A stretch of DNA of 64,000 nt, from contig JBESAV010000001.1 of assembly GCA_041242255.1 (NCBI GenBank), forward strand, positions 480,001 through 544,000, read 5' to 3'. Below are positions 1 to 64,000 of this stretch, piece by piece (position 1 is the stretch's first letter; each line of letters starts with the position of its first letter). The DNA is from Candidatus Altimarinota bacterium (GTDB taxonomy: Bacteria > Patescibacteriota > Gracilibacteria > UBA1369 > GCA-2718715). Position numbers and translations under genes: made by a program. The notes under the pieces were generated by a model that was not told the DNA's origin, did no database searches, and saw only the letters and a program-made list of their open reading frames with translations.

Positions 1-310
1 GAAGTACAGCAACTCTTTCACTAACAGTATAATAATCAGTCTCATCCAACCTACTGCTAAACAGATCTGAAAATTCATCAATTTCCATCTCCCTCAACTT
101 ATGAATGTAAACCTCATCAAGAATTTTCCTTAATTCCTTAACACTAATCCCTTTCATCAAAAGGTCTATATCAGTAAATACATCATTATTTTCAACCCAA
201 AAGAACTCAACAGTATCTCTCCAGTCATTAAGAATATCAAAAACTTCATCACTGACCCCTTCTTTATTTGCTACCGGTATATTTGAAGACTTCAAATAAC
301 CTACTAACAT
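1..310 (-). CDS. hypothetical protein, partial (runs off the window start)
   Basis: Manual translation from ATG at 310 (an in-frame GTG lies at 328): MLVGYLKSSNIPVANKEGVSDEVFDILNDWRDTVEFFWVENND... It stays open to position 1 and has the V/E/D-rich composition of the other minus-strand genes. Confidence 0.7.
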   Translation of the reverse strand, partial: MLVGYLKSSNIPVANKEGVSDEVFDILNDWRDTVEFFWVENNDVFTDIDLLMKGISVKELRKILDEVYIHKLREMEIDEFSDLFSSRLDETDYYTVSERVAVL

Positions 311-333
311 TTCCAACTTTTTATCCACGTATA

Positions 334-1107
334 TTAATCAAAAATTTCTACATGAATTCTACTCTTGTCAACTCCAGACTGCAAGCCCATTTCTCGAACC
401 TCCTTAATCATCGCACTTCCACCACAAATATACAGGTTAGTATCAGCACTAATAATACTCTCAGAATCAAGTAGGGAAGTCACACGACCTTCAAAAAACT
501 CTAGGTTCTGAAACTCTTCTCTCATCTCAACAGATGCCTTATCTCGTGACATACAAATCCATATTTTTGCCTCAAGCTTTTTAGCAAGATCATTAAGCTC
601 AGCCAGATAAAAACCATCATTCTCGTATCTAAAACCAAAAAGTACGTTCAACTCCATCTCTAATCTTTTATTTCGTATATCCTCTAAGATACCTTTGATT
701 GGAGCAATTCCAGTCCCAGTCCCCACCAACACTGCTTTCTCTACATTATCCGGCAAAGTACAAAAACCAAAAGGCCCCTTAAACTCACATTCATCACCAT
801 CCTGAAGGTTACTAAAGTATTCACCAGCTTTACCACCTTCTACAATCTCCACACAAAGTTCAAATCTTAAACCACTTTTTCCAGCAGGTGCTGATGCTAC
901 AGAATAAGCCCTTTGTATAAAAGTTTCAGAATCAGCCGGATCAATAAATTTTAAATTAACAAACTGCCCAGCCTCAAACTCAAATTTACCTTCCACAACT
1001 TCAAACCAAACAGAGCAAACCTTATCATTTAGCCAATCAATACTTTTAACCTCAGCCACAAAATCTTCCGGTCTTACTACTTTCAAAAAATCAGGTAATC
1101 CATTCAT
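334..1107 (-). CDS. FAD/NAD(P)-binding oxidoreductase, ferredoxin-NADP reductase family
   Basis: FEAGQFV, RAYSVAS (FAD binding), GPFG, GTGTGIAP (NAD binding), YICGG and C-terminal IHVEIFD motifs. Confidence 0.9.
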   Translation of the reverse strand: MNGLPDFLKVVRPEDFVAEVKSIDWLNDKVCSVWFEVVEGKFEFEAGQFVNLKFIDPADSETFIQRAYSVASAPAGKSGLRFELCVEIVEGGKAGEYFSNLQDGDECEFKGPFGFCTLPDNVEKAVLVGTGTGIAPIKGILEDIRNKRLEMELNVLFGFRYENDGFYLAELNDLAKKLEAKIWICMSRDKASVEMREEFQNLEFFEGRVTSLLDSESIISADTNLYICGGSAMIKEVREMGLQSGVDKSRIHVEIFD

Positions 1108-1108
1108 A

Positions 1109-1594
1109 TTACATTCTTAAATACTTATCCAAATTCCTAGTCGTTATCTTTCTAGCCTCAAACTCATCTTTTACAAACTCGATCAGCTCCGCCTCAGCCT
1201 CTTCTTCCCAGTCTTTAATAGCATCTTCCACAATCCATAACTTAGCCTCACACTTGCTAATCTTCTCAAAAACTTCCTTTAAAAACTTCTCCCCAATTCC
1301 AAATACAAATATAGCATCATACTGTCCAAACTCATCTTGAAGATCATCCAATTTCTGTAATTCCATAATCCTCTGGTTTCCACCTTCCATCAAAGTATCC
1401 ATAACTTTATCATTCTTCTCATCAGAAATATCTCCAACCACTAAACTCAATACATCAAATCCAAGCTTCCTAGCCATTGAAGTTATATGCATAAAATTCT
1501 CTCGGACTGCAGGGGCAAACGGAACCGCCTCTTCTCCAAAGCTCTCCACAAACTTTTTCTGGGTAGCTACATCAATCAGCAAATATTTACTCAT
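1109..1594 (-). CDS. divergent isochorismatase/cysteine-hydrolase-like protein
   Basis: N-terminal LLIDV.TQ..F and later IFVFGI...LWIVEDAI resemble the fold; no catalytic Cys in the expected position. Confidence 0.5.
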   Translation of the reverse strand: MSKYLLIDVATQKKFVESFGEEAVPFAPAVRENFMHITSMARKLGFDVLSLVVGDISDEKNDKVMDTLMEGGNQRIMELQKLDDLQDEFGQYDAIFVFGIGEKFLKEVFEKISKCEAKLWIVEDAIKDWEEEAEAELIEFVKDEFEARKITTRNLDKYLRM

Positions 1595-2973
1595 TTCTTT
1601 CGGTTATGCCATTTTTCCGATGCCCATCCTTCCTTATTTACTTGTCTAGCTCTGGCTATTGCCAAACTATTTTCAGATACATCATCTGTTACTACAGAGC
1701 CAGCTGCAACTACAGATCCATCCTTCACTGCTACTGGTGCAATAAACTTCGCTCCACTACCTACAAACACATTTTTACCAATACTAGTTTTGTATTTATT
1801 AATTCCATCATAGTTACACATACAAGTCCCAGCTCCTACATTTGTATCCTCTCCAATCTCACAATCTCCAAGGTAACTCAAGTGCTTAGCTCTTACCCCT
1901 TTTCCAAGTTTCGAATTTTTAACTTCCACAAAGTTTCCAATTACACACTCATCACCAATCTCATTCTTACCTCTCAGGTGAGCATTAGGACCTATCTCAC
2001 ATTTCTTCCCAATTTTACTATTCTTAAGAACAGAAGAATCAATCAAGCATTCATCGTCCACCTCACAATCAACAATTCTCGAACTTCCAAATATTTCACA
2101 TCCTTCACCAATTTTAGTGTTTCCTTGCAAGTAAACATTCGGATGCATTACCGTCCCAGCTCCAACCTCCACACAATCTTCCACATAAGTACAACCGACA
2201 TCCACAACCTCAACTCCATTTTCCATCAATTCAGTCAATTTTCTATGCCTAAGAGTTTCGCAAGCAGTTGCTAACTGTGGTTTAGTATTCACTCCAATCG
2301 TATCCTGATAATCTTTAGTAAAATAAACACCAACTTCCTCTCCAGCATCTTTCAAAATCTCAACCATATCAGTCAAATAATACTCACCTTTAGAGTTTTT
2401 GTTATCAACCTGCACCAAGTATTTCCATAATAACTTCGAATCAAAACAATAAACACCAGTATTGATCTCATCAATCTGTCGTTCTTTATCAGTAGCTTCT
2501 TTCTCTTCAACAATCCTCAAAACAGTATCCGTGGAATCTTTCACAATCCGCCCATACCCAAAAGGTTCAGGAACTTTAGTTGTCAAAACAGTTGCAGCAC
2601 GATCTTTTTTCTTATGACACTCAATCATATTTCTCAAAACACTTTCCCGAAGCAGGGGAGTATCTCCACACAAAACAAGCACTATCCCATCTTCATTTTC
2701 TAAAAGCATATTTGCTTGAAGTACAGCATGAGCTGTCCCCAGTTGCTCTCTTTGCTCCACAAACTCAAACTCAGTCTTAATCTCATCCAATACTCTCTCT
2801 TTCTCAAATCCAACTACAAAAACTTTCCTCTCTACTTCTAGTTGGTCCAAGGTCATATTAATCTTCTCAACCATAGGTACTCCATTCACTTTGTGAATAA
2901 CCTTTGGTAAGCTTGATTTCATTCTAGTTCCTTTCCCTCCAGCTAAAACAACTGCAAATACTTTTTTTGACAT
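1591..2973 (-). CDS. glmU: bifunctional UDP-GlcNAc pyrophosphorylase / GlcN-1-P acetyltransferase
   Basis: LAGGKGTRMKS..PK, QLGTAHA, GYGRI, EINTG, GEYYLTD, hexapeptide repeats, GNFVEVK, HLSYLGD, NYDG. Confidence 0.97.
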   Translation of the reverse strand: MSKKVFAVVLAGGKGTRMKSSLPKVIHKVNGVPMVEKINMTLDQLEVERKVFVVGFEKERVLDEIKTEFEFVEQREQLGTAHAVLQANMLLENEDGIVLVLCGDTPLLRESVLRNMIECHKKKDRAATVLTTKVPEPFGYGRIVKDSTDTVLRIVEEKEATDKERQIDEINTGVYCFDSKLLWKYLVQVDNKNSKGEYYLTDMVEILKDAGEEVGVYFTKDYQDTIGVNTKPQLATACETLRHRKLTELMENGVEVVDVGCTYVEDCVEVGAGTVMHPNVYLQGNTKIGEGCEIFGSSRIVDCEVDDECLIDSSVLKNSKIGKKCEIGPNAHLRGKNEIGDECVIGNFVEVKNSKLGKGVRAKHLSYLGDCEIGEDTNVGAGTCMCNYDGINKYKTSIGKNVFVGSGAKFIAPVAVKDGSVVAAGSVVTDDVSENSLAIARARQVNKEGWASEKWHNRKK

Positions 2974-3020
2974 AAATTCTGGTCATAAAACGACCAAAAT
3001 TTACCATACAGATTCTATTT

Positions 3021-4277
3021 TCACAATATCCACAAGCCAGTATAACCAAAGATCAATCCAACACACAAAAGCACAACCAAACTAAATTTTGTTCTCAAAG
3101 TAGGTGATCCCAAAAATATTACAAACAAGCACTTACAAAGCATATTTGAAGTAGTTGCAAGCACCACTCCAGTTGCCGCCAGTCTTTCAGTTATCTCACT
3201 TTTAGAAAGACTAGCTAGGGTTAAGCTAATCGCATCAGTATCCACCATCCCAGACAAGCTACTAGCTATTAGCAAAGCCTCTTGCCCAAAATACTGATTC
3301 GACAAACTCACTAGTATTAAAACCAAAGCAAAAATCCCACCAAACTTCATTGCCGAAAGAATATCTACTGGATTATTTATTCCGTAGTCAGCATCCTTTA
3401 AACTGTAATTATCCTCAGAGTTTTTATTGTAAAAATAAAATCCAAATACACCAAGCACCAAAGCTCCAACCGTCATTGGGATTGCTAACCATTTAAACAA
3501 TCCAAGGTTAACAACACTCACTTCAAGCAAAACTCTCAAATACATAGCCGAAGAAGAGATAAGCAATCCAAATAAAATCGGAGAAAGCGCTTTCTTAGGG
3601 AGGTCCTTACTTAATTTACTAAAGGAAAGTGTTACAGCCGTACTCGAAACCAACCCTCCCAAAAATCCAGCCAAACCTACACCTCTCTTATATCCAATCA
3701 GCCTTATCCCCAAATAACTTAATGCAGATATACCTGCAATCAATACAACTAAAAGCCAGATATCATATGGATTAATAATCCCAAACGGGCCAACAACTTC
3801 ATCCGGCAAAAGTGGTAACACCACCACAGATATTATTATAAGCTTCAGAATAGACTCAAGCTCCTTTCTGGTTATCTTCTTTGTAAATTCATGTATATAT
3901 TCCTTCAGCGCCAAAATACTCACAAGCATAGCCGTAATAATCGACGCTAATACAAACTCACTTTGCCCAGCCAAATAACCAATCAGAAATACTATCAGCA
4001 CAGCTATTTCTGAAGTAACACCAATAGTATCGTGATTTCTGTTACTCACAAAATAAGCTGCTAACATAACAGCTGTAACACCAATAAAACCAATAAAAGT
4101 CAAAGCATCAACTCCAATCACTGAAAGCACAGCCCCTAAAAAAGAAATCAAGCTATATGTCCTTACTCCTGCGAAATTTGTAGCATTCTCCTCAAAGTTT
4201 CTTTTTTCTCTCTCAATCCCAACCAAACTTCCTAGCAAAAGCCCATACCCAGCCGCCAAAATCACAGATAGATTCAT
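3021..4277 (-). CDS. MgtC/SapB family membrane protein with DUF4010-type C-terminal region
   Basis: GIERE, AGVRTY, GVTSEIA, GGLVSSTAVT, GMVDTDAI; many TM segments. Confidence 0.88.
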   Translation of the reverse strand: MNLSVILAAGYGLLLGSLVGIEREKRNFEENATNFAGVRTYSLISFLGAVLSVIGVDALTFIGFIGVTAVMLAAYFVSNRNHDTIGVTSEIAVLIVFLIGYLAGQSEFVLASIITAMLVSILALKEYIHEFTKKITRKELESILKLIIISVVVLPLLPDEVVGPFGIINPYDIWLLVVLIAGISALSYLGIRLIGYKRGVGLAGFLGGLVSSTAVTLSFSKLSKDLPKKALSPILFGLLISSSAMYLRVLLEVSVVNLGLFKWLAIPMTVGALVLGVFGFYFYNKNSEDNYSLKDADYGINNPVDILSAMKFGGIFALVLILVSLSNQYFGQEALLIASSLSGMVDTDAISLTLASLSKSEITERLAATGVVLATTSNMLCKCLFVIFLGSPTLRTKFSLVVLLCVGLIFGYTGLWIL

Positions 4278-4311
4278 ACCAGTTTTTATATCTACTAATT
4301 ATAGCAGAAAA

Positions 4312-6453
4312 CTAGTCGTTTAGGAACTCTTCCCTCAGTAGGAAAGCTACTTTGTTAGTGATCATTCCTTTTTCCAAAAGGTCATCAATCACATTTTCTT
4401 CAATCATATGCACCCCTTTCATTGCAAACTTTTCTTCCAAACTAGTCGTTTCTTTTTTATCTTTCTTCAACCTTTCAAAAACTTGCTCCATCTTATCTTG
4501 AGATACCTCTTGGAACTTCTCGTAAATTCCAATCACATTCTTGAACGAATCATTTAAACCAAGTTTATTCTGACTACTAAGCTCTGAAATTGCATTTAAC
4601 TCTTTCACAACCTTTCTAGAGATAATCTGGAGAGCTCTGTAGTACATGAAAGAAATACTATCACTATTTTTAATTCTCTTATCATAAATATCGTAAGTTT
4701 TCTTTTCCCACCATGACATAACTCTATTCATCTCACACGCCTTACCAATAACCTTCCTAACTTCTTTATTATCCTTAAAGTCGGCAGCAGCATCAGCTGA
4801 TGCAACTTCTAAAATTCCTTTCTCGACACATTCTTCCTGCCAGTTAAGTTTAGAGTGCAATTTTTTGAAAACTACCTCATTCACCTCATCATATATAAAC
4901 AACCTTTTCAAGGCATGCTTCTCAATACCAATAGCATACAACCTCAACATTGCTTCAAAAGTCTTAGAGGATTTTTCAGCCATTTTCACACAGTTTTTCT
5001 TAGCTGATTTAAATTCTTTATCATATTTCGACTTCAACATTTTATAAACTTCATCACTGACATATCCTTTTTTATTGAAAGTTTTTAAACGAGCCATTAC
5101 TTTAGAGAACATCAAAACTTTACTCTCTTCATATTCAAGTTTTTCTACTTCGGTAAGGTCATTAATTCCTAACTTGTTCATAATTATTCCCAGTAAAGGA
5201 GCTTTCACAAAAAGAGTAAAGAATATACAACCAACAGTTATCACCGTCAGAAAATCCTTCAAACTATAAGAATAATTCCAACCTGCAACCTGCAAATCAA
5301 CTGGTATAAACAATAGCATGATTACCGCCAAAGCACCTTTCAGATCACCAAAAGCCAAGATCTTCTTCCAACTCGAAGGAATCACCTCCTCTTCACTAAA
5401 CATATTCATTGGAGTAGTCACTAGGTAAACCGCAATCACACGAGCAATTGTAACCACCAAAATAGCTACAAAAATCGGCCCTAAGAATTGTGGGTGACTT
5501 TGGAATAATTTCGCAAACAAACTCCCCATCATGATAAACACCAAGGAGTTAGCCACAAAAGCAAAGTACTCCCAAAATTTATCCATATACTCTTCAACTC
5601 TAGGAGATATCTTATACCGACCATAGTTACCAATTACCATAGAGGCAACAACTGTCGCAATAATAGAAGACACGTGAACATTGTGTCCAAGGATAATCAG
5701 CTTCGCTGAAATAATCTCTGCAAAGATAAAAGTGATATGAGCCACCACCATAGTTAGAGTTATTTCCACATTTTCATTATCCTTAATCTTCTCCAGAATC
5801 TTTGAAAACAAAACTCCGATAAATCCACCAAAAGCAATCCCTCCAATAATCATCACAAAGAAAGTTCCAAGTCCAGGAAGTATGCTTCCAGTTAAGCTTT
5901 CACCATTCCTTATTACCTCCAATAAAATGATAAAAATCGCAAAGGCAGAAGCATCATTAAACAGACTCTCTCCCTCAAAAAGCATAGCTAGCCTCTTAGG
6001 CGCCCCAAACTCTTTAAACAAAGCTAAAACAGCTACCGGATCAGTTGCAGAAATAATTGTCCCAAACAAAAGCATAGCCATAAACGGTACTTCCACTCCA
6101 AACAAACCAAGCATCCAGGTTCCACCAAAAGCAATTATTGCGGCAGAAATTATTAACCCAATCACAGCCAACGCAGAAATTGTCATCTTATTCTCCCAAG
6201 CTTCTTTAAAGTTCATGTTATATGCTGATTCAAATATCAGCACCGGCAAAAATACAAAGAACAAAAGGTCTGTCGTCAAATTAAACGTAGATAAAAAACT
6301 AAACACTGGCACACTAGAGATCGGCACCAGTAATATCCCAGCAATTACTAAAAGAACTGTATAAGGAATTCCTAATTTCTTAGAAATAAAATAAACTCCC
6401 ATTGAAAGGAGTAGTAAAGAAAAAATCGCCAGAAATACTTGTGAAGATAACAT
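4312..6453 (-). CDS. Na+/H+ antiporter, CPA1 (NhaP/NhaG-like) family
   Basis: FLPVLIFESA, ISATDPVAV, EGESLFNDA motifs; TM domain plus soluble C-terminal tail. Confidence 0.92.
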   Translation of the reverse strand: MLSSQVFLAIFSLLLLSMGVYFISKKLGIPYTVLLVIAGILLVPISSVPVFSFLSTFNLTTDLLFFVFLPVLIFESAYNMNFKEAWENKMTISALAVIGLIISAAIIAFGGTWMLGLFGVEVPFMAMLLFGTIISATDPVAVLALFKEFGAPKRLAMLFEGESLFNDASAFAIFIILLEVIRNGESLTGSILPGLGTFFVMIIGGIAFGGFIGVLFSKILEKIKDNENVEITLTMVVAHITFIFAEIISAKLIILGHNVHVSSIIATVVASMVIGNYGRYKISPRVEEYMDKFWEYFAFVANSLVFIMMGSLFAKLFQSHPQFLGPIFVAILVVTIARVIAVYLVTTPMNMFSEEEVIPSSWKKILAFGDLKGALAVIMLLFIPVDLQVAGWNYSYSLKDFLTVITVGCIFFTLFVKAPLLGIIMNKLGINDLTEVEKLEYEESKVLMFSKVMARLKTFNKKGYVSDEVYKMLKSKYDKEFKSAKKNCVKMAEKSSKTFEAMLRLYAIGIEKHALKRLFIYDEVNEVVFKKLHSKLNWQEECVEKGILEVASADAAADFKDNKEVRKVIGKACEMNRVMSWWEKKTYDIYDKRIKNSDSISFMYYRALQIISRKVVKELNAISELSSQNKLGLNDSFKNVIGIYEKFQEVSQDKMEQVFERLKKDKKETTSLEEKFAMKGVHMIEENVIDDLLEKGMITNKVAFLLREEFLND

Positions 6454-6550
6454 GTTTAGTACTATATTTACAAAAGTCGTGAATTATCCTACAATTATCT
6501 ATTATTAAGTCAAGCAAAATATAGTATAATTAAACCAGCTAAAGAAACAA

Positions 6551-7552
6551 ATGGACGAAAACAAAAAACCAGAAATACACACAACCAGCCCACAAAAAAA
6601 TGAACCCACTCAACCAGAGGAGCAAAAGCATATCAATCTTCATATTGATGATCAAAAAGATGACCATTTTGTTCTAAATCTTAAAAATTACGATTTAAAT
6701 ATCCCAGAAAAGAAAGACCTCAAAGAAACAACTAAGCAAGCAACTTCAAAAGCAATCCAGTCAGCCAAGCAAATAACCCAAAAAGTTGCATCAGCCCCAA
6801 AGCCTAATTTAAAGAAACTCCGAAAGTTAAAGTCAAAAGACAAATCTACATCCTCCCCATTAGTCCAAAACCTCAAGTTCGTCTTCAACACAATCGCAAT
6901 CTTCCTCGTAACCTTCATTGTTCTTAACTGGGGATCATACAGCCAGGTATTCATGACTTACTACAACCAAGCAACTGGCCAAACCAGCCAAACTTTGACT
7001 GTCTTCTCCAATGAAAACAAACAACAACAAGACACAGCTTACGCAAGCTCTTCATTAGTAAATGACAATTTCAATATCCCTAAACTTACTAAAGAAATCA
7101 CCCCTCCTGGTACCAGAATCATCATTCCATCCATAAACACCAACGTTCCAGTTATTGATGTTCCAGAAGATAAACTCATCGAAAGAAATTGGACTGCTCT
7201 AGAACAAGACATTCAAAACGCCCTTAGGTCGGGTGTAGTACATTATCCAGGGACACCACTTCCAGGTCAGTCCGGTAACGTTGTGATCACAGGTCACTCA
7301 TCCTATTACCCATGGGATCCAGGTAGATTCAAAGATGTTTTCGCTGTACTTCACAACCTAAACATCGGAGATGAAATCATCATATTCCACAAACAACAAA
7401 AATACACTTATCAAATTACAGAAACTAAAAAAGTATTCCCTTATGAGGTAGACGTCCTAAACGACTTCAATGACGACAGAGTTACATTAATAACGTGTAC
7501 TCCAATAGGAACAAACCTTAAAAGACTTATCGTAACTGCTAAACCAGTCTAA
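6551..7552 (+). CDS. sortase (class D/E-like)
   Basis: Single TM, then GVVHYPGT..PG..GNVVITGHSS, TLITCTP and RLIV (His-Cys-Arg triad). Confidence 0.93.
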   Translation: MDENKKPEIHTTSPQKNEPTQPEEQKHINLHIDDQKDDHFVLNLKNYDLNIPEKKDLKETTKQATSKAIQSAKQITQKVASAPKPNLKKLRKLKSKDKSTSSPLVQNLKFVFNTIAIFLVTFIVLNWGSYSQVFMTYYNQATGQTSQTLTVFSNENKQQQDTAYASSSLVNDNFNIPKLTKEITPPGTRIIIPSINTNVPVIDVPEDKLIERNWTALEQDIQNALRSGVVHYPGTPLPGQSGNVVITGHSSYYPWDPGRFKDVFAVLHNLNIGDEIIIFHKQQKYTYQITETKKVFPYEVDVLNDFNDDRVTLITCTPIGTNLKRLIVTAKPV

Positions 7553-7917
7553 AGATCATCAAGCTCAGCCATAAGTTTACTCTCAAGCTCTTTTTCTTGA
7601 GCTTCATTGGCTTCTTCGGCATTCTCAAGTTGTTCCATTTTTTCTTTTCTAGCTTTTTCAATTCTTTCAGCTTCTTCAGCTTTTTCAATATCTTCAACTT
7701 TTTGACTATAGTATGAATCAATCTCAGCAAGTTTTTTTCTTTCATTGTCCAAAATATCATAAAGATTTTGAACTTGCTCCGGAGTCATAATCGGCAGAAG
7801 ATCTACCCAGTACTGTCTTTCCTCATCATTCATCGACTCAGTCTTCATAATCATCTCTATCAGTTCAGGATGTTTCTGTTGAGCGTCATCTGAAACAATA
7901 ACTTTATTATCGGCCAT
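7549..7917 (-). CDS. hypothetical helical/coiled-coil protein (paralog of 16219..16866)
   Basis: ORF with its own extended -10 (TGGTATAAT, 7948-7940); aligns by eye with the C-terminal half of 16219..16866. Confidence 0.8.
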   Translation of the reverse strand: MADNKVIVSDDAQQKHPELIEMIMKTESMNDEERQYWVDLLPIMTPEQVQNLYDILDNERKKLAEIDSYYSQKVEDIEKAEEAERIEKARKEKMEQLENAEEANEAQEKELESKLMAELDDL

Positions 7918-7940
7918 GCTAAAATATTAATTTCTAATTA

Positions 7941-9098
7941 TTATACCACACTTATTCCTTTCGAACCATACAACTCTTTCCTCATCTTAATTGCAAAGTT
8001 TGTCACACCATCGATAATCTTCTTATCCTTTAACATCTTAAGACGTCTCATCGCCCAAGTGCCTAGCGGTTCACCTTTAGCTATCTTTACAGCGTTTCCT
8101 AGCCCCATGTTGTGTGCTATGTACAAGTAATCATAAACTTCATAAGTTTCAGCCTTTCTTCCTAAAGCTCCTTGAAGACTTTTAAAGTTATCAGCAGTTA
8201 GTTCCATGGTCATATAACTTTGCATTTCACTTCCAAATACAAGTTTTTCTACCCCTTCTGGCCAAATCTCTCTGTTTTTACGAATCTCTTTATTTTGTTT
8301 GAAAAATCTTTCAGCCCTATCTACAGCTAACTTATCATAATCCTCTCCACGTCTATCCAGCTGTTTTGCTGCAGACTTAAGTCTTTTAGGTAGGTACTGT
8401 GTCATATGTTGCCCAAAACCAGTCGCTCCAGATGAATTCCAAGCCATCCTTTTAAAGGAAGACTCTTTCTTGATCACCCCAAGTACATAAGGAATATAGA
8501 TATCTTTCTGCATTCCGTAGTCCTCACATGCTCTACCAATATCCCTTACCAACTCAATAAACTCAGTTTTATCGAGCTGTTTATTAATACTCTTTTCATC
8601 ATTATACAAATCCAAAACACGCTTCGCATCAGGACCTCCATCTTCTTGAATCTCATTTAACATATCCACATCTTTCTCAGTAATTTTCTCATACGATCCA
8701 ACTTCCACACCCTTTTTGTTTTTATAATAATCATCAGCAATAGGTGATATCTCCTCATTTGAAACACCTTTGTGTTTATAGTCTTTCACTTCATCCAAAA
8801 ATATCCATTTATAAATACCTTCTAAGAAAGGATACGAATCAATAGCCTCAATCCCAATTCCTTTCACGATATTTATCGGGTCATCCAAAATATCTTCCAC
8901 AGTAATCCTTTCATAGATATGCCCATCTTTGTCCTCTCCTTCAAACACTGCAAAATCCAGAACATTTTGCTTTAGCTTGTCTAACTCCTTGCCAGCATCA
9001 CTATTTTCGATCATATCTAAAAGACCTTCTAAACCAGATTTAGTTTCATCCTTTTTCGAATCTTGAAATGATTGCCTCACAACTTCCTTACTCATCAA
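7941..9098 (-). CDS. lytic transglycosylase (SLT domain) protein
   Basis: VIKKESSF (catalytic Glu), SSGATGFGQ and AHNMGLG match SLT motifs I-III; no signal peptide. Confidence 0.8.
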   Translation of the reverse strand: MMSKEVVRQSFQDSKKDETKSGLEGLLDMIENSDAGKELDKLKQNVLDFAVFEGEDKDGHIYERITVEDILDDPINIVKGIGIEAIDSYPFLEGIYKWIFLDEVKDYKHKGVSNEEISPIADDYYKNKKGVEVGSYEKITEKDVDMLNEIQEDGGPDAKRVLDLYNDEKSINKQLDKTEFIELVRDIGRACEDYGMQKDIYIPYVLGVIKKESSFKRMAWNSSGATGFGQHMTQYLPKRLKSAAKQLDRRGEDYDKLAVDRAERFFKQNKEIRKNREIWPEGVEKLVFGSEMQSYMTMELTADNFKSLQGALGRKAETYEVYDYLYIAHNMGLGNAVKIAKGEPLGTWAMRRLKMLKDKKIIDGVTNFAIKMRKELYGSKGISVV

Positions 9099-9515
9099 TT
9101 ATATTAAAAATAAATCACCATAAGACTCTTCAAAAGTCTCCTTTTGATACTTTACAGACTGCACTAAGTTTCTTACCTGGAAAGAAGGCTTCACAAACAG
9201 AGTCTCTCCACCAGAGATGTCCATCAAGTCTTTTATCTGCCTTAATTTACTGCAGAAATTCACTGCATTTATATCCGCTTTACCTTGAACCATTTCCTCA
9301 GCTTTATCGTATTCAGCAGAATTTATAAGAGAAGACGGGTTCAAAAGATTAAAAGTACCATCATAAACTTTCTGCATAGTAGTCTGGATAAAGGTCATTT
9401 CCTCTTCAGTAAATCCTTCCGGATCAACAACCGGTTCATTCAACATTTCCTGTGTTTCCGGATCAATATCTACAACCTGATTCAAAGGTTTGTCATTTTG
9501 AAAGCTATTATTCAT
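9099..9515 (-). CDS. hypothetical protein
   Basis: 138-aa ORF abutting the next gene; extended -10 TGATATAAT at 9549-9541. Confidence 0.78.
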   Translation of the reverse strand: MNNSFQNDKPLNQVVDIDPETQEMLNEPVVDPEGFTEEEMTFIQTTMQKVYDGTFNLLNPSSLINSAEYDKAEEMVQGKADINAVNFCSKLRQIKDLMDISGGETLFVKPSFQVRNLVQSVKYQKETFEESYGDLFLI

Positions 9516-9568
9516 ACTTTGATACAGTTAATTTCTAGTTATTATATCACAAATTATATCATTATCCC

Positions 9569-11617
9569 ATGTCTAAACTTACCAAAAAACAAGCACAAGA
9601 AAGGATTAATCAACTCAAGCAAGCCATAATTTCTTGGAACCAAGAGTATTTCCAAAACGATAACACAATTTTCCCAGAATCAACCCGCGACCAATTAAAG
9701 GCAGAACTCATTCAACTTGAAAAAGATTTCCCAGAGTTTTTAACTAAAGATTCACCATCTCAAGTAGTTGGTGCTGGCCTATCAGAGAAATTCACTAAAA
9801 TAGAGCACATAACTCCAAAGAAAAGTTTAGACGATGTTTTTTCAGAAGAAGAACTTTTAGATTTTGTTAACAGAGTAAAAAAGTTCTTAACTCCTGACGA
9901 AGAAAAGCATTTAGAGTTCACCATTGAACCGAAAATAGATGGCTTAAACGTCACAGTCTGGTACAAGCAGGGTATCCTTCACACAGCCCTTACTAGAGGA
10001 AACGGTAAAGTGGGGGAGTCAGTTACCCATACGGTTAAAACAATTTCAAATCTTCCCCATAAACTTGCATACCCAATCGACCTTGAAGTAACCGGAGAGG
10101 TCTTCATTTCCAAAGCTAATTTCCAAAAGATAAATCAACAAAGCTCACAGCAGTACGCCAACCCAAGAAATCTAGCCGCAGGCTCCATCCGTCAAATTGA
10201 TCCAGAAGCAGCTCGTGAAAGAATGCTAAGTATAAATTTATATTCAATTGGAAACCTCAATCTCCGAAAATCCAAACTTAAATCACCTGAAACACAAGAA
10301 GAAATCTTTAAATTCTTCGACAAACTTAACCTCCCACATCAACACCAATTCTCAGTACATAAAACAGAAAAACAAATCATTTCCCAGATCAAAAAACTAA
10401 CTCAAAACAGAGATTCACATCCATATGAAATAGATGGACTAGTCATAAAAGTTAATCAACTAAACCTTAGAGAAAAACTAGGCTACAAGGCTAAAACTCC
10501 ACGCTACGCATGCGCCTACAAATTCCCAGCCACTACCAAACCAACCAAAGTTTTAGATATAACCATTCAAGTTGGTAGAACTGGTAGTCTCACACCAGTA
10601 GCAGAATTAGAACCAGTCCACATAGATGGAACAACCGTTTCTAGAGCCACTCTTCACAATCAAGACGAGATAGATCGTAAAGATGTTCGAGTAGGGGACA
10701 CCGTGGTAGTGAGAAAAGCAGGAGATATTATTCCTGAAGTAGTAAACGTTTTAACAGAATTCAGAACTGGAAATGAGGAAAAATATCAAATCCCTGACTT
10801 CTGCCCAGTCTGTAATAAACCCGCACAACGTGAAAAAGATGAGGCCGTAAAAAGATGCGTAAACCCAGACTGCCCTGCTAAACAACAAGCTCGTTATGAA
10901 CACTTCATTTCCAGGCAAGGATTTAATATCGATGGTTTAGGCCCAAAAGTTATTGAACAACTTTTGCAGGAGGGACTTATCCACAATTTTTCTGACCTCT
11001 TCAAACTTTCTGCAAAAGACCTTATGCCACTCCCGCTTTTCAAAGAGCAAAAAACCCAAAACATCCTAGATAGCATCTCCAATTCCAAACACATCCCGGT
11101 CCATAATTTCTTATTCAGCTTAGGTATCAGAAACATCGGAATCCAATCAGCCCAGGACCTTTCCTCATACATCTTCGCAAAGCAACAAGGTCAAACTATT
11201 ACCCCATTAGAGCTCCTAAAAGAAATTCAAGACCATAGCTTAGATGATCTAACTAAAATAGATGGATTTGGAGAGAAAACCTTAGAGTACTTCCACAAAT
11301 GGTTCTCCAACTCTAAAAATCAAGAGCTTCTAAACTCTCTCACCAAATCAGGAATAACCATAGAAATACCAGAAAAGCAAACCACATCAGGAGTACTCAA
11401 TAACCAGACTTTTCTTTTCACTGGTAAACTTCAAAACTTCGATCGCTCAACTGCCAAAACTTTAGTAGAAAACTATGGCGGAAAAAATGCCACCTCAGTT
11501 TCCAAAAAACTAGACTATCTTGTGATCGGAGAAAAACCAGGGTCAAAACTCAAGAAAGCCGAAGAGGCAGGAGTCAAAGTAATCACTGAAGAAGAATTCC
11601 TTCAAATGATCAACTAA
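9569..11617 (+). CDS. ligA: NAD-dependent DNA ligase
   Basis: EPKIDG adenylation motif, TRGNG..GE, NPRNLAAGS, OB fold (QVGRTG), C4 zinc finger, HhH, C-terminal BRCT. Confidence 0.98.
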   Translation: MSKLTKKQAQERINQLKQAIISWNQEYFQNDNTIFPESTRDQLKAELIQLEKDFPEFLTKDSPSQVVGAGLSEKFTKIEHITPKKSLDDVFSEEELLDFVNRVKKFLTPDEEKHLEFTIEPKIDGLNVTVWYKQGILHTALTRGNGKVGESVTHTVKTISNLPHKLAYPIDLEVTGEVFISKANFQKINQQSSQQYANPRNLAAGSIRQIDPEAARERMLSINLYSIGNLNLRKSKLKSPETQEEIFKFFDKLNLPHQHQFSVHKTEKQIISQIKKLTQNRDSHPYEIDGLVIKVNQLNLREKLGYKAKTPRYACAYKFPATTKPTKVLDITIQVGRTGSLTPVAELEPVHIDGTTVSRATLHNQDEIDRKDVRVGDTVVVRKAGDIIPEVVNVLTEFRTGNEEKYQIPDFCPVCNKPAQREKDEAVKRCVNPDCPAKQQARYEHFISRQGFNIDGLGPKVIEQLLQEGLIHNFSDLFKLSAKDLMPLPLFKEQKTQNILDSISNSKHIPVHNFLFSLGIRNIGIQSAQDLSSYIFAKQQGQTITPLELLKEIQDHSLDDLTKIDGFGEKTLEYFHKWFSNSKNQELLNSLTKSGITIEIPEKQTTSGVLNNQTFLFTGKLQNFDRSTAKTLVENYGGKNATSVSKKLDYLVIGEKPGSKLKKAEEAGVKVITEEEFLQMIN

Positions 11618-13319
11618 AAAAACTAGCCACCTCATCCACCGAAAGACCATCTTCAGCTTCTTCTTCGATCAAACCAGGTTCAGGTTCACCAGTCGTAGGG
11701 GCTAGATCAAAAGCATTATGCTTTACTTTTTTACTTTGAGATTTACGTGACATCTCAGCTGCAATACTCACATCAACAATCAGCTTTAAATCTACTTTCC
11801 CACCAAGTTTTTCTTCCAAGTCATCCGTTAGTTCATTTACAAGTTCAGGCTTATTTGCTTGTTCAAAAGGGAAGTTAGAATTAAATTTCACAACCACAGA
11901 CTCTTCTTCAATAGCAATTTTAGTAGCTTGCAAAGCCCTTTTTAAAATAGCTGACTTCGTTTCATCTACTACCATTTTCCAAACTTCATCAATTTTCTTT
12001 TGATCAATTCCACTCAAATCAGCCTTATCTTTATCTTTTGATTTCTTTTTATCATCAGATACTTTTTTCTTTTTTACTATCTTAATGTCATCACTCTCCA
12101 AAATCTTTTTAACACCCTCATCTACTTTTCCCTTTTCCTTTGGATTCGGTTTAGAATCCAAATCAACAGCAACCTCAGCCTCAACTTGAGGTTCAGCTTC
12201 TACAACTTTATCAGGCACTTTTTCCGCTACAGCTTTTTTAGCAATCACCTTGGCCCCGGCAACTTTACTTGGAGCCGGAACTTCTATATTTATTCCAGCA
12301 AAATGATTGGCAGTTTTCACAGCAAATACTTCCAAAGGAAGGCTACTAACACTAGCATCCTTAAACACATCCCAGATCTTTTGCCAGCTTTCTACCAAAA
12401 ACAAACATTGCGACTGTCCAGCTGCATCATCTTCAAAAACAGCCTTTTGCAAATTATCCCTAAGCAAAGATGTCATATCCATACCAATCTGCTGTGATCC
12501 ATATCCAAAGTTATTAATATTCACAACTTTCTCGGTAGCCTTCATCACATCTCCTTCAAGAATCCTTTCAATCAATTCCATCAGCTCATCTTCAGGAGTT
12601 ACACCCAAAACCTGACTAATCTCCTCTTTGGCAGTTAGTCCACTGGCTGATACTTGATCCAAAAGGGATATCGCATCTCTCATTCCACCCTTAGCTTTTC
12701 TTACAACCAGTCTCAGAGCCTCTTCATCTATCCCAAATCCTTCTTCCTGGTTGATATAGTTAATTCTTTCAAAGATATCAACCTCCATTATTCGTTTAAA
12801 ATCATATCTCTGACACCTTGAAATTATAGTATCAGGTATTTTATGAACCTCAGTAGTTGCTAAAATAAAGTAAACATTTTCCGGTGGTTCCTCCAAGGTC
12901 TTCAATAATGCATTAAACGCCTCTTTAGTAAGCATATGCACCTCATCAATTATATAAACCTTGTTTTTTGCATGATAAGGGTTGAACTGCACCGAGTCTC
13001 TCAGCTCACGAATCTCATCAATCCCTCTATTTGAAGCTGCATCTATCTCAATCACATCCACCAGAGATCCTTCACTAATCTCCTTACACATTTCACACTC
13101 ATTGCATGGTTCAATTTTTTCATTATCAAAGTTCAAACAGTTCACAGACTTAGCAATCAACCTCGCCGAAGTCGTTTTCCCAGTCCCTCTAGGTCCACAG
13201 AAAAGATAAGCATGAGCTAAACGTTCCAATTCAATACCTTTTTGCAAAGTTTTCTTAATGTGCTGTTGACCATAAAGGTCATTAAAATTTTGAGGTCTAT
13301 ATTTAAGATAGAGAGACAT
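11610..13319 (-). CDS. dnaX: DNA polymerase III subunit gamma/tau
   Basis: LYLKYRPQ.F, GPRGTGKTT, EIDAASNRG, IIDEVHML, LLKTLEEPP, SRC, GGMRDA. Confidence 0.97.
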   Translation of the reverse strand: MSLYLKYRPQNFNDLYGQQHIKKTLQKGIELERLAHAYLFCGPRGTGKTTSARLIAKSVNCLNFDNEKIEPCNECEMCKEISEGSLVDVIEIDAASNRGIDEIRELRDSVQFNPYHAKNKVYIIDEVHMLTKEAFNALLKTLEEPPENVYFILATTEVHKIPDTIISRCQRYDFKRIMEVDIFERINYINQEEGFGIDEEALRLVVRKAKGGMRDAISLLDQVSASGLTAKEEISQVLGVTPEDELMELIERILEGDVMKATEKVVNINNFGYGSQQIGMDMTSLLRDNLQKAVFEDDAAGQSQCLFLVESWQKIWDVFKDASVSSLPLEVFAVKTANHFAGINIEVPAPSKVAGAKVIAKKAVAEKVPDKVVEAEPQVEAEVAVDLDSKPNPKEKGKVDEGVKKILESDDIKIVKKKKVSDDKKKSKDKDKADLSGIDQKKIDEVWKMVVDETKSAILKRALQATKIAIEEESVVVKFNSNFPFEQANKPELVNELTDDLEEKLGGKVDLKLIVDVSIAAEMSRKSQSKKVKHNAFDLAPTTGEPEPGLIEEEAEDGLSVDEVASFFS

Positions 13320-13358
13320 AAATACTATTAATTTTACTCAACCTTAACATGTCCAATA

Positions 13359-14477
13359 TCAAATATTTACTTGATTTTTCTTTTCTCTATTTACAACCTC
13401 CTCAATTTTTTCTTTAAATATTTCCTTTCTAAATTTCCTAGCTGCTTTCACAGCATTTTTACTGTCAAAGTCTTTCTCAAGCCATTTTTTAAACTCATTA
13501 AACTTCTCCACAAAATTTTCAACATCCTGTTCTTCAAAAAGTATTCCCGTCTTACCATCTATAACTGTCTCCAAAAGACCACCTTTCCCATAACCAAACA
13601 CAGGTCTTCCAGAGGCCATTGTTTCAACTGGAGTTATTCCAAAGTCTTCCTCACTACAAAATATCAAACCCTTACACTTTTTCATTAGTTTAGCCACTTC
13701 TTCATCTGGTCTAAAGCCTAGAAATTCTATGTTTTTATCTCCTTTTGCAAGTCTCTCCAAATACTCTCTATCGGAACCATCTCCAACCACCTTAAGTTTC
13801 TCTCCAAGCTTCTTAAAAGCATTAACTGCCAAATCAATCCTCTTATAACGAGTCAAAGTAGAAACTATCAGATAGTAATCACCAACCTCATCAGAAACCT
13901 CAAAGCGATCTACTTCCACCGGAGGGTAGATCACCTCAGAGTCCCTCCGGTAATATTTCTTTATTCTTTTTTGGACATTTTCAGAATTAGCAATAACTAC
14001 ATCAGATCTCTGCGCTGCCAAGTAATCCCATTCTCGTACGGGTTTCCTCAGGAAATCAACCAACACACTTTTCCATCCAGTCCACCCTTTCTCCTCTAGG
14101 TATTCGTTTTTCCAATCCCACAAAAATCTTGCCGGAGAATGATAGTAAACTACATGCAAACAATCAGTATTAGTCACAACACCGTGCGCAAAAGAGTTAC
14201 TGGAGCAAATAACCAAATCATACTCACTCAGGTCAAACCTCTCAATTTCCTTTGTAAGTCTATTGATTCCAATTCGAAAGAATTTTCTTCTCAACCACCC
14301 CCATCCTTGCAGTCGAGATCCAAAAAATTTCACTCCCTTATATTTTTTCTCAACTAAAGATTTATCGTACATTAAGCAAAAAACATCAGCCTTAGGATAT
14401 ATTTCAAGCAAACTACTTAACACCCTTTCAGCTCCACCAAGCTTAGTGACATACTCGTGTACGATTGCAACTTTCAT
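13359..14477 (-). CDS. glycosyltransferase family 4 (GT-B)
   Basis: KVAIVHE...GGAERV, YYHSPAR, EDFGITPVETMASG. Confidence 0.92.
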   Translation of the reverse strand: MKVAIVHEYVTKLGGAERVLSSLLEIYPKADVFCLMYDKSLVEKKYKGVKFFGSRLQGWGWLRRKFFRIGINRLTKEIERFDLSEYDLVICSSNSFAHGVVTNTDCLHVVYYHSPARFLWDWKNEYLEEKGWTGWKSVLVDFLRKPVREWDYLAAQRSDVVIANSENVQKRIKKYYRRDSEVIYPPVEVDRFEVSDEVGDYYLIVSTLTRYKRIDLAVNAFKKLGEKLKVVGDGSDREYLERLAKGDKNIEFLGFRPDEEVAKLMKKCKGLIFCSEEDFGITPVETMASGRPVFGYGKGGLLETVIDGKTGILFEEQDVENFVEKFNEFKKWLEKDFDSKNAVKAARKFRKEIFKEKIEEVVNREKKNQVNI

Positions 14478-14502
14478 ATTTTTTTCTGAATCATACCAGA
14501 TT

Positions 14503-15141
14503 CTAATCTCCTTTCAATCTCCCAGCCGCCAACGCAAATCGTCTTATATTGCTTTGCTGAAACCCTGCCTCTACAAGTATAGACTCTACGGCATTAAATG
14601 TAGCTCCTGTAGTCATCACATCATCTACAATCAGTACACATGCTCCATAGTCGATCCCTTCTAATTCTATAAACTCAAAAGCCCCTTGCATATTTTTCTC
14701 TCGTTCCTTCTTTCTCATCAAGCTACTAGATTTATCAAATTTAACTCTCTTAATCATTCGGGCAACTCGTCCATAACCTAATTCCTCCATCATCTTTCCA
14801 AGTAAAAAACTCTGATTAAAACCTCTAAAGCAATACCTCTTAAATGTAGTTGGTATATAAACAATATACTCAAAATGCTCCATATCAATCCCTTTCAAAA
14901 ACTTCCTCCAATACATATATGATCTTTTATCAAAGCTGTATTTAGCTTTAAGCATAAGAGTACGAATCCTACCCGAATAAGGAAAAAGTGCCCATGTCCG
15001 TGCCTCGATCAAATCTAAATTCATATCTCCTTTAATCGATTCCTCACAAGCTGTACAAACAGACTCTTCTTGACCTAAAGTCTCAAATCCACAAATAACA
15101 CAATGCCTCCCAAATATAATTTTTTCTAAATATCTAATCAT
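14503..15141 (-). CDS. comF: ComF family competence protein (zinc ribbon + PRTase domain)
   Basis: CxxC...CxxC, RGFNQS, LIVDDVMTTGAT. Confidence 0.88.
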   Translation of the reverse strand: MIRYLEKIIFGRHCVICGFETLGQEESVCTACEESIKGDMNLDLIEARTWALFPYSGRIRTLMLKAKYSFDKRSYMYWRKFLKGIDMEHFEYIVYIPTTFKRYCFRGFNQSFLLGKMMEELGYGRVARMIKRVKFDKSSSLMRKKEREKNMQGAFEFIELEGIDYGACVLIVDDVMTTGATFNAVESILVEAGFQQSNIRRFALAAGRLKGD

Positions 15142-15253
15142 ATTCCAACTTATGTTTACTCAAATCATAGACTTAGAAGCTTAACAAAAATTAAAATAAA
15201 TTTGAGTTATTGCTGATTATCATGCTATATTCTTGACAATGTAATATATACCC

Positions 15254-16222
15254 ATGAGAAAAAAATCATTAGCAATGATCACTGCCACTCTGATGACAGC
15301 TTCAGCGTGTACAGAAGATCCAAACAACAACATGAGTCAAGACATGGAACCACGCATCAATAACGCACCGATCCCACCTGAGGACTTCGGTACTAAAGAT
15401 GCAGGTATGGATATGAATTCTCCAGATATGCAAATCATAGAGGATATGGGGGCAAGAATTGATATGGCAATGGATCTAGGCGAAGCAGACCTTGGATCAC
15501 CTGACATGGGTGTAGATATGAGCGAAGATATGGGAGTTTCACCTATAGGTTACAATCTAGACATAACATGCGACGCATATGAAGAATGTCTACAGGCAGC
15601 TACAAGTATTCAACCAAGAACACCAAACGATCCAGAATATATTCTCTCAAGATACGGCCTAGGTGGATATCCAGAAGAGACAACACAAATCCAAGAACAA
15701 AACAGGCAATCAGGTATAATCAACCGCCAACCTGGCCTCAATGAAGCTGCAACAATATTAAATCCACTAGGAGAGCAAAGCTCAACAGGTCTTATAGTTG
15801 ACGGAACATTCTGTATTTTACCTGAAGAATCTCAAGTTAGATTAATAAGTGTTACTGAACCAAACGTGCCATTTGATAGTTGTGAGCCAACTGCGGAGGC
15901 TTGTACTGTAACTTTTGAATACATCAGCCTCGCTCCTTCAAACTGGTCTGATCTAAGAATAGTAATGAAATTTGAATGTCCTGATTCATCAGTTCCTTCA
16001 GTTGATGGTATTGATGCAGTTCTTACAAACCCAGATGATAATGAATATTCAGCATTTGTAAGCCTTCAAGATACTTATAGTGTCTCACCTAACAACTGTT
16101 TATTAGATCCAGACTTCGTTTTAATTGCCGAAACTTGCAAAAACTTTAACGATCAAATACCTGACGAGTACCCTGTATATACAGGTGAAAGATTCAAATC
16201 TTCTCTAAGAATTTCAAGATGA
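15254..16222 (+). CDS. putative lipoprotein with D-M-G low-complexity linker and Cys-rich domain
   Basis: Lipobox-like TASAC; repeats DAGMDM, DMG, DMAMDLG, PDMG, EDMG. Confidence 0.72.
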   Translation: MRKKSLAMITATLMTASACTEDPNNNMSQDMEPRINNAPIPPEDFGTKDAGMDMNSPDMQIIEDMGARIDMAMDLGEADLGSPDMGVDMSEDMGVSPIGYNLDITCDAYEECLQAATSIQPRTPNDPEYILSRYGLGGYPEETTQIQEQNRQSGIINRQPGLNEAATILNPLGEQSSTGLIVDGTFCILPEESQVRLISVTEPNVPFDSCEPTAEACTVTFEYISLAPSNWSDLRIVMKFECPDSSVPSVDGIDAVLTNPDDNEYSAFVSLQDTYSVSPNNCLLDPDFVLIAETCKNFNDQIPDEYPVYTGERFKSSLRISR

Positions 16223-16866
16223 ATAATTTCTCAGACAATAACTCAACTTCATTCGGCTTCAATGACTCAAATATAGATCCATTCGACCCATTTGGTCTAG
16301 GTGGATCACAACAATCATCTACTCAGTCAGATTCCTCCAATTCACAGTCAGAAGAATCTGACCAGACCTCCTCTAAACCACCAACAAAGCAGTCAGATAA
16401 GCCTACCCCAAAGAAAGATGATGGAGTTAGAGTAAAAACAGTAAAAGCAGATGACTCCTCAGATGAAACCGAGAACGAAGAAGATAAAACACCTGCTAAT
16501 TTTCAAATTGGAAAGAAAAGTCAAGAAATCAGAATCAAGCTAAAGCCTCATAACTTAAACTTCAACGAAGATTACTTCCTAAAGCTCTTAGCTGGCTCCA
16601 TTTCTCTCAATCGCGATGAAAAGAAAAGGATTTTAGATTCAATCCCAACTCTAAGGCAGTCTCAAATCAATCAACTAATAGAAATATTTGAAGACGAAAA
16701 AAGGAAATTTGCCGATCTCCCAGATAAACATCAGAAAGAACTAGAAAAATTAGATAAAAAGCACCACCTAGAGTGGATGTCTATTGAAGACGAGTATCTA
16801 ATGGGAGAAAAACAGCAAGAAGATCAAGCAAAAGCTGATGAGATTCGAAAAAATTTAGGATTATAA
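16219..16866 (+). CDS. hypothetical protein (paralog of 7549..7917) with low-complexity N-terminus
   Basis: ATGA overlap with the upstream gene; motif SISL...EK...L..IP.L...QI..L..IFE.EK.K. Confidence 0.8.
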   Translation: MNNFSDNNSTSFGFNDSNIDPFDPFGLGGSQQSSTQSDSSNSQSEESDQTSSKPPTKQSDKPTPKKDDGVRVKTVKADDSSDETENEEDKTPANFQIGKKSQEIRIKLKPHNLNFNEDYFLKLLAGSISLNRDEKKRILDSIPTLRQSQINQLIEIFEDEKRKFADLPDKHQKELEKLDKKHHLEWMSIEDEYLMGEKQQEDQAKADEIRKNLGL

Positions 16867-16878
16867 CAAAACTATACA

Positions 16879-17268
16879 ATGAAAAAATTTATCACTCTAT
16901 TAACAGTTTCAATTCTAGTTTCTGGATGCTCTGCAACACCAGAAGATCAAGTTGAAAGCATTGACCAAACTGAAACCAATCAAACTCAGCTTGAAGTTAG
17001 CGAGGAAGAATTAACACAAGAGGAAGCAGACAGACAATCTGAAATCGAAGAAGATCTACAGATTTACGAAACCACAGATCAAGCCAATCAAACTCTAGAG
17101 GACTGTGAAGACTTTAATGATGAAAATGCTAAGTCAGCCTGCCAAGATAATTACCATTTCAATCAAGCAGTTCAATCCAACGACCCATCAAGCTGCCAAA
17201 AAATAAAAGATCCCCAATTCATGGAGATCTGTAATTTTGAATCATCTCAAGAACCGGAGCAGTCTTAG
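16879..17268 (+). CDS. putative lipoprotein with Cys-spaced helical repeats
   Basis: MKKF...LVSGC lipobox; acidic linker; four further Cys. Confidence 0.78.
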   Translation: MKKFITLLTVSILVSGCSATPEDQVESIDQTETNQTQLEVSEEELTQEEADRQSEIEEDLQIYETTDQANQTLEDCEDFNDENAKSACQDNYHFNQAVQSNDPSSCQKIKDPQFMEICNFESSQEPEQS

Positions 17269-17945
17269 AAGTTTTTATTGTATAAGTTATCAGGATCCCA
17301 GCACATTGCTTTTACATATAAAGTACCATTCTGTGCAGGATCTTGAGCTTGCCTAGCGTAACCATAACATGAGTTATTAGACGCGTAAGTGTAAGAACCA
17401 TCATGTTTATAATCCATATAATAGTCATATAGACGTGACGTACATGAAACCAAATACGTTGTAGATGGGCACGTAGCATAAGTCGTATGATATGTTCCTA
17501 AGCTACTATCAGTTAAACTTTTTGAACCAGTCACTTCATACATATATCCGATAGATCGTGCTTTTAAGTGAGAGTTAATATCAACTTCATATGATGCAGA
17601 CCCTGAACCAATCTCAAGCTCAGTCACACCTCTCATATCTACATAAGCCGAATTTATATCAATAGTCTGAGTTTCTGAACAACCAATACATCCCTGAATA
17701 TTATCAGCTACAAAGTCCCTTACCGTTAAACCTTTAATGAAAGAAGTTCCACTAGTGTCACTAACGTCAAGTCTCCCATTAACAGTCAACCCATCAAAAA
17801 CAGGACTTATAAATCCATTCGGTGGTTCATTTGAAGGCCCACTAAAACTATTCGCAGCTACTAAACCAGCAAACCCTACCATGGTTATACCAAGTACCAT
17901 TCCAGCTAATACCCCTGAAATCTTTTTACAAAATTTTGTTACCAT
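17265..17945 (-). CDS. secreted/membrane-anchored protein with Cys/Tyr-rich C-terminal domain (adhesin-like)
   Basis: N-terminal TM, P..EPPNG..SP motif, beta-rich middle, C-terminal ATCP...LVSC...C...VKAMC. Confidence 0.72.
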   Translation of the reverse strand: MVTKFCKKISGVLAGMVLGITMVGFAGLVAANSFSGPSNEPPNGFISPVFDGLTVNGRLDVSDTSGTSFIKGLTVRDFVADNIQGCIGCSETQTIDINSAYVDMRGVTELEIGSGSASYEVDINSHLKARSIGYMYEVTGSKSLTDSSLGTYHTTYATCPSTTYLVSCTSRLYDYYMDYKHDGSYTYASNNSCYGYARQAQDPAQNGTLYVKAMCWDPDNLYNKNF

Positions 17946-18068
17946 CTCAAACTAATTAATTATCAGATTATTATAACATAAAACCCTAAAACCAAAAAGT
18001 CTTATTCATTCCGAAATAAGTAAAAACTAACTACAATATTGTCTGAACTTTTAGCAGAGAAACAACAA

Positions 18069-19322
18069 ATGTTTAAATTCCTAAAAAAGAAAAACAATTC
18101 CAAAAACCTCCTCGCTTTAGATATTGGTACTGAATTCGTAAAAGCTATAATCTTAGAAATCCCAGAAGACTCAGTAAAACCAAAGATTATTGGATTTGGA
18201 AAATACCCACAAAAGCTTGGTGATATGCACAACGGTGCAATTATGGATATAACTTCTGTTATCGAAAACAGCAAAGAAGCTATCCTACAGGCTCAAGATG
18301 ATGCTGGTGTTGAACCATCTCAGATAATTCTTGGAATGGCAGGGGAGCTCGTGAAAGGTGATGTGACGACTATTGAGTATAAAAGAAAAAAACCAGACAA
18401 AAAAATAGATCTAGATGAACTACAAGAAATCGTCCAGAAGGTCCAAAGAGAGGCCTTCCAAAAAGCTAGACAAAAAATTGCCGAAGATACTGGATTCCCT
18501 GAACCAGAGATAAAGCTGGTAAATGCCGCTATAGTTGCAGTAAATATTGATGGCTATAAAGTCACAAATCCAATCGGCTTCCAAGGGGAAAACGTAAAAA
18601 TAACTATCTTTAACGCCTTTTCTCCACTAGTGCATTTCGGATCCCTCCAAACAATTGGCGATGAGCTTGGCCTAGATCTACTCTCGATTGCAGTTGAGCC
18701 ATACGCGGTATCTAGAAGTTTATCCTACGAAGACGGAGGTGATTACAGTGCTATCTTCATAGATATTGGTGGAGGAACTACCGATATAGCAGTTGTCCAA
18801 AATGGAGCCTGCATGGGTACCAAAATGTTTACATTGGGTGGGCGTTCATTTACCAAGAGATTGTCTCAGATTTTAAATATTTCTCTAAAAGAAGCGGAAG
18901 ATATCAAGTTAGCTTATTCTGATGATGAACTAGACAGAGACAGCTTCCAGAAAGTAAGAGATGCTTTCAAGGTAGATAGTCAGGTTTGGGTTTCAGGAGT
19001 TGAACTAAGTTTATCTGAATTTGATCATTTAGATTCTCTTCCTTCCAAGATATATATATGTGGAGGAGGAAGCCACCTTCCAGAGATCAAAGAAGTCCTA
19101 GAAGACCAAGCTTGGCAGAAAAACCTACCCTTCATCAAACCTCCAAAGGTCTCATTCCTTGTTCCAGAATACATTTCCAGTCTTGAAGACATGACGGATT
19201 CTTTAAAAGATCCATCGGATATTACACCTTTAGCTTTAGCTAATCTTGGAGTACCTCTCTCACAACAGGAGGACTCACTTAGAAGTGTTTTAAGAAAAGT
19301 CATAAAATTAATGCAAGTTTAG
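18069..19322 (+). CDS. ftsA: FtsA-like actin-fold ATPase
   Basis: LALDIGTE, IDIGGGTTDI, GG..FT, GGGSHL, C-terminal amphipathic helix. ATG 18069 is preferred over TTG 18039 because TACAAT at 18032-18037 lies too close to the TTG. Confidence 0.8.
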   Translation: MFKFLKKKNNSKNLLALDIGTEFVKAIILEIPEDSVKPKIIGFGKYPQKLGDMHNGAIMDITSVIENSKEAILQAQDDAGVEPSQIILGMAGELVKGDVTTIEYKRKKPDKKIDLDELQEIVQKVQREAFQKARQKIAEDTGFPEPEIKLVNAAIVAVNIDGYKVTNPIGFQGENVKITIFNAFSPLVHFGSLQTIGDELGLDLLSIAVEPYAVSRSLSYEDGGDYSAIFIDIGGGTTDIAVVQNGACMGTKMFTLGGRSFTKRLSQILNISLKEAEDIKLAYSDDELDRDSFQKVRDAFKVDSQVWVSGVELSLSEFDHLDSLPSKIYICGGGSHLPEIKEVLEDQAWQKNLPFIKPPKVSFLVPEYISSLEDMTDSLKDPSDITPLALANLGVPLSQQEDSLRSVLRKVIKLMQV

Positions 19323-19324
19323 AT

Positions 19325-21136
19325 ATGACAAAAAAAGAAAAAGATACAAAAAAATACAATCAAATACCCCTTTCTCAAGTTGTTTATGTAAACATAGATG
19401 ACGAAGTAGCAACGGTCTTCAATCAAATCCAAAACAAATCCAAAGACAAAATTTATATCATTGCCCCAAACCGAGCCGTATTGTTTCAAAGTGCTATCAA
19501 TCTAAAAATCCTTAAAAGAAAATCATCCGACTTAAAAAAAGAAATATTCTTAGTAACTACTGACATAAACGGGCAACATCACGCTAAACAAGCTGGAATA
19601 GATTTCTTCAACACCATTCAAGAAGCTACCGGGGAAAAAAAAGTTAAACCAAAACCAGTTCCAGCTTCCAACATCATTAAAGTCGCACCACAAAAAGACA
19701 CTACTCCAGACCCAAAAGCCGAACCAGAAACAAATCCAAAACCAACTCTCAAAGAATCAATCTTAAACTTGCCTCAAACTCTAGAGCAAAAATATAATCA
19801 ATCAGTCCAATCAGCCAAGGAATTTATATACAAAAAAATCCCTAAACTTAATCCTGAAAATCAAAAGTTTATCGTTACCAAACCCAACAAAAACCTGCTT
19901 TTCAGCATAGGGCTATTCACATGTCTTCTTTTCTTTTTTGTAGCTTATATATCTCTTCCAAACTCATCAGTAAGAATTACCCCAAACTTCATACCAATTG
20001 AACAGACAGTAAATATAACTTTAGCTGATGTAGATATGCACGAAAGATGGCTTAGAACTACTACAAACAAAGCAATTGCTATGCACAATATATCTCCTGG
20101 GATTGTAGAAAACACTATTGAGTTCCAACCAACTGGGTTTGATTTAAATGGTAAAAATGCAGAAGGAGAAATCACCATTTACAATATCAGCGATCGAGAG
20201 TTTCCACTTGTTCCATTTACTAGATTCCAAACAGAAAATGGAATCATCGTTAGAAGTAAACGTTTCATAAACCTTCCTCCAGGTTCTCCTGAGGAACCAT
20301 CAGTTATGACTGTTGAAGTAGTAGCGGATGCCTTGGATATAAATAAAATCCCTGCAGGTGAAAGAGGAAATCTACCAACTCAAACCAAACTTTTCTTGCC
20401 AGCCCTAAGAGCTGAAACTCAACAAGAAGTCTATGCTGAGGTAAGTAGAGAACTTGAAGGTGGAGTGACTTCAAATGACAGGATTGTTACAGATAATGAT
20501 TTAGTCTCAGCCGAGCAACAAGCCATAGCACAGCTCAATAACTCTCTTGAAGCTCAACTCCAAGAGTATGTCCAAAAGTACAACCAAGACTACAATCTCG
20601 ACCTAAAATTATTTAATTTTCCAGAAACCTTCCAGATTAGTAATGTTGAAACAAGTTTAGATCCAGATTTATTAGGTCAAAAAATGCCATCCTTCAATAT
20701 CACAGCAAGAGCCAACGTTTCAGCATATGCCTACGATCATGAGGAATTCACCAATATCCTTGTAAACCAACTCAGAAACGTAAAAAGCCCAGATAAACAA
20801 CTTTCAGTTATTAATACTGAAGACATCCAAACAAGAATTCTTGATACACTAAATCAAGAAGACATACAAAATAAATTAGAAGAAGGATTTATTGAAGTAA
20901 CAGCAACAATCTCTGGAGTAGAGAAGTACATTGTTGATCCAAACACGCCTGCCGGACAAAACTTATACGACAAGATAACTCAAAACATCGTCAATCTAAG
21001 AGTTAGCGAAGCTAGAAGATACATCCAAGGTCTTCCAGAAGTAGATAAAGCTCAGATTAGCGTATGGCCATTCTGGGCACCAACACTCCCAAGCAATCCA
21101 GATAACATTAAGATAAAACTAAATGACCAAGTATAA
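19325..21136 (+). CDS. single-pass membrane protein with baseplate J/gp47-like extracellular domain
   Basis: N-terminal cytoplasmic VYVNIDDEV...LFQSAINLKILKR domain, TM at about residues 190-210, AEGEITIYN..TRF.T..G, V.VVAD..GE.GN, C-terminal WPFW..TLP.NP..I. Confidence 0.72.
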   Translation: MTKKEKDTKKYNQIPLSQVVYVNIDDEVATVFNQIQNKSKDKIYIIAPNRAVLFQSAINLKILKRKSSDLKKEIFLVTTDINGQHHAKQAGIDFFNTIQEATGEKKVKPKPVPASNIIKVAPQKDTTPDPKAEPETNPKPTLKESILNLPQTLEQKYNQSVQSAKEFIYKKIPKLNPENQKFIVTKPNKNLLFSIGLFTCLLFFFVAYISLPNSSVRITPNFIPIEQTVNITLADVDMHERWLRTTTNKAIAMHNISPGIVENTIEFQPTGFDLNGKNAEGEITIYNISDREFPLVPFTRFQTENGIIVRSKRFINLPPGSPEEPSVMTVEVVADALDINKIPAGERGNLPTQTKLFLPALRAETQQEVYAEVSRELEGGVTSNDRIVTDNDLVSAEQQAIAQLNNSLEAQLQEYVQKYNQDYNLDLKLFNFPETFQISNVETSLDPDLLGQKMPSFNITARANVSAYAYDHEEFTNILVNQLRNVKSPDKQLSVINTEDIQTRILDTLNQEDIQNKLEEGFIEVTATISGVEKYIVDPNTPAGQNLYDKITQNIVNLRVSEARRYIQGLPEVDKAQISVWPFWAPTLPSNPDNIKIKLNDQV

Positions 21137-21908
21137 AGAATCTCTAATAGATCAAAAATTTATAAAAGTAGATAAGGTTAAGATAAGTTTTTTCAAATTC
21201 GGTAACGGCCCTCAAAAAATCCTTATCCTTCATGGCTTTGGTAGCTCAATCAAAAGCTGGAAAAAACTAATTACAAAGTTTGACCCAACCAAGTTCACTC
21301 TGTATTTCCCTGAACTTCCAGGCTTTGGACAAAGCGAACATCCACCGAAACCCTGGGAGGTTAAAGACTACACCAAGTTTGTTCAAGCTCTCATAAAACA
21401 AGAAAATCTAGATCTAAATTTTCTCATCTGCCACTCTTTCGGAGGCCGAATATCCATCCAACTCCTTACTCAAGATAATAATTTTCAAAAAGCAATTTTT
21501 ATAGCCGCCGCGGGTATTAGACCAAAACTTACTTTTGTTCAAAAGTTAGCCAACAAAGTTGGTCCAATTCTAAAACCCATTAAAGGATTCAAACCTGTCC
21601 AAATCCTTCTTAAAAATCTAAGAAAACTCATAGGAGCGGGCGACTACAATAAAGTTCAAGGAACTATGAAACAGACCTTTATAAATGTAGTAAACACAGA
21701 TCTCTCAGAATCCCTCCCAAAAATAAAAACACCAGTTCAATTAATCTGGGGAGACCAAGACACATTGACTCCAATTTACATGGGTCAAAAAATGAAAGAG
21801 TCTATTCCAAACTCTGAACTTACAATCTACCAAGGCAAAAAACATGGACTTCACCTCACAGACCCAGCTAGACTACATAAAGACATAACAAGTTTTTTAC
21901 TTAATTAA
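21123..21908 (+). CDS. alpha/beta hydrolase
   Basis: LHGFG, LPGFGQS, CHSFGG nucleophile elbow, IWGDQD, C-terminal His. Confidence 0.92.
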   Translation: MTKYKESLIDQKFIKVDKVKISFFKFGNGPQKILILHGFGSSIKSWKKLITKFDPTKFTLYFPELPGFGQSEHPPKPWEVKDYTKFVQALIKQENLDLNFLICHSFGGRISIQLLTQDNNFQKAIFIAAAGIRPKLTFVQKLANKVGPILKPIKGFKPVQILLKNLRKLIGAGDYNKVQGTMKQTFINVVNTDLSESLPKIKTPVQLIWGDQDTLTPIYMGQKMKESIPNSELTIYQGKKHGLHLTDPARLHKDITSFLLN

Positions 21909-21937
21909 TCAAACTCATTATACCAACTTGATATGTA

Positions 21938-21965
21938 TTGACGTGCTAGCACTTAATGTTATGCT
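21938..21965 (+). promoter_or_regulatory. sigma70-type promoter of the LRR gene with an embedded palindrome
   Basis: TTGACG (21938-43), 16-nt spacer, TATGCT (21960-65) preceded by TGn; perfect palindrome GTGCTAGCAC (21943-52). Confidence 0.5.
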
Positions 21966-21984
21966 TTTTGTATAAAAGATTATA

Positions 21985-23178
21985 TTGAAAAAATCCATTG
22001 AGCACTTAATTACTTTTGGGGACTTAAGGTCAAGATTGCATGGACTACATCAAGCAGCAAAACCTCTTAGGTCAAACAATTCTAAATCTGCAATTATACA
22101 AAGTATGATAAGCAGTAACACTAGAGATATTCTAAATCCAGAAACTGTAGATTATTTTTTTTCAATGTACCCTAAACCTACAACTGTACCCTTTCAGTTT
22201 GAACCTATTTATGCCCATAGTGTGCGCTTGAAAGATGCTCTGAAGTTATCCGAAGAGATTGGTTCAAGAAACTTTTTTCATAATATTGATAGTTTAATTG
22301 TAAGTATAGACGGCACATCTATAAGTTATTTAAACACCCTTATTGACGAACCAGAAATGTTCCCAAACCTAGAATCTATTATCCTATTTGTGGCTCCAAA
22401 TGGAGATGAGTTTTTGGGACAACTTTTAAAATATCCTAATTTTGAAAGTTTAGACAAACTTCACGTTAATAGGTTCTATAACCGTACGCCAGAGGAACTT
22501 AGTATTGTTCTTCAGGATTCATACCTGCCCCATCTACAGCATCTATCTCTATCGTCTTGTTATCATGGTAGAAACCATAAAGATGTCAGTAAAGTACTTA
22601 GCAACTCAGGATTTTCCCCAACTTTAGATGCTGTGTCACTAGTAAATTTCCCAAAACCATTAAAGTTTCTTCTGAAAATGCAAAAGGAAGGAATGTTAAA
22701 TGCGGTATCTAGCAGTTCACTAAGCAAAAACAATAATTTATTCACAGTCACTAACACCCCGAGGTTTTTCAGTTTAAGACTTCCATTTTTAGAGCATTTA
22801 GATCTATCAGAAACAAATTTATCTGATACATCTTTAAAATTAATTTTAAAGATGCCTTTTACTCAAGATTTAAAATCTCTACTCATTCAACGTACAAATG
22901 TAACAGTTGAAGGTATTCAGCATATTTTTGAAAGTCAAAAGCCTGCTTCATTAGAGTGGCTGGACATTGATTTCACTAAACTAGATGCTAAAACCACAGA
23001 GCTCATATCTGAGTCTAATTTTTCGAAACAATTAACACATCTAACATCTTACCCTTATTCTAACGACCACCCATTTGTACAACACTTTAGAAAGTCTGAA
23101 AACACTCAACATTTATTTCCAGTTAGAAACTGCAAAAAATCTAGAACTTTCAAGAGAATTAGACGTATATATTATTAG
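21985..23178 (+). CDS. leucine-rich repeat protein
   Basis: Repeats LPHLQHLSLS, LPFLEHLDLSETNLSD, LKSLLIQRTNVT, LEWLDID. Confidence 0.8.
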   Translation: MKKSIEHLITFGDLRSRLHGLHQAAKPLRSNNSKSAIIQSMISSNTRDILNPETVDYFFSMYPKPTTVPFQFEPIYAHSVRLKDALKLSEEIGSRNFFHNIDSLIVSIDGTSISYLNTLIDEPEMFPNLESIILFVAPNGDEFLGQLLKYPNFESLDKLHVNRFYNRTPEELSIVLQDSYLPHLQHLSLSSCYHGRNHKDVSKVLSNSGFSPTLDAVSLVNFPKPLKFLLKMQKEGMLNAVSSSSLSKNNNLFTVTNTPRFFSLRLPFLEHLDLSETNLSDTSLKLILKMPFTQDLKSLLIQRTNVTVEGIQHIFESQKPASLEWLDIDFTKLDAKTTELISESNFSKQLTHLTSYPYSNDHPFVQHFRKSENTQHLFPVRNCKKSRTFKRIRRIYY

Positions 23179-23211
23179 AAGTTACAATGCTTCAGACTAA
23201 AATTATAAACA

Positions 23212-24759
23212 ATGTTTGATCCAATATTACTTCTAATCCTAGGCCTCACCACCTTCAACCTCTTAACATCTCTATTAAGACATCTTCATTTCATACAGCT
23301 CAAAGAGTATAGATACGATAGGTTCCGAACTCTTTTACGCTATGAAGGTGGCTTTTCAAAGCTCACCACCCCCATTGGTTTTTTAGCATATTTACTTAGT
23401 ATCTATACCTTACTCACAGATAACCTTCTTTTCTTTCTTACTGCCAACATCATAGCCTTATCTAGTACCTTGTGGATAGTTCTTAGAAAAGGAATCTTCC
23501 GACCAAAACCAACCAAAAAAGCACTACTGATTCTAGCTATAACCATAATCCTCAATTCATTATTTTTCCTATCTACGACAACTATAACCAAACTCAACTT
23601 AATCTACGTTTTAGCAATCCCATCTCTATATCTAATAACATTAGTATTCTACCCAATCACAAAATTAGCCAAAGAAAAGCAAATCCAAAAAGCCACTAAA
23701 AAATTAAATCAATTCCCAAACCTTACAGTCATAGGAATAACCGGTAGCTATGGGAAATCATCCACAAAAGAATTCCTTTACCAAATACTCAAACCTCATA
23801 GAAAAACAATAAAAACTCCTAAAAACATCAACACTGATATAGGTGTAGCAAATTTTATACTCAAAACTGATTTTACTAATAAAGATGTTTTCATAGTCGA
23901 AATGGGGGCTTATCAAAAGGGAGAAATTGCCAAAATATCAAAAATGGTAAAGCCACACATCTCTATGATAACTGCAGTTCACAACCAGCATCTATCCCTA
24001 TACGGATCTCAAGAAAATATAGCCAAAGCCAAGTTTGAAATTGTAGAAAACTTAAGACCAGACGGACATTTCTTCTATAATCTTGATTCACCAGGTATGA
24101 AATACGTCCAAGAATTTCTAACTCACACACCAATTCAAAAAACATCCATCTCCAAACAGACAAACCTCAAAAATATCCAACAAAACCCTTCAAGCCTAGA
24201 CTTTCAATTAAATCAAACTTCTTACCAGGCACCAATTATAGGAAAGCACTTCGCCGAAAACATATCCTTAGCCATCCTAACAGCTCAAAAGCTAGGATTA
24301 ACCGAAGATCAAATAAATTCATCACTAAACACACTTCAACTCCCAGATAATACATTCAGTATCAAACAGGGTATAAAAAACTCAACTATCTATGACGACT
24401 CCTACAATTCATCCCCAGCCGGATTCCACGCCATAATAGATACAATCGAAAACCAAACTATCAAAGGTAAAAAGATTTTAGTAACTCGAGGAATGCTTGA
24501 GCTTGGACAAGATGAAAAGCATGAGCATCATCGTATAGCCAATCGTCTCGATCAATCCTTCGACCTAGTTGTGGCAATTTCATTAAAGACATTCCACTAT
24601 TTTGAAGATTATCTTCCTGATGAAAAACTGAAGTACATTACAGATCCAGATCAATTGGTTCAGTTTCTAGATCAGCAAATCACTGAAAACTCTTTAGTTT
24701 TAGTCGAAAATCGAGTACCATCACAATTGATAAACTTCCTTACCAAAGACCAAAAATGA
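23212..24759 (+). CDS. murF: Mur ligase, MurF-like, with N-terminal TM extension
   Basis: GITGSYGKSSTKE P-loop, N..IG, VEMGAY, DDSYNS.P.G, GMLELG; hydrophobic N-terminus. Confidence 0.82.
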   Translation: MFDPILLLILGLTTFNLLTSLLRHLHFIQLKEYRYDRFRTLLRYEGGFSKLTTPIGFLAYLLSIYTLLTDNLLFFLTANIIALSSTLWIVLRKGIFRPKPTKKALLILAITIILNSLFFLSTTTITKLNLIYVLAIPSLYLITLVFYPITKLAKEKQIQKATKKLNQFPNLTVIGITGSYGKSSTKEFLYQILKPHRKTIKTPKNINTDIGVANFILKTDFTNKDVFIVEMGAYQKGEIAKISKMVKPHISMITAVHNQHLSLYGSQENIAKAKFEIVENLRPDGHFFYNLDSPGMKYVQEFLTHTPIQKTSISKQTNLKNIQQNPSSLDFQLNQTSYQAPIIGKHFAENISLAILTAQKLGLTEDQINSSLNTLQLPDNTFSIKQGIKNSTIYDDSYNSSPAGFHAIIDTIENQTIKGKKILVTRGMLELGQDEKHEHHRIANRLDQSFDLVVAISLKTFHYFEDYLPDEKLKYITDPDQLVQFLDQQITENSLVLVENRVPSQLINFLTKDQK

Positions 24760-26015
24760 GCGTAATCTCACAGTTCACTCCCAACACCAAATTCAAAGAA
24801 GCTTTGATTAGCCTCAAGTACATCCTACTACCTTTTTTGATAAATTCCTCTGACCGACACATCTCAAAACTTTCCAATCAATTAAAACTATTCTATCCAG
24901 ATCATGAAAACTTTTTATTTGATTCAGGAAGGACTTCCCTTTATGAACTACTAAGAGCTTATATACAAGTAGACTCTAAACTAGATGAAAAACAGGTTCT
25001 ATTAGCCGGACACACATGTCTGGTGGTTGTTAATTCTATCTTAAAAGCTGGCTTAACTCCAAAATACATAGACTTCAAAAAAGATTCTTATCAGATAGAC
25101 CCCCAAAAGCTAGAGGAAGCAATCACTCCTGAAACTAAGTTTTTAGTTCTACAGCACACTTTTGGACAAATTGAAGATTTAAAATCCATCCAGAATATTG
25201 CCAAAAAGCATAACCTCATAATTATAGAAGACCTAGCTCACAGTTTCCTTTCAAAATACCAAAATAAATTGCTTGGTAATTTTTCAGACTCAGCTTTTCT
25301 AAGCTTTGGAACAAACAAGATTTTATCATGTCTCAGAGGAGGAGCGGTGATAACCAAAAACCTAAAACTCCAAAGACAACTCCAGGAAAATTGGGAGCAA
25401 CTCGAACAATTTCCTATTTCTAAAACTTACCAACACCATTTCAAGCAAGTTGGTTTTTACATCGGACAGATAACTTACTTTTTCAAAGTAGGGAAGTTAC
25501 TAATGTGGTTACTATCTAAACTACGTTTAGCCCCAAAAGTTATTTCCTTATCTGAAAAACATTCTTGGACTTCTCAACTAGATTCTTTTCAGATTTCAGA
25601 CTCACTGGCTCATGTTTGCCTAAAGCAATTTAATAGAATTCCTGAAAACATAAAAACACGACAAACAATAGCAGAAATTTACCAGAAAGAGCTTCAACCA
25701 ACTCCAGAAATAAAAACATTTCCAATATCCAAAGATCAAGTTCAGCTATTTTACCCAATTCTTGTTTCAGATCCACAAAGCCTCAACCAAGTTCTCAAGC
25801 GATACAATGTCCTTTTAAACCTGGATTGGACAGGTTCTCCAATTTCTCCAGACATGAAACTTTCATCTAAGTATTATTACAATTCCTCAAACTGCCCTGT
25901 AGCAATTAACCAAGCTAAACAGCTAATCCTTCTTCCACTGCATCAAAACATGAACCAAAACAAAGCCAAAAAGATAACTAATCTGATTAATAAATATTAT
26001 GAAACCTACCGCTAA
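24756..26015 (+). CDS. DegT/DnrJ/EryC1/StrS family PLP aminotransferase
   Basis: SGR.SL, QHTFG, IIEDLAHS, SFG..K....GG, LLPLH. Confidence 0.88.
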   Translation: MSVISQFTPNTKFKEALISLKYILLPFLINSSDRHISKLSNQLKLFYPDHENFLFDSGRTSLYELLRAYIQVDSKLDEKQVLLAGHTCLVVVNSILKAGLTPKYIDFKKDSYQIDPQKLEEAITPETKFLVLQHTFGQIEDLKSIQNIAKKHNLIIIEDLAHSFLSKYQNKLLGNFSDSAFLSFGTNKILSCLRGGAVITKNLKLQRQLQENWEQLEQFPISKTYQHHFKQVGFYIGQITYFFKVGKLLMWLLSKLRLAPKVISLSEKHSWTSQLDSFQISDSLAHVCLKQFNRIPENIKTRQTIAEIYQKELQPTPEIKTFPISKDQVQLFYPILVSDPQSLNQVLKRYNVLLNLDWTGSPISPDMKLSSKYYYNSSNCPVAINQAKQLILLPLHQNMNQNKAKKITNLINKYYETYR

Positions 26016-27033
26016 ATTGCATACAAAAATACTCAAAGACTCAAAACAATGGGAGGAATTCTTAGAAAAACAACCTTTCCAGATCTTCGTCCAGTCTCCA
26101 TCTTATGCTGAATTCAATACAGCCACCGGAGACGAATCTTTCATTTTGGGTTTATACGACACCGACAAAAAACTTATTGGCGGATCAGTTGTTATAACCA
26201 TTCATGCTAAAAGAGGAAATTTCTTCTATTTACCATATGGTCCAATACTAGATTATTCAAACCAAGAACACCTTAAACAGTTTACAAAAGATCTTAAAAA
26301 ACTAGCCAAAGCCAAAAACTTAGACTTCATCAGAATCTCTCCATTTATAGACGAAACACCAGAACACAAAAAAGCAGTCCAAAAAGTAGGTTACCGTAAA
26401 GCTCCGATGCATATGATTGCTGAAACCACCTGGATGCTTAAATTAGACAAAGAGCCAGAGGCACTCATGAAAGACATGCGCCAAAACCACCGAAACCTTA
26501 TCCGAAGATCTAAAAGAGATGGTGTAAAAGTAGAAGTTTCAACAGATATCAAAGATATCAAAGACCTCCACGAACTCCTCGAGGAAACTGCAAAACGACA
26601 CAATTTCCATGCTTTTCCACTTTCATATATTCAAGAGGAGTTCAAAGCCTTCCATAAGCATGGACAAGTTAAGATTTACAAAGCTTTCCATGAAGGCGAC
26701 TTATTAGCTATCTCTATGATGTGTTTCTACAAGAACACAGCCGTTTACAGACATAGTGCGTCCAGTCATCTTAAACCAAAAGTCCCTGCATCATACGCAA
26801 TCCAGTGGCAAGCTATCCAAGATGCCAAGAAAGCAGGTTGCGAATATTATAACTTCTGGGGAATAGCACCAGAAGGAGCAAAAAACCACCCATTCAAAGG
26901 GATCACAAGATTTAAGCAAGGTTTTGGTGGGTTCCAAAAAGATTTACTCCCTGCACATGATTTGCCAGTAAGTCCAAAATACATTATTAATTATCTAGTA
27001 GAAACAGTTCGCCGAATAAAAAGAGGATTCTAA
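25999..27033 (+). CDS. FemAB/FemX family peptidoglycan bridge peptidyltransferase
   Basis: FVQS, YLPYGP, M.Q.HR.LIR, QWQAI..AK..G..YYNFWG, G..RFK.GFGG. Confidence 0.9.
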   Translation: MKPTAKLHTKILKDSKQWEEFLEKQPFQIFVQSPSYAEFNTATGDESFILGLYDTDKKLIGGSVVITIHAKRGNFFYLPYGPILDYSNQEHLKQFTKDLKKLAKAKNLDFIRISPFIDETPEHKKAVQKVGYRKAPMHMIAETTWMLKLDKEPEALMKDMRQNHRNLIRRSKRDGVKVEVSTDIKDIKDLHELLEETAKRHNFHAFPLSYIQEEFKAFHKHGQVKIYKAFHEGDLLAISMMCFYKNTAVYRHSASSHLKPKVPASYAIQWQAIQDAKKAGCEYYNFWGIAPEGAKNHPFKGITRFKQGFGGFQKDLLPAHDLPVSPKYIINYLVETVRRIKRGF

Positions 27034-27042
27034 TCACACACA

Positions 27043-27543
27043 ATGCCAAAACAACCAGAGCACCCATACATCATAAATCTTCATCAAATCCTACTTTCTG
27101 AGATAGGAACAATGCAAGATATATACATTCCAATTCAAAAGTCTGATGATTCAGATTTTAAAATAGACCCCGAAGAAGAACTTCTCGTTCAGTTAACTAA
27201 AATCGATGAAAAAGGTATTTCCATAAATATCCCAAAGCAAGAACTTGAAGGAAAAGCAAAAGACGCAGTTTCTTTGGAAGAGTTTACTCAAACTATTAAA
27301 ACCTACCCGATAGAAAGAAGATATTACACATCTATTCCTGAAGAAGAAGATCCAGAAATGGTAGAAAAAATCCACACAGGAACTTTCCAAGTTGATCTGA
27401 CCTCAATTATCAACGAAGCCATCTATCTAAACATCCCGTATAATTTCCACAAAGAAGAAGATGCTAAACCAGCAAGTTTCACAACTGATAAAGACAACTC
27501 TAATTCACCTTTTGCTAAGCTAAAAGATTACAAAAACACTTGA
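27043..27543 (+). CDS. YceD/DUF177 family protein (Cys-less)
   Basis: Lies immediately upstream of rpmF; VDL..II.E.I.L..P and C-terminal SPFAKLK. Confidence 0.72.
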   Translation: MPKQPEHPYIINLHQILLSEIGTMQDIYIPIQKSDDSDFKIDPEEELLVQLTKIDEKGISINIPKQELEGKAKDAVSLEEFTQTIKTYPIERRYYTSIPEEEDPEMVEKIHTGTFQVDLTSIINEAIYLNIPYNFHKEEDAKPASFTTDKDNSNSPFAKLKDYKNT

Positions 27544-27599
27544 TTATAAAACAAAATTTAGTATTATCTGCGAGAAAATAAATATAAATTTACAGAATA

Positions 27600-27830
27600 A
27601 TGGCAGTTCCAAAGAAAAAAACTTCCAAAGGAAGAACTAGAAGACGTCACAAAGCTTACCTACAAAAGCAAACAACAAAAATCAAAAAGAAAGTACAAGT
27701 AGTAGCTTGTTCTAACTGTGGTGAAGACAAACTAAACCACTTTGCATGTCCAAACTGTGGCCAATACAACGGAAGACAAGTTACAGACATGACTAAGAAA
27801 ATTGATAAAATCACTACTGTTAAAGCCTAA
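27600..27830 (+). CDS. rpmF: 50S ribosomal protein L32
   Basis: MAVPKKKTSK..T..R, CxxC...H..CxxCG.YNGR. Confidence 0.96.
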   Translation: MAVPKKKTSKGRTRRRHKAYLQKQTTKIKKKVQVVACSNCGEDKLNHFACPNCGQYNGRQVTDMTKKIDKITTVKA

Positions 27831-27836
27831 ATTTCA

Positions 27837-28298
27837 ATGAAATCTTTTCGTCATTTAGGTCGTGAATTAGTACTAAAAACTCTTCTATGCGAAGAGTTTT
27901 TAACGAAAGAAGAATTAAAGAAGATGGAAGATCAAGAAGAACCAATCGATTACATCATAGGTCACTTTGGTAAAGAATTACCTGATACTGATTTCACTAA
28001 AGATCTTTACGGGAATGTTTTAGTTCAATCCAAAGAAGCTCAAAAACTCATTCAGCAATACGCCCCAGACTGGCCACTAGATAAGATTGCTCGTATCGAC
28101 AAAAACATTCTTATCATCGGGATTACAGAACTTCTCCACAGTGATGTACCACCCCTTGTTGCCATCAATGAAGCAGTGGAACTTGCCAAGGAATATGGAG
28201 ACGACAGTTCTTCCAAGTTCGTAAATGGGGTGCTTTCAAACATCGCACATGATATAATAGGGAAAGATAAACTAGTAAACAAAGATGCAAGCCAATAG
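27837..28298 (+). CDS. nusB: transcription antitermination factor NusB
   Basis: [28 protein letters not shown]...S.KFVNGVL. Confidence 0.95.
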
Positions 28299-28986
28299 CG
28301 ACTACAGCTCACTTCTAAAAAAACTATCCCTAAAGTTCAACGATCTTCAACTCCTCCAGGAGGCTTTTACGCATAAGTCATTCGTAAATGAAGTTGCCGA
28401 TCCAGCCATAAAGTCAAACGAACGTCTCGAGTTCCTAGGCGACGCTGTTTTAGAATTAGTTGTAACTAAACATCTTTTTCAAGACTACCCAGAAAGAGAA
28501 GAGGGAGAACTCACAGCTATGCGCTCAGCCCTTGTCCGTGGTAAAAATCTATCTAAAGTAGCCCGTAAACTAGAATTAGGGCAATATCTCATTCTATCAA
28601 AGGGGGAGTACAATTCTAAAGGCCAAAACAAAGGCTACATCCTAGCCAATCTCGTCGAAGCAGTCATAGGTGCAATCTACCTAGATCAAGGTATGTCAAA
28701 AGCCTCAGAGTTCATCCTCAAGAACATTTACTCGGATTTATCTGAAATCTTAAAGATCAAAGGCCACATAGATTCTAAAACTAGGTTCCAAGAAGTTTCT
28801 CAAGAAAAACTTGGTGTAACTCCAGATTACAAACTCATCAAAGAGTTTGGCCCAGACCACTCCAAAGAATTCACCATGGGAGTATTCCTAAACGGTGATC
28901 TAATAGAAGAGGGAACTGACTCATCCAAGCAAAAAGCCGAGCAAAAAGCTGCCCTCAGAGCTCTAGAAAAAAAGGGTTGGATCTAG
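28285..28986 (+). CDS. rnc: ribonuclease III
   Basis: [18 protein letters not shown] signature, EA.IGAIYLD, C-terminal dsRBD. Confidence 0.97.
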
Positions 28987-29204
28987 TTCATCAATCCTTT
29001 GAAAAGGATATAACCTAGAAAAACTCCCAAAAACAAACCATCAACAAAACAAATCAATATCACATATTTAAGTGATAGTTTTTTCTTTTCTCTTAAAAAT
29101 TGCACCTGAACCTCCTCAGTATTTTGGCTAGCAATATAACCATAAAGCCCACAACCCAAAAAGAACAACACCAACAGAATTATCTCCCAGTACTCAAATC
29201 CCAT
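28983..29204 (-). CDS. small two-TM membrane protein
   Basis: 73-aa ORF with two hydrophobic segments; its stop overlaps the rnc stop (CTAG). Confidence 0.6.
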   Translation of the reverse strand: MGFEYWEIILLVLFFLGCGLYGYIASQNTEEVQVQFLREKKKLSLKYVILICFVDGLFLGVFLGYILFKGLMN

Positions 29205-29380
29205 ATCTACAAATTAACTTTGCATTTATTTTAAAGACATAATATTTCTTAGCAATAATTTTTCCAACATGGCAATGATTTAGGTTTGCCAAAAAAGATC
29301 ATCTCTTTTATATTCATGTGGCTTCCACAAGCAAAACTTGCCAGTTCGAAGCAACAATTAGAGACCCAATCTCCCAAAGT

Positions 29381-29456
<76 letters not shown>

Positions 29457-29506
29457 TTTCAATATACTTCTATGTATTGTATCTTTAAGTTATAAACTTT
29501 CATTAC

Positions 29507-29989
29507 ATGCACCCAAACTACCTCCAGCTATTTGCTAAAGCTCTAAGAACAGAAGATTCCACCAAAAGAGAATCTTTATTTCAAGAAATGAACGCCTCCC
29601 CAGAAGTAAAAGCCTCCATAAATCAAACCGTTACATCCATGTCAAAAGACGGGTTAACATTTTTCCTAGAACCACAAGAAGCAACTATTTCTACTGAACA
29701 CAAAGGGAATACAATAGTTTACAAAGGTGATTTTATTTATGGATTTGAGAAAGACCAAGTCTTTCATGACATCCCAGGTGACCTATCAACTAAAACCACC
29801 AAAGAAGTTAACAATCCTAACTCTGAAGTAATCTTTACCATCAACCCCGAAAACAACCAGCTCGAATCAATCTATGAATCCATGGCTGCAAATACTTTTG
29901 GCAAACAACCAAAAACTAATCTAGCCAAGCCAGCCATCTTCATAATAGTAATCATAGCTCTGATAATCTTCATTATAACCAATTCATAA
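29507..29989 (+). CDS. hypothetical protein with C-terminal TM anchor
   Basis: 160-aa ORF ending in a hydrophobic helix. Confidence 0.7.
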   Translation: MHPNYLQLFAKALRTEDSTKRESLFQEMNASPEVKASINQTVTSMSKDGLTFFLEPQEATISTEHKGNTIVYKGDFIYGFEKDQVFHDIPGDLSTKTTKEVNNPNSEVIFTINPENNQLESIYESMAANTFGKQPKTNLAKPAIFIIVIIALIIFIITNS

Positions 29990-29998
29990 ATCTACCCA

Positions 29999-30589
29999 AT
30001 GATCGAAGTCGAAAAAAAATTTATCTTATCTCCTGAACAGCACAATTCCCTTATCAAAGTAGCCAAGTTCCAAAAAGAGATAGTATTTACAGATACATAC
30101 TACGATACAAAAGACTTTCAGTACATCAAGCAAGACACATGGCTAAGAAAGAGAAATGAAGCTTTTCAACTAAAAGTTCCATTAACTTTAGATAAACATA
30201 GACTAGTTGATCAATACGAAGAAATTACAGATTCTGAAGACATTAAACAAAGACTTAATCTGCCTCTACAAAACCCAATACAGGAGGGAATAGAGCAAGC
30301 TAAGCTTCATAGTTTTTGCAAATGCACAACCACCAGAAAAAAGTATCAATACAAAGATTTTATTATTGATACAGATGAAGTTGAATACGAAGACTTTTCT
30401 TACCAAATAGCTGAAATAGAGCTTATGGTTGATACTGAAGAGGAGGTCGAACAAGCTATCCAAAAAATTCTAAACTTTACAAAAACACTAAATCTAGAAA
30501 TCACACCAGTCCGAGGTAAAGTAATCGAGTATCTCAAAAGAAAAGAACCAGAAATATATAAACTTTATACTAAAAAAACCACTACCTAA
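29999..30589 (+). CDS. CYTH domain protein (triphosphate tunnel metalloenzyme)
   Basis: N-terminal EVEKKF, DTYYDT, WLRKR, EIEL. Confidence 0.9.
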   Translation: MIEVEKKFILSPEQHNSLIKVAKFQKEIVFTDTYYDTKDFQYIKQDTWLRKRNEAFQLKVPLTLDKHRLVDQYEEITDSEDIKQRLNLPLQNPIQEGIEQAKLHSFCKCTTTRKKYQYKDFIIDTDEVEYEDFSYQIAEIELMVDTEEEVEQAIQKILNFTKTLNLEITPVRGKVIEYLKRKEPEIYKLYTKKTTT

Positions 30590-30599
30590 GCAGTGGCTT
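30572..30599 (-). terminator. intrinsic terminator of the RRM gene
   Basis: Minus strand GCCACTGC-TTAG-GTAGTGGT followed by a T run. Confidence 0.65.
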
Positions 30600-30622
30600 C
30601 TAAAAGTAAAACTTAGAAACAA

Positions 30623-30886
30623 TTAGTTTCTTGGTTTAGCTATATCAACTTTGATTTCTCTTCCATCAAGTTCTTTACCATTAAGCTCTTCAATTGCTTT
30701 TTGAGCTTCTTCTTCAGAAGACATAGTTACGAAACCACAACCTTTCGATCTACCAGTTTCTCTTTCTTTTAGTACGAAAGCATCTTCAACTGTACCAATT
30801 TGTTCGAAAAATTCCGCCAATCCAGCGTCAGTTGTTGCCCACGCTAAGCTTCCTACGAAAAGCTTATTTTGTTGCATATCATTCAT
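30623..30886 (-). CDS. RRM (RNP-1) RNA-binding protein
   Basis: KLFVGSL (RNP2), RSKGCGFVTM (RNP1), LNG.ELDGR.I.V..A. Confidence 0.93.
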   Translation of the reverse strand: MNDMQQNKLFVGSLAWATTDAGLAEFFEQIGTVEDAFVLKERETGRSKGCGFVTMSSEEEAQKAIEELNGKELDGREIKVDIAKPRN

Positions 30887-31083
30887 GATAATATTTACGT
30901 TAATTTAGTTAGACACAATACCTCGTTTTCTCACCTTTTAAGGTATTAAACCGAATCATTGCATTTGAATTATGCCTAATTTATCAAAAATAGTCAAACT
31001 AGTTCTTCACTAAACTACAAACAACCTCAAAGACTAGCCTTTAAGTCATTTTTTTGGTAAAATAAATAGATATAATTTTTTTA

Positions 31084-33174
31084 ATGAGTCATAAATCATT
31101 CTACAGAAGACTTATTCTAAATACGAGTGCGCTAATTTTACTAATTCTAGTCACCACTCCAATCATCTTAGCCTCGACCTACATTAACGATCCAGATAAC
31201 GATTCAACAACTGAGCTTGAACTATGGTTAAAAGCAGATGAAGGCTTCACACCAGCCAACTGGACTGATCAATCAGCTAACACTAACGATGCAGCTCAAT
31301 CAAACCCTGCCAACCAACCCGCCTTATTAGACAACCAAATCAACTTCAATCCAGTAGTAGATTTCGATACTGGAGATACTCTTGAAGGAGTAGCATCGCC
31401 AATCAATTCAGGTACAGATCAAACAGTTTTCTTTATTTATCAACACACAGCCAATGGAGTTGGAGATCAGCCAGATCTTTTTGATTACGATGGAACTGCA
31501 GGTGGAAATAGGGTGGAAGTTTATGATGATACGTTCTCTTATCAGGGTACTTTATTTGATGAAACAAATACTGGAAACACACTCACTAATGCCAATCTTG
31601 TATATATCAGACAAGCTCAGAACATCGTCAACACAGGAGGTATCTCCGTAAACGGTGAGCCAGAAGTGACTGGTACTACTGCCGCCATTGGAGGGGGTGA
31701 TACTTATACAATTGGAACACAAGGCTTACTCGATGGTAACTTAGCCGAACTAATTCTTTACAGTGAAGAGCTTAATGCAACCAACATTGATAACATTGAA
31801 TCATACCTAGCACTTAAATACGGAATAACCCTAGATATAAATACACCTCAGTATACAAACAGCTCAGGTACAACAGTTTTTGATACAGACGACGGTGGAA
31901 ACTCCGGAGCCGCTTCTGACGGAACAGCAGACTGGTTCGATATCGCTGGTATTGCTCGAGATGATGCCACAACCTTAGATCAAAGAATTTCTCAGTCCGA
32001 AAACGCATCTAGTTCTCTAATTGTCTCAACTGACTCAGACTTTATTTCCTCTAATTCAACAGCTAGACCACAGCTAGACGACGGAGATTTCTTAGTTTGG
32101 GGTCATAATGGCTCATTAGCAAGCACTTCCACCACTTCAGATCTAGACACTTCTGTTTACCAATCTAGAACCGAAAGAGAATGGAAATTCGAAAACACAG
32201 CTGTCACAAGTACAGTAAATCTAAAATTTGAAACTCTACCAACTTTCAACTCAACAGACTACCAAGTCTTACTATCTAGCCCAGATCAAGACTTTAGCAG
32301 TGGGTACTCCGTACTAGGTGAGTCTAACAATGGAGAATTTACAGATATCACTATTCCTACCGGAACAAGCTATATGACAGTTGCATCAGCAACAACACTA
32401 ATAGAACTTACAAAATCTAGCTACTCAACTGTCGAAGCTGCAAATGATGACCATCCATCAATTTTGATTGATGGACCTATTTTTACCGGAACAACATTAG
32501 GTGTAACTATTGATTCTGGAACTGCTACTGAAGATACAGACTTTACAATATCTGGAACGTTTGCAATCCCCGAAGGAGATTATGACGGGAGCACTCCAAT
32601 TGATATAAATTTTGAAATAACCGATGACGGGATTCTCGAAGGCACAGAAGATATAGATTTCACAATATCTAACCCATCTAGCCAAACTTACGATTTTGGT
32701 GATGTAGACGGAAGCACCACCACTCTAACTTCAGCAAACTACGAAATTACCGACGACGAAACAGCTTCAGTCCAATTCGAAGCCACAACTTCAAATACAT
32801 CAGGAGACGAAGACAATGCCCCTACTATCAATCTAGAGCTATCCATCTCCACAACCACAGGATCAGGTACGATAGCCACCGGCGAAACAATCACAGCCCA
32901 AGTTTCATACGACGGAAGTTCAACTGCTACCAATGGTTCAGGTGAAGATATAGATTTTACAACACCACAAACCATTACCTTTACAGATAGTCATGCCGAC
33001 GGTGAGCTTCTTCCAATTTCATTTACACTAACTGACGACAATGTATTTGAAGATGATGAAACAGCTATCTTCAATCTCAGTATTGCCGGTCCAGGAACTC
33101 TAAATTCACTATCATCAGTCGGAACCAACAACCAACACACTTTACCATTGAAGACGATGATTCTATTTCTGTAG
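31084..33174 (+). CDS. giant surface protein, N-terminal part (LamG-like domain + Calx-beta); frameshifted at about 33144
   Basis: Signal/TM, LWLKAD..W.DQS, ESYLALKYGITL, Calx-beta I.DD...E..E repeats. The frame continues into 33219..38252 after a 1-bp deletion. Confidence 0.8.
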   Translation: MSHKSFYRRLILNTSALILLILVTTPIILASTYINDPDNDSTTELELWLKADEGFTPANWTDQSANTNDAAQSNPANQPALLDNQINFNPVVDFDTGDTLEGVASPINSGTDQTVFFIYQHTANGVGDQPDLFDYDGTAGGNRVEVYDDTFSYQGTLFDETNTGNTLTNANLVYIRQAQNIVNTGGISVNGEPEVTGTTAAIGGGDTYTIGTQGLLDGNLAELILYSEELNATNIDNIESYLALKYGITLDINTPQYTNSSGTTVFDTDDGGNSGAASDGTADWFDIAGIARDDATTLDQRISQSENASSSLIVSTDSDFISSNSTARPQLDDGDFLVWGHNGSLASTSTTSDLDTSVYQSRTEREWKFENTAVTSTVNLKFETLPTFNSTDYQVLLSSPDQDFSSGYSVLGESNNGEFTDITIPTGTSYMTVASATTLIELTKSSYSTVEAANDDHPSILIDGPIFTGTTLGVTIDSGTATEDTDFTISGTFAIPEGDYDGSTPIDINFEITDDGILEGTEDIDFTISNPSSQTYDFGDVDGSTTTLTSANYEITDDETASVQFEATTSNTSGDEDNAPTINLELSISTTTGSGTIATGETITAQVSYDGSSTATNGSGEDIDFTTPQTITFTDSHADGELLPISFTLTDDNVFEDDETAIFNLSIAGPGTLNSLSSVGTNNQHTLPLKTMILFL

Positions 33175-35045
33175 AGTTCTCACAAGCAACTTATAATTTT
33201 AATGAAGACGAGGGAACGGTGGATATTGAGCTTACTGCTTCAGGTGCTGATGCCTCTTCCGCAGCCGCTCAGAGTATAGAAGTAGCTTTAACCTCTTCTA
33301 CAGCTACTTCAGGAACTGACTTTACCTTTACCTCACCAACCACAGTTAACATTCCAGCTGCAGACTACAGTACTCCACAAACTTTAACCTTTCAGTTAAC
33401 AGTAGTGGATGATGACTTTTTAGAAAACACCGAAAACATTATTTTGGACTTACAAAATCCATCTATCTTAGTAACTGAAGGTCCTGTAAACACAGCAACT
33501 ATCAACATCCTAGATGACGACAACTTGTCAGTAAGCTTTACTGAAACACTTTATACAGAAGATGAAGCTGAAGGATCGGTTGGTGTTACAGTTCAAGTTT
33601 CAGGAGCCGACTCTAGTACCTTCGGAAGTCAGACCATAAACTTAGCAATCCTTACCTCAACTGCAACTAACAATGTAGATTACACTTTTACTGACCCAAC
33701 CACAATCACCATTCCAGCCAGCGATTACACTACACCACAAACCATTTCTACATCTATTACTCTAATAGACGATGGAATTCTTGAAGGAAATGAAGACATA
33801 AATTTCGTACTAAACAATCCTTCTGCCAAAGTTACTCCAACTGGAGATACAAACACAACCGTAACTATATTAGATGACGAGACAGCCTCAGTTCAATTTG
33901 AAACATCTACCTCAAATACAAACGGAGACGAAGACAATGCGCCAGCCATCAACCTGGAGCTATCCATCAGTGCAACTACTGGATCAGGTACGATAGCCAC
34001 CGGCGAAACAATCACCACGCAAGTCGCATATAATGGATCTTCTACCGCCACCAATGGTTCAGGTGAAGATATAGATTTTACTACACCACAAACCATCACC
34101 TTTACAGATAGTCATGCCGACGGTGAACTTCTTCCAATTTCATTCATCCTAAATGACGATAATATGATTGAAGATGCTGAAACAGCAATCTTCAACTTAA
34201 GCCTCGCTGGATCAGGAACATTAAATTCATTCGCCTCTACCGGGACAAACACTCAACACACTTTAACAATCGAGGACGACGATGGTCTTCAAATAGAATT
34301 TGATGAAGCTACATATTCCTTTAGTGAATCAACCGGTACAGCCAGCATAGATCTATCCGCCTTTGGAGCCAACACAACTTTAGCTGGAGATATGACTATA
34401 GATGTTCAAGTTTTATCAAGTACAGCAACTAACACAGCGGATTACACTTTTACCGATCCAACCACAGTAACTATTCCAGCTAACGACTACAGCACAACAC
34501 AAATCATAAGTTTCAATTTACCAATCATAGATGATGGAATCCTAGAAGGTAATGAAAACCTAGTTTTACAACTTACCAATCCAAACGGAATCCTTAGTAT
34601 TGCCACAGTTGATACAACCACAATCACCATTCAAGACGATGAAACTGCAATAGTTCAGTTTGAACAAGCCTCTACTACAATCTCTCAAGCAACAGGTCCT
34701 ACTGACGTTAATGTCCAACTTAACATCATTACAACCACTGGATCGGGTACGATAGCCACAGGTGAAACAATTACAGCTCAAGTCGCTTACAACGGATCTT
34801 CAACAGCTATCAATGGTCCAGGAGAAGATATAGAGTTCACCAGCCCAGAAACTATAACCTTCACTGACTCAAACCTAGATGGTGACCTCATACCAATAAC
34901 TTACACAGTCAACGACGACAACCTTTTAGAAGATACTGAGACTGCAATTTTTGATTTAACAATAGGAGGATCAGGAACATTAAATTCATTCACCTCTACA
35001 ACTGCACCGACACAACATACTCTAAACATTGAAGATGACGATAAA
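32750..35045 (+). repeat. intragenic Calx-beta repeat family (copies at about 32750-33160, 33870-34280 and 34630-35045)
   Basis: Identical GGATCAGGTACGATAGCCACCGGCGAAACAATCAC at 32860 and 33981; shared ACCAATGGTTCAGGTGAAGATATAGATTTTAC and ACCTTTACAGATAGTCATGCCGACGGTGA; third copy more diverged. Confidence 0.85.
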
Positions 35046-38000
35046 CTTCTCGTTGAATTCACCAGTGAAACTTACACTTCACCAGAGAATGTGGGTGATA
35101 ATCACCCAACCATAAATATATTTGGTGCCATCATAGAATCAGATGCTTCAATCGAGATAGCTGACCTTGGTACAGGTACAGCTACAGAGGGAACTGGAAA
35201 TGATTATACATTCACTAGCCCACAAACAATCACAATCCCAGCTGATGACTACACCACACCTCAAACTATTTCCCTTACAGGATTAACAATTTTAGACAAC
35301 GCTGATCCAGATGGAAACAGAACTATAAACTTCGCTCTACAAAACCCATCCATCGTTGAAATAGGAGATGCAAACACTGACACAGAAACCTATTCCTCAA
35401 CAACCTACACAATACTTGATGATGAGCTACTAAACGTTCAAGTAGAACAGGCTCCAGCCCAAGATGACCCTACCAATCAATCACCAGTTTACTTCACTTT
35501 AGAGTTCACTGATCCAATTGATCCTGCCACTTTAGAGATATCAGATCTATCATTGACTGGCTCAACAGCGACCAACCTAACGATCGAATCCATAACCGAA
35601 ATAGCTCCAAATGACGATACAACTTTCCAAGTAGAAATATCATCCGACCTTACTCAAGATGGAGATATAATTCTATCTCTACCAGCAGGAGTAGTTGATA
35701 TTTCAGGAGGAGTCATCCAAAATGAAGCTTCAAACTCAACTGACAATACAATCACAATCGACACAGAAGCGCCAGCTAATCCTTTATCTGCTCCAGATCT
35801 AAGCTCTTCAAGTGATTCCGGCGTTGATGATGATGAAATAACCAATGATAACACCCCAGAAATCTCAGGTACATGTACAGCCGGTGACACAGTTGTTCTT
35901 TATGCCGATGGAAGTCCCACCGGGGATGAAGAAGTATGTGGAGTAGGAGATAGCTTTCAAATTTCTTATTCTACTCTAGCCGAGGGCGATCACGATCTAA
36001 CCTACATTTATAGAGATCCTGCCGGAAATGAATCAGCTCAGTCCCCAATTTTATTTATAACAATTGATACACTTGTAGACCCAGTTGTTATAAATTCTCC
36101 AGTTGATGGATCAGTAGTTTCACAAGGTACGACTTATTCAGGTACATGTGAAACAGATGCCACAATCTACATCGAAAACGCACTACTCGATCCAAACCCT
36201 ACCACCACCGAATGCGAATCAGGTACATATTCTACAACTATAACTTGGGATGAATCAGCTGCAAACTCAACACAGGATATAGAGATTTATCAAATCGATC
36301 TAGCAGGTAATACAAGTGCAATCGAGACTATTCAACTAGATATAGATGTAGACGCTCCTCAAGTCTCATTCTTAAGAGATCAACCACCTACAAAATTTAT
36401 TTTAGGAGGTCCATCCAACTCAGTCTTATTTAATATCATTACAACTGAAGATGTATTCAATGCTGATGCAGATGACTTTGCAATATCCACAACGGTTGAC
36501 TCTTATACTGTTTCAACTTTTACTCAAATCAACAACTCAACATACACTCTTCTTATCGAAAATATATCTGGATTTGGAACTATGGAACTACAAATAGATC
36601 CTGATGAAGACATAACCGACGAAGCTGGAAACCTTTTAGACAGCGACCCAATCACTAGCCAGATATACGAATTTGTCACTAACTCCAAAGACGATGATGG
36701 AGATGGAATTCCTTCATGGCTAGAAAGCTCAAATCTAACAAATGGTGAAAACCCAGATGATCCTACAACATCAGGTGACAACGACGATGATGGAGATCAA
36801 ATGCCAAATGGTTTAGAGGTTTACATAAGTAACCTAGCTTGTTTTGCAGGAACCCCAGGATCTACGACTGAAGCCTCTTATACCTTAGATTCAGACCTAG
36901 ACGGAATACCTGATTGGAATGAAATCTATTACGATTCCGATCCTTGCGACAACCAATCCCCAAATACCACAGGCTCAGATGACACAGACGCAGATGGTAT
37001 AACTGACTCATTTGAGATACAAGTATGTCAAATTTACCCAACACTTGATGACTGTAGTGCCAGCCCAGTAGAAACTCGCATAAATTACACTTCTGACACA
37101 GACGGAGATGGAATACCTGACCAAATAGAAATCCTAGCCAACACTGATCCTACAAATTCATCTGATCCATCTACTGACGATACAGACTCTGACGGTGTAA
37201 CCGATGGTCTAGAAACAATTCTTTGCCGAGTCTATAACCTTTGCCCAGCTCTTACAGCTGTAGATTCTGATACAGATACAGATGGTGGAGGAACACCCGA
37301 CTATTTAGAAATACAATCAGCAACAGATCCAAACGAACCATCAGATGATGTTCAACCTGAATCTAGCTCAAGTTCTTCTGGAGGTGGAAGTTCTTCAAGC
37401 TCATCTGGATCATCTATTTTTAGTATCTTCTCCAATAACAATACCAAAGATCCTCAAACATCTTCTGAGCCAACTATCCAAGAAAATGCTGATAATACTC
37501 CGACTCTAGACCCAACACCTATCACTTCAAACTCAAATAACTCATCTTCTAGTCAAGAAACTATAGTAATGATTCAAGAAATATCCCAAAAAATCGAATC
37601 TCAAGATCTCAACAATTGTATTGCATACAATCAAGACCAAATCTTAAATTCAAATCAAGACTCAATTAAACTACCTCCTGCCATAAGCAATCTTTTGTAT
37701 TCAAACGAAACAATGCAGGGAACTCCTATTATTTCAGGGCAAGCCAATACAGGAGATCTCACTCTAAACCAAGAAATAATCAGAGTTGAACTTGTTAAAA
37801 CAGTTCTAGTTTCAAACTGTCTTCCAATTCTCCCAGCCCCAGATCTACCTGAACTAAATAGATATGGTCAACCAATGCCTGATTTCAAAGATCTTCCAAT
37901 ATCTAATACATGGGTTAGCAACACAATGTATTCTGCTGCTTATTATGGTCTTATCAACGGTGATATGAACCAGAATGCTCGACCAGCTGATGAAATAAAC

Positions 38001-38252
38001 CTAGCTGAATTCATAAAAGTATCGGTCCTAAGCGAAAAAATTATCAACAATCAACCTATCCCTAAGCCAGATATCCAAAACGAAAAATGGTATGAAGTAT
38101 ACATACCTGATGCTCTGAACTCTAAAATCATCACTCCACAAAGATTAGTTACTACCCGAGTAGATCAGCCACTCAAGAGAGAGTTTGTGTTCCAAAAAAT
38201 ATGGAATATGATTATCCAAAGAGGCCTACTCATTACAGATCTCACAAACTAG
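33219..38252 (+). CDS. giant surface protein, C-terminal part (Calx-beta repeats, bacterial Ig-like D.AGN domains, DxDxDG Ca-binding repeats, Ser-rich linker, SLH-like end)
   Basis: Repeat motifs visible in the translation; C-terminal F.DLP...W...Y.A...GLING...RP...IN.AEF.K. Confidence 0.82.
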   Translation: MDIELTASGADASSAAAQSIEVALTSSTATSGTDFTFTSPTTVNIPAADYSTPQTLTFQLTVVDDDFLENTENIILDLQNPSILVTEGPVNTATINILDDDNLSVSFTETLYTEDEAEGSVGVTVQVSGADSSTFGSQTINLAILTSTATNNVDYTFTDPTTITIPASDYTTPQTISTSITLIDDGILEGNEDINFVLNNPSAKVTPTGDTNTTVTILDDETASVQFETSTSNTNGDEDNAPAINLELSISATTGSGTIATGETITTQVAYNGSSTATNGSGEDIDFTTPQTITFTDSHADGELLPISFILNDDNMIEDAETAIFNLSLAGSGTLNSFASTGTNTQHTLTIEDDDGLQIEFDEATYSFSESTGTASIDLSAFGANTTLAGDMTIDVQVLSSTATNTADYTFTDPTTVTIPANDYSTTQIISFNLPIIDDGILEGNENLVLQLTNPNGILSIATVDTTTITIQDDETAIVQFEQASTTISQATGPTDVNVQLNIITTTGSGTIATGETITAQVAYNGSSTAINGPGEDIEFTSPETITFTDSNLDGDLIPITYTVNDDNLLEDTETAIFDLTIGGSGTLNSFTSTTAPTQHTLNIEDDDKLLVEFTSETYTSPENVGDNHPTINIFGAIIESDASIEIADLGTGTATEGTGNDYTFTSPQTITIPADDYTTPQTISLTGLTILDNADPDGNRTINFALQNPSIVEIGDANTDTETYSSTTYTILDDELLNVQVEQAPAQDDPTNQSPVYFTLEFTDPIDPATLEISDLSLTGSTATNLTIESITEIAPNDDTTFQVEISSDLTQDGDIILSLPAGVVDISGGVIQNEASNSTDNTITIDTEAPANPLSAPDLSSSSDSGVDDDEITNDNTPEISGTCTAGDTVVLYADGSPTGDEEVCGVGDSFQISYSTLAEGDHDLTYIYRDPAGNESAQSPILFITIDTLVDPVVINSPVDGSVVSQGTTYSGTCETDATIYIENALLDPNPTTTECESGTYSTTITWDESAANSTQDIEIYQIDLAGNTSAIETIQLDIDVDAPQVSFLRDQPPTKFILGGPSNSVLFNIITTEDVFNADADDFAISTTVDSYTVSTFTQINNSTYTLLIENISGFGTMELQIDPDEDITDEAGNLLDSDPITSQIYEFVTNSKDDDGDGIPSWLESSNLTNGENPDDPTTSGDNDDDGDQMPNGLEVYISNLACFAGTPGSTTEASYTLDSDLDGIPDWNEIYYDSDPCDNQSPNTTGSDDTDADGITDSFEIQVCQIYPTLDDCSASPVETRINYTSDTDGDGIPDQIEILANTDPTNSSDPSTDDTDSDGVTDGLETILCRVYNLCPALTAVDSDTDTDGGGTPDYLEIQSATDPNEPSDDVQPESSSSSSGGGSSSSSSGSSIFSIFSNNNTKDPQTSSEPTIQENADNTPTLDPTPITSNSNNSSSSQETIVMIQEISQKIESQDLNNCIAYNQDQILNSNQDSIKLPPAISNLLYSNETMQGTPIISGQANTGDLTLNQEIIRVELVKTVLVSNCLPILPAPDLPELNRYGQPMPDFKDLPISNTWVSNTMYSAAYYGLINGDMNQNARPADEINLAEFIKVSVLSEKIINNQPIPKPDIQNEKWYEVYIPDALNSKIITPQRLVTTRVDQPLKREFVFQKIWNMIIQRGLLITDLTN

Positions 38253-38745
38253 CCAGACACCCATCACCCCACAAACCTTTATCTTCTTCACGAGCAAGTC
38301 GCTCAGCCTCCAAGAACTGATCTTGAAGCTCAATCGGCACACTACTTCTATAAACAGTTGCATACCCCTCACGTAGAAGAGTCTGGTTAAAACTTACAGA
38401 CTCACCATCTAAGAAAATATAAGCCAAAAGCCTCCCATATCTATCGTATTCTGCTTGGGTCCTATCTGTTTCCAAGCTAACTATTTTGCCTAACAAACTC
38501 TCTTCAGTATATCTTGAGGCTTCTTTCCCAAAACATTCCACAGGACTACCAGGGCGAACAGTCTCAGGAGTATCAACTCCCAAAAGCCTTATTCTTGTCT
38601 CATTTCCTCCAAGCCATACATCAATAGTATCACCATCAACTACATTCACAACCTCATACTCATCAGCAATCACACCCTCTTCCGCATAAGCAGTTACCAG
38701 AACCATTAGTATAGCTAAAGCGTAAACAAGAAATTTACTCTTCAT
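38242..38745 (-). CDS. thermonuclease (SNase) family protein
   Basis: Signal peptide, VVDGDTI, IRLLGVDTPE, DRYGRLLAY, GLW. Confidence 0.95.
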   Translation of the reverse strand: MKSKFLVYALAILMVLVTAYAEEGVIADEYEVVNVVDGDTIDVWLGGNETRIRLLGVDTPETVRPGSPVECFGKEASRYTEESLLGKIVSLETDRTQAEYDRYGRLLAYIFLDGESVSFNQTLLREGYATVYRSSVPIELQDQFLEAERLAREEDKGLWGDGCLASL

Positions 38746-38861
38746 AATAATTTTTAAACAAATTTATCCTACACTCTTTCTAAAAATAAATCTCACTATG
38801 TCAACTTTTTTAATTCATAAAAAACTCTATAATACCTCCAAGTATTCATTAACTAAAAAAA

Positions 38862-39704
38862 ATGAACAAAAAACTAATAGCTCTTTCCATTATTGCAATG
38901 CTTGCAGTTGCAGGGTGCGGAGGAGACACATCTACTCCAGATTCAGACAGTGGAGGTGGATTACTTTCAAATCTAGGTGGATCTCAGTACCTTGAGTCTG
39001 ACGACTTAGACGATTTAGAAGCATGTGAGCTACTAACTATGGATATAGTTACATCAAATATCTCTAACGTACCAGAAGATATAGAGCCATTTGATTTCTA
39101 TGGATGTATATACGAGTGGCCAAAATCTAACGCAGAAGAAATAGAAGAGGCAAATAGCCAAAAAATCATGGAAGTAGGTTTAAGCAATATTACAAGTCTA
39201 AATCTTCAATCTGAAGATAACATTGTAGGGCTTTCTTACAACACTTTTGCATTACCTCAAAGTGAAGAAGCAATTGATAAAACATACCGAAGTCTCACCA
39301 ATCAACTTACTCAAGAAGAACAAGATCAAGCCAGCCAAGCTCTAAAAGATGCTTTTGATAGCATTGGTTCAGGAGATGAGACTGATCAACAAGTTTCAGA
39401 ACAAGCTGAAGAAATGGGAGTAGGGGACGCGGTTCAAGATAAACTAGAAGAAGGCTTCACTGAGGGTGAAAAAGATCTAGGTAATAGCCTAATTGATTTA
39501 GCTTCTCAAACTTCTGATGAAGATGTTTATGTAGAAGTTGATGGACTAGGGGATAGAGCAGCTTGGAGTGAATACAGCAAAGATCTAGTTGTTCAATACA
39601 AAAACTTTTTCTTCAACCTAAACGTAGATCTTGAAGAATCAAGCCAAGACGCAGCAGTAAACATAGCTAAAGAAGTTCTACAAAATCTAAAATCAGAACT
39701 CTAA
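38862..39704 (+). CDS. putative lipoprotein
   Basis: MNKK...VAGC lipobox; ACELLT, C.Y and V.GLGD.A.W motifs. Confidence 0.8.
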   Translation: MNKKLIALSIIAMLAVAGCGGDTSTPDSDSGGGLLSNLGGSQYLESDDLDDLEACELLTMDIVTSNISNVPEDIEPFDFYGCIYEWPKSNAEEIEEANSQKIMEVGLSNITSLNLQSEDNIVGLSYNTFALPQSEEAIDKTYRSLTNQLTQEEQDQASQALKDAFDSIGSGDETDQQVSEQAEEMGVGDAVQDKLEEGFTEGEKDLGNSLIDLASQTSDEDVYVEVDGLGDRAAWSEYSKDLVVQYKNFFFNLNVDLEESSQDAAVNIAKEVLQNLKSEL

Positions 39705-39713
39705 GCCCAAAAC

Positions 39714-39744
39714 AAAAACCCCACCTTCACAGATGGGGTTTTTT
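39714..39744. terminator. bidirectional intrinsic terminator
   Basis: AAAAACCCCA-CCTTCACAGA-TGGGGTTTTTT between convergent genes. Confidence 0.8.
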
Positions 39745-39759
39745 AATATTTCCTAATCT

Positions 39760-40083
39760 TTAGTACATTAGCTCTACGTCCACATCTCCATTCTTAGGAG
39801 AACATTGGCAACCAAGCCTGTACTCTGGATGATCACTGTTCATACCCATCATTTCTTCTCTTTCAGTTATCTCAGATAAGTTTTCAGCACCTTCATGAAC
39901 CTTTACCATACATGTTGTACAAGCTCCATTTCCACCGCAGGCATGATCCATTTGAATTCCATTTTCCATAGCAATCTCTAAGAGAGTTGCATCACTTTTG
40001 CAACCCTCTATCTTCACAGCTTTACCATCTTTTTTCATAGTTACAGTTGATTCACCGCAACCACATTTATCTCCACAGTTCAT
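39760..40083 (-). CDS. 2Fe-2S ferredoxin (adrenodoxin/ISC type)
   Basis: HACGG.GACTTC...RLGCQ; start overlaps the rpsT stop (TAATG). Confidence 0.92.
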   Translation of the reverse strand: MNCGDKCGCGESTVTMKKDGKAVKIEGCKSDATLLEIAMENGIQMDHACGGNGACTTCMVKVHEGAENLSEITEREEMMGMNSDHPEYRLGCQCSPKNGDVDVELMY

Positions 40084-40349
40084 TACTTAGCTTCGTTACT
40101 TACAGCTTTTTGAGCTTTAGATTTCATTCTTCCAGCTCTTTTCTTAGGTATGATATTGTTTTTAGCAGACATATCAATTGTCTTGTAAACGTTAGAAAGG
40201 CTTTCTGTAGCTTTCTTCATTTCTCCAGCTTTCACAAGGTTGTAAAAATCTTTCAGAACGTCATGAAGCTTTCTTCTTCTTCTATCATTTCTGAGTTTAT
40301 TTTTTTTATTCTGCCTTGCTGCTTTCTTTGAGGACTTTAAAATTGGCAT
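40083..40349 (-). CDS. rpsT: 30S ribosomal protein S20
   Basis: MPILKSSKK..RQ...RN, IDMSAK.NII.K.RA.R.KS; true start taken as ATG 40349. Confidence 0.93.
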   Translation of the reverse strand: MPILKSSKKAARQNKKNKLRNDRRRRKLHDVLKDFYNLVKAGEMKKATESLSNVYKTIDMSAKNNIIPKKRAGRMKSKAQKAVSNEAK

Positions 40350-40394
40350 TTTAGTACTTTTTATATAAATTATAAGCGAATCAAACATACAAAT

Positions 40395-41033
40395 ATGTCC
40401 TTAGAAAGTCAACCACAAATCATTTTAGCTACTACCTCAAGCCAACTATCGGCAAATTTCACTACAGCTGAAATACCAGTCACACATCAAGATCAACCAT
40501 ACACCTCTGATTTATTTGACGAACGAAAAGAACCAAAACAGTTAGCCAAAGACATAAGCTTAGAAAAAGCTAATTATTATTCATCCACCAAGCAATCAAT
40601 TGTAATAGCTACCCACTCTCTCATAACTCTCAACAATCAGATCCTCCCAACTCCCCAAAACCAAACTCAAGCCAAGTCTCAACTATCCCAAATCAGTGGT
40701 AAAACCATTCAGATTGTCACTGGTGTAGCAATAATTGATTCCCCTAAAAGCCGAATCATCAACCAAACCCACACTTTGGACGTGCAAATCGCCAATCTAT
40801 CCAAACACGAAAAAGCTTGGTACATAAACCAAAAAGAATTCACCACCCATCCACCAATCAACATTTTCAAAAAAGGCGCATCTCTAATAAAGTCAATCAA
40901 TGGAACACCAACACCATATCGATTTATTTTGGAGCAACTTTTAAATCTAGGTTATGAAGATTTCCTAATGCCATTACCTCAGGATGAGGCTACTCCAAAA
41001 GAGAATACTGGTTCGCATCTACCTTTTTTATGA
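40395..41033 (+). CDS. Maf-like protein (degenerate active site)
   Basis: IILA.., LA..ISLEKA, A..QL...SG....I.TGVAI; lacks the SxRR motif and the catalytic Asp. Confidence 0.7.
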   Translation: MSLESQPQIILATTSSQLSANFTTAEIPVTHQDQPYTSDLFDERKEPKQLAKDISLEKANYYSSTKQSIVIATHSLITLNNQILPTPQNQTQAKSQLSQISGKTIQIVTGVAIIDSPKSRIINQTHTLDVQIANLSKHEKAWYINQKEFTTHPPINIFKKGASLIKSINGTPTPYRFILEQLLNLGYEDFLMPLPQDEATPKENTGSHLPFL

Positions 41034-41068
41034 TATAATTATATTAGAACAAATAACTAATTATAAGC

Positions 41069-41401
41069 ATGTCAAAAAAGAAAATCGGATTTCTAGCCGG
41101 ACTAGCAGCAGGTATTACTGGAGCCCTACTTTTCGCACCAAAAAAAGGAAAGGAACTCAGAGGTGATATCGACAAAGAATTAAAGAAAAGAAAATTCTAT
41201 GATTCAAAATTCTACAGATTCTTCAAAGACACTTACTCAGAGATCAAAGAAGAAGGTCAAGAATTCGCTGAAGACGCTGAAACAATGCTAAAGAAACAAG
41301 AAGGTAAAATTCTTCCAAAAGGATCAGTAGACAAAGCAAAACAAAAAGTGAAAAACGTAGCAAAGAAAGCATCTAAGAAAACTGCTAGAACTGACGTCTA
41401 G
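41069..41401 (+). CDS. YtxH domain protein
   Basis: GFLAG..AG...ALLFAPKKGKELR. Confidence 0.88.
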   Translation: MSKKKIGFLAGLAAGITGALLFAPKKGKELRGDIDKELKKRKFYDSKFYRFFKDTYSEIKEEGQEFAEDAETMLKKQEGKILPKGSVDKAKQKVKNVAKKASKKTARTDV

Positions 41402-41402
41402 T

Positions 41403-41903
41403 TTAGAAGTTGTAGTTTTCAAATATGTATTCAGTGATGTCTTGATTCGGCTCTTCTATCTCAGAAGAGTCGTTTTCAATATCCTCGATAACCATAGTCG
41501 AATCAACTACATCTTCTCGAATAACTTCGTCTGATTCTTCCTCAGTAACTTCAGTATTATTTTCAAAGTTGTTCTCAACCTCTAAGGTTGCATTTAGAGA
41601 TGTGTCACCATCAAAACTCAATCCAGCCACACTCACACCAACATACACCACTAACATGGCTGCCAAGGCAACCGAGGCCATAGTGTACTGTCTTTCATTC
41701 CAGTTTCTCCAAAATCTTAGTTTTTCTAAATTTTGATTAGGAGTTTTAGATTCCTTTAGATCTTCATTATCTCCCAATATACTTTGTTTTTCTTCTGCAC
41801 TAAAAAGCGGTGGCGGAGTCACAGCATCTTCATTATTTTTCTTGATAGGGGAGTTCTTTTTCAGAAACTCGGCTCTCATCAAATCTTTCTCCATTTTGTG
41901 CAA
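41403..41903 (-). CDS. single-pass membrane protein with acidic C-terminal tail
   Basis: One TM; E/N/D-rich tail; likely start is ATG 41894. Confidence 0.72.
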   Translation of the reverse strand: MHKMEKDLMRAEFLKKNSPIKKNNEDAVTPPPLFSAEEKQSILGDNEDLKESKTPNQNLEKLRFWRNWNERQYTMASVALAAMLVVYVGVSVAGLSFDGDTSLNATLEVENNFENNTEVTEEESDEVIREDVVDSTMVIEDIENDSSEIEEPNQDITEYIFENYNF

Positions 41904-41933
41904 TTACATCATATTATAATAGCACAGTTTGCC

Positions 41934-42347
41934 TTAACTTTCTAGATCTACCATCTCTGAAATAGGTTCAATATACCCACTTTTATTTATTTTACGTATT
42001 TGGGCATTAATAACCTCAACAATACCCAAACCAGCTTGGTTCAAGTCTTCATCTAGCCTTCTCACATCTTCACTAGATCTTACATTCAAGCAACCATCAT
42101 CAGTTAAAATACTCAAGGAAAGATCTTTTACAGCTAAAGCTACTTCAAGGTTTTTAACCTGAGAACTATTCCAAACCTCTATTCCACGCCTCATAAACTC
42201 TATGTTTTCTAAAGCCAAACTATCATCACACAAAAGCAGACCCTCCTCATTCTCATCTGCACGAACATTAAAAACAGTCACAAACATCATGATTGTAAGG
42301 AAAATCATCCCAATTTTAACCCAATTTTGTGTCGTTTTTTCTTGCAT
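41934..42347 (-). CDS. secreted hypothetical protein
   Basis: Signal peptide ending VRA; two Cys. Confidence 0.7.
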   Translation of the reverse strand: MQEKTTQNWVKIGMIFLTIMMFVTVFNVRADENEEGLLLCDDSLALENIEFMRRGIEVWNSSQVKNLEVALAVKDLSLSILTDDGCLNVRSSEDVRRLDEDLNQAGLGIVEVINAQIRKINKSGYIEPISEMVDLES

Positions 42348-43269
42348 AGAATAAACTTATAAAGGAAGCAATCATAACACTTATCCACAATCCAGGTCCA
42401 GTGTCACCTTGTATCTCTTCTGACTCAGTAACCTCTTCCATAACCATTGCTTGGTTGTCATCTTCAGCAACCGTAAAGTCATTCTCAGATGTAGTATCTG
42501 TCTGACTAATAAGTTCATTAGTCACTTCTGCACTACTTTCTAAGTTATATTCCTGAATCACTTCATCTTCACTAACTGGCTCATCAACAGTCTCAACTTC
42601 AGCCACTTCTTGAGATTCCGGTTCGATGATCGAACTTGTATCAATAACAATGCTTTCCGACTCAGGATTCTCTCCTGGAGTTGAAGAAGGAAGTTCATTG
42701 ACTTCACTTTGTGACGCCTGATTATCTTCTGGGCTTTCTACAATGATCTCATCAGTTTCTGGCTCATTATCAACAGTTGTGCTTGCATCCAAGTTATCAT
42801 CTATCTCAACCTGTTCAGTTTCAGGAGCTTGCTGATCAGCTGAATTGCTAAAGTCTTCAGCTAAAATGTCATCAACTATTTGAGTAGAGTTTGTTTGTGG
42901 AAGTTCATTTACAGAACCTTTTAAATTTTGCGACTCAGAGTTTAGTAAAAATAAAAGCACCCCAGCCCCAATCATTAACAGTACAATTATCCCAGCAACA
43001 ATTTTAATAGAGTTACTATCACTTGAGCTACCTGAAGTAGCTTTTGATACCTTGATGTCTTCCGGAACCTTTACTTTAATCTCTTTCACTTCACTAACTT
43101 TTTTGTCCATGTCATCATTTCCTAATACAGGCTTTTCTTCCACTTGCTTATTATCATCAGAAGCCTTACTGGAATCTTTTTTTTCTAAAGTTAGGTCAAT
43201 TTTATTCGGACCCTTTTTTTTCTCATTATCATCTCCATCAATTCTTCCTGCCATTAGGTTAACAGACAT
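42316..43269 (-). CDS. acidic low-complexity surface protein with sortase-like C-terminal signal
   Basis: Internal TM, E/S/T/D-rich stalk, C-terminal GDTGP + hydrophobic helix + RK tail. Confidence 0.75.
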   Translation of the reverse strand: MSVNLMAGRIDGDDNEKKKGPNKIDLTLEKKDSSKASDDNKQVEEKPVLGNDDMDKKVSEVKEIKVKVPEDIKVSKATSGSSSDSNSIKIVAGIIVLLMIGAGVLLFLLNSESQNLKGSVNELPQTNSTQIVDDILAEDFSNSADQQAPETEQVEIDDNLDASTTVDNEPETDEIIVESPEDNQASQSEVNELPSSTPGENPESESIVIDTSSIIEPESQEVAEVETVDEPVSEDEVIQEYNLESSAEVTNELISQTDTTSENDFTVAEDDNQAMVMEEVTESEEIQGDTGPGLWISVMIASFISLFYARKNDTKLG

Positions 43270-43311
43270 TTCTCAAAAATTAATATTCATATAATTATAC
43301 CATACATACCT

Positions 43312-43335
43312 AAAACAAGACCTTCATAGGTCTTG
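43312..43335 (-). terminator. intrinsic terminator after the small ORF
   Basis: CAAGACCT-ATGA-AGGTCTTG followed by TTTT on the minus strand. Confidence 0.65.
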
Positions 43336-43342
43336 CTCTAGT

Positions 43343-43435
43343 TTAAACTTGTGTTGTGAAAACAGATAGTGCTGGTAGAAGTGCAGTAACTATTAATCCT
43401 AAAATCAATAACACTCCAAGAATTTTCTTCGCCAT
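43343..43435 (-). CDS. 30-aa single-TM peptide (absent from ORF track)
   Basis: MAKKILGVLLILGLIVTALLPALSVFTTQV*; TGGTATATT extended -10 upstream and a terminator downstream. Confidence 0.65.
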   Translation of the reverse strand: MAKKILGVLLILGLIVTALLPALSVFTTQV

Positions 43436-43476
43436 AGTTTTAAACTTTATTCAACTACGACTAATATACCAGAAAT

Positions 43477-45573
43477 CTATTCTACAACAATTGTGTTTTC
43501 GAATATGCTGATATCATTCTCGTTACTAACTACTTCAAGTTGAACGGTATATTCTCCAGCTCCTCTGAAGGTATGGACAGGTTTTCTCTCAATACTAGTT
43601 TCACCATCTCCAAAGTCCCAATTAAATCTTGTAGCCGGTCCTGTAGTACAACTAGGATCAAATGAAACTGTAACTTCATCTACACCTGAATCTCTACTTG
43701 TTTCAAAACAAGCTTGCAACGGTACAGGGTTCACAAATACTAACATTTCTGACGAAGCAGTTTCGTTTGTATCTGTTATTGCCGTAACTGTCACTGTAAA
43801 GTCTCCAACTTTATCATATCTATGAGTCATAACAGGTAGACCTCTTCTGATTGGAGTTCCATCTCCAAAGTCCCATCTAAAGCTCACAATATTTGAGTCA
43901 GAAGCCTCTCTAGTAGCAGTAGCATCAAATTCTACAGTAAGCGGAACTTGCCCCACATTCGGAGTAGCAGTTACAACTGGATTCACACCTCTTCCACCAA
44001 CTGATACATCAATTAGTTTAGAAGCAGTTCTACCGTCAGATGAAGTAATACTTAGCTTAACTTCGTATTCTCCAGCTTCAGTAAACACATGCTCTACGAT
44101 CTGACCATTATCATCCACAACTCCATCATTCTCAAAATCCCATTTATATTCAACAATATTTGCTCCTGAAGAGCTTCCTCCATCAAACTCAACTCTCAAC
44201 GGAGCTTGCCCAGTAGGTAGCTCAGGTGTTGTCTGGATCATTGCAAATAGCCCAGAAGGGGAATTACTTACAATATATTCTTTCTCAAGATTTACTTCAT
44301 TTCCAGCAGAGTCATTCATTCTCAATCGAACAATATAAACTCCTTCTTCTTCAAAGCTATAAGAAACTCGATTTCCAGTTCTAGTTACTCCATCTCCAAA
44401 GTCCCATTCAAAACTATCAATTGTTCCTTCATCACTTTCACTAGTACTCGCATCAAATGTATAACTTCTTTCTGGAGTCAGAACTTCATCCTCAGGAATA
44501 TTTCTAATTTCTCCTTTAATGATTTCAGAATCAAGCACATCAACCACGATCATCCCTTCCACAGTCTCACCATTGTTATCCACTAAGAATAATTTCACTT
44601 CATATTCCCCAGCTTCTTCAAAGGTATAAGTTGCAGTGGTACCTTCTTCATCTGTAATATCATCTCCATTGAAATCCCATTCATAACTAACAATGTTCCC
44701 ATCCTGATCAATACTTTCACTCGCGTCAAAAGTGACAGTCAGCGGAGCTCGTCCTCTCTCAGGCGTTGCTGAGATAACCGGAGTAACTCTTTGGTTTTCA
44801 ATTCCAATAGTCTTTTTAAATTCATAAGCTTCAATTTCAGCTTGTGGATCATCAGCTCTTTGAACATTAACTCTCAAAGTCACTTCATGGAAACCACTAT
44901 CTGGCTTAACAAGATATTCATGTTCAACCACAGGTCCAGTCGCAGTTTCACCATCTCCAAAGTCCCATCTATAAGAAACGACTCTGTAAGTCACAGTGTC
45001 AATTGGCAACTGACTAGCGTCAAACCTAATATTCACAGGCGCACTCAAACCAGTTACAATTTCAGGATCAGTTATTATCCCTGATTCTTGAACTTCACCT
45101 CCAAAGTCTCCACCAGAATAAACAAGGCTCAAAGTTCCAAGTCCACTGGTTATAATTAATGCAATCAACGCAATCAATAGTCTCTTAAAATAAACTCTTT
45201 TTCTCTCGGGTTGAGAGTTACTAGCAGTCATAAACTTAAACAGGGAAGCAACAAAAACCAGTAAACTTACCAAAGCACCAACAATCAGTGTGATACCAAG
45301 TCCAAGCAAAACAAAATTCAAAACACTAGTGTTCGCTCCAATCAAACTCTCTTCACTACCTTGGGAGCTCAAGTATAAAAACAAAGAAAATAAACCAACT
45401 AAGACAAAAATCCCAAATCCACCAAGTCCAGCAATAGCCATACCTCGGCTAGATTTTTTCTTTTTCTTCACAGGTTTACCTACTGACTCATCAGATGTAA
45501 ATCCTTGATCAGCCGTATAGAAGTTTTCCCTTGTTTCAGGGGTCTCTATGTTTTTATTTTCTTCTGGTTTCAT
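43477..45573 (-). CDS. membrane protein (3 TM) with about six PKD domains
   Basis: Repeated G.APL.V.FDAS.S...Y.WDFGDG...H.Y...G.Y.V.L motifs. Confidence 0.9.
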   Translation of the reverse strand: MKPEENKNIETPETRENFYTADQGFTSDESVGKPVKKKKKSSRGMAIAGLGGFGIFVLVGLFSLFLYLSSQGSEESLIGANTSVLNFVLLGLGITLIVGALVSLLVFVASLFKFMTASNSQPERKRVYFKRLLIALIALIITSGLGTLSLVYSGGDFGGEVQESGIITDPEIVTGLSAPVNIRFDASQLPIDTVTYRVVSYRWDFGDGETATGPVVEHEYLVKPDSGFHEVTLRVNVQRADDPQAEIEAYEFKKTIGIENQRVTPVISATPERGRAPLTVTFDASESIDQDGNIVSYEWDFNGDDITDEEGTTATYTFEEAGEYEVKLFLVDNNGETVEGMIVVDVLDSEIIKGEIRNIPEDEVLTPERSYTFDASTSESDEGTIDSFEWDFGDGVTRTGNRVSYSFEEEGVYIVRLRMNDSAGNEVNLEKEYIVSNSPSGLFAMIQTTPELPTGQAPLRVEFDGGSSSGANIVEYKWDFENDGVVDDNGQIVEHVFTEAGEYEVKLSITSSDGRTASKLIDVSVGGRGVNPVVTATPNVGQVPLTVEFDATATREASDSNIVSFRWDFGDGTPIRRGLPVMTHRYDKVGDFTVTVTAITDTNETASSEMLVFVNPVPLQACFETSRDSGVDEVTVSFDPSCTTGPATRFNWDFGDGETSIERKPVHTFRGAGEYTVQLEVVSNENDISIFENTIVVE

Positions 45574-45574
45574 A

Positions 45575-48500
45575 CTAGTAAAGTTTACGTTTATTTTTGT
45601 TTTGAATATCTAGTTTTCTCAATATTATACCACTAAACAGTCCTAATAGCGATACAATTACAACATACACAAAGATAGGAATATTATTCTCAATATCAAA
45701 GCTTAGTGAAGCATTGTAATCCAGTCCTACAAATCGAATATCAATGAAATCTGTATAAATATTACCCTGATCATCAGTAATAGTAACTAGTGTTCTAGTT
45801 GGACTAAACGCAGAACTATATCTCGTAGTGAAATCTTCTCTTTGAGTAGAGGAGTAATCCACATCATTATTTCTTACCCCATCTCGACCAGAGTCTAAAT
45901 ATGTATTCTTATCTACTTTTATCTCCACAACTGATTCAGGCAGTTTGCTAAATTCAAAAGTTACATCAATAACTCCATCCTCCACAATCACAGCATCTTC
46001 ATTTAAATCATAAGGAGGTCTAGTCACAATAAATCCATTATCTCTAAGCGAAACTTCTCCTATGCTTGGTGCAGATGGGTAAGTATCAACCTCTTCACCA
46101 TCTATATTCAAGGTAGGGAAGCCTAGATTGTCAGTATTGGCTTGATTGTTTCTAGGTGTCTGTCCAGAAGAAGCTACCTCATTCACCACCCCACCTTGGG
46201 CAGAAATAGTGAAGCTATTAGTGATTTCATCCACATTTCCTTCGTTATCTACAACTGTAAGCTTAACCCCATATACTCCAGATCTATCATAGCTAAAGCT
46301 TGGGCTGTACTCGGTTGAATCTACATCATTCAATGGGTTCCCATCTCCATCACTATCCAGTTGAGTATCAAAGTCCCACAAAGTCTGATCAATAAACCCT
46401 CCATTCACACTGTCAACTCTAGAATTATTAGTAAAGCTTACATCACCACCACTAGACCGAGCCGTAAATGCAGCTACAGGCGGATCCAAATTAGAATCTA
46501 CAAAGATAGGTATAATTCCAGAAACAGTTCTTCCACCTTTGTCATCAGTGACTTCCATTCTTACTTTAAACCCATCAACCGGGGAAGCTTTCTCAAAAGT
46601 TTTTTCTACAGTTGAAGTTTCATAAATATCCTCATCTGCAAAACTCCCATCTCCATCAAAGTCATATCTCCATTGAACGATCTCACCATCAGGATCTGTT
46701 GATTCATCAATAAAGTTAATACTTTCTCCTACACTTATAGAAGTTCTATCAACTCTAAACTTAGCCGTAGGTAAATCATTTTTCCCATTCACAACAGTTA
46801 CAATAGCAGCAGCTCCTTCATTAAATATATCTCTACACTTAACTTCATTTCCATCATCATCAATCAAGTCTAAACAAATTCCGTATTGAACCTCTTCTCC
46901 TTCACGACCCATTGTCCCAATCTGCATTGTCGCTCTAGGCGAACCAGAGGCTATCACACCAATCTGTTCATCTGACCGACTCAAAGGGTAATAATAATAT
47001 CTAAATGTCCTAATATTACCATCTGGATCATTTGCTCCAACTGCCTCTACTTCTATATCAAACGGTGTAGTTGGCCCACCTCTAGGTGTTACAATTACAT
47101 TTTGAACAGTAGGGAAGGCTTGCACTACTGGAAGCCTGATTGTTCGAGTATTTGTTTGAGTTCTATCATTTAGATTCGTAACAGTTAGGTTGATCTCAAA
47201 TGTACCTCTTGGATTTGACGGAAGATCCCTGTAAGAATAAGTAAATGTTCTCTGTGTAAACTTACCTCCATCTCCAGTATCCCAAGAATATAGCAGGTTA
47301 TCATTCGTCCCATCAATATTTAAAGATTCACTCGCATCAAAAGTCAGCAATGTATCTCTATATATAGCTGGCATTTCATCAATCTTAGTATAAGTATTAC
47401 CAAATGCCTCCAAGGTAATCACAGCAATCGGAGAACTTCCAGCTCCAACCAAGAAAGTCTCATTGATTGTTTTCTTTGTTCCATCCTTCTCAGCCTCAAC
47501 TCGTACATCAAATGCACCAGCTTGCTCATAGTTATGTTCAAATCTTATTCTTCCATTCTCATCAAATCTTGCTGTCTGATTATCACCATCTCCAAAGAAA
47601 ATAGTAGCAGTATCAGCCACATTAGATTCAACAAAGAAATTAACAACTGAGTCATCGTCTAACTGAGTAGCATATTGCTGCTCCTCACCAAACCTCAAGT
47701 CAATAATGTTGTTCACAACAATTTCAACTTCATCTTCTGCAACTTTCCCTTGAGGGTCAACCACAGTAAGTTTAGCTCTATATGTTCCTTTCTTTAAGAA
47801 TTGAACTTCTAATCTTCTCTGATCATCAGAATTAATGACAGTATAATCAACCCCTTCGATTTTACCTGGAAAACTCCAAGAATATTTCAGGCTCTCTATG
47901 TCACCAGCATCAGGATCGCTACTTTGTGAAGCATCTAAAGTTATTAGTGATGGATTATTCTTATCTAAAGAGTTAGCAATAGCTACTGCCGTTGGAGGCC
48001 TAGATTCTACGTTTACATTAACCTGCACAGTCGCTTCATTTCCTTCTCCATCTCTAACCTTTAGTCCTATACTTTTCGAACCAGGATTCTCAAAGCTCAC
48101 AGTTATTCTTTCTTCAGAACCAAAGTCAGTTGCAGTATCATCCACAGTCCACTCTCTCGATACAATTGGCCCAAAGTCACTCTGAGAATTCGAAGAATCT
48201 AAAACAATTTCTTCACCAGGAATAACATTCGTCTTATCAGCATTCACCCTAGCTACAATAGTGTTCACATTTACGTAGAACACCTTTCGGTCTGTCTGCC
48301 CTTGAGCATCAGTTACTGAAAGCACACCTGAGTATCTCCCTCTAGAGTTAAAGGTTTTTCTAATTGTTTTTACATCATCCTGAACTCCACCAATATCCGT
48401 TTCTTCATCTTCATTACCAGAAAGAATCGGATCACCAGATCCAGATATAGAACCTTGCTCATCTGAAAATCTCCAAGCATACTCCTGTATACTATTCCCA

Positions 48501-50449
48501 GTCGCATCTGCTTCAAATAGTAGCCCTTGTTGAGCTTGATTTAAAGTAACTGTAAATTCATCTCTATTCAGAAGAATAGTACCATCCTCCTGATTATATC
48601 TTTGTAAAATAATCGAACTATCATTCTCAGGTGTAACCTGAAGATCTATTTTAGTATTTGGAGGAGTCACTCTTATAGTTTTGTAAGCAAGTCCCGGTAG
48701 TACTTCTTGATCTTCTTCAGCTGAGCTAGTTAGTCTAAGGCCAACTCTATATGTTCCTGGTCTTTTATATGTACAAGTCACTGAAGCTAAGTTAATCGGT
48801 CCAGAAGTGATCCCTTCACAAGTAACTAAGTCAGATTGACTAGTATAATCATTAAAATCTCCATCACCATCCACATCCCATTCAAAATTTTGATCATTTA
48901 AGCTAAGTTCAGCCGGATCATAACTCTTACTCCCATCAAAAGTCACAACTAGAGGAGAACTTCCTCGGGCTACATTCGTTACTATCACTGGAGCCGTAAA
49001 TCGTACATTAATCAACGCATTATATACCGCTTCAAGATTTCTAACTGCTTCCACAACATCGTTCGACCTAGCTAAATCCTCAAAGTTAACTGAGTCAGTA
49101 CTAAACCCAATCTCAAAACTATCACCACTTGTTGATGAAGATCCAAGGTCAGAGAAAGGATCTAAAACATCTTCTATGTCATATAGGTTTCCACCTTGTG
49201 AAAATGAATCTATCAAATCATCAATAGTCTGACTCAACGTCTGACCATTCTGCAAATTAATTGTCACAAAGTAAGGAGAAGAAGCATCGTTCAATGTATC
49301 CAAGGTTTCTCTCACATTATTAGCAACTCTCTGGTAGTCAGCAATCAAACCTCTTCTATAAACCACTTCATTTATGTAAGTTCTAAGGTCACTAGTGATC
49401 TCAGAACCAATATTTGAGTTTCCACCATTCACAATAACTTCTTCACAATCAGAAACATTGAAGTTCACAGGACGTTCACTTGGAGGAAGGTTACAAACAA
49501 GTTGTCTAAACTTAGCATCTCCACCAGAAAGGTTTTCATCAACCCATCCAAGCACTCCTCCACCAACATCATCTAAAAGATTTTCTAGATTAGAGTCCTG
49601 TGATTCGTTTGCAATAGCGTTTATCTCTTCCTGAGTAATTTGGTTTTGTATCACCAGCTTAGCAGGAGTTATAGCTCTATCTATCACGTATTGTGTAGCT
49701 AAGCTTGTATTACTCACCGCATCATACTGGTTCCCAATATCCTCAAGGGTGTCTTCAACCTGATTTAAATAATTCACAAATTCGCTTCTCGAAGTAAATT
49801 CAGAAGGCTCAAAAGATTTAATCAAAGCTAGTTGTCTAGTATTCTCCAAAAGCTGATCGTAAGCTTGTACATATCCCAATGCCGCAATTCTAACTTCAGT
49901 CGCCGCAGAGTTGTAGTTTGCTAGTTGAGCCCTATTTGTCCCGTCAACATTTGTTCCAAGTTCACCACCTTGAGGGATACTCAGGGCAGTATTTACAATC
50001 GCATACGAAGCAAAGATAACTATAATCCCAATAAACACATTTTTGATGTTCGTCTTAGCTTTACTCATCTGCTCATCATTGTCCAAAGCCGTCACATATT
50101 GGAATCCAGAGTAAATCACAATTATCAAAGCAATAAACCCAAGGAAGCTCAAAGCAAAATTAACTATCCTCAAAATGAAATCACGAATATTATCATCCTG
50201 AGTCAGTGTTGGATTCAAAGTATCATTAGGTAGTTCCAACCTACCATCAAAGTCTGAAAAAGAAGTTATCTGACTTCCACAATCAGCAAAACCAGAAAAC
50301 TGATCAGAAATTCCTCCACAAAAAACACTACTTTGTGCCCCAGTGATATCAGGCATTCCAAACATAAAAATCCCAAATAGAAGGGCAAAAATAGACATTG
50401 AAACGATTTTTCTTGTGATCTTTAGCATTTGATAAACATATTTAATCAT
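45575..50449 (-). CDS. giant PKD-repeat surface protein with N-terminal TrbC/VirB2-like pilin domain and C-terminal TM anchor
   Basis: IVNFALSFLG.IA.I.IIYSGFQY.TA..N.EQ..KAK..I..V.IGII.IF.SYAIVN; many PKD motifs. True start is probably ATG 50428, given TGGTATAAT at 50461-50453. Confidence 0.88.
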   Translation of the reverse strand: MIKYVYQMLKITRKIVSMSIFALLFGIFMFGMPDITGAQSSVFCGGISDQFSGFADCGSQITSFSDFDGRLELPNDTLNPTLTQDDNIRDFILRIVNFALSFLGFIALIIVIYSGFQYVTALDNDEQMSKAKTNIKNVFIGIIVIFASYAIVNTALSIPQGGELGTNVDGTNRAQLANYNSAATEVRIAALGYVQAYDQLLENTRQLALIKSFEPSEFTSRSEFVNYLNQVEDTLEDIGNQYDAVSNTSLATQYVIDRAITPAKLVIQNQITQEEINAIANESQDSNLENLLDDVGGGVLGWVDENLSGGDAKFRQLVCNLPPSERPVNFNVSDCEEVIVNGGNSNIGSEITSDLRTYINEVVYRRGLIADYQRVANNVRETLDTLNDASSPYFVTINLQNGQTLSQTIDDLIDSFSQGGNLYDIEDVLDPFSDLGSSSTSGDSFEIGFSTDSVNFEDLARSNDVVEAVRNLEAVYNALINVRFTAPVIVTNVARGSSPLVVTFDGSKSYDPAELSLNDQNFEWDVDGDGDFNDYTSQSDLVTCEGITSGPINLASVTCTYKRPGTYRVGLRLTSSAEEDQEVLPGLAYKTIRVTPPNTKIDLQVTPENDSSIILQRYNQEDGTILLNRDEFTVTLNQAQQGLLFEADATGNSIQEYAWRFSDEQGSISGSGDPILSGNEDEETDIGGVQDDVKTIRKTFNSRGRYSGVLSVTDAQGQTDRKVFYVNVNTIVARVNADKTNVIPGEEIVLDSSNSQSDFGPIVSREWTVDDTATDFGSEERITVSFENPGSKSIGLKVRDGEGNEATVQVNVNVESRPPTAVAIANSLDKNNPSLITLDASQSSDPDAGDIESLKYSWSFPGKIEGVDYTVINSDDQRRLEVQFLKKGTYRAKLTVVDPQGKVAEDEVEIVVNNIIDLRFGEEQQYATQLDDDSVVNFFVESNVADTATIFFGDGDNQTARFDENGRIRFEHNYEQAGAFDVRVEAEKDGTKKTINETFLVGAGSSPIAVITLEAFGNTYTKIDEMPAIYRDTLLTFDASESLNIDGTNDNLLYSWDTGDGGKFTQRTFTYSYRDLPSNPRGTFEINLTVTNLNDRTQTNTRTIRLPVVQAFPTVQNVIVTPRGGPTTPFDIEVEAVGANDPDGNIRTFRYYYYPLSRSDEQIGVIASGSPRATMQIGTMGREGEEVQYGICLDLIDDDGNEVKCRDIFNEGAAAIVTVVNGKNDLPTAKFRVDRTSISVGESINFIDESTDPDGEIVQWRYDFDGDGSFADEDIYETSTVEKTFEKASPVDGFKVRMEVTDDKGGRTVSGIIPIFVDSNLDPPVAAFTARSSGGDVSFTNNSRVDSVNGGFIDQTLWDFDTQLDSDGDGNPLNDVDSTEYSPSFSYDRSGVYGVKLTVVDNEGNVDEITNSFTISAQGGVVNEVASSGQTPRNNQANTDNLGFPTLNIDGEEVDTYPSAPSIGEVSLRDNGFIVTRPPYDLNEDAVIVEDGVIDVTFEFSKLPESVVEIKVDKNTYLDSGRDGVRNNDVDYSSTQREDFTTRYSSAFSPTRTLVTITDDQGNIYTDFIDIRFVGLDYNASLSFDIENNIPIFVYVVIVSLLGLFSGIILRKLDIQNKNKRKLY

Positions 50450-50503
50450 TTAATTATACCAAAAAAACACCTAAAGATAAACCCATACACAACATGTTAT
50501 TCT

Positions 50504-51520
50504 TTAAAAGTTACTCTCCAAAATTTCATCTTGAAGGGGACTCAATTCTATACCACTTCCTTCACTTTCCTCTAAGTCAATCACAGTATTTACAACTGCA
50601 AAAGCCCCAGCCGCAATTATGATACCAACCACAGCCCCAATGATTGCATTCTTAACTCTTCCAGCATTATCTTCATTACTAGGTTGAAATATATACATAA
50701 ACCCAGCGTATAACAGAGACAAAAGCGCAGCAATTGCGATAAACCCAGAAACAAAGTTTGTAAATGTAACTATCAGTCTATTAGCAGCAGTCACATCAAA
50801 CTGAGCACCATCTCTAGCAAAGAAAATCTCTCTTACCAAGCTCTCCGAAATAAGAACCAAAATAATCCCAGCAATCGAGTATTTAATCTGATTTTTAGCT
50901 ACATCCATAACTTCCTCATTTCCAGCGTTCGATACAAGTCTCATACCAGCAATGATCAAGAACAATAAAGCCACAGCCCCAATCATAGCCTCTACAACTC
51001 TTACTATCCCAAGTATTTCAGCTGCCCCAATTCGCGCAGCTTCCTGAGCAGCTTGCTCATTTTCAAGGAAACCACCTCCGCTTAAATCTAGTACTTGTAA
51101 AAACAAAATGTCAGCCGTCAAAACTATCACAATCGCTACAACCAAGTATCCCACATACTTTTTAAGCTTATCCAGGTCTTCATCCACATCTTGTTTCCCA
51201 ACTAGTCTCACTAAAGATATTGTCAGGTACAAAATAGTAATCCCTAAGATCACATACTTAGCTACAGACAAAGCTGAAAAAGCCAAACTAACAATTCTAT
51301 TTACTCCCGGTTGATCAAATCTACCAGGCGCCTCCTCAAACCCCATCACTGGAAGTCCAGTTGCATCTTGAATGTTTTCTAAGACACTTCTTGTGTCGTC
51401 ATTTATAAATCCATCTCTATCAGCTGCACTTTGTCCTTCCTGGGCGTTAGTAACACCACCAAACATTAGTACACTCAGCAATCCAATTGTCAGTAAAACT
51501 TTTTTCATAATTTTTATCAT
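50504..51520 (-). CDS. protein with three tandem TrbC/VirB2-like (CPR pilin) domains
   Basis: Signal peptide then three units such as LIIAGMRLVSNAGNEEVMDVAKNQIKYSIAG and LLYAGFMYI..SNEDNAGRVKNAIIGAVVG. Confidence 0.82.
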   Translation of the reverse strand: MIKIMKKVLLTIGLLSVLMFGGVTNAQEGQSAADRDGFINDDTRSVLENIQDATGLPVMGFEEAPGRFDQPGVNRIVSLAFSALSVAKYVILGITILYLTISLVRLVGKQDVDEDLDKLKKYVGYLVVAIVIVLTADILFLQVLDLSGGGFLENEQAAQEAARIGAAEILGIVRVVEAMIGAVALLFLIIAGMRLVSNAGNEEVMDVAKNQIKYSIAGIILVLISESLVREIFFARDGAQFDVTAANRLIVTFTNFVSGFIAIAALLSLLYAGFMYIFQPSNEDNAGRVKNAIIGAVVGIIIAAGAFAVVNTVIDLEESEGSGIELSPLQDEILESNF

Positions 51521-52413
51521 AATCTTCCAGCTATTACAGTAGAAACAAGCGCAAATGCTCCATAAACCATGATTATCCCAAGTAGGGAAACACCAATCAT
51601 CTTTCGTGCCTTGCCTTGAGTTTCTTCATTTCCACCACTTGCAGCGTACATAAGGCCTCCTGCCACAAGAGTCAGCATGCTAATAGGTCCCATAAACGCC
51701 ACAATAAGGTTTATAAATCCTACTAGTTCCTCCATACCTTGACCAAGATCAACTCTTGGCTCTGAAAGGGGAGTATCAACCCTATAGAACACTCTTCGTA
51801 TCAGCCCATCTGCAAAGATAAGCCCCACTAAGGCCGCTAATGTAACTCCAAAGTTCTTCTTAGCTTTACTGACCTGCTCTTCACTATTAGCCGAAGCAAT
51901 CATCTGTCCACCAGAGAAAACAAGCGAAGCTGTCGCCACAGCAGTTAGAATATATTTAAAGAAAGTAATAATAACTCTTACTCCATTATCAAACACCAAT
52001 AGTCTTTCCTGGACCACATCCCTAGTCCCAAGTAATCCACCATCATTCGCTGCAAAAAGTTTTCCAAGATCTGGAGATATAGCCATGATAATTATTCCAG
52101 TCACACTATATAAGAGAGTTTTACCAGCAGATTCCATCGCTTCAGAGTCACCTTGAGAGAAGGCAAGTCTCATTGCAGAAATGATTGCAAAAATAGTAGC
52201 AATCAAACCAACACCAAGCCTCACCAGATTCACAAACTGCTCGATAACAAATTCAGCCTGCTCCAAACCAGTATCACCTTCAGGCCTAAAAAAGAATCTT
52301 TCAAAAGGAGAAGTATTGAAGTCCAAAAACTGAGCTGAAGCCACTCCAGCATCAATACAAACCATCATCCCCAGCAACCCACCGATCAAACCAACTTTCC
52401 AATTAAGCTTCAT
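51517..52413 (-). CDS. protein with three tandem TrbC/VirB2-like (CPR pilin) domains
   Basis: Signal peptide (ASA|Q) then units ..SAMRL..SQGD.E....A.K, ..SGGQM..SAN.EEQV.KAKK and ..GGLMY..SGGNEE...KARK. Confidence 0.82.
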   Translation of the reverse strand: MKLNWKVGLIGGLLGMMVCIDAGVASAQFLDFNTSPFERFFFRPEGDTGLEQAEFVIEQFVNLVRLGVGLIATIFAIISAMRLAFSQGDSEAMESAGKTLLYSVTGIIIMAISPDLGKLFAANDGGLLGTRDVVQERLLVFDNGVRVIITFFKYILTAVATASLVFSGGQMIASANSEEQVSKAKKNFGVTLAALVGLIFADGLIRRVFYRVDTPLSEPRVDLGQGMEELVGFINLIVAFMGPISMLTLVAGGLMYAASGGNEETQGKARKMIGVSLLGIIMVYGAFALVSTVIAGRL

Positions 52414-52525
52414 AAATAAATTTATTTCTCTCTATTATACAACAAAATCTCTTGATTTTCCAACTATACTAATTCATACTTCAAATATACAAATCAACCC
52501 GGACCGGGTTTTTAACTGTGAAATT

Positions 52526-52837
52526 ATGATTAAATATTTTAAGAACAGCATAAAGGAGATCCAAAAGGTAACTTGGCCCTCTAAGGAAGACTCACTCAAG
52601 CTCACTATTATTACCTTGATTTTTACAGCACTTACAACTCTTGGACTTACACTTGTAGACCAAGTTTTCAATGCTGGATATCAAACTCTTGTAGATCTTA
52701 GCCCTGAGACTATCAATACTGAAGCTCCTCAATTCGATCTAAATGCAGTTGATGTACAAACAGCACCGGTAACAGGAGAATCAACAGAAGTTCAAATTAA
52801 CGAAGCTCCAGATACAGAAACAACCGAAACAGAATAA
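52526..52837 (+). CDS. secE: preprotein translocase subunit SecE
   Basis: KEIQKVTWPS motif + TM; upstream of nusG. Confidence 0.93.
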   Translation: MIKYFKNSIKEIQKVTWPSKEDSLKLTIITLIFTALTTLGLTLVDQVFNAGYQTLVDLSPETINTEAPQFDLNAVDVQTAPVTGESTEVQINEAPDTETTETE

Positions 52838-52849
52838 CCCAACTAAATC

Positions 52850-53395
52850 ATGGCAAAACAAGTAGCAAACACCGGTAAGCAGTGGTATGTGATCCACACC
52901 TATTCCGGATATGAAGACGCAGTTAAAGACAACCTTCTACAGAGAATCGACAGTCTTAACATGCAAGATTACATTTTCGACGTAGTTGTTCCAAAAGAGA
53001 AACAAATCGTAATGAAAAAAGGACAACCAGTAGAAGAAGACAAAAAAATCTTTCCAGGATACGTATTAGTACAAATGGTTGTAACAGACGAATCATGGTA
53101 TGTAGTTAGAAATACTCCAAACGTAACAGGTTTCGTAGGTTCAGGGAATATCCCAGTTCCAGTATCTCCAGAAGAATGGAATATAGTAGAAAAACAAATG
53201 GGTAAATCCGAAGCCAAATTCGACATCTCAGTTTCAGTTGGAGATCCAGTTACAGTACTTGAAGGACCATTCGCCAACTACGAAGCCATAGTTGAAGAAA
53301 TCGACGAAGAGAAAGGTAAGGTTAAAGTCCTCATCACAATCTTCGGTCGTGAAACACCAGTTGAACTAGACTTCAATCAAGTTAAAAAACGATAA
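52850..53395 (+). CDS. nusG: transcription termination/antitermination factor NusG
   Basis: WYVIHTYSGYE, FPGYVLV, VRNTP.VTGFVG, KOW GPFA, IFGRETPVEL. Confidence 0.98.
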   Translation: MAKQVANTGKQWYVIHTYSGYEDAVKDNLLQRIDSLNMQDYIFDVVVPKEKQIVMKKGQPVEEDKKIFPGYVLVQMVVTDESWYVVRNTPNVTGFVGSGNIPVPVSPEEWNIVEKQMGKSEAKFDISVSVGDPVTVLEGPFANYEAIVEEIDEEKGKVKVLITIFGRETPVELDFNQVKKR

Positions 53396-53400
53396 ACTCA

Positions 53401-54291
53401 ATGAATCTTCAATATTCAAATCAAGAGTTTAGCGATTTGTTCAACTTAGAAAAAATAGGTTTTACCAATCTTAAACACTTTGAGGATGGTTTAGGTTTTA
53501 GCGCTATTCAAAAAGTACCAAATACAGGCTTGATGTCTTTGATTAAAGTTGGAGTGAAAAAAGAAACTAAAGAAGGTAGGGCGCCTCTCTTTATAACTAT
53601 ATCTTTAGTTAAAGACGATTGTAACGAGAATGGGTATTTACAATATCATGATGAAGATCTAAATCCACTTAGCACTTTACCAATTTCTCTCAAATCAGAC
53701 GAAGATTATTTTATTAGTAATGGTACTTTTGAAAGAGAAGATGGCAGCACAATTGATACTGAATCAATTATAAGAGAAGTTTACGATTTACATTTAAAAA
53801 GAACAAAAGGTATCGTAAGTATACCTTTAAGATTTAAATTAATGTTTAATTTCATACTTAGATCTTATAATGAGGCCTTATACAATAGAACGAAATGTCT
53901 TTTAGAGTATCTAACAAATAAGCAGTTCGTATACCCTTACTATCCTGACTTATATTTAGATTCAAGCTATCATATGAGCAAAAGTTTACATAAAAAAGAA
54001 GGCGAAGGCAGAGGAGAGGAAATTGACTTTTACAAATACAAAGTTCTTAAATCAACATTATTTCTTTATAGTTTTTTTAGCTTGATATCTTTATATATTT
54101 TCCATCATTATAATTATTATCCAGAATTCCTAACGGTTATTTCTAAACACCCACTTACTACCGCGTTATATGTTATATTATCTCTATATTTATTCGAGAT
54201 TATAGCAGAGGAGTTTATCCCAAAAATACTAAAAAAAGATTTAGATCGAATTTATAAACGAATACAAAAAAACATATATATCAATTTTTAA
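53401..54291 (+). CDS. hypothetical membrane protein (compositionally atypical)
   Basis: 296-aa ORF with two C-terminal TMs; lacks the C-rich bias of neighbouring + strand genes. Confidence 0.72.
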   Translation: MNLQYSNQEFSDLFNLEKIGFTNLKHFEDGLGFSAIQKVPNTGLMSLIKVGVKKETKEGRAPLFITISLVKDDCNENGYLQYHDEDLNPLSTLPISLKSDEDYFISNGTFEREDGSTIDTESIIREVYDLHLKRTKGIVSIPLRFKLMFNFILRSYNEALYNRTKCLLEYLTNKQFVYPYYPDLYLDSSYHMSKSLHKKEGEGRGEEIDFYKYKVLKSTLFLYSFFSLISLYIFHHYNYYPEFLTVISKHPLTTALYVILSLYLFEIIAEEFIPKILKKDLDRIYKRIQKNIYINF

Positions 54292-54953
54292 TGCCTCGCA
54301 AAAAACTAAAAAGATTCAAAGAAATAAACAGCTTCCCAAACGTCTTCCAAGACCGGGAGGCTTTTCAAAATTTCTCGCTACCACCTCACAAGAAACTCAT
54401 CTTAGAGTTAGGGTGTGGGAAAGGGGACTATACCATCCAATTGGCTCAAAGGTATCCTGATAACTTCTACCTAGGTTTCGAGAAAAAAGGTGAAAGAATC
54501 TGGCGAGGAGCAAAAACATGCTTAGACAAAGATATCCAAAACACAGCTTTCATCCGTTCAGATATTGCTCACATCAATGATTTTTTCCCAAACCAAATTA
54601 TCGATGAGATTTGGATAACTTTCCCCGGTCCATTCCCAAAAGACAAACATGAAAACCGCCGCCTAACCGCACCCCCATTCCTGGAAAGATACGCAAAGCT
54701 TCTGAAGTCAGATCACATTATCCATTTGAAAACTGATCACAAGGGATTATTTGAGTACACGCTTGATCTCATATCTCACAACCCTAAGCTTCAACTACTT
54801 CAGTCCCAAAAAGACATCCACAATACTAGTCATCAGATCCCAGACATGGACATTCAAACAGACTTCGAAAAAAAACATTTGAAAAGGGGAGAGACCATAA
54901 ATTACTTGGCTTTCAAGATAAAAGATTCCACTTTCCAGTCCTCTCCACTATAA
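54291..54953 (+). CDS. trmB: tRNA (guanine-N7)-methyltransferase
   Basis: LELGCGKG, IWITFP.P.PK..H..RRL, LKTD, T.FE. Confidence 0.93.
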   Translation: MPRKKLKRFKEINSFPNVFQDREAFQNFSLPPHKKLILELGCGKGDYTIQLAQRYPDNFYLGFEKKGERIWRGAKTCLDKDIQNTAFIRSDIAHINDFFPNQIIDEIWITFPGPFPKDKHENRRLTAPPFLERYAKLLKSDHIIHLKTDHKGLFEYTLDLISHNPKLQLLQSQKDIHNTSHQIPDMDIQTDFEKKHLKRGETINYLAFKIKDSTFQSSPL

Positions 54954-54983
54954 TTTGCACAAACAAAATTAAGAACACCTAAA

Positions 54984-55658
54984 GTGCAAAAAATTACCAT
55001 CATTGCTATCCTCCTATCAGCAATCGTCCTTACAATAGCCGCCGAGCTTGTTTCCCAAGACTACATCCAGAAAGTTCGTCCTGAGATAGAAGATCAAGTT
55101 GAAGCCAACGTCCTCAAGTTAGGTTCTTTTACTGATTACATTCAACAAAAAGAACTCATTGAAAACGCAGAAGAAGCTCAAGAAATCATAGACGAAGCAG
55201 CCCCAGAGCAACCCTCTGACTCTAATGAGGCCCTTGAAAGTGTCCGCCTAAATACACTAATTTTAGAGCTAGACATCCCTAGGCTACAGTTAAGATTCCA
55301 GGAAATCCCAGAAAGACTTTTTGATTCATTTCAAATATCCAAAGATCTAGTAAATAAAGAGGTTTACGCCATAGTTTCATCTGATCAGCAAACCATTGCT
55401 TCTATTCAAGAAATTGTCACAGACGACGAAAAAAAATCTCAACAAATCTTCGAAGAGATTAAAGCCATTTCAAGTTCAGTTCCAAGTTTTTCCATCAACC
55501 AAACCAACGAATTCGGTGATCGCTCATTCTATATCAACCCCAACCAAGATTCCGATAGCGCCTTTCTAATCAACCAAAAAGGAACCCTGATCTACGCTGT
55601 TGCATACCAAAAACAATATCACGATCAGTTCAAGGATTGGTTCGAACTTCTACTCTAG
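54984..55658 (+). CDS. secreted/membrane-anchored hypothetical protein
   Basis: GTG start, N-terminal hydrophobic helix, C-terminal NQTN.FG..SFY.N motif. Confidence 0.75.
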   Translation: MQKITIIAILLSAIVLTIAAELVSQDYIQKVRPEIEDQVEANVLKLGSFTDYIQQKELIENAEEAQEIIDEAAPEQPSDSNEALESVRLNTLILELDIPRLQLRFQEIPERLFDSFQISKDLVNKEVYAIVSSDQQTIASIQEIVTDDEKKSQQIFEEIKAISSSVPSFSINQTNEFGDRSFYINPNQDSDSAFLINQKGTLIYAVAYQKQYHDQFKDWFELLL

Positions 55659-55659
55659 T

Positions 55660-55687
55660 TTGACAAAATTCCAGCCAGGGTTAATCT
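55660..55687 (+). promoter_or_regulatory. sigma70-type promoter of the small-peptide unit
   Basis: TTGACA (55660-65), 16 nt, TAATCT (55682-87). Confidence 0.55.
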
Positions 55688-55755
55688 AGCCTTAGATCAT
55701 TACACAATAGCCTAAGATCTCTTTCCGAGAGTGTCTTAAACTAAAAGGAGTAAAA

Positions 55756-55869
55756 GTGAAAAAATTAGTAGGACTATTGATTCTTATGATTCTAGTAATT
55801 TCTGCACAAGTAGGACTGTACCTATCCTACAAAGACAGCAATATTTTATACTTTGTTTTAACTCCATAG
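55756..55869 (+). CDS. 37-aa hydrophobic peptide, type I toxin-like (absent from ORF track)
   Basis: AAGGAG SD, GTG start, MKKLVGLLILMILVISAQVGLYLSYKDSNILYFVLTP*, flanked by a promoter and a terminator. Confidence 0.62.
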   Translation: MKKLVGLLILMILVISAQVGLYLSYKDSNILYFVLTP

Positions 55870-55878
55870 GTCATGATC

Positions 55879-55911
55879 TGAGAAGAGGTTTTTATTCCTC
55901 TTCTCATTTTT
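55879..55911 (+). terminator. intrinsic terminator
   Basis: TGAGAAGAGG-loop-CCTCTTCTCA (10-bp stem) + TTTTT. Confidence 0.82.
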
Positions 55912-55992
55912 CGACAATCCAAATAGTAGTTCTAAACTTGACTCAAGCCCTCAAAAAAGGTAAAAAGTGTATACTTTATTTAAATAAACACG

Positions 55993-56418
55993 ATGCCAAA
56001 ACAAGTGCAAACTGTCATCAAGTTACAGATCCCTGCTGGTAAAGCAAATCCTGCTCCTCCAGTTGGTCCTGCTCTAGGGCAACACGGGATTCCGATCCAA
56101 GATTTCTGTACGCAATTCAATAATGCTACAAGAGAACAAGGAGACGCAATCATCCCTGTAGAGATTACTGTTTACGATGATCGTTCATTCGAATTTATCA
56201 CCAAAAAACCACCAGCGGCTTATCTTATCAAGAAAGAAGTTGGAATTCCAAAAGGTTCAGGTGAACCAAATACAAAAAAAGTTGGAACTATTACAAGAGC
56301 TCAACTTGAAAACGTTGCTAAGATCAAAATGGAAGATCTTAACGCTAACGATATGGACGCAGCTGTAAAGATTCTTGCAGGAACTGCAAAACAAATGGGA
56401 CTAGAAGTAAAACTTTAA
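55993..56418 (+). CDS. rplK: 50S ribosomal protein L11
   Basis: [39 protein letters not shown]. Confidence 0.98.
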
Positions 56419-56427
56419 TTAACTTAA

Positions 56428-56826
56428 ATGTCTAATTTCAAATCATACCTAAAAGCCGGTTACCTATATGTAGTAGCTGGGATAACACTAGTAATGATTC
56501 TTATCGGTTCAACGATGATCATCCAAAATGTCATCACCTATAATATCTTAGACATTAAGCAAGAACGTTGGGGGCAATCTCCAGAAGTTACATGTGAATG
56601 GAAATATCAAGAACCATCCACTGAAACAACAGAGACCTCAGTTCCAAGGCCTTCTGAATCCAACTATGATTCACTCGACGAGTGCATAGAAGCAGAAACA
56701 AAAGCCATCGAAGAGCAAGCTAAAATTAGATATGCTTATGACATGGCTCAAGCCGTAGCAATGCTACTAATAGCCATTCCAGTATGGGCTTATCACTGGA
56801 GACTTATCAGAAGAGAAGATAAGTAA
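56428..56826 (+). CDS. two-TM membrane protein (DUF5671-like)
   Basis: YLY.V..ITL.M...G and A.LLIA.PVW.YHW motifs; Cys pair in the loop. Confidence 0.7.
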   Translation: MSNFKSYLKAGYLYVVAGITLVMILIGSTMIIQNVITYNILDIKQERWGQSPEVTCEWKYQEPSTETTETSVPRPSESNYDSLDECIEAETKAIEEQAKIRYAYDMAQAVAMLLIAIPVWAYHWRLIRREDK

Positions 56827-56838
56827 AACAATTCTCAA

Positions 56839-56874
56839 GTGGGACTTAAGCCATGAGCTTAAGGCTCGAACCAC
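56839..56874 (+). promoter_or_regulatory. ribosomal protein L1-binding autoregulatory leader
   Basis: GTGGGA-CTTAAGC-loop-GCTTAAG-GCTCGAACCAC fits the known GTGGGA...GCT..AACCAC L1 site just upstream of rplA. Confidence 0.72.
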
Positions 56875-56892
56875 AATTTAAACAAAACAAAA

Positions 56893-57576
56893 ATGAAAAG
56901 ATCAAAAAACTATACAGCCTCAAAGGCTCAGATCATAAAAGATCAATATACCCTTGCTGAAGCACTTGAATTGCTTCCAAAAACTTCAACTGTTAAATTT
57001 GACGCATCAGTTGAGCTTCACGTAAACACAGGTCTAGACCCAAAACATGCTGACCAAATCCTACGTGTTGCCACAACTCTTCCTCATGGAACTGGTAAAA
57101 AGTTCAAAGTAGTAGCTTTCGTACCAGAAGAAATGGCAGATGAAGCTAAAAAAGCTGGAGCAATTGAAGCAGGGCTAGACGATCTAGTTGCAAAAGTTGC
57201 AGGTGGATGGATGGATTTTGACATCGCAGTAGCTCACCCGACAGTAATGAAAAACCTAGGTAAAGTTGCAAAACAACTAGGACAAGCTAGAAAAATGCCA
57301 TCACCAAAATCAGGAACTGTTACAGACAAACCAGCTGAAACAATCAAAAACATCATGAATGGTAAAATCGAAATCAGAACTGACAAATACGGATGCCTTC
57401 ACAACATCGTTGGAAAACTTTCTTTCGGTCCAGAAAAACTCCAAGAAAACATCCAAACAATGATGAACGCCGTAAAAGAAAACAAACCATCAGGATCAAA
57501 AGGAACTTACTTGAAGTCTGTTTACCTAACAACTTCAATGGGTCCAAGCCTACCTCTAAGCATCTCTGACCTATAG
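56893..57576 (+). CDS. rplA: 50S ribosomal protein L1
   Basis: KFDASVE, LPHGTGK, MP.PKSGTVT, KG.YLK..Y...SMGP. Confidence 0.98.
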   Translation: MKRSKNYTASKAQIIKDQYTLAEALELLPKTSTVKFDASVELHVNTGLDPKHADQILRVATTLPHGTGKKFKVVAFVPEEMADEAKKAGAIEAGLDDLVAKVAGGWMDFDIAVAHPTVMKNLGKVAKQLGQARKMPSPKSGTVTDKPAETIKNIMNGKIEIRTDKYGCLHNIVGKLSFGPEKLQENIQTMMNAVKENKPSGSKGTYLKSVYLTTSMGPSLPLSISDL

Positions 57577-57598
57577 TCAAAACTTAGAAGGCTAAAAC

Positions 57599-57629
57599 AA
57601 ACCTTACTTTAAAAAAAAGTGAGGTTTTT
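57599..57629 (+). terminator. intrinsic terminator after rplA
   Basis: AAACCTTACTTT-loop-AAAGTGAGGTTT + TT. Confidence 0.7.
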
Positions 57630-57667
57630 AATTAACGGTTTTATATAAAATCTCAGCATATAAATAC

Positions 57668-57695
57668 TTGACAAAATTACATTAGGCACTATAGT
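57668..57695 (+). promoter_or_regulatory. sigma70-type promoter
   Basis: TTGACA (57668-73), 16 nt, TATAGT (57690-95). Confidence 0.6.
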
Positions 57696-57701
57696 ATATT
57701 C

Positions 57702-57934
57702 GTGTTAGAGCAACTTATGATCTTTTAATTAAAGTTTAGTAGGTATTGATCTGTATTTTATTTAATAGAATATAAGTAATCTAGTTTAAACTAGTGTTGT
57801 TTATATCTTCTATAAAATTCAGATGTTCTGCCTACTATGAACCAAGTTTATTGAGTTACCAACTTAGATATAAAACTTGTATCTAGCTTGGTGACTCAAT
57901 TCCGAGCTCATCAATTCATTCAAAAGGAACAACA
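57702..57934 (+). ncRNA. candidate structured RNA / long 5' leader
   Basis: Rod hairpin 57737-57837 and near-perfect hairpin 57850-57900 between the promoter and the SD-led ORF at 57935. Confidence 0.45.
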
Positions 57935-58177
57935 ATGAGTAATGAAAAAGCCTCAAAAAGTCTATGTATCATGTGTAATGACACATATCAAATGACTTGG
58001 CTAACAAAGGTCTTGATTAAAGAAATAAGCAGTTTAGGAGGAGAGGTTCTATTTACATGTCGCCCTATGGACGGATTTCGAGACACTGATCCTCATAAAT
58101 TGAACAATACTGAGCAAATGCTCATTGAACTTCTAAATGATCTCATGGCAGAACAGTCCGGTCAATCAAATAGTTGA
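57935..58177 (+). CDS. hypothetical protein
   Basis: AAAGGA SD, 80 aa, CxxC, followed by a terminator. Confidence 0.65.
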   Translation: MSNEKASKSLCIMCNDTYQMTWLTKVLIKEISSLGGEVLFTCRPMDGFRDTDPHKLNNTEQMLIELLNDLMAEQSGQSNS

Positions 58178-58190
58178 TCGGGCAACACCC

Positions 58191-58226
58191 AAGCGCCCCC
58201 ATACTTAATGGTGGCGCTTTATTTTT
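58191..58226 (+). terminator. intrinsic terminator between convergent small genes
   Basis: AAGCGCC-C-CCAT-loop-ATGG-T-GGCGCTT + TATTTTT. Confidence 0.75.
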
Positions 58227-58467
58227 AGTTAGTTTCCCAAGCACTACAGCCATACATCATCTTAAGTAAGACTAGTATCTCTTCGTCACTCTTTTCTATC
58301 ATTTCGTTATCTGATTCTCTTACAAGCTTTATAATTCTTAAAACCTCAGGACTTAAATTATCTTTATTATTCTCTACTGTAATCTTAATCTGGTGCTCAT
58401 TATCCTTTTTACTATCTAAGTTACTCTGAGTATTATTTTTATTTAAATCAATACTATCTTGGCTCAT
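58225..58467 (-). CDS. hypothetical protein
   Basis: 80-aa ORF filling the space between two terminators. Confidence 0.55.
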   Translation of the reverse strand: MSQDSIDLNKNNTQSNLDSKKDNEHQIKITVENNKDNLSPEVLRIIKLVRESDNEMIEKSDEEILVLLKMMYGCSAWETN

Positions 58468-58490
58468 AAATTTTAAAGATTACATAATAG

Positions 58491-58519
58491 AAAAGACTCA
58501 TACGGTTAGTATGAGTCTT
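58491..58519 (-). terminator. intrinsic terminator of 58540..58866
   Basis: AAGACTCATAC-loop-GTATGAGTCTT with a T run on the minus strand. Confidence 0.78.
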
Positions 58520-58539
58520 ATTGAATCAATACACAAACT

Positions 58540-58866
58540 TTACAAGTTAGAGCAATAGGTTCTTGCGAACTCCAGATCAGCAATTTTAAGGCTAATCTGT
58601 CGTGTAAAACCAACACTCATTTTCTTTTGATTTTCGATGAAGTAAGCAACTGCAGACCTGATTTGATCCTTATCAAGGAAAGCAACATGAATACAGATAT
58701 TCTGTATAAAGACATTGCTATCAAGAGAGTATGAATTTACTTCATATTCTTCAAGCAAATCCTTATTCAGTTGGATTGCTTTCATGATGTCTCCCACACC
58801 TGCATTTTCAAAGAAAATTTCGAGTGGTTTCTTAGGTTTCGCTTCTGCTTCTTTAGATTCAGACAT
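58540..58866 (-). CDS. hypothetical protein
   Basis: AGAGGAG SD at 58878-58872, 108 aa, own promoter (TTGACA 58970-65, 16 nt, TTTAAT) and terminator. Confidence 0.72.
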   Translation of the reverse strand: MSESKEAEAKPKKPLEIFFENAGVGDIMKAIQLNKDLLEEYEVNSYSLDSNVFIQNICIHVAFLDKDQIRSAVAYFIENQKKMSVGFTRQISLKIADLEFARTYCSNL

Positions 58867-59093
58867 TTTGTCTCCTCTATGGTTTGTGGAATGAACAATT
58901 CAGAGTGCTGAATTCCTAAGTAGGATTCAGTACTACTATCTTATTAAATACTAATTCCTGGTAATGTCAAGCTAAAGTTGTATTCACTACTAGTAATTGG
59001 TATTTCTCAATTAGTTTCTAAATAATAAAATTTATTCTAAGTAGCAAAATCCTCCAAAAACCACTATATTTTACCCACTAATAATTCAACAAC

Positions 59094-60050
59094 ATGAACA
59101 CTAAACCAAAGTTTGATTTCGCCGTGGGTGGGCAAGCCCTAATTGAAGGTGTAATGATGCGCTCCCAAAACTACGTAGCCTGGGCCGTTCGAAAAGCCGA
59201 TGGATCAATCAAGATAAAAGACTTCCATTACAATAGCCTCGCTCAAAAATACAAATTCTTCAACCTACCTTTCCTAAGAGGAGTAATAAGCATGTTCGAG
59301 ATGATGGCCCTTGGTATAAGAGCCTTAAATTTCTCAGCAGATGAATTCATCATGGATGAAGATCCAAAAGAAGCTAAAAAGAAAGCTGAACAAAAACCAA
59401 TCCCAAAATGGCAAAGTAATTTATTCTTATTCTTCAATGTTATTTTTTCACTAGGTTTCACCATAGTTCTGTTCAAATATCTACCTCTCCAGCTCACTGA
59501 ATGGATCTTCCAGTACACAACTTATGATCCAACTACCAACTACATAGCTTACAACTTCCTAGATGGTATTCTTAAACTCTCTATCTTCCTATGTTACATA
59601 TTATTGATAAGCATGTTCAAGGATATTAAAAGAGTATTCCAATACCACGGTGCTGAACACATGGCAGTATTTAACTACGAAGAGGGAACCAACCTAACTG
59701 CAGAAAACTCAGCTAAACAGTCCAGATTCCACCCAAGATGTGGAACTAGCTTCATCATATTTGTATTCTTGATAAGCATCCTAGTTTATTCACTTATTCC
59801 TCGAGATCCCAATTTCTTCATACACTTAGCCAAAAGATTAGCTCTACTTCCTGTGATTGCCGGAGTTTCATTTGAAGCTCTCAAGCTCAGCGGTAAGTAT
59901 GCCAGCAATCCTGTTGTTAAACTTCTTATTCAACCAGGTCTAGCCTTCCAAAGGTTAACAACTCGAGAGCCAGATCACTCACAACTTGAAGTAGCTGTAG
60001 CAGCACTTCAAAGAACATTAGACAGAGAAGCCACAGCTAAAAATACCTAA
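59094..60050 (+). CDS. DUF1385 (YqhQ-like) membrane protein
   Basis: VGGQALIEGVMMR, PFLRG, RVFQYHGAEH, RFHPRCGTSF, GL.FQ.LTTREP...QLEVA. Confidence 0.92.
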   Translation: MNTKPKFDFAVGGQALIEGVMMRSQNYVAWAVRKADGSIKIKDFHYNSLAQKYKFFNLPFLRGVISMFEMMALGIRALNFSADEFIMDEDPKEAKKKAEQKPIPKWQSNLFLFFNVIFSLGFTIVLFKYLPLQLTEWIFQYTTYDPTTNYIAYNFLDGILKLSIFLCYILLISMFKDIKRVFQYHGAEHMAVFNYEEGTNLTAENSAKQSRFHPRCGTSFIIFVFLISILVYSLIPRDPNFFIHLAKRLALLPVIAGVSFEALKLSGKYASNPVVKLLIQPGLAFQRLTTREPDHSQLEVAVAALQRTLDREATAKNT

Positions 60051-60064
60051 ACTTAAATTTAGAA

Positions 60065-60517
60065 ATGCACGACCAATCCAATCTACCAAAAGTCAGAATT
60101 AAACGAATCGATAAATCCCTACCAATCCCTGAATACAAAACCAAAGGTAGCATCGGCTTTGATCTATATTCCAGAGTCGATATTACGATCCCACCTGGAA
60201 AGATTGAAAGAGTTCCAGCCAATATTGTCATCGAAACACCACCAGGTTACCTACTTATGTTAGCCTCCAGAAGCTCAACTCCAGTTAAAAAAGGTTTAAC
60301 CAAACCACACGGCGTGGGAATAATCGATCAAGATTATTCAGGAGACAATGACGAATTACTCATCCAACTCTACAATTTCACAGATCAACCTTCCGTCATC
60401 AAAAAAGGTGAAAGAATAGCTCAGGCCGTTTTCATCCAAGCAGATCGCTTAGCTTTTCAAGAAGTAGAATCAATGAACAATCAAGACCGCGGAGGCTTCG
60501 GTTCAACATCATCTTAA
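60065..60517 (+). CDS. dut: dUTP diphosphatase
   Basis: GS.GFDL, RSS, GIIDQDYSG, GERIAQ, RGGFGST. Confidence 0.95.
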   Translation: MHDQSNLPKVRIKRIDKSLPIPEYKTKGSIGFDLYSRVDITIPPGKIERVPANIVIETPPGYLLMLASRSSTPVKKGLTKPHGVGIIDQDYSGDNDELLIQLYNFTDQPSVIKKGERIAQAVFIQADRLAFQEVESMNNQDRGGFGSTSS

Positions 60518-60525
60518 TCAATCAC

Positions 60526-61125
60526 ATGGGAAAATTTATTACAATTTATGGAGTAAACAATATCGGTAAAACCACCCAAACCAAACTCCTAGCAGAAAGG
60601 CTCACACAGGATGGCTACAAAGTTAAAACTCTAAAGTACCCGATCTACACTGCAGAACCAACTGGACCACGTATCAGTTCAATCCTCAGAGATAAGGCAG
60701 AGCCAGACATTTCTCAAGAGCATTTCCAGCTACTTTACTGCCTCAATCGTTTTGATACAGAGTCTCAACTCAAACAACTTATCCAAGAAAACGACATCGT
60801 AATCGCAGAAGATTACACCTACACATCGGTAGCCTGGGGTTCTGCTCAAGGGGCAAGTAAAGAATGGTTAAAGACAGTAAACTCTCCACTTTTGGAACCA
60901 GACTTCACCCTTATGCTTGATGGGGATAGGGGATTAGGCTCAATAGAAAAAGGTCATCGTCACGAAGACAACAACCAATTAGCTCAAAAAGTAAAAAAGA
61001 TCTTCCAAGAACTCCAGAAAGAAAACAACTGGACTTTAGTAACCAGACAAGAAAAAATAGAAGATACCAACCAACTCATGTATAATGAAGTGATCCAATA
61101 CCTAAATTCTCAAAATAATGAATAA
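60526..61125 (+). CDS. tmk: thymidylate kinase
   Basis: GKFITI.G...IGKTTQ..LL, YP, NR, D.Y..S.AWG, PD. Confidence 0.85.
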   Translation: MGKFITIYGVNNIGKTTQTKLLAERLTQDGYKVKTLKYPIYTAEPTGPRISSILRDKAEPDISQEHFQLLYCLNRFDTESQLKQLIQENDIVIAEDYTYTSVAWGSAQGASKEWLKTVNSPLLEPDFTLMLDGDRGLGSIEKGHRHEDNNQLAQKVKKIFQELQKENNWTLVTRQEKIEDTNQLMYNEVIQYLNSQNNE

Positions 61126-61981
61126 TCCTGAATATATAGATATAAACGGTCGAGAGGTTCGCAATCAGATGTTTCAAGAGCTTCAAGCCGAAGTCCAAAA
61201 CATCAAAAGCGACATCAAACCAAAACTTGCATTTATATTAGTCGGAAGCAACCCAGCTTCACTCTCATACATCAATCAAAAGCAAAAAGCCTGCCGACAA
61301 ATTGGCTTTGAATATGATTTTTTACAATTCCCAGAAGAAACTCCAGAGCATAAACTTCTGCAAGAAATTTTCGAACTCAACGAAAACCCAGAGGTTCATG
61401 GAGTAATGGTTCAATTACCTTTACCCGCTCATATTTCCGCAGATACAATCAGCTCAAGTATATCTCCAGAAAAAGACGTTGATGGCTTTCATCCTTTCAA
61501 TCAAGGTCTTGTCTTCACAAATTCTGCCACTGAAAATACCTTAGTACCGTGCACCCCAAAAGGAATAATGAAACTTCTAGACTTCTACCAAATTCCTCTA
61601 ACTGGATCAAATGCTGTAGTTGTAGGTAGAAGCCAAATTGTAGGTAGACCTATTTCATCTATGCTCCTCAATCATGGTGCAACAGTAACCACATGTCATA
61701 GTAAAACCAAAGACCTCAAATCACACACACAAGAGGCTGACATACTTGTAGTAGCCACAGGTTTCAAACACTTAATCAAAGCAGATATGGTCAAGCAAGG
61801 TGCTGTGGTAATAGATGTAGGTTTCTCCAAAGTGGAGGACGACATTTACGGAGATGTTGATTACCAAGATGTAGCTCCTAAGACTTCATACATCACCCCA
61901 GTTCCTGGAGGAGTAGGCCCAATGACAGTAGCTTGCTTAATGGAGAACCTACTTATCGCATATAGAAACCAAAATTCTTAA
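61118..61981 (+). CDS. folD: bifunctional methylenetetrahydrofolate dehydrogenase/cyclohydrolase
   Basis: VG..PAS..Y...K, VQLPLP, KDVDGFHP, PCTPKG, GRS.IVGRP, TPVPGGVGPMT. Confidence 0.97.
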   Translation: MNNPEYIDINGREVRNQMFQELQAEVQNIKSDIKPKLAFILVGSNPASLSYINQKQKACRQIGFEYDFLQFPEETPEHKLLQEIFELNENPEVHGVMVQLPLPAHISADTISSSISPEKDVDGFHPFNQGLVFTNSATENTLVPCTPKGIMKLLDFYQIPLTGSNAVVVGRSQIVGRPISSMLLNHGATVTTCHSKTKDLKSHTQEADILVVATGFKHLIKADMVKQGAVVIDVGFSKVEDDIYGDVDYQDVAPKTSYITPVPGGVGPMTVACLMENLLIAYRNQNS

Positions 61982-62041
61982 ACACAGCTAGCTTTAGAAA
62001 AAATCTATTTTATGATAAAATAAATAGATTAATATCAATTT

Positions 62042-63478
62042 ATGAAGCTATCAAGAATAATAGTCGCAGTCCTGATCATACTAGGTGCATATTTTTTCTA
62101 TCAGAATTATCAAGAGCAAAACGACTATTCAAGTTCTGAAGCAGTTTATTCAACCACAATTAGCTCACTTGATCCAACCACTCAACCTTTCCACAATAGC
62201 CGTCTAACTCTTATTTACGAAAGCCTTATTAAAGTTGATGCTAACCTACAATTCCAGCCACAGTTAGCTGTAAGTTTTGGACAGATCGACGAAACAACAT
62301 GGCAATTCACACTCAAAGAAAATGTTAAGTTTCACAATGGAGAAGATCTATCCCCAGAGATAATACTCACAAACTTCCAAGACTATAGTTCAGATAAACT
62401 AAACCTAAACTCTGTAACTCAGTCAGAAAATTCACCAAATCAAATTATATTCAATCTTTCTCAACCAGACCCATTATTCCTTCAAAAAGTATCTGAAGTC
62501 CCAATTCTTTTCTCTAATCAAAACTTAGAATCAGAAGCTATAGGGACAGGTCCTTATCAAGTAGTAAACTACAGTCCAAGTCTACTTAGACTTGAAAGGT
62601 TTGCAGACTATCATTCTCAAAAACCACCTTTCCAAGAGTTAAGATTATCCACTATTTCAAACAACCTTGAACGAATTTCTCACGCCAATGATGATCCAAA
62701 AGTTGTAGTAGTAGAAAACCTATCACCAAGCTTCATAGACCGTCTTAACACTAGAAAATTCAGACTTCAAGAAACTACAGATTTATCCCTCAACTTCTTT
62801 CTATTCAACACTAACAAATTAAACCTAAATCAAAGAAAGGCTTTATCAAGATCCATCCCAGCTGACCTTCTAAGCCAGTACACTGAAAACCTAGGAACTC
62901 CAACCAACCAGTTCTTATCCCAAGGGGTACTAGGATATAACTCAGAGATACCACCTCAAGCCCAAAACTTAGAAGAAGCTAAACAAATCATTCAAAACGC
63001 AGGACTACAAGGGCGAACTCTCAAAATCATGCTTCCAACTTCAGCTGAAAAATTCACCCTTTTCCTGCAAGAAACATACCAACAGCTAGGCCTAACAGCT
63101 CAAGTAGACTTATATAATTATGCTGATGAAAACCTAAAAACTAGAGCCACATCCTACGACCTAATCTTCCTCGGATGGAGGACAGAATTTGGAGATGGAC
63201 AAAATTTCTTCCAAGAAATAGTCCAATCAGGAAGCACGTACAATTTAGGTTTTTACTCAAATAGTCAAGCAAATCAACTAATCCAAGAAGTTTCGACTCT
63301 TACTGATCCCCAAGAACGCTCTCAAAAACTTCAAGAGCTATCTAAGTTAGTAAGCCAAGATAATCCAATTGGAATGCCACTTTTCGAAAACAAAGTTTTC
63401 TACGCAATCAACAAAGACTTCTCTTACAATGATCGTTTAGACGGCTTCATCGATATCAGTTCACTCACCCAAAATTAA
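62042..63478 (+). CDS. ABC-type substrate-binding protein, family 5 (peptide/nickel-like), TM-anchored
   Basis: SLDP, IYESL, PQLA, W.F.LK..VKFHNG, GTGPY, YD....GW, NLG.YSN. Confidence 0.88.
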   Translation: MKLSRIIVAVLIILGAYFFYQNYQEQNDYSSSEAVYSTTISSLDPTTQPFHNSRLTLIYESLIKVDANLQFQPQLAVSFGQIDETTWQFTLKENVKFHNGEDLSPEIILTNFQDYSSDKLNLNSVTQSENSPNQIIFNLSQPDPLFLQKVSEVPILFSNQNLESEAIGTGPYQVVNYSPSLLRLERFADYHSQKPPFQELRLSTISNNLERISHANDDPKVVVVENLSPSFIDRLNTRKFRLQETTDLSLNFFLFNTNKLNLNQRKALSRSIPADLLSQYTENLGTPTNQFLSQGVLGYNSEIPPQAQNLEEAKQIIQNAGLQGRTLKIMLPTSAEKFTLFLQETYQQLGLTAQVDLYNYADENLKTRATSYDLIFLGWRTEFGDGQNFFQEIVQSGSTYNLGFYSNSQANQLIQEVSTLTDPQERSQKLQELSKLVSQDNPIGMPLFENKVFYAINKDFSYNDRLDGFIDISSLTQN

Positions 63479-63479
63479 A

Positions 63480-64000
63480 ATGAAAGTTAAAAAATCACTA
63501 AAGAAAAAATTCGCCCAAAGTATATCCCTACTCATTCTAGTAGTGATTATTGCCATCGGAACTATCTTGACTCTTCAGGCCAAAAAGCAAATTGAAAGTG
63601 ACATTTACTTTCAGGTCAGAAGTCTAGCCGAGCTAACAGCACCAGAGATCACCCAAGCTACCAACGAGTTCCTTCTCCAAGACAACAATATCCCATTTGA
63701 AAGGGTAATCTCAGAGACTTTAAGTAAGCTACCGGACGTTTACAGCATTGAGGTGTATAGCTTTGACAATACCAAGCTCTACCAATCTTCAGACGTTGTT
63801 ACTGACTCTGATCAGTCCCGAGTCCAAGCAAACTTACCATCTATTCTTACAACAGAAGGAAATGTTTACTTCTTACAAAAAGAAGCTGCCGGAGAGTTTA
63901 ATTTTGTAAACCAAAATCTTAATCCAATACCTGAAGAACAACTTCAAGACCATATTGTTATCCAAAATATCTACTACCCAGTAGATCAAACCAATACGGT
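63480..64000 (+). CDS. membrane sensor protein (histidine kinase/HAMP-type N-terminus), partial
   Basis: Manual translation MKVKKSLKKKFAQSISLLILVVIIAIGTIL...: basic N-terminus, TM1, extracytoplasmic domain; appears open to the window end. Confidence 0.6.
   Translation, partial: MKVKKSLKKKFAQSISLLILVVIIAIGTILTLQAKKQIESDIYFQVRSLAELTAPEITQATNEFLLQDNNIPFERVISETLSKLPDVYSIEVYSFDNTKLYQSSDVVTDSDQSRVQANLPSILTTEGNVYFLQKEAAGEFNFVNQNLNPIPEEQLQDHIVIQNIYYPVDQTNT

Follow-up and report, generated by a model that had tools for sequence, protein, structure and literature searches.

A compact unit in the spacer upstream of rplK

Between a gene for a 224-aa protein and rplK, the genome analysed here carries a spacer of 334 nt, and the question is what this spacer encodes. 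An initial annotation had read it either as a type I toxin-antitoxin locus or as a tightly RNA-repressed membrane peptide. The spacer lies in a window of 64,000 nt (i.e., the whole stretch of DNA that was analysed, to which all coordinates refer unless contig or genome positions are given), and the genome itself consists of a single contig of 1,000,477 bp with 36% G+C. The CPR host assumed by that annotation fits this genome size of ca. 1 Mb, the presence of a DUF5671 gene and the missing ribosomal protein uL30 (PF00327; not found in this complete single-contig genome and present in 13 of 14 control genomes), all of which we take to be traits tied to the CPR/Patescibacteria.

Upstream of the unit, the neighbourhood comprises secE (start 52526), nusG (start 52850), a 296-aa ORF with no assigned function (start 53401), a trmB-type methyltransferase gene (start 54291) and, directly 5′ of the spacer, the gene for the 224-aa protein (54984–55658), which has an N-terminal hydrophobic segment. 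Downstream follow rplK (start 55993), the DUF5671 membrane-protein gene (start 56428) and rplA (start 56893). Two features of this arrangement can be recorded in passing, i.e., that the 296-aa ORF and trmB (53401–54953) separate nusG from the TM-protein gene, which nusG directly precedes in relatives, and that the DUF5671 gene (56428–56826) sits between rplK and rplA.

The elements of a small expression unit can be read along the plus strand of the spacer. A –35-like hexamer (TTGACA, 55660–55665) is located 1 nt past the stop codon of the 224-aa gene and, over a 16-nt spacer, is followed by a putative –10 hexamer (TAATCT, 55682–55687) that matches the canonical TATAAT at three of six positions (T1, A2 and T6 being kept). 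This pair was read from the sequence in a relaxed scan, and a consensus promoter scan of the unit did not report it because the –10 hexamer is weak. The leader contains a 5′ box (CTTAGATCATTAC, 55691–55703), whose predicted partner lies at 55870–55882, and a hairpin of 5 + 6 pairs with one bulge (55713–55738) that is present in the minimum free energy (MFE) structure. A direct repeat (TAGCCTTAGATC and TAGCCTAAGATC, at 55687–55698 and 55708–55719) is also found in the leader and overlaps the 5′ box, so that each of its two copies is a potential partner of the 3′ box.

A Shine-Dalgarno (SD) sequence, AAGGAG (55745–55750), is positioned 5 nt before the GTG start codon at 55756, and forms a duplex of –8.4 kcal/mol with the 16S tail ACCUCCUUU. 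The last codons of the ORF include ACUCC (55861–55865), which is predicted to pair with the core of the SD, GGAGU (55747–55751). Beyond the stop codon lies the 3′ box (GTCATGATCTGAG, 55870–55882) that pairs with the 5′ box, and of which the final 4 nt fall inside the stem of an intrinsic terminator. The latter was identified by a terminator scan as TGAGAAGAGG-loop-CCTCTTCTCA followed by TTTTT (stem 55879–55906, extending to 55911), with 10 pairs, five of them G-C, and is located 9 nt past the stop codon of the small ORF. The promoter-like hexamers, leader hairpin, strong SD and 10-bp terminator claimed in the initial annotation are thus all present at these positions. Its further claim that AAGGAG is rare in the window does not stand for the string itself (13 occurrences on the plus and 17 on the minus strand), but does stand for its use as a ribosome binding site (RBS), since a duplex with the 16S tail of –8 kcal/mol or lower was reached in just 13 of 839 gene upstreams.

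At the level of sequence, the spacer therefore has the layout of an autonomous small gene, with a promoter-like element (of which the –10 is weak), an RBS, a frame with native codon usage and a terminator, all suitably ordered and spaced.

Codon usage of the 37-residue frame

The GTG-started hydrophobic ORF described earlier was confirmed at 55756–55869 and encodes 37 residues (MKKLVGLLILMILVISAQVGLYLSYKDSNILYFVLTP, with a TAG stop at 55867–55869), with a single hydrophobic segment, a mean hydropathy of 1.30 and a best 19-residue window of 2.43. An ORF of such length in a 334-nt AT-rich spacer is in itself not rare, as the genome contains 283 intergenic ORFs of 30–70 aa, 18 of which have a mean hydropathy of at least 1.2.

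Its codon usage was scored with a model trained on the genome itself. The frame received a log-odds of 0.147 per codon, which was the highest of the six frames, and can be set beside a mean of 0.130 per codon (sd 0.109, n = 703) for hydrophobic 36-codon segments of real genes and a mean of –0.073 (sd 0.128, n = 3842) for wrong-frame ORFs of 30–70 aa inside genes. The score of the unit was reached by 3.7% of these 3842 spurious ORFs, and by 4.8% of the 289 hydrophobic ones among them. Base composition is native-like as well, with a GC3 of 0.27 for the ORF (vs. a genome value of 0.30, sd 0.058) and a G+C content of 0.333 for the unit. Codon usage thus probably favours a real coding gene, the codon score placing coding over spurious at roughly four to five to one. 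The exact 37-aa peptide is absent from a collection of 15 billion predicted proteins, indicating that it has not been reported by any gene caller.

Searches for homologues

The paralogous copies that the initial annotation had proposed to look for were not found in this genome, where both DNA and peptide searches showed the unit as a single copy in the 1.0-Mb sequence. When the DNA of the unit was compared with 40 relatives, matches ran through rplK alone (from query position 335 onward). Likewise, the peptide had no credible match in these 40 relatives, none of which is from the same genus (best E 0.022 per genome), nor in 204 other genomes of the order, where six matches with E-values of 0.0135–0.093 were obtained. 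Five of these six were inside ORFs of 199–866 aa and one contained an in-frame stop. A HMMER search of 1.84 billion representative proteins gave no match at E ≤ 0.001, at a query length of 37 residues that allows close relatives only to be detected, and tblastn against phage and plasmid records gave no match either, with a low-complexity filter that may mask a hydrophobic query.

Among the family collections, Pfam held no family at E ≤ 0.01 and, up to E 10, a single unrelated match (0.17); NCBIfam yielded just an unrelated match (0.045), and Rfam at E ≤ 10 returned noise only. The TM segment weakly matches the phage holin family phrog_2877 (E 0.031), a match that is treated as compositional. 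A metagenome scan with the neighbouring 224-aa protein revealed no relative. These empty searches reflect a lack of comparable sequences and are no sign that the frame has decayed.

Some individual candidates were discarded. A degenerate pattern for residues 24–33 was matched in one metagenome and one genome, and in no virus, with one match being in-frame within an unrelated 369-aa ORF and the other in a 35-aa frame opposite a 244-aa gene, and both were considered chance. A 26-nt similarity at genome position 601244 (88%, E 0.0097) falls in an unrelated spacer, and a 33-aa hydrophobic ORF 5′ of rplK in one relative (G010) carries neither SD nor terminator and was likewise attributed to chance.

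A lineage-specific insertion

To see what this locus looks like elsewhere, 19 rplK loci from relatives were compared. In 17 of these, rplK is directly preceded by an ORF that is homologous to the 224-aa protein and aligns to its C-terminus (E-values from 1e-33 to 7e-8), and the spacer before rplK measures 5–126 nt, vs. the 334 nt found here. The eight loci from the same family have spacers of 58–126 nt, and most of them show an obvious TTGACT-N17-TATAAT-like promoter shortly past the stop codon. DNA similarity between the window and relatives restarts at 55934/55958, and the TTGACT of rplK at 55938 and the leader beyond it still align with those of relatives. Because of the short spacer in relatives and the alignment restarting at the rplK promoter, the unit is a lineage-specific insertion of ca. 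270 nt, flanked by the stop codon of the 224-aa gene on one side and by the promoter of rplK on the other. The resemblance of TTGACA at 55660 to TTGACT at 55938, together with a 22-nt repeat (D1, 77%), hints at a target-site duplication or at an origin by splitting of a promoter, but this evidence is too weak to claim either.

SD avoidance and two further cassettes of the same build

A consensus SD is itself unusual in this host, as ordinary genes of the genome avoid SD sites. AGGAG was present at positions –20 to –4 of 10 out of 847 crude gene starts, compared with 13 out of 847 at a control position, and a duplex with the 16S tail reaching –6 kcal/mol occurred in 24 of 839 upstream windows vs. 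68 of 839 control windows. The 3′ end of the 16S rRNA (...ACCTCCTTT; L035:2960–2990) nevertheless retains the CCUCC anti-SD tail. Start regions were observed to be A-rich instead of SD-bearing.

The build of the unit was then expressed as a pattern (i.e., TTGAC[AT]-N15-18-TAnnnT-N30-90-AAGGAG-N4-10-start), of which the genome has exactly three instances, the unit itself (U1) and two others (U2 and U3). In all three, 99–101 nt span the distance from the –35 to the start codon, and the ORFs that follow (37, 92 and 55 aa, respectively) end at hairpin-plus-T-run terminators, which in U1 and U2 have perfect 10-bp stems and in U3 a stem with a G-T pair that fails a perfect-stem test. Five shuffled genomes had one or two pattern matches each, none with an ORF of at least 30 aa. 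A narrower pattern had 17 matches in the 40 relatives, compared with 11 in the reversed control.

U2 (contig 586891–587313, minus strand) combines TTGACA, a leader of ca. 57 nt with a hairpin, AAGGAGG and an ATG-started ORF of 92 aa with the 10-bp terminator, and is flanked by a rhodanese/UPF0176 gene and an aminopeptidase P gene. Its ORF encodes a hydrophilic, charged protein, with a GC3 of 0.50 (vs. 0.30 for the genome) and a codon score of 0.257 that is typical of real genes. U3 (contig about 51100–51431, minus strand) has the same build, with a 55-aa ORF containing two hydrophobic segments, and lies between smpB and an AIM24-family gene. Neither U2 nor U3 was found in the 40 relatives, the U3 protein is absent from the 15-billion protein collection, and alignment of the three leaders revealed no sequence homology. 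Four public contigs are on record for the 92-aa protein of U2 and the 224-aa neighbour of U1. Judged from these sequence patterns, the recurrence of the build is the best evidence that U1 may be a real expression cassette. Since U2 leads a hydrophilic ORF, the architecture is not specific to membrane peptides.

The reading that we prefer, and to which we would give about an even chance, is that the unit is a lineage-specific autonomous cassette encoding a membrane peptide of 37 residues with a single pass. As to the role of this peptide, we would guess at a small accessory membrane protein.

Stability of the RNA and the possibility of a non-coding unit

The annotation's suggestion that the transcript is self-folding was examined by comparison with shuffled sequences. 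The RNA from 55690 to 55911 has an MFE of –57.5 kcal/mol, vs. –40.5 kcal/mol (sd 4.25) for shuffles, i.e., a z-score of –4.00, with none of 200 shuffles as stable. Without the terminator hairpin, the z-score was –2.05 and 5 of 200 shuffles were as stable.

Such a fold (z –4.0 with the terminator included) could also belong to a structured small RNA, or to a long 3′ untranslated tail that ends in the terminator of the upstream operon, in which case the ORF and SD would be fortuitous. This reading is helped by the fact that no terminator was found between the 224-aa gene and the unit by the terminator scan, that no homologue backs coding, that SD use is not the norm in this genome and that 77 of the 624 AAGGAG sites genome-wide precede a start codon and an ORF of at least 30 aa, mostly inside genes. 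It has to contend, however, with the four- to fivefold preference of the codon score for coding, with the three out of three pattern matches in this genome that lead ORFs (vs. ORFs of at least 30 aa after 4 of the 17 matches in relatives), and with Rfam offering nothing beyond noise. Moreover, as the terminator of such a tail, the hairpin would lie 220 nt past the stop codon of the 224-aa gene, which is unusual for this genome; among its 36 intergenic perfect-stem terminators, 61% follow a gene stop by no more than 60 nt, with a median distance from stop to stem of 30.5 nt. We consider a non-coding unit unlikely.

Pairing within the transcript and the type I toxin reading

Known type I toxin mRNAs such as those of hok/Sok and AapA/IsoA combine pairing of their 5′ and 3′ ends with sequestration of the SD. 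The two pairings that the initial annotation had likened to these hallmarks do exist as complementarities. The 5′ box and 3′ box (55691–55703 and 55870–55882) form a 13-nt inverted repeat that is 85% Watson-Crick (11 Watson-Crick pairs and one G-U pair, i.e., 12 of 13 positions, as originally counted), with pair probabilities of 0.86–1.0 for this helix in the predicted ensemble. The 3′ end of the ORF indeed pairs with the SD region in the predicted fold, GGAGU (55747–55751) and ACUCC (55861–55865) having pair probabilities of 0.89–1.0, and the start codon is predicted to be paired in the full-length RNA (probability unpaired 0.01).

What these pairings mean was gauged with a set of 300 null sequences, in which the stretch from SD to start codon and the terminator were kept fixed while leader and ORF were shuffled separately with dinucleotides preserved. 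The SD was sequestered at least as much in 0.467 of these nulls. The real RNA has eight pairs between its first and last 25 nt, and at least seven such pairs occurred in 0.177 and at least nine in 0.100 of the nulls. Total MFE was the sole unusual feature (reached by 0.007 of the nulls). The claim about folding thus splits, with overall stability exceeding that of shuffles, but SD sequestration and end pairing not rising above nulls.

Furthermore, the openness of the RBS (positions –12 to +3) is 0.44, compared with a median of 0.52 for 200 ordinary genes, 31.5% of which are at or below 0.44. When the RNA is truncated from its 3′ side to end at 55800 or 55830, the predicted probability of an unpaired SD is 0.71 or 0.67, respectively, so that ribosome loading could precede synthesis of the 3′ partner. 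For U2, with its hydrophilic product, the predictions are an SD with an unpaired probability of 0.03 and a 5-pair helix between the 5′ end and the bases just before the terminator. Because the nulls match these traits, the SD is predicted to be open in nascent RNA and U2 behaves alike, 5′-3′ pairing and SD sequestration appear, as far as folding predictions go, to be generic to the RNAs of these cassettes, and their value as type I hallmarks did not survive the comparison.

These results bear directly on the type I toxin reading, in which a membrane-damaging peptide would be encoded by an mRNA silenced by the 5′-3′ helix and the SD:ACUCC pairing, with an antisense RNA as antitoxin. In its favour, the peptide has a predicted TM segment and a KK start, resembles the hydrophobic peptides of fewer than 60 aa of hok/Sok and AapA/IsoA in size and hydrophobicity, and comes from a short structured mRNA with its own promoter-like element and terminator, in which both pairings have a high probability in the predicted MFE structure and ensemble and the stability exceeds that of shuffles. 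The weak phrog_2877 holin match of its TM segment also points this way. On the minus strand, a weak terminator-like hairpin (55691–55673) and a sub-threshold ATGACC-18-TATAAA (ca. 55871–55843) would together give an antisense RNA of ca. 170 nt if used.

As the initial annotation had already noted, however, no antitoxin promoter could be identified; neither a consensus scan nor our own scan (at least 9 of 12 matches, with A2/T6) found a promoter-like site on the minus strand, whether within the unit or next to it, and four weak candidates appeared when this threshold was relaxed. Sequence scans thus revealed no antisense or divergent RNA antitoxin equipped with a promoter and a terminator. The peptide matched none of the toxin families in Pfam or NCBIfam (such as Hok/Gef, Fst, Ldr, TisB and Ibs) at E < 0.01. 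Multiple copies or relatives, which are common but not strictly defining for type I systems, were not found in its genome, in the 40 relatives and 204 other genomes of the order, or in phage or plasmid records, and a mobile-element context such as that of hok/Sok and AapA/IsoA is missing. Nor did the nulls, U2 and the truncated RNAs point to an inertness of the mRNA beyond what its composition gives. The SD and end pairings were matched by the nulls in the fractions given above and recur in hydrophilic U2, the RBS is not far from the gene median in openness, and the SD is predicted to be accessible during transcription, unlike in hok and aapA. The original interpretation therefore stands for the autonomous unit and its small hydrophobic peptide, but not for the toxin, whose hallmarks are at chance level. 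We regard the type I toxin reading as unsupported rather than refuted, and as improbable. A variant in which the peptide is toxin-like, SD-dependent and fold-gated, with U1–U3 forming a separately translated class of genes in an SD-avoiding CPR-type genome, strikes us as quite doubtful.

A possible secreted peptide or attenuator

The N-terminal part of the peptide could also be read as a Sec signal peptide (residues 1–17), cleavage of which would free a 20-residue peptide starting at Q18. Signal-peptide cleavage generally follows the –3/–1 rule, and, read by eye, the sequence has a basic n-region (MKK), a hydrophobic core of 12–13 residues and small residues at –3/–1 (I-S-A). Against this, hydrophobicity runs on beyond the putative cleavage site (VGLYL), so that the 20-residue span fits a TM helix, as does its best hydropathy window, and no processing, export or receptor genes are adjacent, the neighbours being rplK and the conserved TM protein. 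A secreted peptide is accordingly a poor prospect, and we retain the single-pass membrane peptide.

Lastly, leader-peptide transcription attenuators, in which a ribosome on a short ORF sets the read-through into a downstream operon, share with the unit a short ORF, a close intrinsic terminator and an operon downstream (in the order promoter, short ORF, terminator, rplK, with the ORF ending in ...L-T-P-stop 9 nt before the terminator), but such control of the rplK-rplA operon is highly improbable, given that rplK has its own TTGACT promoter 3′ of the terminator (55938) placed as in relatives, that relatives are without any such leader, that the terminator is predicted to coexist with the 5′-3′ helix at high probability with no competing antiterminator fold and no sign of mutually exclusive terminator/antiterminator folds with dependent read-through, and that a ribosome at the stop codon would probably cover just the first one or two bases of the stem.

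A model for the cassette and its wider meaning

Under the preferred reading of an autonomous cassette for a small membrane peptide, the unit would have been inserted between the gene of the conserved N-terminal-TM protein and the rplK promoter. Transcription would start around 55694 from TTGACA-16-TAATCT, and read-through from the upstream operon may also supply transcripts, since no terminator separates this operon from the unit. The consensus SD would recruit ribosomes via the anti-SD tail still present in the 16S rRNA. Because ordinary genes avoid SD sites, a benefit of the SD to translation in this host stays putative. Translation from the GTG at 55756 would probably be co-transcriptional, as the SD is predicted to be open before its 3′ partner is made, and the peptide would insert in the membrane with the KK end facing the cytoplasm. 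The 10-bp terminator would end the transcript and shield the rplK promoter at 55938, which is common to relatives. Once the RNA is complete, its compact fold probably makes the short transcript more stable and dampens further translation. On the basis of the modelled structures, we would not regard this fold as a switch dedicated to a toxin.

Small bacterial membrane proteins of fewer than 50 aa with one TM helix are a general class, which the unit resembles in its size, single hydrophobic span, basic N-terminus and stand-alone gene. It differs from them in being an orphan, with no partner complex identified, and in having a consensus SD in an SD-avoiding genome. Phage 'morons' are autonomous promoter-ORF-terminator cassettes between conserved genes, and the unit is like these in being self-contained and placed between genes that are adjacent in relatives. 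Unlike morons, it is situated in a cellular chromosome beside ribosomal protein genes, has a native-like composition, and has neither nearby phage genes nor a match in phage records.

As it stands, the unit would be an unannotated orphan small gene, and it is an example of the ease with which hairpins and pairing between the ends of an AT-rich RNA can be mistaken for toxin hallmarks. Its host has a genome of ca. 1 Mb in which uL30 was not found and SD sites are avoided, yet keeps an anti-SD tail and carries three lineage-specific cassettes with a consensus –35, a consensus SD and a strong terminator. If expressed, these cassettes would be a handle on the origin and translation of new small genes in reduced genomes. 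Should the peptide prove toxic, it would be a first type I toxin candidate in this group. Full-text searches of the literature library consulted yielded no paper pairing type I toxins with Patescibacteria or the candidate phyla radiation.

Elsewhere in the window, a 30-aa hydrophobic ORF (MAKKILGV...) on the minus strand (43343–43435) lies directly 3′ of a gene for a 698-aa repeat protein. It is without an SD, has a coding score of 0.232 and is followed by a terminator 7 nt past its stop codon, and may be another unannotated small membrane protein.
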